Shown here: positions 1-64,000 of the stretch, in pieces
How positions within the stretch are numbered: the stretch's first letter is position 1
Layout: each line of letters starts with the position of its first letter
NCBI RefSeq assembly: GCF_964188315.1
Contig: NC_135656.1
Coordinates: 111,662,001-111,726,000 of the forward strand
Length of the DNA stretch: 64,000 nt
From: Podarcis muralis
Taxonomy: Eukaryota
Reading direction: 5' to 3'
The notes under the pieces: model-generated
Databases searched by the model: none
What the model was told of the DNA's origin: nothing
Seen by the model: only the letters and a program-made list of their open reading frames with translations
Program-made: the position numbers and the translations under genes

Positions 1-505
1 CGTTTAGTCGTGTCCGACTCTTCATGACCCCATAGACCAGAGCACGCCAGGCACTCCTGTCTTCCACTGCCTCCCGCAGTTTGGTCAAACTCATGCTGGT
101 AGCTTCGAGAACACTGTCCAACCATCTCGTCCTCTGTCGTCCCCTTCTCCTTGTGCCCTCCATCCTTCCCAGCATCAGGGTCTTTTCCAGGGAGTCTTCT
201 CTTCTCATGAGGTGGCCAAAGTATTGGAGCCTCAGCTTCAGGATCTGTCCTTCCAGTGAGCACTCAGGGCTGATTTCCTTCAGAATGGAGAGGCTTGATC
301 TTCTTGCAGTCCATGGGACTCTCAAGAGTCTCCTCCAGCACCATAATTCAAAAGCATCAATTCTTTTTTTAAAAAAATAATATTTATTAAGAATTTAATA
401 ATTACAAAAAGAAGAAAAAGAGTTAAACAAAGCAAAACAATACAATACAAAAGCATCAATTCTTTGGTGATCAGCCTTCTTTATGGTCCAGCTCTCACTT
501 CCATG
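1..505 (-). mobile_element. Bov-B (RTE clade) LINE 3' fragment
   Basis: Reverse complement of the Bov-B 3' end; same sequence as 23586-24088 and 39922-40368. Interrupted by an A/T-rich stretch at about 361-455. Confidence 0.85.
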
Positions 506-1067
506 CATGTGCAGAAGCAATTTCCGGTGCCGTGGACATGCGCAGATGCGATTTCTAGAGCCGCGCTGCGCCCATCCAGCCCACGGACGATTTCCATGGG
601 AGTGATCCGGCCTATGCCCAGTAAGTCTTGCTGACCCCTAAGCTAGTGCTTCAAGCCTTTCAAAATTGGTCACACTCCTTTCTCACCAGAACTTCAGAGT
701 GGCATATAATGGGGAACACTGCTCCGCAATGCATCCTCACAACAACAACCCCCAGATGTAGACAGATTTTATTTTATTTTATTAAATTTCTTAGCTCCTC
801 ACAGAGCTGAAATTCACAGAGTGGTCAATCCATCTCTCTCCCAAGGGAACTCTATGAATTGAAGCTAGGTGAGGGGGATAGGGGTATCCTCATAGCTCTC
901 AGCACCATTAAACTACAGCTCCCACAAATCTTTGGGGGAAGCCATGGCTGTTTACGGTGGTATCAGAGGGTTCTAAATGTATGGTGTGGGTGCCGCCTAA
1001 GGAAAGGATGAATGAAGGTTTGGGTACCAGACTGTCCTTGGGGGAAACCTTGCCACTTCCGCCTTAC

Positions 1068-2469
1068 CTGCAGGAGTTCACTCACTGGCTGGCAACACTT
1101 CTTCTCCAGCTCCCGGATGAGGATTTCGCAAGAGGAGACTTCCCGAAAAAGCTTGCTCATGTGGTTGTCTCTCCTCGTTACGATCTCCTTCAGTATGTCT
1201 CGGAGCTTGCCAACCATAGTGTGCTCTTCGGACGACAGGAACTGGCGCAGCTCGTCGAACTTGGACAATGTTTCTTGCATCAACTTTTCTGTCAGTTTCT
1301 ACAATAAGCCGATGGAAAGAGAGCAGGAAAAGAGAGAGAGAGAGGTCAGAGGAGGCAGGAATAAGGTCGGTCCTGGCAACATTAGGATACTAATTACACT
1401 GGTACCTCGGGTTACATACGCTTCAGGTTACATACGCTTCAGGTTACAGACTCCGCTAACCCAGAAATAGTACCTCAGATTAAGAACTTTGCTTCAGGAT
1501 GAGAACGGATGAGAACGCAGCGGCTGGAGGCCCCATTAGCTAAAGTGGTGCTTCAGGTTAAGAACAGTTTCAGGTTAAGAACGGACCTCAGGAACAAATT
1601 AAGTACTTAACCCGAGGTACCACTGTATATAGAAAAGGACGTTAAATGGTCAGGAGGTGGAGTCAGGCATAGGTCAGCAATACAGTGGTACCTTGGTTCT
1701 CAAACTTAATCCGTTCTGGAAGTCTGTTCCAAAACCAAAGCGTTCCAAAACCAAGGCATGCTTTCCCATAGAAAGTAATGCAAAATGGATTAATCCGTTC
1801 CAAACTTTTAAAAACAACCCCCAAAACAGCAATTTAACATGAATTTTACTATCTAACGAGACCATTGGCCCATAAAATGAACCGCTAGGCTGTGGAAGGC
1901 GACTCTACACTCAGAATGTTCACAAAAGGGGGCTTAGTGCTGTAAGTGGGCTGTTCAGATATCACAAACAAGGTGTTGGGTTTTTTTATTTATCTGATTT
2001 CCTTCAGAGAGGATGGCCCCAGATTAAATTGGGGGGCGGGGAATAAGGGTAGCGTTTTTACAACAACAATGCAGCAACGTTTCCGAGCACAATTCAAAGT
2101 GCTGGTGTTGACCTTTAAAGCCCTAAACGGACTCGGCCCAGTATACCTGAAGGAGCGTCTCCACCCCCATCGTTCTGCCCAGACGCTGAGGTCCAGCGCC
2201 GAGGGCCTTCTGGCAGTTCCCTCATTGCAAGAAGCGAGGTTACAGGGAACCAGGCAGAGGGCCTTCTCGGTAGTGGCGCCCGCCCTGTGGAACGCCCTCC
2301 CTTCAGATGTCAAAACGATATGCAACTACCTGACATTCAGAAGACATCTGAAGGCAGCCCTGTTCAGGGAAGTTTTTAATGTATGATATTTTAGTGTTTT
2401 TTGGTTTCTATGGAAGCCGCCCAGAGTGGCTGGGGAAACCCAGCCAGATGGGCGGGGTACAAGTAATAA

Positions 2470-2518
<49 letters not shown>

Positions 2519-4452
2519 GTGCAGTAGCTGTGAAAAGTTTGCACACACTCTGGAGTTCCCATGAGAAGCGCTCATCCCACAAGCAGCACAGAAAAACTGG
2601 TTTTACATGCAACAGGGAAAGAGTTTCCAAAATGGGACCTCCAACTTGGATGTTATTTTATGCACTCCTTTGTCGGCAATTACACAATTTTTTTGTAAAG
2701 TGCTACTACTTTTTGATCTATGGGCTACTTTTAAAATGAGGCTGCATTTTAAATTGCATTTTAACCTGTATTTTAAATTGCGTCCCCCCCCCCCTTATGT
2801 TTTTACTGTAATTTTACCAGTGTTAGCCACCCTGAGCCCGGCTCTGGCCAGGGAGGGTGGGGTATAAATAAAATTTATTATTATTATTATTACTTGCGGA
2901 CTTGCCAGTAACAGTGACACTTACAATCAGGGTTTGAGTTTGTTTTTCTGCAGCTGATCTACACTCCAGAATTGTCTCTTCCCGGTTCTCTAGAGCATTA
3001 ATGCAATTGCCTATGCGACCCTGAAAAGAAAACGCAAGCATGCTTTAGGAGAGTATGTAATAAAGTTAAAAAACATTCTAAGCTCAAAGCATTCTCTCAA
3101 CCTGTGATCCCAGGGCTGCCATGAACAGGGACCTTCGGCCACCAAATGCCTGAGTAAGCAGGCATGTTTTTAAATTCCTCCTGCCAATCAACAATATACG
3201 ATATGATAGCCTTTATTGTCATTGTCCCATACAGAACAACGAAATTGAAAAAAATCTACATCAGACATTCAAAAACCAACAAGCCTGCTATCCCAGCTTG
3301 GTTAACCCCCTAAAAACTCTGATACCCCATAATTAAATACAATATACTCCCATAGAGACTACCTTAAAAAGGTAAAGGTACCCCTGCCCATACGGGCCAG
3401 TCTTGACAGACTCTGGGGTTGTGCGCCCATCTCACTCAAGAGGCCGGGGGCCAGCGCTGTCCGGAGACACTTCCGGGTCACGTGGCCAGCGTGACAAGCT
3501 GCATCTGGCGAGCCAGCGCAGCACACGGAAACGCCGTTTACCTTCCCGCCAGTAAGCGGTCCCTATTTATCTACTTGCACCCAGGGGTGCTTTCGAACTG
3601 CTAGGTTGGCAGGCGCTGGGACCGAGCAACGGGAGCACACCCCCCCGCGGGGATTCGAACCGCCGACCTTTCGATCGGCAAGTCCTAGTCGCTGAGGCTT
3701 TAACCCACAGCGCCACCTGCGTCCCGGGAGACTACCTTATACTGCATTTAAAACCAAAATCGCATTTGGATAGAAACTGTTTCTCAGGTGGCTAGTCCTA
3801 GTCTTAATAACCCTGTACCTTCTTCCAGAAGGCAGAAGCTGAAAGAGATCATTTCCGGGGTGCGCACTATCCTTCGCGATCTCTGCAGCTTTCTTATGGC
3901 ACCCGGAAGCATAGATTTGATCCAAGGTGGGAAGAGTGCACCCAGTTATTCTCTCCGCAGTCTTTACAACCCTGGACAGCATTGTTTTCCCCCTGACCAT
4001 ACATATGCATGCCCAGTCCTAGAAACAAAGGCCTCTCTCACCTTGGTCTCTTGGGCAGCTTGCTCCATGGGAACGACGTCGTGAGCCTTGTGCTCTGCGG
4101 ATTCGACACACTCTGAGCAGACTAGGGCTTGGTCAGTCTTACAGAAAGACGTGGGAGGCTCCGGGTGCCTGTAGCAGGTTCCCTCCCCTCCTCCTTTTGC
4201 TTGTTTTGCTTGATCTCTGAGGAATCTAGCCAAGTTTTCCAGCGGCTTGTTCGTAATGAGCCTGTCAGGCTCCACTACCCATCTGCACTCAGGGCAGCTC
4301 CGATCACGCACAAAGTCTTTCCAGTACTTGAAAACACAGTGGTGGCAGAAATTGTGCCCGCAGTCTAGAATCACTGGGTCCGTGAAATACTGCAAGCAAA
4401 TGGAGCAAGTCACTTCCACCTCAAACATCTTCAGGGTATCCTCAGCGGCCAT
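1068..4452 (-). CDS. TRIM E3 ligase (RING, B-box2, coiled coil; TRIM27/TRIM39/RFP-like), 5' part; continues beyond the window start
   Basis: Exons 4452-4042 (411 nt; C3HC4 RING CSIC..CGHNFC..C..CPEC and B-box CYRH..C..C..C..H..H), 3020-2925 (96 nt, GRIGNCINALE..TQTLI) and 1298-1068 (231 nt, coiled coil). All GT/AG and phase 0. The 96/231-nt exon pattern is typical of PRY-SPRY TRIM genes. Confidence 0.93.
1397..1625 (+). mobile_element. Tc1/mariner (pogo/Tigger-like) MITE, family A
   Basis: TIRs CA(G/C)TGGTACCTCGGGTTA / TAACCCGAGGTACCACTG flanked by TA; many near-identical copies in the window. Confidence 0.85.
1683..1870 (+). mobile_element. Truncated Tc1/mariner-type MITE
   Basis: TA-CAGTGGTACC left end; resembles 14351-14591; right TIR not seen. 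Confidence 0.55.
2068..2517 (+). mobile_element. L2 LINE 3' fragment with (ATT)n tail
   Basis: ORF2 C-terminus RFRAQFKVLVLTFKAL..AFSVVAPALWNALP..LFREVFNV*, 3' UTR ..CCAGATGGGCGGGGTA and an ATT microsatellite tail. Confidence 0.9.
2700..2891 (+). mobile_element. L2-like LINE 3' end, second subfamily
   Basis: Matches the minus-strand copy at 58715-59010; ends in GGGGTATAAATAAAATTT(ATT)n. Confidence 0.6.
3195..3997 (-). mobile_element. Rex1/Babar-clade LINE 3' fragment interrupted by a Sauria SINE
   Basis: Translation ..SAHPGNDLFQLLPSGRRYRVIKTRT..RNSFYPNAI.. is a Rex1-type RT C-terminus. A second copy lies at 63330-63990. Confidence 0.8.
3367..3725 (-). mobile_element. Sauria SINE
   Basis: tRNA-like head GGGACGC.GGTGGCGCTGTGGGTTAAA..GGTTCGAATCCCC and (ACCTTT)n tail; flanking TSD GAGACTACCTTA. 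Confidence 0.9.
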
Positions 4453-4904
4453 TGCTCAATACAATTTAATTTTTAAGTTGAATTTAACTTCCCTTCTCTG
4501 CGAAAGGTGCAAAAGCCTGTGGCTTGAGATTTCAGAGGGAACTCCTTTTATTTTAACTGCTGCAGAAGTTGTGCGCAACGGACAACACCAGTCTGGGGAA
4601 GGAAAGAGAGAAAATGGATAAGGATGACCATCTTCTAACTAAATTATGCATCCAAAATGTAGCAGAGTTTGGTGGGCACCTCAAAGACTAACAATGAAAA
4701 AAAATACATTTATCTATCGTCGTTGTTCTTGCCGCAACATACACAGCTTCCTGACTGGACCTCCAAGACTACGGGCGCTCAGTTGTGAGAGACAAGCACT
4801 CTGCACATGCTCAAGCCTCATTCGTAGCTGTTCCGGGACTGAGCAGGGAACAGTTTAGGGTGAAGCCCCAGGGACACACAGAAAGAAAGAAAAATATATT
4901 ATTG

Positions 4905-4972
4905 TGTATCACAGAACAGTCGCGGTGGAAGGGACCACGAGGGAAGGTCATTTAAGTCCAACCCCCTGCAAT
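4905..4972 (-). mobile_element. CR1 LINE 3' terminal fragment
   Basis: Degenerate reverse complement of GGGTTGGACT..GACC..GGTCCCTTCCA..TTCTGTGAT. Confidence 0.5.
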
Positions 4973-5559
4973 TGAGACATCTCTTGCCAAACGACCCTAA
5001 GATTAAATATCTTTACGCACTGAGCTACTCTCATCAAGGGGGGAGGAAACAACAGCCGCTTCAGGGAGAGAGGGAAAACGGACTGCGAATGAGGCGCGCG
5101 GGGGAATTAGCACGCTTCCCGTTCAATCTTACCCCAACAACAAAAGACACCCAGCCTAGCCAGGCAATCGATTTGAAGCTCTCACAAATTCGATTGCCCC
5201 TTTCAGGAGAGGAGAGGAAAAGCAAAACACTACTGGAAGGACCAGGAAGCCAATAATCAATATATATATATATATATTGCGTTGGGAGGCGGAGCTACTA
5301 AAGCAAAGCGAAAGTGAGGGTGTGGCCGGGGCTTTAATCCTGGGAGAAACCCTGGGATTTAAAAATCTATATTTTAAATCTATATATATGTATATATAGA
5401 GATTTTTTAAATCTATATATATATTGAGGTTTCAGAGGGAAAATCTTTTATTTCAACTGCTGCAGAAGCTGTGCGCAACGGACAACACCAGTCTGGGAAA
5501 GGAAAGAGAGGAACACTCTATATATTTAAATCCCAGGGTTTCTCCTGGGATTAAAAACC

Positions 5560-5810
5560 GCTCTCTGGCCACACCCTCACTTTCGCTTTGGTTTTAGTAG
5601 CTCCGCCTCCCGGCGTGGGCGGCTCCGGTAATTCGGATTGGGTGAGGCTGGCAACACCTGCGGCCAATGGCGCCGCTCCTTTCCTTTCCGCTGGTTGCTC
5701 CGCCAGCGCCTTAGGGACCGCGCTTTGCTGCGCTGGAGGGGAGAGCGCTTAGGAAGGGGCGGGTGCACGTGGGGGGTCTCTCTTCGGGCGTCGTGTCACG
5801 TTAAGAGACT
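5560..5810 (-). promoter_or_regulatory. CpG-rich putative promoter/non-coding first exon of the TRIM gene
   Basis: CpG-rich with a CCAAT (cggccaatgg). Minus-strand donor AAA|GTGAGG at 5580; acceptor ttccccAG at 4594-4593 upstream of the TRIM ATG. Confidence 0.55.
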
Positions 5811-5920
5811 GAAGCAAACTTCTCCCCCCCCCCAATCTGGATCGCTTCAATGAGCCATTTCCAAAGGGGTAGCTGTGCTAGGCTCCTGGTCTCATGCCAC
5901 CCGCCCTCGCAAAGGCAGGT

Positions 5921-5973
<53 letters not shown>

Positions 5974-6042
5974 TAGTACCCCACCCATCTGAGTTGGGTG
6001 CTGGACGCCTTCCAGCACATATAATCAGCATAAGTAATCAGC

Positions 6043-6382
6043 AAAGGGAAAGGGACCCCTGACCATTAGATCCAGTCGTGACCAACTCTGGGGTTGTGGC
6101 GCTCATCTCGCTTTACTGGCCGAGGGAGCCGGCGTGGTCATGTGGCCAGCATGACTAAGCTGCTTCTTAGTCTGGCGAACCAGAGCAGCGCACAGAAACG
6201 CTGTTTACCTTCCCACCAGAGTGGGACCTATTTATCTACTTGCACTTTGACGTCCTTTCGAACTGCTAGGTTGGCAGGAGCAGGGACCGAGCAACGGGAG
6301 CTCACCCCGTCGCGGGGATTCGAACCGCTGACCTTCTGATCGGGAAGTCCTAGGCTCTGTAGTTAACCCACAGCGCCACCTG
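6043..6382 (-). mobile_element. Sauria SINE
   Basis: Same consensus as the other copies. Confidence 0.88.
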
Positions 6383-6438
6383 TGTTATACCTTAAAAAAG
6401 GCTTCCCTATACTCCAGATGTTTCCTAAATGTTATGTA

Positions 6439-6685
6439 CAGTGGTACCTCGGGTAACAGACTCTTCAGGTTACAGACGCTTCAGGTTACAGACTCCGCTA
6501 ACCCAGAAATATAATATTACCTTGGGTTAAGAACTTTGTATCAGGATGAGAACAGAAATCGTGGTCCAGCGGCGCGGCGGCAGCAGGAGGCCCCATTAGC
6601 TAAAGTGGTGCTTCAGGTTAAGAACAGTTTCAGGTTAAGAACGGACCTCTGGAACAAATTAAGTACTTAACCCGAGGTACCACTG
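6439..6685 (+). mobile_element. Tc1/mariner MITE family A
   Basis: Full TIRs with TA on both sides. Confidence 0.85.
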
Positions 6686-6687
6686 TA

Positions 6688-6935
6688 CAGTGGATGCTCG
6701 GGTTGCGAACGTGATCCTTGTGGGATGCACGTTCACAACCCGCAGCATTCGCAACCCACAGCAGCGCATCTGCACTTGCACGGGTTGCGATTCAGTGCTT
6801 CTGCACATGTGCAAAGCGTGATTTAGCGCTTCTGCACATGCTCGACTGCCGAAACCTGGAAGTAACCTATTCCGGTACTTCCAGGTTTTGGCGGAACCCG
6901 AAAAAACTCAACCTGAAGCAGCTGTATCCTGAGGT
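6688..6935 (+). mobile_element. Tc1/mariner MITE family B, abutting a family A copy
   Basis: CAGTGGATGCTCGGGTTGCGAACGTGATCC start; matches 53369-53566. Confidence 0.7.
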
Positions 6936-7059
6936 TTATCCTCTAATTTCTCACAGGGAGCACCCACCCCGCTCAGGGGAAAAAAGAGCTGTTCTCCTAA
7001 GTGAGCCACACTGAAATAATGGGGATTTGCTGTGGAGTAGGGTTTGCTGTGAAGAAGCT

Positions 7060-7200
7060 TGTTTTTGGACTACAACTCCCATCATCCCTAACCAATGGTC
7101 CTGCTAGTTAGGGACAATGGGAGTTGTAGTCCAGAAACCCTGCTTTGTAGGAAACTCTGTATTGCTTGCAAGTCCAGCAATGTCTGGAGGGCCACAGGGT
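7060..7200. mobile_element. Hairpin hAT-type MITE relic
   Basis: GGACTACAACTCCCATCATCCC..GGGAGTTGTAGTCC inverted core, as in 13446-13581. Confidence 0.55.
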
Positions 7201-7441
7201 CCCGTCCCCCCAGTCTTTGATGGAGTGCCCAAAAATATTGTTTACAGCGTTTCTCAAAGTTGTCCATAGATGGTTGGTATCTGCACGCATTGTCACATCT
7301 GCAAACTGCACATACCCTAATGTGTGGCATAATGGGAAGTGTTATTACATTTTGGGGGTGGTTATGTGCTACCTCTCCTGGTGACCCTTAGGGTCCCTTG
7401 CAACTCGACGGATCTATGATTCTGTGCTGTCCGAGGCATTA

Positions 7442-7670
7442 CAGTGGCACCTCGGGTTACAGACGCTTCAGGTTGCAGACTCCACTAACCCAGAAATTGT
7501 ACCTCAAGTTAAGAACTTTGCTTCAGGATGAGAACAGAAATCGTGCGGTGGCGGCATGGCGGCAGCAGCAGGAGACCCCATTAGCTAAAGTGGTGCCTCA
7601 GGTTAAGAACAGTTTCAGGTTAAGAACGGACCTCCAGAACAAATTAAGTTCTTAACCTGACGTACCACTG
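7442..7670 (+). mobile_element. Tc1/mariner MITE family A
   Basis: TIRs and TA TSD. Confidence 0.85.
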
Positions 7671-8444
7671 TATAGAATTGGCCGCTACAAGAATTGGACG
7701 ATGGACTAGACTGGCCTTTGATTCAGCAGGACTCTTATTACATTTTTTAAGTTGTTGTGTCCCATTTCTTGCAAAAGGATGCATGTTCTTCACATGCAAA
7801 TAAACAGGCCCCTTAACAGCCGCCACCCCCACCCCCCAATGTTGATAAACCGCCCCCACCTGCAGAGAGCCAGAGGAATCAGCCCTGTTATCTTTTAATT
7901 AACTGGTAACCAGAATTTCATCCCTGATTGGCCAGAAGAAGGAAACACTCACACCTGAGGACCATTTAAAGGTTGGGGGTGTGAGAAACAGACACCATTG
8001 AAGCCCAAGAAGGAAGTAGATGCTCGCAGGTGGCGGTGTTTTTAAATAGTTTTTAAATAGTTGTATTGTGAAGCAATGGCATTGGTGAGTTGGCAAAAAA
8101 AATTTTTTAGAAATGCTATTTGGTTATTGTTAGTGGTAAGTTTAAGGGTATGATAATTATCTGTGGCAGGCGTGGGGAATGTTTGATATTTCAGGTGAAT
8201 TACGACTCCCATCATGCCCGGCCATTGGTTTTGGTTGATGGGAGTTGTAGTTCCACAACATCTGGAGGAATGAAGAGTCCCCACTACAAAATACTGGGAC
8301 TGCTTGCTTGTATTTATCATTTTGGGAATCCATTATTATTATTATTAAGCTATGCAAGTTTTCTTTTTAGACAATGTTTCTGCCTTTCGTTGGCTAGCAT
8401 GCTCCTTCCAGCCTTACTACAGCAGAACTTTATATAGAACACAG

Positions 8445-8469
<25 letters not shown>

Positions 8470-8492
<23 letters not shown>

Positions 8493-8830
8493 GAATTTAT
8501 ATATCACCCTATACCCGGAGGTTTCAGGGTGGTTCAAAGAAAAGATCACAATATATAAAATAAAAATTAAAACATTAACCCAAATAACACCCCCCCCAAA
8601 AAAAGAGTCACACTTTAAAATCAGGTCAACCAAAGGCCTGATTAAAGAGGAACATTTTTGCCTTGCACCTAAAGGTGTATAATAAAGGCACCAGGCCAAC
8701 TTCCCTGGGGAGAGCATTCCACAGACAGGGAGCCACTGCAGAGAAGGCCCCGTTCTTGTGTTGCCACCCTCCGGACCTCTCAAGGAGGAGGCACATGAAG
8801 GAGGGCCTCAGAAGATGATCTCAGGGTCCG
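8470..8830 (-). mobile_element. L2-like LINE 3' fragment
   Basis: Reverse complement of ..RAFSVAPCLWNALP..-type sequence, next to a (GATT)n tract. Confidence 0.55.
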
Positions 8831-9929
8831 GGTAGGTTCATAGCTAGTCCTCACTGAGTTCTTCCATAAAGTGGGTGAGATGGGAAAATCCAATGGCCAT
8901 CAAAGGGCAATCAATACCTTGATTAGGGTCAACCAGAATAGGATAAAAATAATGGACTGGTTTCTGTTTCAGTATAAATAGCTTCCTGAAAAGACTTGGT
9001 ATTGAGTTTAACTAATCTGGAAAGATCTTATATTAGCCGCAATCATGTAGGAGGTCTGCAGTTAAAATGATTGTCCACAACTGATTCATCTCCCCATCTG
9101 AAGTATTCTGTTCTCCCAGTAAGAACAAGGGGGGGGACGGGACTGTGTAGACCATATGCTTTGCATGCACAAGTTCCCAGGTTCAATTCCTAGCTAGGCT
9201 GTTATCATATCAATATATAATTGACACTTAAGAATAAGATGAGCCAGATTCACCAGTACTACTTCCCCACAAACAAGTAATTTATATTGGATTATGGTAT
9301 ACCATAAATTTCTCCCCCAACTGCATCATTGTCCAGGGCAGTATTGCTCCTACCTCCAAAACCTGTGTTTAAATACATTTCTAGTGACATTTTCCCATGG
9401 ATTCCGTGCCTATGCAAAGAATCCAAAGTTTGGAAATTGTTTTGAAATATTTTGTAACCATGTTTCCTTGCACATATATGCCCTTTGTTCCTCTGGATAT
9501 CAGAAGACTGTCTTCTTGGCAGCTGATTTTTTTATGTACCAGTGATTTACCATTTTAAATTTACCATATTATTTAACCTGAAATCAATTTCATGTTCTAA
9601 TTAGATACACTGGGCGTAGATTAATGAAAACCCTAAAATCACAAAATCAAGACTGAATTATTTTGATTTTAGTAAAATCTGCCCAACCCCTAATTTCAAC
9701 ACCAAAGATTAGCATTAGTATCACATTTGTTTTTAAAAATGTTTAAAATTGGGTGTAATGACCCTGGATGTCTGAAAGTCATCAATCTGTTTAAAGATCA
9801 CAAAGAGGCAGTTGACTTTAATTTGTTTATCTTTATTTATAAATTCCAAGAACCTGAGGCTGAAAAAGATTATACTATGAGAAATGGGAGCCCTTGAATC
9901 TTTCACTTTTTTTTTTTTTTTTTTAGCAA

Positions 9930-12900
9930 ATGGTTGCCCGCTTGAATTTGAAGGCCGGGGAACGCATTGAAATCAAAGCCAAGGTGGCCCGAGAAGCCAA
10001 AAGGTCTGTATTAATAGTGAAAATAGGATATTTACATTTTCCCCTTGTGGGAGATTGCAATCAAATGCAACTAGCAAACATAGAGCTAGTTTGTGCATGA
10101 AGGGGTTAAAACAATAGAACTGTGATTCCTAGACACAGGTCATGCCCCTTCTTCTCTGATGAAGGAGGAAGTGACACCATCTCTCCCTGTTCCTATCCCT
10201 TTCCTTCCACCATGTAAATCAGCCAGGTCTGGTCTTGAGCATTTCAAGCACAGAACGCTTGTTCAGAACTGCAATCTGTATGTTGTACTCAAGAGTATTC
10301 TATCTGTGTTCTCTTTGCTGCTGCTTGGATAAATGCATAAACCTGGCCTTTGGAACGGTTTTGTAAGTAAAGCATTTTAACTTACTATACTGGTGTGGTC
10401 TGTTCCATGCTAAGAGGGATAGAAAACAGAAAGCAACGTATGCAACAAAATGGGATACGGAAAAGATTTAACAGCCTGGATTCCCACATCCTACTGCTGA
10501 ACTTCGCGAGTTTAAACTCTGCTACTGGAGGCTCTCTCCCACTGGAGTGTGTGTTAAGCCCCACATTTTGAATCTAGGCACCCAGCCAATCATTTTACTT
10601 ATTCGCCCCACACATGTGGGCCACAAGGATTATATATCTCCCCTCCCTCGATACCTTTAATTTTTGCATTTTGGAAACATTCTTTGCTTGGAGAATGGCA
10701 TCACAAAATTCAGGCAAGTGCAAATTTTGAATGATGGCTACATGTCAGTTCTCATGAGTCAGTTTGATAAGATTTAGCCTTGAATGCAAACTGAATCAAA
10801 TTTCCACCCCATCCCTGTGGGGAGGGCCTGGTAAACCTTGTATCTATACTACAAATTGTCTCCGTGTGCTAATATGAACAGGCATGATATTCCATAGGGT
10901 ACTCTTGGGGCTTCTAGTAAAGACAGTACCGTGGTACCTCAGGTTACATACGTTTCAGGTTACATACGCTTCAGGTTACAGACTCCGCTAACCCAGAAAT
11001 GGTACCTCGGGTTAAGAACTTTGCTTCAGGATGAGAACAGAAATCGTGCTCCGGCGGCGTGGCGGCAGTGGGAGGCCCCATTAGCTAAAGTGGTGCTTCA
11101 GGCTAAGAACAGTTTCAGGTTAAGAACGGACCTCCGGAACAAATTAAGTACTTAACCCAAGGTACCACTTTACTGAATTAGATGGACCAATGCTTTAGCT
11201 GAGATTGCAGGGGGTTATTCTATGACTCTGTATAAAGCATGTTTTCCCATGTTCCTATCAGATTTACCTTACATATAGGCCAGAATGCCTCGAATCCGCT
11301 CCTTCAATTTAACGCTCGATTTAAGACTTTCAACGGAGATAGGGTCGTCGTTTTTAACTCTGATATGGGGAGAGAGCGGGATCTTCTCTTGGACCTGGAA
11401 CTATTCGTCACAGTAAGTAAGAGGAGAGCCCTATTGCAGGAATAACGTGCGGGGAGAATAGCTGGGGATGTATATCTGAGACCTAAAGGACAAACCAAAA
11501 CTCAGTAGGTCAATATAATGAGGTGGAAGGGTGAGGGGACCTTGATTTAAAACAGGAATGAGGAATCTGTGGCCCTTGATATGTTGAACAAGAAGTTCCC
11601 ATAATTCCTAATAATTAGCCCTGCTAGCTGGGACTGAGGGGAGTTCAACAAACAGCTGGAGAACCATAGCTTCCCAACCGATGAAATAAAATGTTCTCGT
11701 CCGGCATATCAAAAACCTTGGGCTCTTCCAAATGGCCTGTTTACTGAGCACTCATCCTGATTTGCAAAGCTTACATGGAGGCTAGACTATATCCAGTCTC
11801 AAATTAAAGCTGCTTGTTATTTTTAGGTGGGATAGAATAATACCCCTTATATCTGGAATTATGAACAGTTTCGTGATTTTTTTTTTTATGCCCGCCGCTG
11901 CTTTTTCTCCACAGGAAACGCGGCCAAGTTTAAGCAACCAGGGCTGCATTCAGACGGCACTTTATAAAATAAGAATAAGAATAAGAATAATTTATTATTT
12001 ATACCCCACCCATCTGGCTGAGTTCCCCCAGCCACCCTGGGCGGCTCCCAATCGAATGTTAAAAACAATACAGCATTAAATATTAAAAACTTCTCTAAAC
12101 AGGGCTGCCTTCAGATGTCTTTTAAAGATAGGATTAGCTGCTTATTTCCTTCACATCTGAAGGGAGGGTGTTCCGCAGGGCGGGCGCCACTACTGAGAAG
12201 GCCCTCTGTCTGGTCCCTGTAACCTCACTTCTCGCAATGAGGGAACTGCCAGAAGGCCCTCGGCGCTAGATCTCAGTGTCTGGGCTGAACGATGGGGGTG
12301 GAGACGCTCCTTCGGGTATACTGGGCTGAGGCCGTTTAGGGCTTTAAAGGTCAGCACTAACACTTTGAATTATGTTTGGAAACGTACCGGGAGCCAATGC
12401 AGATCTCTCAGGACTGGTGTTATGTGGTCCCGGCGGCCAATCCCAGTCACCATTCTAGCTGCCTCATTCTGGATTAATTGCAGTTTCTGGGTCACCTTCA
12501 AAGGTAGCCCCACGTAGAGGGCATTGCAGTAGTCCAAGTGAGAGATAACTAGAGTATGTACCACTCTGGCACCACTCTTATCTCATTGACATTTCCTTAC
12601 CTGCTCTCTCCACCCCCTCAAGTTAATGTGATATTTCACACACTGCAAAAGCCGCTTCCTGGAATCTGGTGGAATCTAGCAGAAGAATAGATCTCATTTC
12701 TTTAACCGTTTCCAGCAAAAATCCATTTGCAAACCCATTAACTCGGAAAAATTGAGATGTATGTTTACAAAATTTGCGGTGGTATACCAGCATACTGCTC
12801 TTTCCTGCCATTTAAAATTTAGTGCGGCCCAAAAGTCAGTGACACAACAAGGCGTTGCTGTTTCAAAACAATGCTAGAAATCAGGACAGAAGCTCTAGCA

Positions 12901-13793
12901 TTTTAACCAGTAAAACTAACACAATAAACTCCACATCTGAATGCAGCCCTTGTATTAAACTCATGCCTAACACTATGTAAAGGTAAAGGGAACCCTGACC
13001 ATTAGGTCCAGTCGTGGCCGACTCTGGGGTTGCGGCGCTCATCTCGCTTTATTGGCCGAGGGAGCTGGCATACAGCTTCCGGGTCATGTGGCCAGCATGA
13101 CTAAGCCGCTTCTGGCGAACCAGAGCAGCGCACGGAAATGCCGTTTACCTTCCCGCCAGAGCGGTACCTATTTATCTACTTGCACTTTGACGTGCTTTCA
13201 AACTGCTAGGTTGGCAGGAGCAGCGGGAGCTCACCCCGTCACGGGGATTCGAACTGCCAACCTTCTGATCGGCAAGTCCTAGGCTCTGTGGTTTAACCCA
13301 CAGTGCCACCCGCGTCCCCTATATACTTAGGCTTATATTCTCTTGGCAAGTCTCTAGCTTTCCCTCTTGTCCGTCTGCTAACATCATAGCAATGGTTCTT
13401 GTTCATGCAAATCAGTATGACAAGAGATGCGTAGTTGATCTAACTCAGGCATCCTCAACCTTCAACCCTCCAGATGTTTTGGACTACAATTCCCATCATC
13501 CCTGACCACTGGTCCTGTTAGCTAGGGATCATGCTAGTTGTAGGCCAAAACATCTGGAGGGCCGCAGGTTGGGGATGCCTGATCTAACTCTTCATTTCTC
13601 TTTCCAGGTAGCGTTCTCCTTTAACGCCCAAGATATGTTGTTGGAAGTGTTCAACCGGCCAATTGTTAGACTCCCAACCCCACCGGGAATGAAAGTGGTG
13701 GAGCACCTCGCTGTAACTGGTGATATCGACGTTAAGTCCATCTCATTCAGCAATCTCTTTCTTGCCCCTGGAAATGGTAACTTTTTAAAATGA
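9930..13793 (+). CDS. Divergent galectin-1-like (prototype galectin) protein, about 136 aa
   Basis: Exons 9927-10003 (QMVARLNLKAGERIEIKAKVAREAK), 11262-11412 (RFTLHIGQNASNPLLQFNARFKTFNGDRVVVFNSDMGRERDLLLDLELFVT) and 13608-13793 (VAFSFNAQDMLLEVFNRPIVRLPTPPGMKVVEHLAVTGDIDVKSISF..*). GT/AG sites and phases 2 and 0 match LGALS1 structure. AATAAA at 13957. Exon 1 unresolved (candidate TATA near 9212, donor at 9277). Confidence 0.82.
10929..11170 (+). mobile_element. Tc1/mariner MITE family A
   Basis: Near-complete copy in a galectin intron. Confidence 0.8.
11965..12560 (-). mobile_element. L2 LINE 3' fragment
   Basis: Reverse strand encodes ..LVISHLDYCNALYVGLPLKVTQKLQLIQN..; L2 3' UTR present. 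Confidence 0.88.
12978..13319 (-). mobile_element. Sauria SINE
   Basis: Consensus match. Confidence 0.88.
13446..13581. mobile_element. hAT MITE (hairpin)
   Basis: TIRs CAGGCATCC.CAAC / GTTGGGGATGCCTG; perfect 8-bp TSD ATCTAACT at 13438-13445 and 13582-13589. Confidence 0.9.
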
Positions 13794-14037
13794 CGACGTG
13801 ATCTTTGATTCTTCCCATTAGTTCTTGCGGTGGTTAGTATGCAATGTAAGTTTCTTTAAAGAAAGCCGAAGCAGATTTAGCCATGTGAAAGACTTGGGAA
13901 GTAGCAATGGGCTGTATACTTGCTGACTTTTGTTACCACTGTTGCTTTTATTTTGGAATAAAGCTGCTCTTCTTACTACTCACTGCCTTGATTCTTGGAT
14001 ACAACAATTCTGTTGGACGACTATTGCTCAACTTCCA

Positions 14038-14252
14038 ACAGGTTACATACGCTTCAGGTTACATACACTTCAGGTTACACACTCCGCTAACCCAGATATA
14101 TTGCTTCAGGTTAAGAACTTTGCTTCAGGATAAGAACAGAAATCGTGCTCCAGCGGCGCAGCAGCAGCAGGAGGCCCCAATAGCAAAAGTGGTGCTTCAG
14201 GTTAAGAACAGACCTCCAGAATGAATTAAGTACTTAACCTGAGGTACCACTG
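14038..14252 (+). mobile_element. Tc1/mariner MITE family A, left-truncated
   Basis: Internal sequence and right TIR match family A. Confidence 0.75.
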
Positions 14253-14350
14253 TATTCCACAAGCTTTGTTTTCCTCTCTAAACGCCATGCCACCTGGGAC
14301 AACGCCATGTTTCTGACGAGGCCAGTGATAAAAGTTCAGGATTCAGAATA

Positions 14351-14591
14351 CAGTGGTACTTCGGTTTACAAACTTAATCTGTTCCTGAAGTCCATTCTTA
14401 AACCAAATCTGTTCTTAAACCAAGTAGTGCTTTATCTAAGGAGGCCTTCCGCCGGCGGTGCCCTTCCACCGTTTGGCTTCCGTTCGCAGACTGAGGCAAA
14501 GTTCGCAAACCAGAACACTACTTCTGGTTTTGCAGAGTTCTTAAACTGAATAGTTTGTAAACAAGACTGTTTATAAACAGACGTACCACTG
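14351..14591 (+). mobile_element. Tc1/mariner MITE family C
   Basis: TA-CAGTGGTAC...GTACCACTG-TA. Confidence 0.75.
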
Positions 14592-14649
14592 TACTTGTAA
14601 TGCAAAAGGCTTGATCTCAGTGGTGGCAGGTGCCAAGGGGAATGGAATG

Positions 14650-15206
14650 CCATTATTTTTGCTCTCGTTATCTCCTACTTGGACTACTGCAATGCACTCT
14701 ACATGGGGCTACCTTTGAAGGTGACCTAGAAACTACAATTAATCCAGAATGCGGCAGCTGGACAGAGGTGACTGGGAGCAGCCACCAAGACCACATAACA
14801 CCGGTCTTGGAAGACCGACACTGGTTTCCAGTACGTTTCCGGGCACAATTCAAAGTGTTGGTGCTGACCTTTAAAGCCCTAAATGGCCTCAGCCCAGTAT
14901 ACCTGAAGGAGCGTCTCCACCCCCATCATTCTGCCCAGATACTGAGGTCCAGCACCGAGGGCCTTCTGGCAGTTCCCTCACTGCGAGAAGTGAGGTTACA
15001 AGGAACCAGGCAGAGGGCCTTCTCAGTGGTGGCACCCACCCTGTGGAACACCCTCCCAGCAGATGTCAAGGAAATAAACAACTACCTGAGTTTTAGAAGA
15101 CACCTGAAGGCAAGGGACGTTTTTAATGTTTGATGCCTTATCGTGTTTTTAATACTCTGTTGGGAGCCGCCTAGAGTGGCTGGGGAAACCCAGCCAGATG
15201 AGCAGG

Positions 15207-15248
<42 letters not shown>
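14650..15248 (+). mobile_element. L2 LINE 3' fragment
   Basis: Frameshifted ORF2 C-terminus, 3' UTR and (TAT)n tail. Confidence 0.88.
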
Positions 15249-15250
<2 letters not shown>

Positions 15251-15506
15251 CTGTAATTATCAGTTGCTTACCTCACAAAAGTGACCCCAAGGGGACTGAT
15301 ACAAAAACATTATAAACACTAAAACCAGCATAAACAAGAAGGCAAGGGAGGCCAATGAGCTGACCAACCCTCAGAGGCCTGGGGGACCATTGAAATTGCC
15401 CTATTAGAAGGATTTGTGGCTGATGTTCATCTTAAGGAACTGGGAAGGCCTGAATGTACTTGGGCTCAAGTGGCTTCAGGCTTTATTATATATCATTTAT
15501 TATATA

Positions 15507-15860
15507 CAGTGGTACCTCGCAAGACGAATGCCTCGCAAGACGGAAAACTCGCAAGACGAAAGGGTTTTTTGTTTTTTGAGCTGCTTCGCAAGACGATTTT
15601 CCCTATGGGCTTGCTTCGCAAGACGGAAACGTCTTGCAAGTTTCTTTCCTTTTTCTTAACACCGTTAATACAGTTGCGACTTGACTTCGAGGAGCAACTC
15701 ATAGAACGCGGTGTGGTAGCCTTTTTTGAGGTTTTTGAAGACTTCGGTGATTTTTGAAGCTTTTCCAAAACTTTTCCGACACCGTGCTTCGCAAGACGAA
15801 AAAATCGCAAGACGAAAAAGCTCGCGGAACGAATTAATTTCGTCTTGCGAGGCACCACTG
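15507..15860. mobile_element. Tc1/mariner MITE family D with internal CGCAAGACG repeats
   Basis: TIRs CAGTGGTACCTCGCAAGACG / CGTCTTGCGAGGCACCACTG; TA TSD. Confidence 0.85.
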
Positions 15861-17122
15861 TATCACCAGATCTTTGAACCTGGCCTAGTAGTGACTCAGC
15901 AGCCAATGGGGCTCTCTGAGTAACCTGCTAGAATAGCCTATGGGGTGTGTGTGTTTTATCCATGTCAGTCACTTATGTTTGCAAATGGGTCCATGCCCCT
16001 CCCTGCAAAAAATAAAATAAAGCAATCGTGGCCCCTGGATTATGTAACTTGCATGCACTGTCATATATAAGAGAGACGCCCTCTGACATTTCTGTGTCAA
16101 ACTCAAATGTACGTAAGATAAGATACTATTATAGCAGTGACCCTCACTTTTCCCTGTTGTGGGAAGTAAATCTCCTTATCATGAAACTTAAATGAACTGT
16201 GTCAAACTCGCCAGCAAATCGCTATAAGGCGGGAGTCCTACACAAGAAACTGCACTGCCAGGTACAATCACTGTGACACACAATCTGGCGAATTATGCTC
16301 TAATGCTGTCATATAAATCTGTCTAGCTTTACTCTACTAGTACCTGGCTGGAATATTTGGTCCTAGTTCCCACCAAAAAGACCTTTGAGGCGAGAGTCCT
16401 GTATAAAAATTCCCAACGTCAATTCATTTTGTATTTGCTGACGTCATTTCTTTACTGCCTTAGCTTGCAAACCCTTCCACAGCTGTGTGCAACAATAAAT
16501 ACAAACAAATCATACAAGTGTTTTGTTCTTTTTAGTACCCCTTGGTACCCAAAGCATTGCAACAAAATTTTAAACGACACCAATATTAACAACGTAGCCT
16601 CAAAAAATGAGTAAGGAAACGTAACAGGTGGAAGTGTCTGTGTCGAGCCAAAGGCCTTGTAGGTTGTTTTTTTCTTGTTTTTTGGCTTTTTTAAAGGATG
16701 GCTTTGAAAACCTTTTTTTTAAACTAAACAAGGAAGCTGCCAGAGCATCCTGAGATCGTCACCAGCCCTGCTCAAAGCATCTGTTGGGCCCAGGACACTT
16801 TTCATGTGTGATCATCTATCTTCTCAACCCTGGCCTGTGATCCAGGTCCATACAGGAACCTCTTCGAGCTCTGCACACCACAATGGGTTAATAGTTGAGT
16901 TGCTAGGTTACCCCAGAGCCTTTCTGGCCTGCTGCCTTTGACTCAACCATGGCTGTTCTCCCTTTTGAGCTGGGTTAGACTGACACAAGGGGAGAGGAAA
17001 GGAAGGGGAGAAATCAGGTGCTGATGTCTTGCACCAATGCAACTATAGGTCATATTCACACCCTGCACTGTCCTCCGGCCCGCATCCCATCAACGACGCA
17101 CGTGAGGACGGCGGCCGAGTTG

Positions 17123-31063
<13,941 letters not shown>

Positions 31064-31860
31064 GGCTCCGGCTCTGCATCCGAAGCTCGGATCCACTAAA
31101 ACACACACGCACGCACGCTGGAAATCTATTGGCTACGGCGCGCCAGGCGCCCCTTTCCTGCGGCTACATTGGAGGCGCCGAGAGCAGCCGGCCTGGTCCC
31201 GGGGAATTCCGGGAGTTGTAGTCTCCGAAGCTCCACCCTTTTCCCACTAGTTAATCCGATTCAATTCAGCGCCGCCGAGATGCTGGTGGCGCTGATGCTG
31301 TAGGCAAGCAGCCCTGCCGTTTGTAAGAGCTGCCAAAATGAAAGTTAAGGGAGCGAGCGGTCATTGATCCTGTCATGTTCATGACAAAGAATGCAGAATT
31401 TCCATTGGAAGGGGACGTCGGAGACCATGCAATGTTTTTTTTGTTTTGAAAAAGCAGGTGCATAATAGGTCCCGTTTTCTTCTCTGCCCTGAAATGGCTA
31501 GACACGCTTTCAAGGTGGGACATTAGAAGCTACCCATCAGCTTGCGCAACCGGCAAGGCAATGTGGCACGTTTTCATCAGCCTAACAGAGTTTTAAGGTC
31601 CATTCATAAGTACAGATTCGTAAATATGCTTCAGTTGCAGTTTTGAAAAAGCCTCCGGTTAGAATATCGAAATGTTTATTTATATTATTCGCTTAGCAAA
31701 AACTTATATACCACTTTGAGTGTAATAAGAACTAAGCAACCTACAGGAATTGTTATTAAAATCATCCATAAAAATAGTTGGACACAAATAATTAAAACAT
31801 TTTAAAGATAATTAAAATAACAGTAAGAGATTAAAACATGTCAATGTCTACATGTCTGGG

Positions 31861-32207
31861 TAAAGGTAAAGGGACCCCTGACCATTAGGTCCAGTCGTGA
31901 CCGACTCTGGGGTTGCTGCGCTCATCTCACTTTATTGGCCGAGGGAGCCGGCGTACAGCTTCCGAGTCATGTGGCCAGCATGACTAAGCCGCTTCTGGCG
32001 AACCAGAGCAGCACACAGAAACGCCGTTTACCTTCCCGCCGGAGCGGTACCTATTTATCTACTTGCACTTTTGACGTGCTTTCGAACTGCTAGGTTGGCA
32101 GGGACTGAGCAACGGGAGCTCACCCCGTCGCGGGGATTCGAACCGCCAACCTTCTGATTGGCAAATCCTAGGCTCTGTGGTTTAACCCACAGCGCCACCC
32201 ACATCCC
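31861..32207 (-). mobile_element. Sauria SINE
   Basis: Consensus match; TSD ACATGTCTGGGTA. Confidence 0.9.
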
Positions 32208-33349
32208 AACATGTCTGGGTAGGCTTGCCTTAATAAAAGTGTTTTCAGCGGGTGCCGAAGAGTATAGCAAAGGTGCTGATGTCAAGTGGCAGGGAGTTCC
32301 AAAGTGCAGGTGCTGTCACACAAGATCAATTTCTTATAAGTGCAGAATTCATGTTATAGGGTACCTGTAACAGAACCAGTTCCGCAGAATGAAGTAGCTG
32401 AGTGGATACGTACTGGGTAAACTGTTGATATGTAGAGGCCACAAACAATGCATTTTGCTCCTATTGGCCATTGATTTTACTTTGACATTGTGCTGGTTTT
32501 AACAACATCCATCTCAAAGGTTGGGACATTGTTATTTTTGTTTGCTTTTATATTTGTAAGCCTTTTTGAGAAACTACTGTGTGGAAAGCAGAGTATAAAT
32601 TGTAAAGACAAAGTAAGCTTAATGTACAATGTCCATAAAGCGAGTGATGTCTCCAGGCAGTGTTGAAAATAGCATTCAGTAAAAATGAAGTGGATCCACT
32701 ATGCACTTTGCTATAGCATCACATAGTCTGGATGTGACCTCTGTGTTTGCAAGCATATACACTCCCTCACACACATGTAAAATTCCAGAGTTTAGATTAG
32801 GGACAAGTAAATTCAAGAGCTGATGGGGGGTGATGTGCCCCCCCCCTGCCTAGGTTGCTCACTGACCAAATCCTCCAACAGCGGTAGGGAACCATTTTTG
32901 CCCCACATTGTGCAAGACAGTTAAAGGGCACATTCTGGCTTGGAGCGGGAGCAGTGGGGGACGTGAGGGGAATGCAGAGTAGGGTCATTGAGGAGTGTAG
33001 CCTGGGGACATAGGATGTGGCCTGGGAAGAGTTCCAAGGGCCAGATTGAGAGGCCCCTGGGGCCATATTCAGCCCCTGGGCCTCAGTTTCCCCGCCCCTG
33101 TCCTACAGGCAGTTGACATCTCCTCCAACCAAGCTGCTGAAGGAAAGGGTGAATCCAATCAACAGGGATTCTAGAAAGTTAAGCAGCACATTTGAGAGAC
33201 AGCTACACTGATTTTAACACTGCACGTGTTTCTTCCACTGAGAAAGTTGTTTAGACACTTTGGTGAAATCCACTTCTTTTCTGAAGAGAGTGAACCTGCT
33301 GGAGTCTCTGTTTTTAGCCAAGTGAAGACTGGTCTCCAGGTTTCCATGC

Positions 33350-33507
33350 CAGTGGCGTAGCGTGGGTTGTCAGCACCCGGGGCAAGGCAAGTAATTTGCG
33401 CCCCCTAACCCGTGGATTTGCGCCCGCTAACCCGTGGATTTGCCCTAACCCCAGATGTTGCGCCCGGTGCGGCCGGCCCCCCCTGCACCCCCCATGCTAC
33501 GCCACTG
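33350..33507. mobile_element. hAT MITE
   Basis: TIRs CAGTGGCGTAGC / GCTACGCCACTG; perfect 8-bp TSD TTCCATGC. Confidence 0.88.
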
Positions 33508-34934
33508 TTCCATGCTGACTTGACTGCAAAAAGCGCTAAGTGCCACCCATCAGGAAATGAAACGTTGCCCTAGAGAACTGTGTTGGCCTGTGACACCACT
33601 TCCCATACTGGATTGTCATTTTGAGGTGCAGCACTGCAGGAAATGAAGAGAATTGCCTGCCTTCTTCATGCATGGCAAATTCAGTGCACCTCACATAAAG
33701 CCTGGTATGGGGAGGGGTGGTTAGGGCTGGGAGAAAGCTAGTGATCACTAACAGCATGAGTTGTGCAAGTGTGTAAGGGGAGAGAAGTTGGGAGAAGGAA
33801 GAAACTGCTTAGGATTTCTGGCCAGATGTGAACACAGAATGCTACCAAGTTTGTGCACATGTAGCAGCAGTTTTTAAAAATACATAAAAGCATTACAGGG
33901 TAAGACCACTAAAAGGAAGATGCTGGGAAGAATAGCAAACGGCACAGAGTGTGGAGGCTACTGGAAAACCTTCAACAGACCACACTCATGCTGTGTACAA
34001 TTACTGAGGGGACACTGTAGGCAAATACTGAGTTACAATTATGTATGACTACAGTTAGTAGTTTCTGGATTATGAATTCAGCTCCTACTCAGCGAGTGAA
34101 GAGCACACATATAAAATGGGCTACAAATGAAGACAATCAACCCTAGAAGGCCCCTGAAGTGCTTTTGAGGCATTTTTCCTCCTTCTAATCCACACTCTCC
34201 TGTTAAAGGATGAAGTCTCAGTTACCCAAATTACTTCTGATATTCCCCCTTTTCAGTTAAACACAATGAATATTCCAAGCTCGGTGTAAATTATAGCAAA
34301 CCTCTCTAACCACAGTATTTCCCCAGCATGTGACTTTAAAAACATACGCAGTGATAATTAAGGGGTTGGCTCAAATGTCCTCCCCACCTTAGCACTGAGT
34401 TATCACAGTATATGTGTGTTGTCCACCACAGAAGTCAACATTACACGTATAATGTAGGAGGTGGGAGTCTATCATATTAATTCAGCATTTCCAACTTGTG
34501 ATGCATTTTAAGTGTAAACAGATCCATGTTCCCCACCACTTTCTTCCCACTATTATCTATTTTGTGAAATTTATATATCGCTTAATTGTACAAAACCTTA
34601 AAGTAGTTTATGTAATCCTCCTGCCCAGAACAAAGACAAATCAAATTCTTTTACATTTTTAATGTATTTTATTTTTTAAAAAGAAAAAAAGCCCCACAAA
34701 ATCATGACATTCAAGTTGGTTATTGAATTTTTCTGTCACAGTCTGTGTTTCTGGGAATTAACAGAAATTGTTTATTATTAATTTAAACCACACACCAGAA
34801 ATGAGACTAAAAATCAGGCTGGAGAGTGACAAAGAATAATCTGCAGGGGACTTCATCAAAACAAAGTATGAGCAGCCCTGACTGGGGTAAAGGGAGTTAT
34901 CAGGGAAGGACCCTGAGCACCTGGGTGTAGAAGA

Positions 34935-37900
34935 TCAACGAATAGTTTTGACTGGGCTCTTAAAATTGCTGGCAGCCTGAAGCTGCAGCTGGTAAGCCAT
35001 AGGGTGGATCTTGAATCCGTAAAGTCTGAAATAGAAAAGTGAAGGGTTAAAATGGAAGATTCAGGGAAGAAAAGCTCAAACAGCTACCAGATATTTCAGT
35101 AAAAGGTAGGGATAAACTTTCATTAATTTTCAAACTGAACACCCATTAGGAACACATCACTAAGAGGACAGTGCCAGCCTTGGTGCCCCCCGCCCCGTAA
35201 CTGTAGTGCCCATTTGCTGCCTTCCCTCTCCAGCTGCTTCCCTGTGGCTCATCTCAGCCCACCACCCTGCCCACCCCATCACCCACAGCACTGCCTGCAA
35301 GGCTGTGTGTAGGGAGGCGAAGGCTTCTCCCTATGGATGGGGGGGGGGGTTCCTCTTCAGCATCTCACTCCATCTCATCCAAGAATTGAGATTCCAGCTT
35401 CTTCCTTCTCCCTTTCTGTCTAGGGAGGAGTGGAGGAAGTTTGCCTTCCAACTGCAAGGGCTCGCCTGCCTCCTGTTTCCTTCCTTCTGGCTCTCTTCAG
35501 AAAGGAACACAGACACATACCTGATTCTCATCATTCCCCCCCCCCCCCATTAAAAAACAATAAAAAGTAATGAAATTAAGCAAATGGTTTCTTTGTGGAC
35601 TTCAGACCACGTCACAATTTGTGGGGGAATTGGCGTGTGAGGGAGCATTGTTAAGGGAATGTGAGAAGATGGGATGACTTGCCCTGGATTGTCACTTCTC
35701 CAGATGAATTGCTTATTTATGGGGTGACTAGTCTCTCTTCTGCATAAGCTCCAACCTTGGGAGTACTTTTATTACTCTTCTCCATGGGGAAGTAATGTAT
35801 CTCCCCCCCACCCCAGAAATATTGCAAGTATAAGGCTTCTCCTTATGCTTATCTGGATATGGGGGTGGGGGGTTCCCTCTCCAGCATCTCACTCTTACTC
35901 TTTCAATCTACGCTCCACCTCATCCAGGAATCAACACAAGGTTTGGCTGCTTCTTCCTTCCCACCTCTCTGTCTAGGTAGCAGTTGCCAGGACATCACCC
36001 CATTTGCTTCTACACTGTTCCATCCTTATTTCAGACATTGTGATATATCGGTATATTGCAATGTGTAGCTGGTGTTATATCATGATACTGAAAACCAGAT
36101 ACTGCCCAACCCTACTTCATATGCAAACTATTGGGAGGCAAGCAGCCCAGCCCAACCTGAACAGAGCTGGATACCACTTTTGAGCCAGCCCTGCATCTCA
36201 GCCATCTCAATATCTCCATTCAAGTGATGGAATGGGTAGCAATAAGCTGGGCAGGTCAGCTAAGCAGTGCTGGCCCAGTCAAAAGGCAGTTCTGCTCTCA
36301 GGCTTTCTTTCACCACCAAGGACAACTGAGGTTTCTACTTTGTGGTAGAAACCTTCAGCAAATCCTGTCTCCTTACTAGTAGGAGGATATTTTTGCCAGG
36401 AAGCTGGAATTTTCTTGGTGAAAGTATGTGTGGCTGTGGCTGCATGTGTGAGAGATGACCTCGTGGCTGGGTATGGGTGGCCCTCAAGCAGGTTAGCTGG
36501 AAAGGGTAGCAAGCACCCAATGGAAGTAACAAGAGAAAATGTGGATTTGGTTGGCTGAATTTAAGCAGCAAGGAAGGATAAACCTGTGATCCCAATACTT
36601 TCCTGGAATATTTTCACCTGACATCTTTTGAAGCAGTCTTACCTGGGCACAAATTGGTTAGCAGGTCGTTTCGGCCGATACTCCGGGTGCACCATAAACA
36701 ACATGTGGGGGAAGCCTGTCCCAAAATAGGCCCCATCTGTGTGATGGTGGCGGGAAGATTTGGGGGTGTAGACATCCATGCACTTAGGGCAGTAAAGTTT
36801 AACCATGGCCTCCCCTGGGATATCAGATAAGCCTAGGAGTGAAGAAGAAAGCAAAGTTCAAACAAGAGGTGGCTTTGGGGCTCAGACCCAACATCAAACC
36901 TAAGTGTTGGCAGTTCTAAGATGAGCAGTTTTCAAGCCTTTTAAACAGATAATTCAACAATAAAAATTCTGAAATAGCCTGTTTGCGCAAGTACCCACCC
37001 TCAAGTTTTGATGCTACCTGCAACCCTCCTGGATTCCCTCCAATTAAGTACATCTTTATTGCACTACTCAAGAACTCTGACATGCAATTCAACTTTAGAC
37101 CCCCTCCCATTAGCTCCTAAAAAACCTCTTCCCCAGTACACAAACTCACCAATGGGCAGCATGGGCTGGTTCTCACAATAAACTCGGGGGCAATAACCAA
37201 AGTCTCCTTGCTGGTATTTCTCAAGCTAGAAAAAAGAAAGTGTTTGCAAAAGAAATTAGGACTTCCTCACCACGTTGTGGGAAGACAACTCCAGAGTAAG
37301 ATTGGTTAGGTCAGGAGGTAATCAAGAATAGCCTTTAAGGAGTTCCAAATCGGGTCTATCACTGGCCACTTAGGACAGCCAAGAGAATATTATAGTATAA
37401 GTTAAAGTGCCTTTCCCTTCTTGACTTCATTGCCTCTGATTTCAATGTGGCTATATCAGAGCATTAGCAAATAAGTTACAGGATGACCTGCTTATACAAC
37501 AACATAGACATTCACCATTTGGGCAATTCCACGGTTTGTGAGGATGTAGCGGGCATGGATGAGGCCGTAGAGCATTTCAGCTGCCTGTTCAATCAAGTCA
37601 CTCTGGTTAGGGTTGTCCTCAAGCTCCTCATCTACAAGAGGACAGGAAAAAGTCAAGAGCTAATATAAGAAAAGTACAGGAGAGCCATAGAGACTCTGAC
37701 AGAGATGAAGGTTCCCCATCATGTGCTCTAGTCCACTGCTGAAACAATTGATCATCATCATCATCCCACCCCTCACCCTAAGGACCCAGGGCAGGTTACA
37801 ACGTTAAAACACAGTATTAACAACATTTTTAAACACCTTACAATCACAGAAATAAGGTGGATCAAAAAATTATACACCTCAAATGTCAAAAGCAAGGGTA

Positions 37901-39194
37901 GAAGGATGCATCATCTGATACAAACAGTTTCTAAGACCACATTATACCTAATGCTAGCACTGCACATGTACAATTCTCTCTCTGCCTCTGTATTTTACTC
38001 CCTTTCCTAGCACACCAAATTCTAGCTGTACAACTTAGTGACAAAACATATTCACTAATTTTGCCAGATGTACAGAATAATTAAGGAGGGAAAGTATCAG
38101 AAGTCTTTATCGGTTTCTGATCTTGGCTTCTCTAATAAGACTATGGGTTGTATCTAACAAAGCAACTGCTTGCACAACTGAACTCTCCACTCCCTGCTCT
38201 AGCGGTTCCACCAAACCACACAGATTTGCAGTGTGGGTGGGGAGTGATTCTGTTGTGTGAATGGAAGCAGTTCTGCTCATGAAATGATTTTTCTGGGTTC
38301 AACCCAATGACATCCATGCCATTTATCAGATACATGAAATAGGCAACTTCATATGGAAAGACAGAATATAAATTTAATTAAGAACACATAATCAGGATTT
38401 CCAAAATGTATGGTTTCCAAGGCAAGCTGCTCCACAGAACTGGCCCAATAATTTACATCCTTGCAAATACTTAACCTCTGCTTTTAATGAAGTCTCAGAA
38501 ACTTCAATTCCAAGTCCCCATGTGCACTAATGTTACAGCAGAAAATCAGAGGAGGATTTTGACATTCTGAGCAGTATGCACAATTTTGTTTTAGCAGAAT
38601 ACAAAGAAATATTTTAGAGTAGTATTTAACTAGCCCTCTCTTGATTTGTTTGCCATTTTTTTAACAGGACGTTGTCTCAAATTAATAATCTCACAGACAG
38701 ACATGCTTTCAGAGATCTGTGCTTTATGTAGATAAATAATAATAATAATAATTAATAATAATTTTTTATTTATACCCCGCCCTTCCCAGTTTAAAAACTG
38801 GGCTCAGGGTGGCTAACAGCAAATATAAAACATTGATTAAAATATGACTTTAAAACAACATAAAATACAACATAAAATACAGCATCCATATCAATAAAAT
38901 TCTAAAATACAGGGGTCATTTGGGGGGGGGGACCCAGTCAGTAGACATCAAATGATCACCAGGGATAACTGGCCAAGTTGGTCCTACTAGGGCCAGCAAG
39001 GAGACCAGGGAAGAATTTAAATGTGGGGTCCCAGAAAGGGTTTCTTCATAGAAGAGGAAAGGGAAAAGGGAATAGAGGATCAGGCTAATTCAAACTGAAG
39101 GCCAGGCAGAATAGCTCTGTCTTACAGGCCCTGTGGAAGGAGATCAAGTCCTGCAGCATAAACAGAAGCACCCTGCTGCTGCTGCTGCTGCTGC

Positions 39195-39228
<34 letters not shown>

Positions 39229-40597
39229 CTTGTACCCATGCTATGTAAATTCTTATTACACGACAAAATGAAACTTGAAGTCTAGTCATTCCAAAATATG
39301 CAAGAAGTTTTAGGATAGCAGTGTGCCCTCATTAGGATAACCCTGTGACCACTGACCACATTTACTCTTAGTCCCAAATGGCAGGTGGTCTGAGATGTAA
39401 TCAGTAAAACAAAAAGAACCATCTTTCACCTGGTTCCAAATCGAGGATCATATCCAAGGCCTGGCGATAGTGGGGAACTTGCTCATTGAGGCCAGTCAGG
39501 TTGAACTTGTCTTGGATGTAATCTTCATCTACCTAGAATAGAAATAAAAAATACTCAAACTCAAGATCAGCCAAATAAACTATTGTCTCTACCAAGTGAC
39601 CTATTCTGACTTCTCAGATCCCCTCAGCCTATTTGACATCTCATCCTATACTCACTCACTGGGCAGTAAGCTCCATTGAACTCAGTGGCATTGGGGGGTT
39701 TTCTGAGTAGACAAGTACAGCATTACAATGCAAGTAACTAGCTTCCTAAGATTTCCATGAACTTCCAACTAATATACAAAACTCTTCATCCTCTCAAGAA
39801 ACCCAGGAGTCCCTGTTCACTGCCAACACCCTTCCTACTACATAGTTAGGATATTTTTTTGTAGGGGGGGAATCATGCCATTTTGCTCCCAGCCTCTCTT
39901 ACTAAAACTACATGCAAACACTGTTGTTGTTTAGTTGTTTAGTCGTGTCTGACTCTTCGTGACCCCATGGACCAGAGCACGCCAGGCACTCCTGTCTTCC
40001 TCTGCCTCCTGCAGTTTGGTCAAACTCATGCTGGTAGCTTCTAGAACATTGTCCAACCATCTCGTCCTCTGTCATCCCCTTCTCCTTGTGCCCTCCATCT
40101 TTCCCAATATCAGGGTCTTTTCCAGGGAGTCTTCTCTTCTCGAGGTGGCCAAATTATTGGAGTCTCAGCTTCAGGATCTGTCCTTCCAGTGAGCACGCAG
40201 GGCTGATTTCCTTCAGAATGGAGAGGTTTGATCTTCTTGCAGTCCATGGGACTCTCAAGAGTCTCCTCCAGCACCATAATTCAAAAGCATCAATTCTTCG
40301 GCGATCAGCCTTCTTTATGGTCCAGCTCTCACTTCCATACATCACTACTAGGAAAACCATAGCTTTAACACGCAAACATACTGAGGTCTTAATCCCAACT
40401 CACCTCACAGAAGAATTCATTGCCACGCATGGAGAACGGTGGTGGCAGCATCCCAACTCCTAGCTCCCAGCCCCTCTCTCACAAAATCCACACACACATT
40501 TGTTGAGGCCTTCATCCCAACTCACCTCACAGAAGAACTCATTGCCACGCAAGCCACAGAACCAGGAAATCCAGGACACTTCCTCAGAGCTACTCAT
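34935..40597 (-). CDS. CSNK2B: Casein kinase II subunit beta, 215 aa
   Basis: Exons 40597-40526 (72 nt), 39532-39430 (103), 37631-37516 (116), 37225-37150 (76), 36832-36643 (190) and 35025-34935 (91). Translation [31 protein letters not shown] matches mammalian CK2beta and its exon sizes. AATAAA at 34771-34776; non-coding exon 1 donor near 41107. Confidence 0.98.
38735..39155 (-). mobile_element. L2-like LINE 3' fragment, second subfamily
   Basis: Reverse complement encodes ..KTELFCLAF*; 3' end ..GGGCGGGGTATAAAT. Confidence 0.6.
39922..40368 (-). mobile_element. Bov-B LINE 3' fragment in a CSNK2B intron
   Basis: Same family as the other Bov-B copies; probable TSD CA(T/C)GCAAACA. Confidence 0.9.
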
Positions 40598-41099
40598 CTT
40601 CCCGTCCTCTGTAGAAAAAAAAGGGTGCATCAACAGCCACATTTGCACAACCACTAACACACCTTCTCTTCCAGTTTAACCAGGAAACAGCTCCTTTATA
40701 AAAACACTTCTTATGCAAAGCACTTCAGTGGGTATAGAGAGTTTCAGCGCACCCTGTTCCAAGTCAGAAAACACACCCTTTCATTTCAGTGACTGCAGAC
40801 CGGTATTAGAGGAGAAGCCAACGTGTTCCCTTCTACTTGAACGGCATCTCTCTCTCTCTCTGTTAGAACTAGGGAAAAATCCCTTTGCAGACTAGTTTAA
40901 CCTCTACCCATGCCCTGCCCTTCTGCACAGAATTGTGAGAACAACACAACTCTTCCTTCCCTTGCTTTCTTGTTTTCTTTCTTTTTTTGCCTATGGCAGG
41001 CTCCCAAACGCCCTCCCTTAATCTTGCAGGGCCGTCTCCGTTGCCTAAAATTCCTCCCCTCTACTTTCTGGAGAGTAACCTCCTAAATATATGTCTCAA

Positions 41100-41780
41100 T
41101 AACTCACCTCAGGGGGCTCAATTGCCTCAAGGAGAGGAACACGGGGTGCAAACAAGCTTTGGACCGCTAAGGCCTCTGCCAGTTTCCACCGCGCACGCGC
41201 CACTCTCACTGATGAAAGAGCATCACGGGACAGTAGTACTTCAGAATAAGGCTGGAGTTAGCAAACAAGATAGAGGAAACTACAAGTCCTAGAGTGCAGC
41301 CGCGAAGGAAATGGCAAGCACGTTCTGGGCCGCGGAGCACACTGGGATTTGTAGTCCAAAAGCCCTTTAAGACGCTGCGCCTTTGAGAAGAACAGGTTTA
41401 GGTGGAGTGGTCCAAGACGATCAGTGAGAGGCGTCTAGGTAGACGGGATGTAAAGTTTGCCTCTGCCGCGCTAACCTTTAACGAATGCAGTATGGTAAAT
41501 ATGGTCAAATACTATTTCAATTTAAAAGGAGACAGGAGTAGGAGAGTTCCTAAAGAATTGTCATGAGCGCTTGAGACGGAAGCCTCCTTGGTCAGATAAA
41601 CTTGCCATAACTGAAATAGCAGCCCGAAGCTCCGAGAAACTTGATTTGTACGGGAAAGACGGCTCATGGATCCCCTACCACGAGCTAGGTACCGATTCAG
41701 AATTGAAGCGGTAGCTGCAGCTTTCTCTTACAAAGCGAGGAAAAAGAGGGCGGCTATCAGGCGCGCATCACGGTGACTTC
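41100..41780 (-). promoter_or_regulatory. CSNK2B proximal promoter/first exon (CpG-enriched)
   Basis: Donor GAG|GTGAGTT at 41107; two opposed ACTACAA.TCC motifs at 41279-41297 and 41342-41355. Confidence 0.6.
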
Positions 41781-44479
41781 AGATTTTAACCATCCTCATG
41801 AGGTTTTGGTCATCAGCATACAAATGGGATCTACTCTTCCAGGTCTCCCACCTGTGGTTCCTCCTCATTTGCTTGCAATGACATCATCATTCATTAATGC
41901 ATATTTAGCAGGAGACAAGAGTTTGAAAAAGAATTTGGTGATTGCAGCAGTTTGCAGGTGTGGGCCCTCCTGCTGGCAAGATGGGGCAACTGCAGTAAAG
42001 TGCTTGCTTCTTTCTGTACTGCATATGTTATCATTTACTTTACAGTTCAATCTCTAAAACATGTTTCCTTGTATTTAGTCCCATGGAGTACAGTGGGACT
42101 TACTCCCAGGTAAATGCATATAGGTTTGCAGCCCTAATGCAGGATATATCAGCAGGTCCAGACCAACTGAAAAATCCTGATGGGTTTGCTGATGTCTTTT
42201 AATGTACATTTTAAAATACTCACTAAATAAGTGCAGGACAGACTTTAGGCTTGTGAGTTTGGGATCAACCTTGTGATTTACTAGGAACCCAAGAGTCACC
42301 AACTGCAGCCATTCTTTTAAGCAGCTTGGCTTGTTGTTGTTGTTGTTGCAGCACCATCCTCAAATGTTTTCATATATAAATACTTAATACATTTAGAGCT
42401 GCAGTTATATAGCTACGTCTAGGAGCAAGTTCTATTGAACCCTATAGGGATGACATCAGAGGAGACAAGTATAGGATTGTGCTGGCACTTCCCACTCAAA
42501 ATTTAAATTAAGTTAAAGAAAACTGTTTAGCTTAGCTTTCAACATAAGCCTCCAGAATTCTCTTCAACTGGAAGTGATAGGGCCAAGTCATTTCTATGAG
42601 GGCAGTGCTTGAATTGGGGGGTGGGAGAGTTGGGGGGTACCAATGAAATCCACAAATCACATCTCCTGACGTCCTCCCTCACAACTTTAGTCATATCACT
42701 CCCATAATTTTCTAAAAATTGTAGCTAAAGGGGCAGTCACAAAAGGAAAGTGGGTGATCCCCCTATAATTCACAAACTACATGAAGAGAAACTAGATTCA
42801 TTTCCCACTATCCAGTGCAGGCCTCCCATCCACAGTAATTTACCATCCCTGATGCTGGTGCTGCTTCGCCGACTCATTCTGTCTGCAGTGCCCGTTCTCA
42901 ACATGGCTGTCATTTTAGGTTTTCTCTTAATTAGCCATGCCTGTTCAATGGATATAAATATATAAAGATCAGCATTTATTTTATATATAAATATAATATT
43001 TTTCTACCTCACTCTACAGCAAAAATGGTTGCCAGATCAGCTTATAGAGCATGACAGCCACTTCTCCCAGGTTTACAATCTAAGAGGCAGGTACAAAAGG
43101 GAAAAAAGGGGAAAGGGAGGAGGACAAGTAACTTTGGCCAATTGTTCAAGTTATATGATAGTGCTTATAATAACCAACTGAAATGGAAATTTGGATTTTC
43201 CAAGGACAAACTTCCCTTTCCCCTTCTGAACCACTTGGCAAGATAACTGGCATAGTAATAATTAAGCCTAAACCAAATGACTAAATACTTAGGTCACTTG
43301 GGAAGTTCTGTTCCGACCAGTTCCTTCATCAGTCACCACAGCCTTTTTACAAAGAACTTATGTAACTGAAATTTTTCTCTTATGGTTAGCTGCCTTGAGT
43401 TCCTGTTATTATGCAGAAAGTGGGGGGTGTCAGTCAATGTTTTATATAAATAATTGTTGCATTCTACCACCTTACCCTTCTTTAATTAATAGTTAATATC
43501 ACTGTAACATGTTTGATAATTTTGGTTCACTTTCAGTGCAACATTTGTCTGAATTAGTTCAGTTTTAAATTTTACTTTTACCACATGTCTGCCTAAATCT
43601 TGATTACTGAAATGGTCTGTTGGATGCTTTTTAAGAGTCTTCTTTTTTTTTAAGTACAATCCTGCATCCACACCCACACACCCCAATATGGATGGCATGG
43701 GGAACTGGATGGCATGTAGCCACCTCTCTGCCAGCCTGTATTAGTGAGGAGGATGGACACTGGTTGGAGGGTGGCTTCCCATAGCTGAGACGTCCATTCT
43801 GGTGGGAAGCTGTTGCTGGTAGTTTTAGGCGGAGACAATTATGACTCTGGATCCAAAGCCGCAGAGATCACCCCCAGCTATACCAGCCTGGCATCCACAC
43901 GCACAGCAAATAATAATAAATGCCACCCCACCTTCCGCAGGGGTTGGGATGTGTCGAAGAATTTGCTGTCTTGCTCCGATACTTCCCGTTTGGATTGCTG
44001 TTCATTTGTTGCAAGGAACTTTGACGTTTTTTACCGGCTACAAACTCACTTTAAGGGTGATAACACTAGAAAAGGATGTATATAGATCAGCCTTAATTGG
44101 GTTTATTTGCGTATCATCCCCTTTCTGGCAAAGTGGGTTTGCGACAGATACAGAACCTGACTAAGGCTGCAATCCTAACTCCTGTTTCCTGGATTCAAAA
44201 GCCTTTGAATTCAGCAGGAATTATTTCTGAACAGACATAGGCCTCACAGTAAAATTAAGTTATGAGCAACTAATGCCCGCCCGCCCCTTTCCACTCACTC
44301 AACACAGGGCGAGGGCAAAAGGGCAAATTCTTCGTGAAAAATAAAATAAAATGTAATACCAACACATTCGCAAGTCGCTTGGGAATGCTGTTTCTCACAA
44401 GTCTAGTGGGGCAGGGTGCCTATTTTCTAATTTTCATTAATATGGTCCCTTTTCTTTTTCTTTTTAAAAAACAGTTTAC

Positions 44480-45130
44480 TCTCCAGAAAACGCAGGAGCT
44501 ATGAGGGAAGAGCGAGCCTGCAGTATGCAAATTGGGTTAACCGTTAACTGCCGCGGCGCGAAAACGCTTGGCACGTGACTGCGCCTTGCGCCGGAAAAGG
44601 CGGGAAAGCGCGCCAGGCACCAGTCCGCGAGAACAACCGCCGCCGCCAACCTCCTAGGAGCAGACAGCGCATGCGTCTCCATTGCGACAGCGGGGCGCTC
44701 CCTCCGACACCCTACTGCGCAGGCGTCAGGTAAAGGGAAGGCTGCTTTAACCCTGCGTAAACAGGCAACTTTGTATCCGCTCGCCAGCTGCTGCTAAACA
44801 GACCCAACTTTCTCTAAGGTATATGCTTCTACGCCTGCGCGCTTTATCCCCCCCTTCCCCGGCGCCCCAGCTTGGCACATGCGCGTTACAAGCCTTTGCC
44901 AAGAACTCTGTGAGCGGCGCCATAGAGATTGTTTTGGAAAGCGTAGAGTGACCCGCCGCCTGAATTTCCGGTAAAGGAGAACTGGGTGAGTGTTTTCCTG
45001 GGTGGTAAGGAAAGGCCCGGGTCGGTAGGGCTTGTGTTGGGCTTCCCAGAGGCTGGGGGGGAGAGAGCAGCCCCCCACCTCGCACCCCCATTCCTGCTTC
45101 GGGGGTGGAGGGAGACCTTGGCTTGATTTC
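44480..45130 (+). promoter_or_regulatory. CpG island/GPANK1 promoter and non-coding first exon
   Basis: CpG-rich with GCGCATGCG (NRF1-like) at about 44668; donor GTGAGT at 44986; acceptor at 47046-47047 upstream of the GPANK1 ATG. Confidence 0.6.
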
Positions 45131-45381
45131 CTTCGCCCAGGGATCTGGGTGAAGCTCTGGAGAAGGCCCGACGTTCACCCCCCCCCCGCATCTCTAGGTT
45201 AAAATAGGTTAAAAATGTACACATTTTTATGTGTACACACCACATACATTTAAAGCAAACACACACGCGCAAATCCTGGGAACTCTTTTCTTAAGGGTGC
45301 TGGGAATTGTAGTTCAGCGGGGTGTGAACTATAGTTCCCAGGGTTCAGGAGGCTGCGGGTGGGAAGGTCCTCAGTGTATAT

Positions 45382-45630
45382 CAGGGGTCAGCAGACTTTT
45401 TCAGCAAGGGGCCGGTCCACTGTCCCTCAAACCTTGTGGGGGGCCGGACTATATTTTGGAGGGGAAATGAACGAATTCCTATGCCCCACAAATAACCCAG
45501 AGATGCATTTTAAGTAAAATGACACATTCTACTCACGTAAAAACACGCTGATTCCCAGACCATCCGCGGGCTGGATTTAGAAAGTGATTGGGCCAGATCC
45601 AGCCCCCGGGCCTTAGTTTGCCTACCCATG
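45382..45630. mobile_element. hAT MITE
   Basis: Imperfect TIRs CAGGGGTCAGCAGAC / GTTTGCCTACCCATG; perfect 8-bp TSD GTGTATAT. Confidence 0.85.
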
Positions 45631-45827
45631 GTGTATATACACAGCCAAGGGTTAGGTTGGAGGTGAGGGAGCGGCCTGAGATCCTCAAGAGATTCTCACA
45701 CCCAGGTTCCTGTTTTCCCGTTCCTGCCACCCTTCCTACTTCTCTGGGCCTGACTGTCTTATTTCTGGCGAGTTTTTCCCAAAGTTGGTTTCATTTCTTC
45801 GGCGCTTCCTCCCAAACGCTGAATGCG

Positions 45828-45978
45828 GGAGGTGGCAGGCTCTCCTTCCTCGGTGGCTTTGAAGCAGAGGTTGGAGGCCCATCTGTCACGGACGCTCCCG
45901 CCGAGATTCCTGCACCGCAGGGGGGTTGGACTAGATGACCCTGGGGGTTCCCCTTCCAACTCTGTGATTCTGTGATTC
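45828..45978 (+). mobile_element. CR1 LINE 3' end
   Basis: GGGTTGGACTAGATGACC..CCCTTCCAACTCTGTGATTCTGTGATTCT terminus. Confidence 0.8.
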
Positions 45979-47104
45979 TCTCCAACCTGCTTCTGCAAGT
46001 TTTCTCAAGCAGAGCTTCGGTTGCTGATCTGTAACACTAAGGATACCTGGTTGAACAACAGAGAACACAGTATCTGATGTAGTGTTCAGCATCCTGAGAC
46101 TCTTTGTGGGGGTTTTAAAAAGTCGGTTTCTAACCATTATGCTTATGGAAACAGGCTTGAAATTATGTTGGTGGGTGACAGCTTAGAAGTTAGAGTAGTC
46201 TTAAACAGGATTTCAGGTAGCTGGAGAGAAGATCCATCATTGTCCTTCCTGACTCTTTGCATTTCCTAGCCATGCCTAACAAAATGAACTATACAAAATA
46301 AGCAGTTTCGTGCAAATTTGATTTGAGCTATTGGCCTGGTTTGGATAACTGTTTGAAGCCCCATAAACCATGGTTTGTGAAACCATAGAAGAGTGTATGG
46401 GCCAAAGCACCCTCTGCTCATTCCTCTTCTCTTCGTCTTCTATTGCATATTGTCTTTAATGTGAACTGAGAGCTCTGGTTTAAACCCTCAGCCCAAGCAC
46501 TCATTCACAGCTTCATAAACCATGGTTTATGAAACAATGGAACAGTTGTCCAAACCATGCCATTGTATTACAGAACTGAGCTTTTATTAAAGTTTGGCTT
46601 TCTAGCACAGAATACAAGATGCACTTATTCAACAACAACAAAAACCTGATTTTTTAAAAAAAAAATAGAGGTGAAATCTTATGATTTTCTACAGATAAAC
46701 AACTGGAGCAAGTATTTATATTTTATTTTATTTTTCATAACTTATTTGGGTTTTGCCAGTCAGAGAGAGGGGCAAGGAACTATGCAGAGCACTGAAGACC
46801 CCACCCCCCACTCAACCACTGGAAATCTTGCTCTGCCATATTTCTCTGGCTTCAGACATTTCAGCGGCCATTTGTGTGCATGCTTTAAAGCATGTTTTCA
46901 CAAGCCAAATGCACTAGAAATTTCACTTTTCGGAAACATGGATTCCTAGGTAGTTGCTGCAAAATCATTGCACACATTCAGCCTTTATTACTTACCAAAA
47001 AAAGGGTCTTGGCATAACATGTAATTCTCTGACTCTTCTTTCAACAGGCTGCGAAGTTCCAGGTTGCAGTTTTGGCTTTATAACCAGAGCCAGCCTCTTC
47101 CAAC

Positions 47105-48969
47105 ATGAACCACGGTCCTCAGCTGATTGCTTTTACTCGTGCCCAGGAGGAATCAGATCTCTGGAGAGATGGGCATGTCCAGAAAAAAAGCTGCAGAGGC
47201 TCCCGTCTTGCTGGCCAGGAGGAAGGGAAAACAGCGGGTGAGGCAGCTCGCAGCTTCTATGAGAGCCTTTTGGAAGCTCCAGCTAATCCTGCGAGACCCT
47301 CACATAGGAAGCGAAAGGCGCCTTGCGTACGCCACCGACCTGCGCAAGAGCTTCATCCCGTCCAGAACCACCTGGGACCAACAAGTAGCCGCACAGGGAA
47401 CAAGTTCCTGAAAGCCGCCCAGGATGGCGACCTGAAATCTCTGCGGACGCTGGCGGAGAAGGAAGGGTGTGATGTGAACTATAGAGACGATTATTATTGG
47501 ACAGCGATTATGTGTGCAGCTTACGCTGGACGGGTGGAGGCTGTGAGATATCTCCTGAGCCGCGGCGCTGCCTGGGTAGGGGTCTGTGAACCCCAAGGCC
47601 GGGATGCTATGGATTTGGCTGAGGAGGCAGGACACCAGGATGTGGTGGATGCCCTACGGGAGAGTGAAAGGCCACAGGTGAAGGAGGAACCCTCCAGGTG
47701 AGCTTCCTTGTTCCTGAGAATTCAGCTAGGGCTCCTTTGGGAGGAAGAGCAGGATATAAATGTAATAAACTAAATATCCAGTTACTGTCTGGAGAAGAAA
47801 GCCTCTGAATGGGTTTGCTTTTAAATGCTGCTTCGGACTATTCCAGAAACCTAGGGATACCTGCCAATAAAACTGTCAGTTTTGAGAGATTCCCATCCAC
47901 TTAAGACACTTCAACTGACCATCAGTTGTGAACATGGAAAGATCTCCCAGAGCAGCAGTAGTCAATATGTGGCTGGAATACCAACTCCCAGTATCCTTAT
48001 CCAGTGGTTCTTGATGGCTGGGGCTGATGGGGGTTAGAGTCCAAAAGCATCTGGAGGGGGCACCATATTGGCTACCCCTGCTATAGAAGACCATTCCCTG
48101 CCACAAACCGTGCACCCCCTTCCTAGCATATCCAGGCCCTACATCCTTCTTCCCACATCTAGGCCCCAAATCACTAGAAGAGCTTGGGTGGAGCTAACCC
48201 TCTTGACTTGGGTTTGCATTTGTGTTGTTTTAAAACTTCTCTCAATTGGTGTTTTTTATTGTTTTTTCTGTATGCTTGTAAATGTGGGAAAGAGGATTCA
48301 TAAATGATGATGATGATATTTTCATCCAGGCAGCACAGACACAGTAGGTAGGCACTCCCTTTTTTCCCTTTCTTTCTCAGGAGAAGTCTGTATTTGTGTT
48401 TCTTCCTCACTGTTCCCCTGTATGACGCTCTTTGAGGGTTACTACAGTCACAGTTTGTGTGAATGCGGCTTGCCTATTTCCGGTGTAATTTTCCTTTGTT
48501 CTCCAGTCCGCAGCCACCAGCCGAGAGGAACTACTGTGCCGTGTGCCGGACGCACTACAGCGAGGACACAGTGGCGTTGCACGAGCGCTCCACTGCTCAC
48601 CTCTTCAACCGGCGCGACCCACTGCCCCCCACACGCTATCACATCCCAGAGAACAACGTGGGCTTCCGGCTAATGGTCAAGGGAGGTTGGGATCAGGAAG
48701 CTGGCTTGGGGCCTGAGGGCACTGGTCGCAAATTCCCGATCCAGACTGTCCTCAAGCGAGATCAGAAAGGCCTGGGCTTCTGCAGCGACCTCAGACCCAA
48801 AGTCACCCACTTTGACGCCAATGACTCCAGTGCAGTGGAGAGGCCCGTAGAGCAGAGGCCCAGGAAGGAAAGAGCAGCAACGGTGGGGAAACGAGAAGCG
48901 CGCCGCAGAGAGGCCAAGGCCGAAGCTTGGGAACGCAACCTCCGTACTTACATGAACCTTGATATTTGA
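47105..48969 (+). CDS. GPANK1: G-patch domain and ankyrin repeat-containing protein 1, 351 aa
   Basis: Exons 47105-47697 and 48507-48969 (phase 2). Ankyrin repeats (FLKAAQDGDL..WTAIMCAAYAG..RGAAWVGVCE), G-patch (GFRLMVKGGW..GLGPEGTGR..LKRDQKGLG) and C-terminus AWERNLRTYMNL. Confidence 0.96.
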
Positions 48970-49639
48970 ACTCTTATTGGTTAGAGGAGCTGTCTACATA
49001 ACCACTCGTTCTCCTTCTGGCCCAATCGGAGAGACAGGACAATGTTGTAAAGGGGAAAGGTCTGCTGAAGGAATGTACAAGGAGCTGCTGGCAGCTGGTA
49101 GGCAGTAGCCAAAGTGGGTAACCCAGAAAAATAAACGTGGAGTTTCCCATGTGTCGCACTAGGCCATAACACACTCAGGCATCCTTGGACCACCCAGGTA
49201 AACAGGCCCAAAGGTCAGAAAAGGCTCTTGGCTTCCTTTCAGGATCCCCAAGGGAGGCAGAAGATGAAAATCTCTCTGTTTTTCCTCCTTTCCCCGGAGA
49301 TCTGTTAGCAAACAAAATGTTAGCTTTCGCTCTGCACAGTCATTGGTGTTCATTGGGCAGGGCTATGTGTACTCTTATGCTGGGAAGAAAAATAGAATTA
49401 TTTGCCAACAGTGTTCCAGAACTCGCCTCGCGAAAGAGCTGAATTTATGTAGCTTATAGAAACTATTCAAATTAAATTACCTTATGCAGAAATGTTTGTC
49501 ATTTTGCATGCATTATTCTCCGTGACGGACATTGAGCTATGAAGGGCATGGAAGCCCCAGTCCCTGGGCATCTAACCCATTCCTGCCCCCAAGCCCTCTT
49601 AGGTCCCAGAGGGCATTTCTCATGCGTTTTCAGTATATA

Positions 49640-49730
49640 TCATAGAATCATAGATTTGGAAGGAACCCAAGGGTCATCTAGTCCAACCCCCTGCAATGCA
49701 GGAATCCCAGCTGAAAGATCCATGACAGAT
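49640..49730 (-). mobile_element. CR1 LINE 3' end
   Basis: CATAGAATCATAGA..GGTCATCTAGTCCAACCCC. Confidence 0.75.
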
Positions 49731-50042
49731 ATTACAGCCATAAGGGGACTTGACTTTTAAAAGATTTTCCTCAGGAAGCTGGATCCTGCACGGTAACTTT
49801 TTCATTGACTCCATGGAGTCTCTATGTATTGTCTTGTCCAGGGGAAGTCCCCCCCGGGCTACTCCAGACATGGCAATACTTGTGGTGGCTGAGCTCTTGG
49901 GTGAAGAGAGTTGTGCTTCTCCAGTTCCCTTGCACATAATTTGAAGGTGTGCTGCAATTTGATCCTGTACCAACAAATGGGGCAAGCTCCAAGACAGTCA
50001 AAAGCACAAGCAACTTGTCTTTTGCAACTCTTGCTGTGCGCG

Positions 50043-50099
<57 letters not shown>

Positions 50100-51149
50100 T
50101 GTGTCCATCCATCCGTCCCCTGGCTGCCCTTCCCCTGAGAGCTACACCCTGGATACCTGTTAGCCTTTCCCTAGCTACAAAAACATGGGAAACAAATAAG
50201 TATATACTGGAGACAAAACAGCAAAATAACAGGTTGAACAGCTGCTCGGGTCATGACTCATTCAGCACTTGCTCAGTGCACCAGGAGGAGAAAGATCTGA
50301 GCTCCAACCTCTGAGGGGTGAGTTATTGAGCCTCCCAACATACCTCCACACAAAGTAGGACTATAGCAAGGAGGCAGGACTGGCAGCCCAGATTGGTGCA
50401 GTATGTGTGTGTGTATGAATGAATGAATGAATGAATGATAAACGTAAGGAGGCAGGAGGGAAAGGATGGAAGAAGATGGGCGTTTTCTTTTGTCCATGAT
50501 AGGTGAGATGGTATTAGATGTAGGAGATATGTAATCAAAAACATGGGATCCAATAAAGGATGATCTTACCTTGTCTAAAATAAGACATCTCCGACAGATG
50601 TGTGGCCAGCCTTTTCTAGAAACATTACAGGAGGTTCCACAGCCCCTGGAGGCATTTTGTTTCAGTGCTGAACTGCTTGTGTTTGGAAGTATTGCCTTAC
50701 TAAGGGTATAGGAAGAGGCCCTGCAAGATCAGGCCAAAGACCCATCTAGTTTAGCATCGTGTTCTCGCAGTAGCCGACCAGATACCAGGCAGGACCTGAA
50801 TGCAGCAGTACACTCTCTCCTGCTGTATTCCCAGCAGCCACACTGGAGGTAAGATAGCCATTATCACTAGCAGCCACTGATATCATTATTCTCTGTGAAT
50901 TTGTCTAATCTTACCAAGCTGCACCACTCTGACACTTTCTTTACAATTCGTTGCCCCAGCCCTCTTTCCTCACTGTTCAATGTTGCGCTTTACTACTCAT
51001 TGATTCTGTTCGAAGGGGCTTATTCCCAGGTAAATGTGTGTAAGATTGCAGCCTCCAGCATCTTTTAATTGAACTATTAATGTTTTAATTTATTAACTGT
51101 CCTTCACCTTAAGGTCTCAGGGCAGGTTACAACGATTAAAGCCCTAAAC

Positions 51150-51489
51150 AACCTCAGCCCGGTATACCTGAAGGGGGGTCTCCATCCCCTTCGTTCAACC
51201 TGGACACTGAAGTCCAGTGCCAAGGGCCTTCTGGCGGTTCCCTCACTGCGAGAAGTGAGGTTACAGGGAAGCAGGCAGAGGGCCTTCTCGGTAGTGGCGC
51301 CCGCCCTGTGGAACACCCATCAGATGTCAAGGAAATAAACAAGTACCTGACTTTTAGAAAATATCTAAAGGCAGCCCTGTTTAGGGAAGTTTTTAATGTT
51401 TGATGTTTTATCGTGTTTTTAGTATTATGTTGGGAGCTGTGCAGAGTGGCTGGGGAAACCCAGCCAGATGGGCAGGGTATAAATAATAA

Positions 51490-51546
<57 letters not shown>
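51150..51546 (+). mobile_element. L2 LINE 3' fragment
   Basis: Same family; (ATT)n tail. Confidence 0.85.
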
Positions 51547-51548
<2 letters not shown>

Positions 51549-52126
51549 AATACAACATTAAAAGTGGTTTAAAACAACTTTGTCACACCTCCGGTGACAA
51601 AGGCCAGAGGAAAGAGGTGTGTGTTCATCATTAGCTGAAAGCTAGAGTGAAGGAAAGGCATGCCACAACTTAGGGGCTGCCACAGAGAAGGCCTTCCCCT
51701 GGGCCACAGCCACCCTGAGTTGAGCGTAGCAGAACTACCAAGAGGGCCCCCTTTGACAATATGAACACTGGCAGGGTTCGTAGGGAAGGAGGCTCTCAGA
51801 AAACCTCACCATTGTCTTTTCCGAAAACCAAGCAATGCCTTTAGACTCCCTTAGTGGACTTGCCTTTGAGATGCGGCACCTTTCAAATATGTAATACATT
51901 TGTTAAGCTGTGGACCAGAGTCTACTTCCTCAGATGTGTAGATGTTATCCTGAGTTGTCAGATGTATTATAATTATATGAATAGGCCTAGAGAGAGAAAA
52001 TGTGAGCAGTGAAGTCAGAGGGATATGAAAGGCAGACTCTGAAAATTGCGTAGAAGTAAATAATGGAAACTATATGCCTAGCAGTGTTGACAACACAGGG
52101 CCACAGGTTCCCCATCCCTGACAGAA

Positions 52127-53091
52127 ATGTCAGAACCGTTTTTCAGCCCCCTGTCATCTCTCCCCTTAGATCCCATTCTGCAAATCTGGAACCAACACCA
52201 CGGGTTTGTTTTGCACTGGGAAAAGGTGGCCTTTAGTTTCTCAACGTTGCTATCTCTTCGACGCCGTGTGGACCCAAACAGTGAGCTGTTCTCGTGCCTG
52301 AATCTTGCCTTGAATCAACTGAGCCTAGAGCCCCATGCATAAGAAACAACGCCCGGCTTACCATTGCTGCTGACCGCAAGCTGTTAGAGTGGATTTTTGG
52401 GAAGGGTGACTCTGAGATCACCGTCTTCTGCATCCAAGGCAAAGCCCAATATCATGTCTTTGTGGCCACATGGGAGCAGTACCTCGCCTGCGTCTGCTCC
52501 CAACCCCAGCCCCTGAGCCTGGGGCGTCTTCTTACCACCCGTAGCAAGCTGCGTTGCTGGAGTTCATCTAAGAAGGCCCCATCCTTGGCTTGCTTTGACA
52601 AAGCAGTGGAGTGTTTTGCTATGGAGCCTAGCTCCATCAAGGATGATGCCCAGATGCTGGTGGCATGTGGTGGATGGGCAGTGGAATTTATCTCTGGCCA
52701 AAGTCTCAGTGAGATCTGTGTCTTCTCAAAGGATGGCGTGGCTGACTATAACATCAGTGAGAAGAGTGAGACGTTGTTCCTAGAGCGTCTCCAAGCAGGG
52801 ATTGTCCAGCTGAACTCGGAGAACTTAAGGAAGGCAAGGGATGTGATGGAGTCAGCAGGGGGCAAGAAGTGTTTTGGCGTAGCCTTGTCCAAGTTACAGC
52901 AGGAGCCCTGGTGTGTCCAGAACAATGCCAAGATGGTGGTTATTATGGGCAGCGAAGAAAGGATCGTGTTGAGCTCTGGGAAAGGAGAGAACCAGATTGC
53001 GGTGACCATTTCTGAAAAAGGGATCTGCTATGAAGTGTCTACACAGGGGTGGTGGGAGCTGGTAGCCAGGATGCTTAAAAAGATTCACTGA
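52127..53091 (+). CDS. Uncharacterised single-coding-exon protein with three ~100-aa internal repeats (about 321 aa if one C is restored at 52331-52334); gene or young pseudogene
   Basis: Acceptor ttccccatccctgacAG|AAATG at 52123-52124. ORF 52127-52342 and ORF 52294-53091 join across a 1-nt deletion, and the join is supported by alignment of the internal repeats. No TE similarity recognised. Confidence 0.7.
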
Positions 53092-53140
53092 AGCCTGCCC
53101 TGTGGAACACCCACCAGATGTCAAGGAAATACAACAACTA

Positions 53141-53366
53141 CAGTGGTACCTCGGGTTACATACGCTTCAGGTTACAGACTCTGCTAACCCAGAAATAGTG
53201 CTTCAGGTTAAGAACTTTGCTTCAGGATGAGAACAGAAATCGTGCTCCGGCGGCGTGGCGGCAGCAGGAGGCCCCATTAGCTAAAGTGGTGCTTCAGGTT
53301 AAGAACAGTTTCAGGTTAAGAACGGACCTCCGGAACGAATTAAGTACTTAACCCGAGGTACCACTG
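53141..53366 (+). mobile_element. Tc1/mariner MITE family A
   Basis: Full TIRs; TA on both sides. Confidence 0.88.
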
Positions 53367-53368
53367 TA

Positions 53369-53566
53369 CAGTGTACGCTCGGGTTGCGAACGTGATCCAT
53401 GCAGGATGCACGTTCGCAACCCGCAGCGGCGCGTTTGTGCATGTGTGGGTCGCGATTTAGCGCTTCTGTGCGTGTGCGACCCCCGAAACCCGGAAGTAAC
53501 CCATTCCTGTACTTCCAGGTTTCAAAAAAACGCAACCTGAAGCCTCTGTAACCCGAGGTATGACTG
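53369..53566 (+). mobile_element. Tc1/mariner MITE family B
   Basis: CAGTGTACGCTCGGGTTGC..TAACCCGAGGTATGACTG-TA. Confidence 0.78.
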
Positions 53567-54249
53567 TATCTGACTTTTAGAAGACATCTGAAGGCAGCCC
53601 TTTTTAGGGAAGTTTTTTAAAAAAGTTTTTTTAAAAAATGAATTTTATTAGTATTTTCCACACAACAACAACAACACGAAAGCTATCAAAAAATAACAAT
53701 ACACAACACACAAAAATCAACATTCTAAAACTAAAAACAAAAAACAAAAAAACCCAAACAAATCCATATCTTACAAGTTAATATTATAAACACTAAAACT
53801 TTAGGGAAGTTTTTAATGTTTGGTGTTTTAGTGTGTTTTAGTGTTCTGTTGGGAGCCGCCCAGTGGCTGGGGAAACCCAACCAGATGGGTGGGGTATAAA
53901 TAATAAAATTTTTATTATTAATTTTGTCTCCCAAAACAGATGCCTACAACAGAAATATTACTACTACTAATACTAATGATAAATAATAAATAATAGATAA
54001 ATGATAAATAATAGAGGTAAATATGAGGATTTATGTAACACTTTTCAGTCTTCAAAGCGCTACAATTATCACACTAGCCCTTCCAGCAGCCTTCGCCTGT
54101 CTGACACACGCCAGATGTTTTGAACTACAACTCCCAGCCCCGGGCTGCCTCACATAAACTGGAAAGTAGAGGAGACGACTCTATAGTACAGTCAGAAACC
54201 TAGCAACAAACTATGGGACTGTTCCGGAGGGCTAATTACTTTCTGGTCC

Positions 54250-54500
54250 TCGCGGTTTCCTAGCCGGACTCCAATAGGCTGAGCACCAAGTACTGGCACA
54301 CGCGCGCGGGCCACTTCGCTTTGGGCGGCTTCCTGAAGCCACATCCGCCCTCATCGGTGCGTGCCCTTTCTGCCTCCCCTTCCGCCATGGATCAACGCAG
54401 ACCGGGAATTCCTTCGTGCGCGAAACCTTGCAGTTGTCGGAAGGGTGTTTAGGTAATTATGATGGGGGTGCGGGTCTCGCGTGAAGACAGGTTTCTGGGG
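54250..54500 (+). promoter_or_regulatory. CpG island/NFKBIL1 promoter and exon 1
   Basis: CpG-rich; CCAAT at about 54271; Kozak ccgccATGG at 54387; donors at 54445 and 54453. Confidence 0.65.
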
Positions 54501-54504
54501 GGAA

Positions 54505-54625
54505 ATCACGGAATGGTAGGGTTGGAAAGGGATCCCCTAGGGTCATCTAGTCCAACCCTCGGAAAACAGGACTCTCAGCTAGATCATGGCCATCCAACCT
54601 CTGCTTAAAAACCCTCAAGGAAAGG
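54505..54625 (-). mobile_element. CR1 LINE 3' end
   Basis: GGTCATCTAGTCCAACCC..CCATCCAACCTCTGCTTAAA. Confidence 0.7.
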
Positions 54626-54754
54626 ACAGTGAGGTGGGGAGAGGGGCAGTTGCCAAATTTCCTGATTGTGGGCTTCTCCCCATGGGGACATTTTGCTGGC
54701 CGCCGTAAGGGCATGACGACGCAGGAATAGATGGGCCTGATCCTGCAGGGCTCT

Positions 54755-55106
54755 TAAAGGTAAAGGGACCCCTGACCATTAGGTCCAGTTGTGACCGACT
54801 CTGGGGTTGCGGCGCTCATCTCGCTTTATTGGCCGAGGGAGCCAGCGTACAGCTTCCGGGTCATGTGGCCAGCATGACTAAGCCGCTTCCGGCGAACCAG
54901 AGCAGCGCACGGAAACGCCGTTTACCTTCCCGCTGGAGTGGTACCTATTTATCTACTTGCACTTTGACGTGCTTTCGAACTGCTAGGTTGGCAGGAGCAG
55001 GGACCGAGCAATGGGAGCTCACCCCGTTATGGGGATTCGAACCGCCGACCTTCTGATTGGCAAGCCCTAGGCTCTGTGGTTTAACCCACAGTGCCACCCA
55101 CGTCCC
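54755..55106 (-). mobile_element. Sauria SINE
   Basis: Consensus match. Confidence 0.9.
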
Positions 55107-55276
55107 TGCTGCGCTCTTATTCAGCTGTAAAAAGATCCCCCACCACCAATGGGTAATGTTTGTCTCTCTGTAAGGCACCCGGCTTTCCCAAAGGAGTGGA
55201 AGATTTCTGGATGCCAACAGGTAAGGCGTTGCAGAGATGTGAAGTGCCTACAGAAAAACTATTTCTCTTCCCTAAC

Positions 55277-55322
<46 letters not shown>

Positions 55323-56159
55323 TGAGTGAGTGTGCATTAGGTAATAGTGTGCATTAGATAGATAGTATCAGGTGTCAAGCACAAGGATAATGAACCAGGT
55401 CTTTGTTATAAAACCCAACGGTGGGGCACACGCCCCACAGGAGGGCAATTTGATTTTTTTGGGGGGAGGGATTTGAGAATGAGTTATTAACAGTGAATTT
55501 GTTTGCATTTTGCATTTCTTATGGTTCTAGGGGCCTCATATGCAGTATATAAATATATATTGTGACATACATTCATTTTTCATTTCATTTTTTTTATTTG
55601 TATACCGTCTTTCTAATTTACAATACTCAAGGCAGTTTAGAAGCTGAAAAAACAAAAAATGTACAACTTAGAACAATCTAATGCAATACAAAAATGTGGT
55701 AATAAAACAAGACTTTAAAATAAGCAACCTACATCAAAAAGTAACATTCAACAATTATTAGAACAGTACAAAATAATATCAACATATAAAAGTTAAACAG
55801 AAATCCACTCAACAGTTACAATAAATAATTTCTAAATTTCTAAAATTCTAATACACAAGCAATGTGGATGCCATGTTCTTTGGAAGCTTGTTTGGACCAA
55901 TTAATGGCCTTTTTGGCTTCCTCAACATGTGTAGGAGGTTTTTTTTTAATAATAAGAATTATATGTTACCGGGGGGGGGGGGCGAGTATCAAGATTTTAG
56001 AGACGCTTAGGTGGGGAATGGCCAAAATAAGGTTGGGAACCACTGGTATGAAACATACAGCTAAGCTGAGCAAAGCAGAGATGGAGATGTGTGGTCAGGG
56101 GGAGGGCGCTGGGTACTGATCCTGCATCTCCCCCCACAGCGTCAAGCCCTTTCCACCAC

Positions 56160-58720
56160 ATGCCCGCTCCCATGGCGTCAAGGTACCAGCGTCGCCTGTG
56201 GCGCTACGTCGAGTCCAGCCGCCGCCGCAAGCTGCGCAGGCTCCTGCAGCACCACGGGGAAGCCTTGGACCTGGGCGAGGCGGCCGGGCGCAAGCTCCGA
56301 ACGCCCCTTCACCGGTGCTGCGCCCGACAGGACCACAAAACCGCCATCCTCTTGCTGAAGCATGGAGCAGACCCCTCCGTTCCGGACCGGCGTGGGGACA
56401 CAGCTCTGCATGTGGCTGCCCGACAGGTGGCCCGTAAGGGAGGCACAGGTGAGGCACGGCCTTCGAGTAGCCCCTTGGTCAGCTTATGGACACGCTAAGT
56501 CCTTTGCCCATGGGGCTTTGTGGTTGTCTGCTGTGGGTGGAGGAGATAGAATATGGAAGGATGGAGGTGGAAGGGATTTGTATGGTTTTCCAGGCCAACT
56601 CCCTGACAGGGCAGGAAATCTTCTGCCACAGCATCCCTGATTGGTTGGATAATAGCGTCCCTGATAGGTAGGACTACGGCATCCTTGGCAGACTGTAAAA
56701 TATTAATCAGCCCTATAAAACTTATAACACTTAAAAGATAAAGGTAAAGGGACCCCTGACCATTAGGTCCAGTCGTGACCGACTCTGGGGTTGCGGTGCT
56801 CATCTTGCTTTATTGGCCGAGGGAGCTGGCGTACAGTCACGTGGCCAGCATGACGAAGCCGCTTCTGGCGAACCAGAGCAGCGCACGGAAACGCCCTTTA
56901 CCTTCCCGCCAGAGCGGTACCTATTTATCTACTTGCACTTTGATGTGCTTTCGAACTGGTGGGTTGGCAGGAGCAGGGACTGAGCAACGGGAGCTCACCC
57001 TGTCGCCGGGATTCAAACTGCCGACCTTCTGATCAGCAAGTCCTAGGCTCTGTGGTTTAACCCACAGCGCCACCCGCGTCCCTTTTATAACACTTCAGAA
57101 CGGTTTAAGACACACACACACACAAAATAAACAGCACCCACACAAGTTAAAACCTTGCTGTGAGGATAAAGTGGGGAGGAGAACCGTGTACTCCACCTTG
57201 AACTATTTGTGGAAAGGTGGACTATAAAATTTATGTATTTATGTATTTATCTGTATATACATGGGTGAAGCCAAAGGGGGGTGGGCAGGGAGAGGCAGCT
57301 GCCCCCCAATCAATAAAAATACATAGCTAACTAAGGTCCCCCCCCCCCCCCGCAAAAGGCCTGCCCCCCCACAAAAATCCTGGCTACACCTATGTACAGT
57401 GGTACCTCTGGAAAGCGAATGGGATCCGTTCCAGAGCCCCGGTCGCATCCTGAAGCGAACGCAACCCGCGTCTGTGCATGCGTAGGTCTCTGCTTCCGCG
57501 CATGCACGTGACGTCACTTTGAGCGCATGCGCGAGCGGCGAAACCTGGAAATAACGCGCTCCGTTACTTCTGGGTCGCTGCAGAGCGCAACCCGAAAGCA
57601 CTCAACCTGAAGCAACTTCACCCCGAGGTATGACTATACAGCGGTACCTCGGGTTACATACGCTTCAGGTTACATACGCTTCAGGTTACAGACTCCACTA
57701 ACCCAGAAATATTACCTCGGGTTAAGAACTTTGCTTCAGGATGAGAACAGAAATGTGTGGCGACGCAGCAGCGGGAGGCCCCATTAGCTAAAGTGGTGCT
57801 TCAAGTTAAGAACAGTTTCAGGTTAAGAACGGACCTCCGGAACAAATTAAGTACTTAACCCGAGGTACCACTGTATATATAAAAAGGGCTGGATTTCCTG
57901 TCAGCAGCACATATTGTAGCCATTAGAGGGCACTGGAGAGAGAGTTTGCCTGATGCTGTTAGGTTGGTTGCCATTCATTAATCTTTTTCGTTCTTCCCCT
58001 TCCCCCAGTCTACGAAGACCTGTTTTCGCCCTTGCGAAACCGTTGCCCCTCTGCAATGAGCATCAGGAACAGAGATGGGAAGACGCCAGGAGAACTCCTG
58101 AGGGAAGAGGAAGAGAAATGGGTCCGTGGGGGAAGGGTAAGGTTGGGTTTCAGGTTCTTGCTGACCAGACTGGATGCTGATACCTTCCGTAACCTTTTTT
58201 TGCAGTGCTCTCAGGAGGCGTCTGAGGAAGACAAGGCAGAGGGGGACGCAGAGAGGGAGTGGCGCAGCAAACTCCTCGGCGAATGGGAGGACGAGTATCA
58301 GGAGATGGGCTGGCAATACGAAGGTGAATCTCAGCCTCGCAGAGTCAAAGGTTCTGTGAGAGCCAGTGTAGTGGTTAGAACGTTGAACTAGGCCCCGGGA
58401 GACCTGGGTTCAAATCCACCGCCCCTCAGCTTAACCTACCCTGCAGAGCTGCTCTAAGGATAAAATGGGTCGGGGGAGAGCCATATGCCTCTTTCAGCAG
58501 CTTGCAGGACAGGTGGGATATAGATTTTATTTATTATTATTATTATTTGCACTGTGTTTGGCCTGCATATTTTTTAGTCCCAGAGCAAAGTAATAAAAAT
58601 AAACACAGGCCTGAACAAAAATTCATCATCATCATCATCATAAACTTTATTGCACTAGCCAAAGGCCATGGCATCATTCACAAAGGAAACAAAAAGAAAA
58701 ACAACAATAACCATAAAAAC

Positions 58721-58761
<41 letters not shown>

Positions 58762-60537
58762 GTAATTTATTTTATTTATTCCCCCACCCTCCCCGGCCAG
58801 AGCTGGGCTCAGGGCAGCTAACACCAGTAAAATTACAGTAAAAACATAATAGGGGAAAAACCAATTTAAAATACAGCTTAAAATGCAATTTAAAATGCAG
58901 CCTCATTTTAAAAGTAGCCCATAGATCAAAACCATAAGGGGAGGGAAACATAAGGGTCAGACTGAGTCCAAACCAAAGGCCAGGCAGAACAGCTCTGTCT
59001 TGCAGGCCCTACCCACAAGCACAATTTAAATGCCGTAGAATATTAATCAGCTTCAGCCAAAGTTGTGTTATGGTATCTTCTGATCACTTCCACAAGGCAC
59101 AGGTCAAATCTGTGTCCAGGGCAGCTGTTTACCAGCTCCATCTGGTACGTAGGCTGAGACCCTATCTGCCTGCAGACTGTCTCACCAGAGTGGTACATGC
59201 TCTGGTTATCTCCCGCTTGGACTACTGCAATGCGCTCTATGTGGGGCTACCTTTGAAGGTGACTCGGAAACTACAACTAATCCAGAATGCGGCAGCTAGA
59301 CTGGTGACTGGGGGCGGCCGCCGAGACCATATAACACCGGTCTTGAAGGACCTACATTGGCTCCCAGTACGTTTCCGAGCACAATTCAAAGTGTTGGTGC
59401 TGACCTTTAAAGCCCTAAACGGCCTCGGTCCAGTATACCTGAAGGAGCGTCTCCACCCCCATCATTCTGCCCGGACGCTGAGGTCCAACGCCGAGGGCCT
59501 TCTGGCGGTTCCCTCATTGTGAGAAGCAAAGCTACAGGGAACCAGGCAGAGGGCCTTCTCAGTAGTGGCGCCCGCCCTGTGGAACGCCCTTCCAGCAGAT
59601 GTCAAAGCGATAAACAACTACCTGACATTCAGAAGACATCTTAAGGCAGCCCTGTTCAGGGAAGTTTTTAACGTGTGATATTTTACTGTATTTGTGGTTT
59701 TTATGGAAGCCGCCCAGAGTGGCTGGGGAGGCCCAGCCAGATGGGCGGGGTATAAATAATAAATTATTATTATTATTATATTATTATTATAATTGCCATT
59801 TTGTCTGAGAATTGTCATCCCAGAAATTTAAATAAGTTCTCTTCCTCCTCCTTGGTTCACAAAGCTGTTATGGGGAATCCGATGGTGTGTCTGGCCAACT
59901 GCCGTCCGAGTGCCATGTTCAGCTGGGTGTATAACGGGTGAGACGATCCTTTAAGTTGTATTCTCAAATTCCTTTTCCCTTTTCGCCCTTCCCAGAGGAT
60001 TTCTACACTGCTGGCCCAGACACGGAAACCTACGAGGACTGGGCCGACCGCATCGCTCGCGAATACAGGCAGAGGCGCAGCCGGGACAACGAATGCCTTC
60101 GCCAGAGGCCTAAAGTGGAAGCGCAGAAGCCTCTGCCTAGGTTGGGGAGCCTCCGTGAGGAAGAACACCTTCTCTACGAAAAGAGGGCCCGAGCCAAGGA
60201 AAGGGAACTGAGGGAAGCCAAGAAGCTGCGCTACGAGGAAGGCTGCAGCCAGGTCTTCTCCGCTGACGGTTCGCGCCTTTTGAGATACGTGGACATTCCC
60301 TGGCCGTGCCCGGCTGGGACACCAGAGGAGATGGCCGCCGTGGCGCTCCACGGCATGGAGCCCTCCGACAAAGCGGCTTACCGGCGCTTCCTGCGGCGCC
60401 AGCAGGCCCTCTGGCACCCGGACAAGTTTGCCCAACGCTGCGGCGCGCGCTTGGCAGAACAGGATCGCCGCCGGATATTGGACACTGTCACGGCGCTGTC
60501 CCAAGCCTTCAACCGGCTAGCAGAAGCTTGCAAATAA
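56160..60537 (+). CDS. NFKBIL1: NF-kappa-B inhibitor-like protein 1 (358 aa from ATG 56160; 384 aa if exon 1 from 54387 is coding)
   Basis: Exons 56140-56448, 58009-58136, 58206-58323 and 59996-60537. Ankyrin repeats (PLHRCCAR..GADP..DRRGDTALHVAARQ), RCPSAM..N.DG.TPG, EREWRSKL.GE.EDE, D.PWPCP and WHPDKF..TALSQAFN. AATAAA at 60567. Confidence 0.95.
56738..57082 (-). mobile_element. Sauria SINE
   Basis: Consensus match; TSD TTATAACACTT. Confidence 0.9.
57397..57636 (-). mobile_element. Tc1/mariner MITE, family B-related
   Basis: TA-CAGTGGTACCTC..CCCGAGGTATGACTA; internal GCGCATGCG-rich sequence like family B. Confidence 0.7.
57639..57873 (+). mobile_element. Tc1/mariner MITE family A
   Basis: Full TIRs; abuts the previous MITE at a shared TA. 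Confidence 0.85.
58358..58520 (+). mobile_element. tRNA-derived SINE with L2-like tail (Squam/MIR-like), degenerate
   Basis: AGTGTAGTGGTTAGA..CTGGGTTCAAATCC head followed by CAGCTTAACCTACC..AGGATAAAATGG; similar tails at about 30150-30250 and 57150-57230. Confidence 0.55.
58715..59010 (-). mobile_element. L2-like LINE 3' end, second subfamily
   Basis: Reverse complement of 2700-2891; (AAT)n tail. Confidence 0.6.
59097..59790 (+). mobile_element. L2 LINE 3' fragment
   Basis: ORF2 C-terminus with a premature stop at 59522; 3' UTR and tail. Confidence 0.9.
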
Positions 60538-60733
60538 CTTTCTCTCTCTCTCCTTGGCTGTCTGTGAATAAAGGTGTGGGTTTTTTTGCCTTTTTCAAGA
60601 GGACGGAATCGTGCTGGATTGTGTTGCAGGCAGAAAGGGCTTCTTACCTTTTTTGCCCACCCCGCTCAAGATGTAAAATGAAGTGGTTTCTCTGCGAGCC
60701 TCTTGGGGGTCTTTCCAGAAAAGCACAGCGATA

Positions 60734-61107
60734 CCGTATTTTTCACTCTATAAGACGCACCTTTTCCCCTCCAAAAATTAAGGGGAAATGTGTGTGCGTC
60801 TTACGGAGCAAATGCAGGCTCCATGGCTTCGCGTTGCTTTTGCTGAAGCCAGGAGAGCAAGAGGGATCGGTGCACACCGATCCCTCTTGCTCTCCTGGCT
60901 TCGCTTCGCTGGAGAGGCGCTGCGCAGCTCTCCTTACACAGCGCCCCTTCAGCAAAGCGGGAGGAGAAATGGAAGGGGCTCCATTTCTCTTGCCGCTTCG
61001 CTGAAGGAGCGCTGCACAGAGAGGGGGAGAATTTTTTTCCTTGTTCTCCCTCTCTAAAACTAGGTGCGTCTTATGGTCCGGTGCGTCCTATAGAGCGAAA
61101 AATATGG
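60734..61107. mobile_element. pogo/Tigger-like MITE with internal palindromes
   Basis: TIRs CCGTATTTTTC.CTCTATAAGACGCACC / GGTGCGTCCTATAGAGCGAAAAATATGG; TA TSD. Confidence 0.82.
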
Positions 61108-61193
61108 TAAGTGGCTTTGTCAGGCCTTTTCTTTCTTGAAAGCAACCCCCTTTGGAGACCAAAGCTAGTTAAGAATTTAAGATTTTGTTTCAA

Positions 61194-61278
61194 CCAGCCT
61201 TTGCCTGCTTGGCACCCTCTGGATGTTTTGGAGTTGTAGTCCAGAACATCTGGAGGGCGCAAGGTTGACAAAGGCTGG
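61194..61278. mobile_element. Small hairpin MITE
   Basis: CCAGCCTTTG..CAAAGGCTGG ends; internal GGATGTTTTGG..CCAGAACATCTGG. Confidence 0.55.
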
Positions 61279-61657
61279 TTTTCAATACATTTTCATGCCC
61301 TCTTTGTTCCTTTGCAGGGTTAATAATGTCAGTTTATGGATTTGTCATAGCAAATACAACCCTACAAACAAACAAAAATATGTTGAAAGCAGCCAAAACA
61401 ACAGTACAGACACACACAAGTGTGTGTTCTGCTTGTGTGCGGCGCTGGGATATTATTCTAATTCAGACCCAGAAATGGCAGGAGAGCTAGGGAGTCCTTG
61501 TGACTCGTGAGGAAACCCTTCCCAAAGCCCGAATAGAATGTCAGTGAGGGCGGCGGAAGCCCCTAAGAGACCGGAGGCACAGCGGGGCCTTGTTTATGCT
61601 GCTCATCCTCTCCAGAGCTTCAATTCTAGTTATTGATATTCTAGGACACAGTATTTT

Positions 61658-61993
61658 GGGATGCGGGTGGCGCTGTGGGTTAAACCACAGAGCCCAGGAC
61701 TTGCTGATTAGGAGGTCGGTGGTTCGAATCCCCGCGACGGGGTGAGCTCCCGTTGCTCGGTCCCTGCTCCTGCCAACCTAGCAGTTCAAAAGCACGTCAA
61801 AGTGCAAGTAGATAAATAGGTACCGCTCTGGCGGGAATGTAAACGGCATTTCCATTTGCCAGAAGCGGCTTAGTCATGCTGGCCACATGACCTGGAAGTT
61901 GTACTCCAGCTCCCTCGGCCAATAAAGGGAGATGAGCGCCGCAACCCCAGAGTCGGCCACGACTGGACCTAATGGTCAGGGGTCCCTTTACCT
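61658..61993 (+). mobile_element. Sauria SINE
   Basis: Consensus match; TSD-like TATTTTGGG. Confidence 0.9.
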
Positions 61994-62169
61994 ATTTTGG
62001 GTATGGATTGCAGAGAGAGAGAACAGTAGAGAAGGTGTTTAAAGGGGATTTAGAGGGCGCTCCCCACTTTACGAGATTTCACGTGGACCCAGAACATAAT
62101 CCCCCGCATAACTAGGGAGTTGCCTTTATCACACTCACAGCTGTACCAGTCCCCACTGCATTTCCGTCC

Positions 62170-62455
62170 CAAAATGCTCACATTAGTGTTTAAAGCCCTA
62201 AGTGACTCGGGGCCCCAAATATATGAAAGGCTGCCTCCATCCATACAGACCATCTCAAGATAAGCAGAGGAGGGCCTCTTGGTAGTTTCGTCGCCTGCAG
62301 GACTTCAGGGTGGGTGGGTGGCCCAGGACAGGGCCTTCTCTGTGGCAGCCCCCAAGCAGTGGCATTCCCTTCCCACAGAGGTGTGTCCAGCACCTTCATT
62401 ACGCAGCGTTCATTGCATGCTGGAAGACATATTTCCCTCCTGCCTTTGATAGCTA
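62170..62455 (+). mobile_element. Older L2 fragment
   Basis: Degenerate ..GTGTTTAAAGCCCTA..AGGGCCTTCTCTGTGGCAGCCCC.. Confidence 0.5.
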
Positions 62456-62494
62456 AGAGGCTAGGGTTGCCGTACATCTGGATTTTCCCAGAAA

Positions 62495-62883
62495 TAAAGG
62501 TAAAAAGGTAAAGGACCCCCGGACGTTTAAGTCCAGTCAAAGGCGACTATGGGGTTGTGGCGCTCATCTCGCTTTCAGGCCAAGGGAACCGGTGTTTGTC
62601 CACAGACAGCTTTCTGGGCCATGCGGCCAGCAGGACTAAACCGTTACTGGAGCACAAAGGACCGTGACAAGTGCCAGAGCGCTTGGAAACGCCGCTTACC
62701 TTCCCACCGCAGTGGTACCTATTTATCTCCTTGCACTGGCGTGCTTTTGAACTGCTAGGTGCTTTTTGAACTGCTAGGAGCTGGGACAGAACAACGAAAG
62801 CTCACCCCGTCGCGGGGATTTGAACCGTCAACCTTCCAATCAGCAACCCCAAGAGGTTTAGGCCACAGCGCCACCCGCATCCC
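62495..62883 (-). mobile_element. Sauria SINE (diverged subfamily) inserted into an AGGGTTGCC-ended MITE (62462-63092)
   Basis: SINE consensus match; near-TSD TTTTCCCAGAAAT / TTTTCCTGGAAAT. Confidence 0.8.
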
Positions 62884-63329
62884 TTTTCCTGGAAATAGAC
62901 TGGATTTGGTCATCTGAAACAGTATCCAGGCGGAAAATTGCTGAAATGTCCCAGAAAATCTGAGCTTATGGCAACCCGTGTCGGCAGCCTCGAATCTGGC
63001 GAAATTCATTAAAAATAGATTTTACAAAAACAGTTCAACAACTATGCCAAAAAAGGTGTCTGGATCTTCAGTTTTTTGATATCGGCAACCCTGTAAGAGG
63101 CATATTTTTATTTTTTTAATATTAATTTTTGTTATTTTTCCAAATTTTAACAAACCCATCCAAATTATTTAAATTTAATACGTTTTCCACCCAGAAAATA
63201 ATTAGGTTTCCCACTCCCGTTACAAACATATGTTCGTTACATTCCTGATGTTACCGCTTCATTCTTCTTTAATCATATTTTTAGAACCCACTCTAGTCTT
63301 TTGACCGTAATTAACTTATGGTCTGTGTG

Positions 63330-63990
63330 TGTGGTTTGGGAGCTGCACGGTCAGGGGAAAAACAATGCTGTCCAGGGTTGTAAAGACTGCGGAGAGAATA
63401 ATTGGGTGCACTCTTCCCACCTTGGATCAAATCTATGCTTCCAGGTGTCATAAGAAAGCTGCAGAGATAGTGCAGGATAGTGCGCACCCCAGAAATGATC
63501 TTTTTCAGCTTCTGCCTTCTGGAAGAAGGTACAGTGGTACCTCGGGTTACAGACGCTTCAGGTTGCAGACTCCGCTAACCCAGAAATAGTACCTCGAGTT
63601 AAGACCTTTGCTTCAGGATGAGAAAAGAAATTGTGCTTCGGCGGTGCAACGGCAGCAGGAGGCCCCATTAGCTAATGTGGTGCTTCAGGCTAAGAACAGT
63701 TTCAGGTTAAGAACAGACCTCCAGAACAAATTAAGTTCTTAACCCAAGGTACCACTGTACAGGGTTGTAAAGACTAGGACTAGCCGCCTGAGAAACAGTT
63801 TCTATCCAAATGCGATTTTGGTTTTAAACACAGTGTAAGGTAGTCTCTGTGGGAGTATGTTGTATTTAATTATGGGGTATCAGAGTTTTTAGGGGGGTAA
63901 CCAGGCTGGGATAGCAGGCTTGTTGGTTTTTGAACGTCTGATGTAGATTTTTTCAATTTCATTGTTCTGTATGGGACAATGACAATAAAG
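63330..63990 (+). mobile_element. Rex1/Babar LINE 3' fragment interrupted by a family A MITE
   Basis: ..LSRVVKTAERIIGCTLPTLDQIYASRCHKKA..QLLPSGRRY| then resumes after 63759. Confidence 0.82.
63532..63757 (+). mobile_element. Tc1/mariner MITE family A
   Basis: Inserted at the TA of AGGTACAGGG, duplicating TA. Confidence 0.88.
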
Positions 63991-64000
63991 ATACAGTGGT

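What the first reader, a model, noticed from the sequence alone, without database searches (positions are those of the whole stretch)
52127..53091. Orphan gene built from three tandem ~100-aa repeats, hidden by a single-base frameshift, between GPANK1 and NFKBIL1
Seen: the ATG at 52127 sits two bases after a good splice acceptor. Its ORF stops at 52342, while an overlapping 265-codon ORF runs to 53091. Adding one C to the CCCC run at 52331-52334 gives a continuous ~321-aa protein with three aligned repeats. Mid-repeat motif: CLNLALNQLSLEPPCIRNNARLTI / CFDKAVECFAMEPSSIKDDAQMLV / CFGVALSKLQQEPWCVQNNAKMVV. End-repeat motif: LEWIFGKGDSEITVFCIQGKAQYHV / VEFISGQSLSEICVFSKDGVADYNI / IVLSSGKGENQIAVTISEKGICYEV. 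The repeat register crosses the frameshift, so both ORFs are one gene. Established: the human gene next to GPANK1 is C6orf47, which this does not resemble as I recall it. Inference: an uncharacterised alpha/beta repeat family in the lizard MHC-linked region, either intact (homopolymer assembly error) or recently disabled. I could not assign it to any family.
Basis: partly seen in the sequence, partly recalled or inferred. Interest (0 to 1): 0.82.

Follow-up and report, generated by a model that had tools for sequence, protein, structure and literature searches.

The report
Undescribed reptile repeat-domain gene, frameshifted only in reference
The two overlapping reading frames are one real lizard gene, conserved between GPANK1 and NFKBIL1 across squamates. 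It encodes three copies of a ~97-residue protein domain that matches no described family or solved fold, and its frameshift is peculiar to the reference sequence, not to the species.

Summary
ORFs 52127-52342 and 52294-53091 (+) overlap in different frames and join near the CCCC run at 52331-52334.

Contigs from two independent DNA runs of the same species carry one extra G behind 52335 (CCCCA-G-TGC). So the gene is intact in the species. The break is either a reference consensus error or a rare private allele. The missing base is this G, not a fifth C.

Intact orthologues of 291-321 aa exist in Rhineura, five geckos, Varanus and Elgaria. The GPANK1-gene-NFKBIL1 order was confirmed in Rhineura and is consistent in Heteronotia; in Paroedura only GPANK1 lies alongside. 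Pairwise dN/dS is 0.18-0.37.

The three repeats are highly significant (z 13-25). The ~97-aa unit occurs 1-20 times per protein in a family whose named members are all squamates, turtles or crocodilians and all "uncharacterized". Many paralogues look like type II membrane glycoproteins. This orthogroup has no signal peptide or membrane segment.

A confident unit model (pLDDT 91) shows two helices, a short helix, a four-stranded meander and a closing helix. It has no Pfam match and no fold match in PDB, Swiss-Prot, viral or ESM Atlas libraries.

Function is unknown. My best guess is a soluble, non-enzymatic binding module.

The parts
52122..52124 (+). Candidate splice acceptor (cag after a pyrimidine-rich stretch) for a 5' leader exon
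   Evidence: Sequence only. The Heteronotia orthologue's gene model also splices a short upstream exon onto the main coding exon. RNA coverage here was too thin to test it.
52127..53091 (+). Whole coding region of the reference lineage. It would give 321 aa if the reference carried the extra base seen in other individuals.
   Evidence: DNA depth is at single-copy level, 10-12 as in the unique flanks.
52226..52228 (+). GTG in the reference and in X4; ATG in the diverged X12 lineage. This is the start position that corresponds to the orthologues' start.
   Evidence: 52226 G>A makes an ATG. 52155 C>A puts a stop at codon 10 of the 52127 ORF in that lineage.
52334..52335 (+). The break: two leftover bases (CA) of a broken codon
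   Evidence: table 4: 'put in behind 52335: G' in X4 (depth 10 of 10) and X12 (11.8 of 11.8). Each spanning contig carries exactly one gap.
52226..52506 (+). Repeat unit 1 (spans the break)
   Evidence: Unit HMM and orthologue alignment
52507..52803 (+). Repeat unit 2 (the unit modelled with AlphaFold2)
   Evidence: pLDDT 91, pTM 0.82
52804..53088 (+). Repeat unit 3, followed by the stop at 53089-53091
47105..48969 (+). Upstream neighbour GPANK1 (ankyrin exon and G-patch exon ORFs)
   Evidence: ORFs. The same neighbour (Ank + G-patch) lies upstream in Rhineura, Heteronotia and Paroedura.
56091..60537 (+). Downstream neighbour NFKBIL1 (ankyrin exon and C-terminal exon ORFs)
   Evidence: ORFs. 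An ankyrin gene lies downstream in Rhineura.

Best explanation
This is a genuine protein-coding gene with a single coding exon. It is the squamate-conserved gene between GPANK1 and NFKBIL1.

It encodes three tandem copies of an undescribed ~97-residue alpha/beta domain: helix, helix, short helix, four-stranded antiparallel meander, closing helix. The domain defines a family found here only in non-avian reptiles, with 1 to 20 units per protein.

The 1-nt frameshift belongs to the reference sequence only. Other individuals of the species carry an extra G after 52335 and an open frame.

Shown here: gene identity, repeats, synteny, purifying selection, an intact allele in the species, and the absence of any known family or fold match.

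Inferred: the protein lacks a signal peptide and a membrane segment and is poor in N-glycosylation sequons, while many paralogues look like type II membrane glycoproteins that display the same units outside the cytosol. I therefore infer that this orthogroup is a soluble intracellular version of the module. No unit has a conserved catalytic-type constellation. The conserved positions are mostly hydrophobic core residues, an E-P turn and an S-G-x-G hairpin. So it most likely acts as a non-enzymatic binding or scaffold array rather than an enzyme.
For: ORFs and break.

Reads:
- X4 has 3 substitutions over 1460 nt, and X12 has 22 over 1063 nt.
- Both carry the inserted G, each as the only gap in the spanning contig.
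- Depth is single-copy.
- A few RNA reads and one RNA contig lie over the ORF.

Orthologues.

Synteny and intronless coding exon.

dN/dS is 0.18-0.37, and 0.36 for the window against Rhineura.

Repeats: z = 13-25; three units found by HMM.

Family range: 58 cluster representatives. Every named one is a squamate, turtle or crocodilian, and all are 'uncharacterized'.

Unit copy number is 1-20. The Chrysemys 1934-aa protein, with 20 units, comes from one 5805-nt exon.

Structure: pLDDT 91.

No match was found in:
- Pfam
- PDB sequences
- Foldseek against PDB
- Swiss-Prot models
- viral models
- ESM Atlas

Topology of paralogues:
- K/R count is 2.7 in the N-flank against 1.3 in the C-flank of the membrane segment.
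- Sequons number 1.25 per 100 aa after the membrane segment, against 0.20 in this orthogroup.
Against: - The function is wholly inferred. No experiment or characterised relative supports it.
- RNA support in this species is thin: depth about 1 in one bulk run and one 165-nt contig in another.
- No lacertid orthologue is annotated in the protein databases searched.
- The reference haplotype also carries a private Ser at a consensus Gly of the S-G-x-G hairpin (52702). The species has non-consensus residues at three conserved positions of unit 1. Some relaxation of constraint in this lineage therefore cannot be excluded.
- An unrecognised upstream exon could add a signal or anchor.
- The contigs laid are assemblies, which drop minor alleles, so allele frequencies are unknown.
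Confidence: 0.8

Rival explanations
1. The frameshift is a real null allele carried by the reference individual (a polymorphic pseudogene), not an assembly error.
For: The deleted base is not inside the homopolymer but next to it, which is less typical of homopolymer-length errors. The reference also differs from every laid run at 52702 and 52884, so it may simply be a distinct haplotype. One of those private changes hits a consensus Gly.
Against: No run holds all the reference's 31-mers over the ORF; the best share is 0.93. That is what reference-only errors at 2-3 sites would give. Long-term dN/dS is 0.36, so any disabling event is very recent. Two individuals from different studies are intact.
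Confidence: 0.4
2. The protein is not cytosolic. An upstream exon spliced to the acceptor at 52124 supplies a signal peptide or membrane anchor, so that it resembles its type II paralogues.
For: There is a plausible acceptor two bases before the ATG. A gecko model has an upstream coding exon. The alligator paralogue has small upstream exons. Most paralogues are membrane-anchored.
Against: Thirteen sequences of this orthogroup, eight of them named NCBI or GenBank gene models, show no hydrophobic segment. The gecko's extra exon encodes 6 hydrophilic residues. In the X12 lineage an in-frame stop closes the frame upstream of 52226. tblastn found no paralogue-like N-terminal exon in the window. Sequon density is sixfold lower than in the anchored paralogues.
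Confidence: 0.12
3. It is the extremely diverged reptile orthologue of mammalian C6orf47, the single-exon 294-aa gene next to GPANK1.
For: It has one coding exon and a similar length: C6orf47 has 1 exon and 294/299 aa (PMC1654159). From my own knowledge of the human map, it sits in the same slot immediately downstream of GPANK1 on the same strand. No other ORF with a Pfam match lies between GPANK1 and NFKBIL1.
Against: The exhaustive profile search returned no named hit outside reptiles. A fold search of reviewed UniProt models found nothing. There is no Pfam hit. As I recall it, C6orf47 is largely disordered with a hydrophobic C-terminus, not three alpha/beta domains. C6orf47 was not found in frog, so it may be a mammalian novelty.
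Confidence: 0.06
4. It is a repeat-derived or retrocopied ORF without function, open by chance or decaying.
For: The coding region is intronless. Very abundant MITE copies lie immediately downstream. Short high-copy segments lie just upstream.
Against: Depth over the ORF is single-copy. The position is conserved in Rhineura and in two geckos. dN/dS is well below 1. The three units are only 25-34% identical to each other yet 51-68% identical to the matching unit of orthologues, so the triplication is old and has been maintained.
Confidence: 0.03

Closest known systems
NCBI predicted 'uncharacterized protein' LOC133382415 (Rhineura floridana), LOC132571429 (Heteronotia binoei), LOC143834384 (Paroedura picta), LOC125430040 (Sphaerodactylus townsendi), LOC123021072 (Varanus komodoensis), LOC134396007 (Elgaria multicarinata)
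   Same: Three units, 291-313 aa, and no signal peptide or membrane segment. Identity over the aligned part is 44-68%. Where context was fetched, there is a single coding exon or a main coding exon. GPANK1 lies upstream in Rhineura, Heteronotia and Paroedura. An ankyrin gene lies downstream in Rhineura.
   Different: The reference copy has a 1-nt deletion, and its lineage lacks an ATG at the orthologous start. It uses, or may use, ATG 52127 instead, which adds 33 non-conserved residues.
Membrane-anchored paralogues (e.g. Rhineura LOC133380885, Eublepharis LOC129329448, Alligator Y1Q_0024449, Pelodiscus LOC112544940, snake LOC116502908-like)
   Same: They share the same ~97-aa unit, with conserved L3, C29, F37, E40-P41, N47, S63-G64-x-G66, Y81 and R94. 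The main coding exon is intronless.
   Different: They have two or three units preceded by a cytoplasmic tail and a membrane segment, and some also have a C-terminal membrane segment. They are rich in N-x-S/T sequons and are predicted to be exoplasmic.
Turtle giant arrays (Chrysemys LOC135974678, 1934 aa; Pelodiscus LOC142825960, 1281 aa)
   Same: Same unit, no signal peptide or membrane segment, and a single exon in Chrysemys, the only one whose locus was fetched.
   Different: They have 13-20 units instead of three. Units are 45-51% identical to each other at the median, so the amplification is younger.
C6orf47 (mammalian MHC class III)
   Same: It is a single-exon gene of about 294 aa adjacent to GPANK1 (PMC1654159 for exon number and length; the position is from my own knowledge).
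   Different: No sequence, Pfam or fold similarity was detected here. It could not be compared directly.
REDD1 (PDB 3lq9), the best structural-alignment row
   Same: It is a two-layer alpha/beta sandwich of helices on a four-stranded sheet. 84 residues align at rmsd 4.1.

Membership tests
Unnamed reptile ~97-aa tandem-domain family (LOC133382415-like) | Matches the unit profile built from orthologues, in tandem and without linkers | tested here: met
   three units in the window, with HMM coverage of 38-94 (after the break), 1-94 and 2-94. The part of unit 1 before the break aligns to orthologues in the other frame.
Unnamed reptile ~97-aa tandem-domain family (LOC133382415-like) | Conserved unit positions: L3, L8, C29, F37, E40-P41, N47, F61, S63-G64-x-G66, V72, Y81, R94 | tested here: met
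   One search gives the frequencies. By eye, the window's units keep C29, E40-P41, G64 and Y81 in all three units. Deviations are F for S63 and C for R94 in unit 1, D for N47 in unit 2, and S for G66 in unit 2, the last in the reference only (G in X4 and X12).
Unnamed reptile ~97-aa tandem-domain family (LOC133382415-like) | Orthogroup synteny: GPANK1 upstream and NFKBIL1 downstream, all on one strand | tested here: met
   Window. Rhineura. Heteronotia. Paroedura, GPANK1 side only.
C6orf47 | Detectable sequence or profile similarity to mammalian C6orf47 | tested here: inconclusive
   No mammalian protein was among the named hits of the exhaustive profile search. There was no Pfam hit and no Swiss-Prot model hit. 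No tool-supplied C6orf47 sequence was available for a direct profile-profile test.
C6orf47 | Single-exon gene of about 294 aa next to GPANK1 | tested here: met
   Exon number and length come from PMC1654159. The window gene has a single coding exon of 288-321 aa, 3.1 kb downstream of GPANK1.
PP1_inhibitor / CPI-17 (PF05361) | Pfam gathering score reached by the protein | tested here: not met
   The window pieces gave no hit at E <= 1. Only the Pelodiscus paralogue reaches 31 bits, through summed weak stretches with none significant alone. 3 of 37 two-unit segments match at best E 0.003. The predicted fold has a beta-sheet, unlike a helical bundle.
Transposable element or processed pseudogene | Multi-copy in the genome, or no conserved position | tested here: not met
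   Word depth is 10-12 across the ORF, as in the unique flanks, against millions for the adjacent MITE. Synteny is conserved. dN/dS is 0.18-0.37.

The most novel reading that the evidence does not exclude
The gene is the positionally conserved, soluble member of a reptile-restricted superfamily built on a protein fold with no solved or described relative. The superfamily exists in cytosolic, surface-displayed (type II glycoprotein) and giant 20-unit forms. It sits in the MHC class III region: the window gene between GPANK1 and NFKBIL1, a turtle member next to a Ly6-like gene, and an alligator member near an Ig V-set exon. On this reading it would be a lineage-specific recognition or regulatory system of non-avian reptiles, lost or never gained in birds and mammals, and filling the slot that C6orf47 occupies in mammals.
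Probability: 0.25. Interest if true: 0.8.

Novelty: categorically new. Interest (0 to 1): 0.55.

Why it matters
The ~97-residue domain has a confident predicted structure. It has dozens of members across squamates, turtles and crocodilians, and copy number varies from 1 to 20 units. It has both soluble and membrane-displayed forms. Even so, it has no Pfam entry, no literature and no structural relative, so it is a gap in the catalogue of vertebrate protein families.

Its conserved place in the MHC class III block makes it relevant to how that region evolved outside mammals, and it gives reptile immunogenomics a concrete candidate to test.

There is also a practical point. A single reference-specific indel hid the gene. 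This may be why no orthologue from the window's closest relatives appeared in the protein searches.

"New" here means an undescribed family. Orthologues already sit in databases as unnamed predictions, and no function has been shown.

Tried and rejected
Searches that found nothing:
- Pfam scans of both window pieces, of ten paralogues and of 37 two-unit segments gave no consistent family. The PP1_inhibitor hit in one turtle paralogue is made of summed sub-threshold stretches, and I reject it.
- PDB sequence searches with the protein and with the unit profile gave only E > 0.3.
- Foldseek of the 3-unit and 1-unit models against PDB gave nothing at E <= 0.001.
- The Swiss-Prot model library, the viral library and ESM Atlas by shape and by features gave nothing credible. 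PepSY-like and YjbR-like rows at TM 0.46 reflect only a generic helix-on-sheet arrangement.

A weak lead:
- AFDB clusters returned reptile homologues plus four weak invertebrate 'uncharacterized' rows: A0A3M6UMJ9, A0A210PXK3, K1RCB9 and A0A7D9E2I0 (TM 0.55-0.69).
- Only the first covers the whole unit at acceptable rmsd.
- Their organisms were not shown. From memory of the accession ranges I believe they are coral and bivalve proteins. This is a lead, not a finding.

Other checks:
- Literature searches for six family LOC identifiers and for GPANK1/NFKBIL1 in squamates gave nothing relevant.
- tblastn of paralogue N-termini against the window found no second copy and no anchor exon.
- ORFs between GPANK1 and NFKBIL1 other than this gene have no credible Pfam match; the one hit (DUF3915, 18.6 bits against a cut-off of 26.9) is below threshold.
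- Earlier-findings look-ups gave nothing that bears on this locus.

Ideas dropped:
- I considered a membrane-binding role for the Trp-rich C-terminal helix. That helix is simply the closing helix present in every unit.
- Conserved cysteines do not form a consistent pairing pattern across units. C29 is 89% conserved but its possible partners only 40-51%, so I make no disulfide claim.

Full report
**Observation**

- An ATG at 52127 lies two bases after a cag at 52122-52124. It opens a 71-codon ORF that stops at 52340-52342.
- A 265-codon ORF in the next frame runs from 52294 to 53091.
- The two frames can be joined at the CCCC run (52331-52334) and the CA that follows it.
- The quoted motifs are present.

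**One gene**

A word-indexed search with the 265-aa ORF found seven intact proteins of 291-321 aa, 52-68% identical.
- Named ones are Rhineura floridana LOC133382415 and proteins from Heteronotia, Sphaerodactylus and Gekko.
- Three more come from unnamed assemblies.
- A later profile search added Paroedura, Varanus and Elgaria.

In the alignment, the window's frame-1 piece and frame-2 piece abut exactly at ...LSLEP | CIRNNA.... The orthologues have one variable residue (P, L or S) at the junction.

**The frameshift is not a property of the species**

I laid four runs on 51600-53400.
- A DNA contig from run X4 spans 51665-53123 with three substitutions and one gap.
- A DNA contig from run X12 comes from a different study and is about 2% diverged. 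It spans 52051-53112 with 22 substitutions and one gap.
- In both, the single gap is a G inserted behind 52335 (CCCCA-G-TGC). This restores one frame, reading Pro-Gln-Cys.

So the base missing from the reference is this G, not a fifth C.

The reference is also alone at two other sites.
- At 52702 it has A where X4 and X12 have G. This is Ser against Gly at the consensus second glycine of the S-G-x-G hairpin.
- At 52884 it has C where X4, X12 and the RNA contig of X19 have T.

No run holds more than 0.93 of the reference's sampled 31-mers over the ORF. That is about what two or three reference-only sites would cost.

This leaves two readings that I cannot separate: consensus errors in the assembly (I put this at about 0.55-0.6) or a private or rare haplotype with a real null allele (about 0.4).

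**Start codon**

In the X12 lineage, 52155 C>A puts a stop at codon 10 of the 52127 ORF. In the same lineage, 52226 G>A turns GTG into ATG. That ATG is exactly where the orthologues begin, a few residues before ...SFSxLLSL.... Two changes in one codon (52259 and 52261) together give Arg>Trp, not a stop.

So that lineage encodes a 288-aa protein like those of other squamates. The 33-residue extension from ATG 52127 is dispensable or non-coding.

The RNA reads of run X23 carry the X12-type variants and start by about 52149, so the transcript extends upstream of 52226. They have the first mate on the minus strand, which in the usual stranded libraries means plus-strand RNA. Coverage is very low: depth is about 1, with about 12% of the run read.

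**Selection and age**

Synteny is conserved.
- Rhineura has an ankyrin plus G-patch gene (GPANK1) upstream and an ankyrin gene (NFKBIL1) downstream.
- Heteronotia and Paroedura have GPANK1 upstream.
- In the window, GPANK1 ORFs lie at 47105-48969 and NFKBIL1 ORFs at 56091-60537, all on the plus strand.
- The coding region is one exon in Rhineura, Paroedura and Varanus. Heteronotia adds a six-residue leader exon.

Nei-Gojobori dN/dS between orthologues is 0.18-0.37.
- It is 0.36 for the window against Rhineura (dS 0.48) and 0.30 between two geckos.
- Using the gecko distances as an outgroup, I estimate by hand that the window lineage evolves about twice as fast as Rhineura in both dN and dS, with a similar ratio (about 0.38 against 0.33). 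There is therefore no sign of long-term decay.

Between the window and X12, downstream of 52226, there are seven synonymous changes and about nine replacements. In four of the replacements X12 keeps the orthologues' residue. This fits moderate constraint.

**Repeats and family**

In the intact Rhineura protein, the three units align with z = 25, 15.5 and 13 against shuffles, and none of 500 shuffles reached the observed score.

The units of one protein are only 25-34% identical to each other. The window's unit 2 is 51-68% identical to unit 2 of orthologues. So the triplication predates the squamate radiation.

An exhaustive HMMER search of 1.84 billion cluster representatives with the orthologue profile found 58 proteins at E <= 0.001.
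- Every one that carries a name is from a squamate, a turtle or a crocodilian, and all are 'uncharacterized' or 'hypothetical'.
- Two Platysternon entries carry names (MoeA, DnaK) that I take to be mislabels.
- I saw no bird, mammal, amphibian or fish protein.

A unit HMM counts 1 to 20 units per protein. The Chrysemys protein of 1934 aa has 20 units in a single 5805-nt exon. Its units are 51% identical at the median.

**Two architectural classes**

This orthogroup and the turtle arrays have no hydrophobic segment.

Thirty-eight sequences of 250-480 aa, including isoforms and near-duplicates, have a membrane segment 30-145 residues from the N-terminus, followed by two or three units. Some add a C-terminal membrane segment. 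Anolis LOC100554454 starts with a signal-like segment.

In the anchored class:
- K/R counts are 2.7 on the N-side against 1.3 on the C-side of the segment.
- N-x-S/T sequons are 1.25 per 100 residues after the segment, against 0.52 before it and 0.20 in the window's orthogroup.

I infer that the anchored paralogues are type II glycoproteins with the units outside the cytosol, and that the window's protein is a leaderless soluble form.

**Structure**

AlphaFold2 on the window's unit 2 with a 100-unit alignment gives pLDDT 91 and pTM 0.82. The elements are helix 5-18, helix 28-37, short helix 42-45, strands 48-54, 57-63, 68-75 and 78-85, and helix 88-96.

The three-unit model is less certain in its domain packing (pLDDT 78, pTM 0.53).

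Conserved positions are L3, L8, C29, F37, E40, P41, N47, F61, S63, G64, G66, V72, Y81 and R94. These are a hydrophobic core plus two turns. There is no catalytic-type set, hence my guess of a binding or scaffold module.

No library gave a credible match:
- Pfam
- PDB by sequence
- Foldseek against PDB
- Swiss-Prot models
- viral models
- ESM Atlas

AFDB clusters returned the reptile family itself and four weak invertebrate 'uncharacterized' rows. These are leads only.

**Comparison with the known**

The nearest things are the unnamed database predictions listed above. The gene is a member of that undescribed family by unit profile, motif and synteny.

C6orf47 is the only described gene with the same position and gene structure. 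It has one exon and 294 aa, and it was not found in frog (PMC1654159). Its position relative to GPANK1 is from my own knowledge. No similarity of any kind was detected, but I could not run a direct profile-profile test, so I leave that reading at about 6%.

A repeat or retrocopy origin is excluded by single-copy depth, synteny and dN/dS.

**Verdict**

This is a real gene of an undescribed, reptile-restricted domain family. It is intact in the species and broken only in the reference sequence.

Function is unknown. The soluble, non-enzymatic binding-module reading is an inference from architecture and conservation, not a result.

Noticed in passing
window 53139-53368: A MITE-like element with perfect 20-bp terminal inverted repeats (tacagtggtacctcgggtta ... 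taacccgaggtaccactgta) lies 48 bp after the stop codon. Word depth over it is in the millions in the DNA runs, and it is abundant in the RNA runs. A second similar element seems to follow at about 53371-53568.
   Followed up: partly
window 51661-51721 and 52088-52121: Two short segments have elevated depth (about 2500 and about 530, against 10-15 in the flanks). In other genomic copies they are joined to each other (51686>52100) and to the MITE start (52117-52121>53139), with only 21-25 nt on the short side. They look like pieces of a composite repeat that are collinear with the gene, and they are unexplained. The ORF itself is single-copy.
   Followed up: no
window 51500-51547: A perfect (TTA)16 microsatellite lies upstream of the gene.
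   Followed up: no
window 52155, 52226 (run X12 and RNA run X23): A ~2% diverged lineage under the same species label has swapped start codons. It has a stop in the upstream extension and a new ATG at the orthologous start. The bulk RNA-seq run carries this lineage's variants, so the public data for the species mix deep lineages.
   Followed up: partly
L002 10001-15805 (Chrysemys picta): A single 5805-nt exon encodes 20 tandem units of the same domain (1934 aa). There is no signal peptide or membrane segment and no called neighbour within 10 kb. Pelodiscus has a 13-unit protein and at least two more family genes on one 496-kb contig.
   Followed up: partly
L004 3411-3748 (Alligator mississippiensis): An Ig V-set-like exon lies about 14 kb upstream of the alligator family member. 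An older 704-aa model (P0071) fuses two Ig V-set domains to it, which is probably a gene-model fusion. It shows that Ig-superfamily genes are neighbours there.
   Followed up: partly
L008 18967-20986 (Caretta caretta): The sea-turtle four-unit member has a small neighbour with a faint Activin_recp (Ly6/three-finger-like) hit. This would fit an MHC class III LY6G-like neighbourhood. It was not verified.
   Followed up: no
L007 (Rhineura floridana, same chromosome as L001): The Rhineura type II paralogue LOC133380885 is also a single exon. It lies about 4.9 Mb from the GPANK1-linked orthologue on the same chromosome.
   Followed up: no
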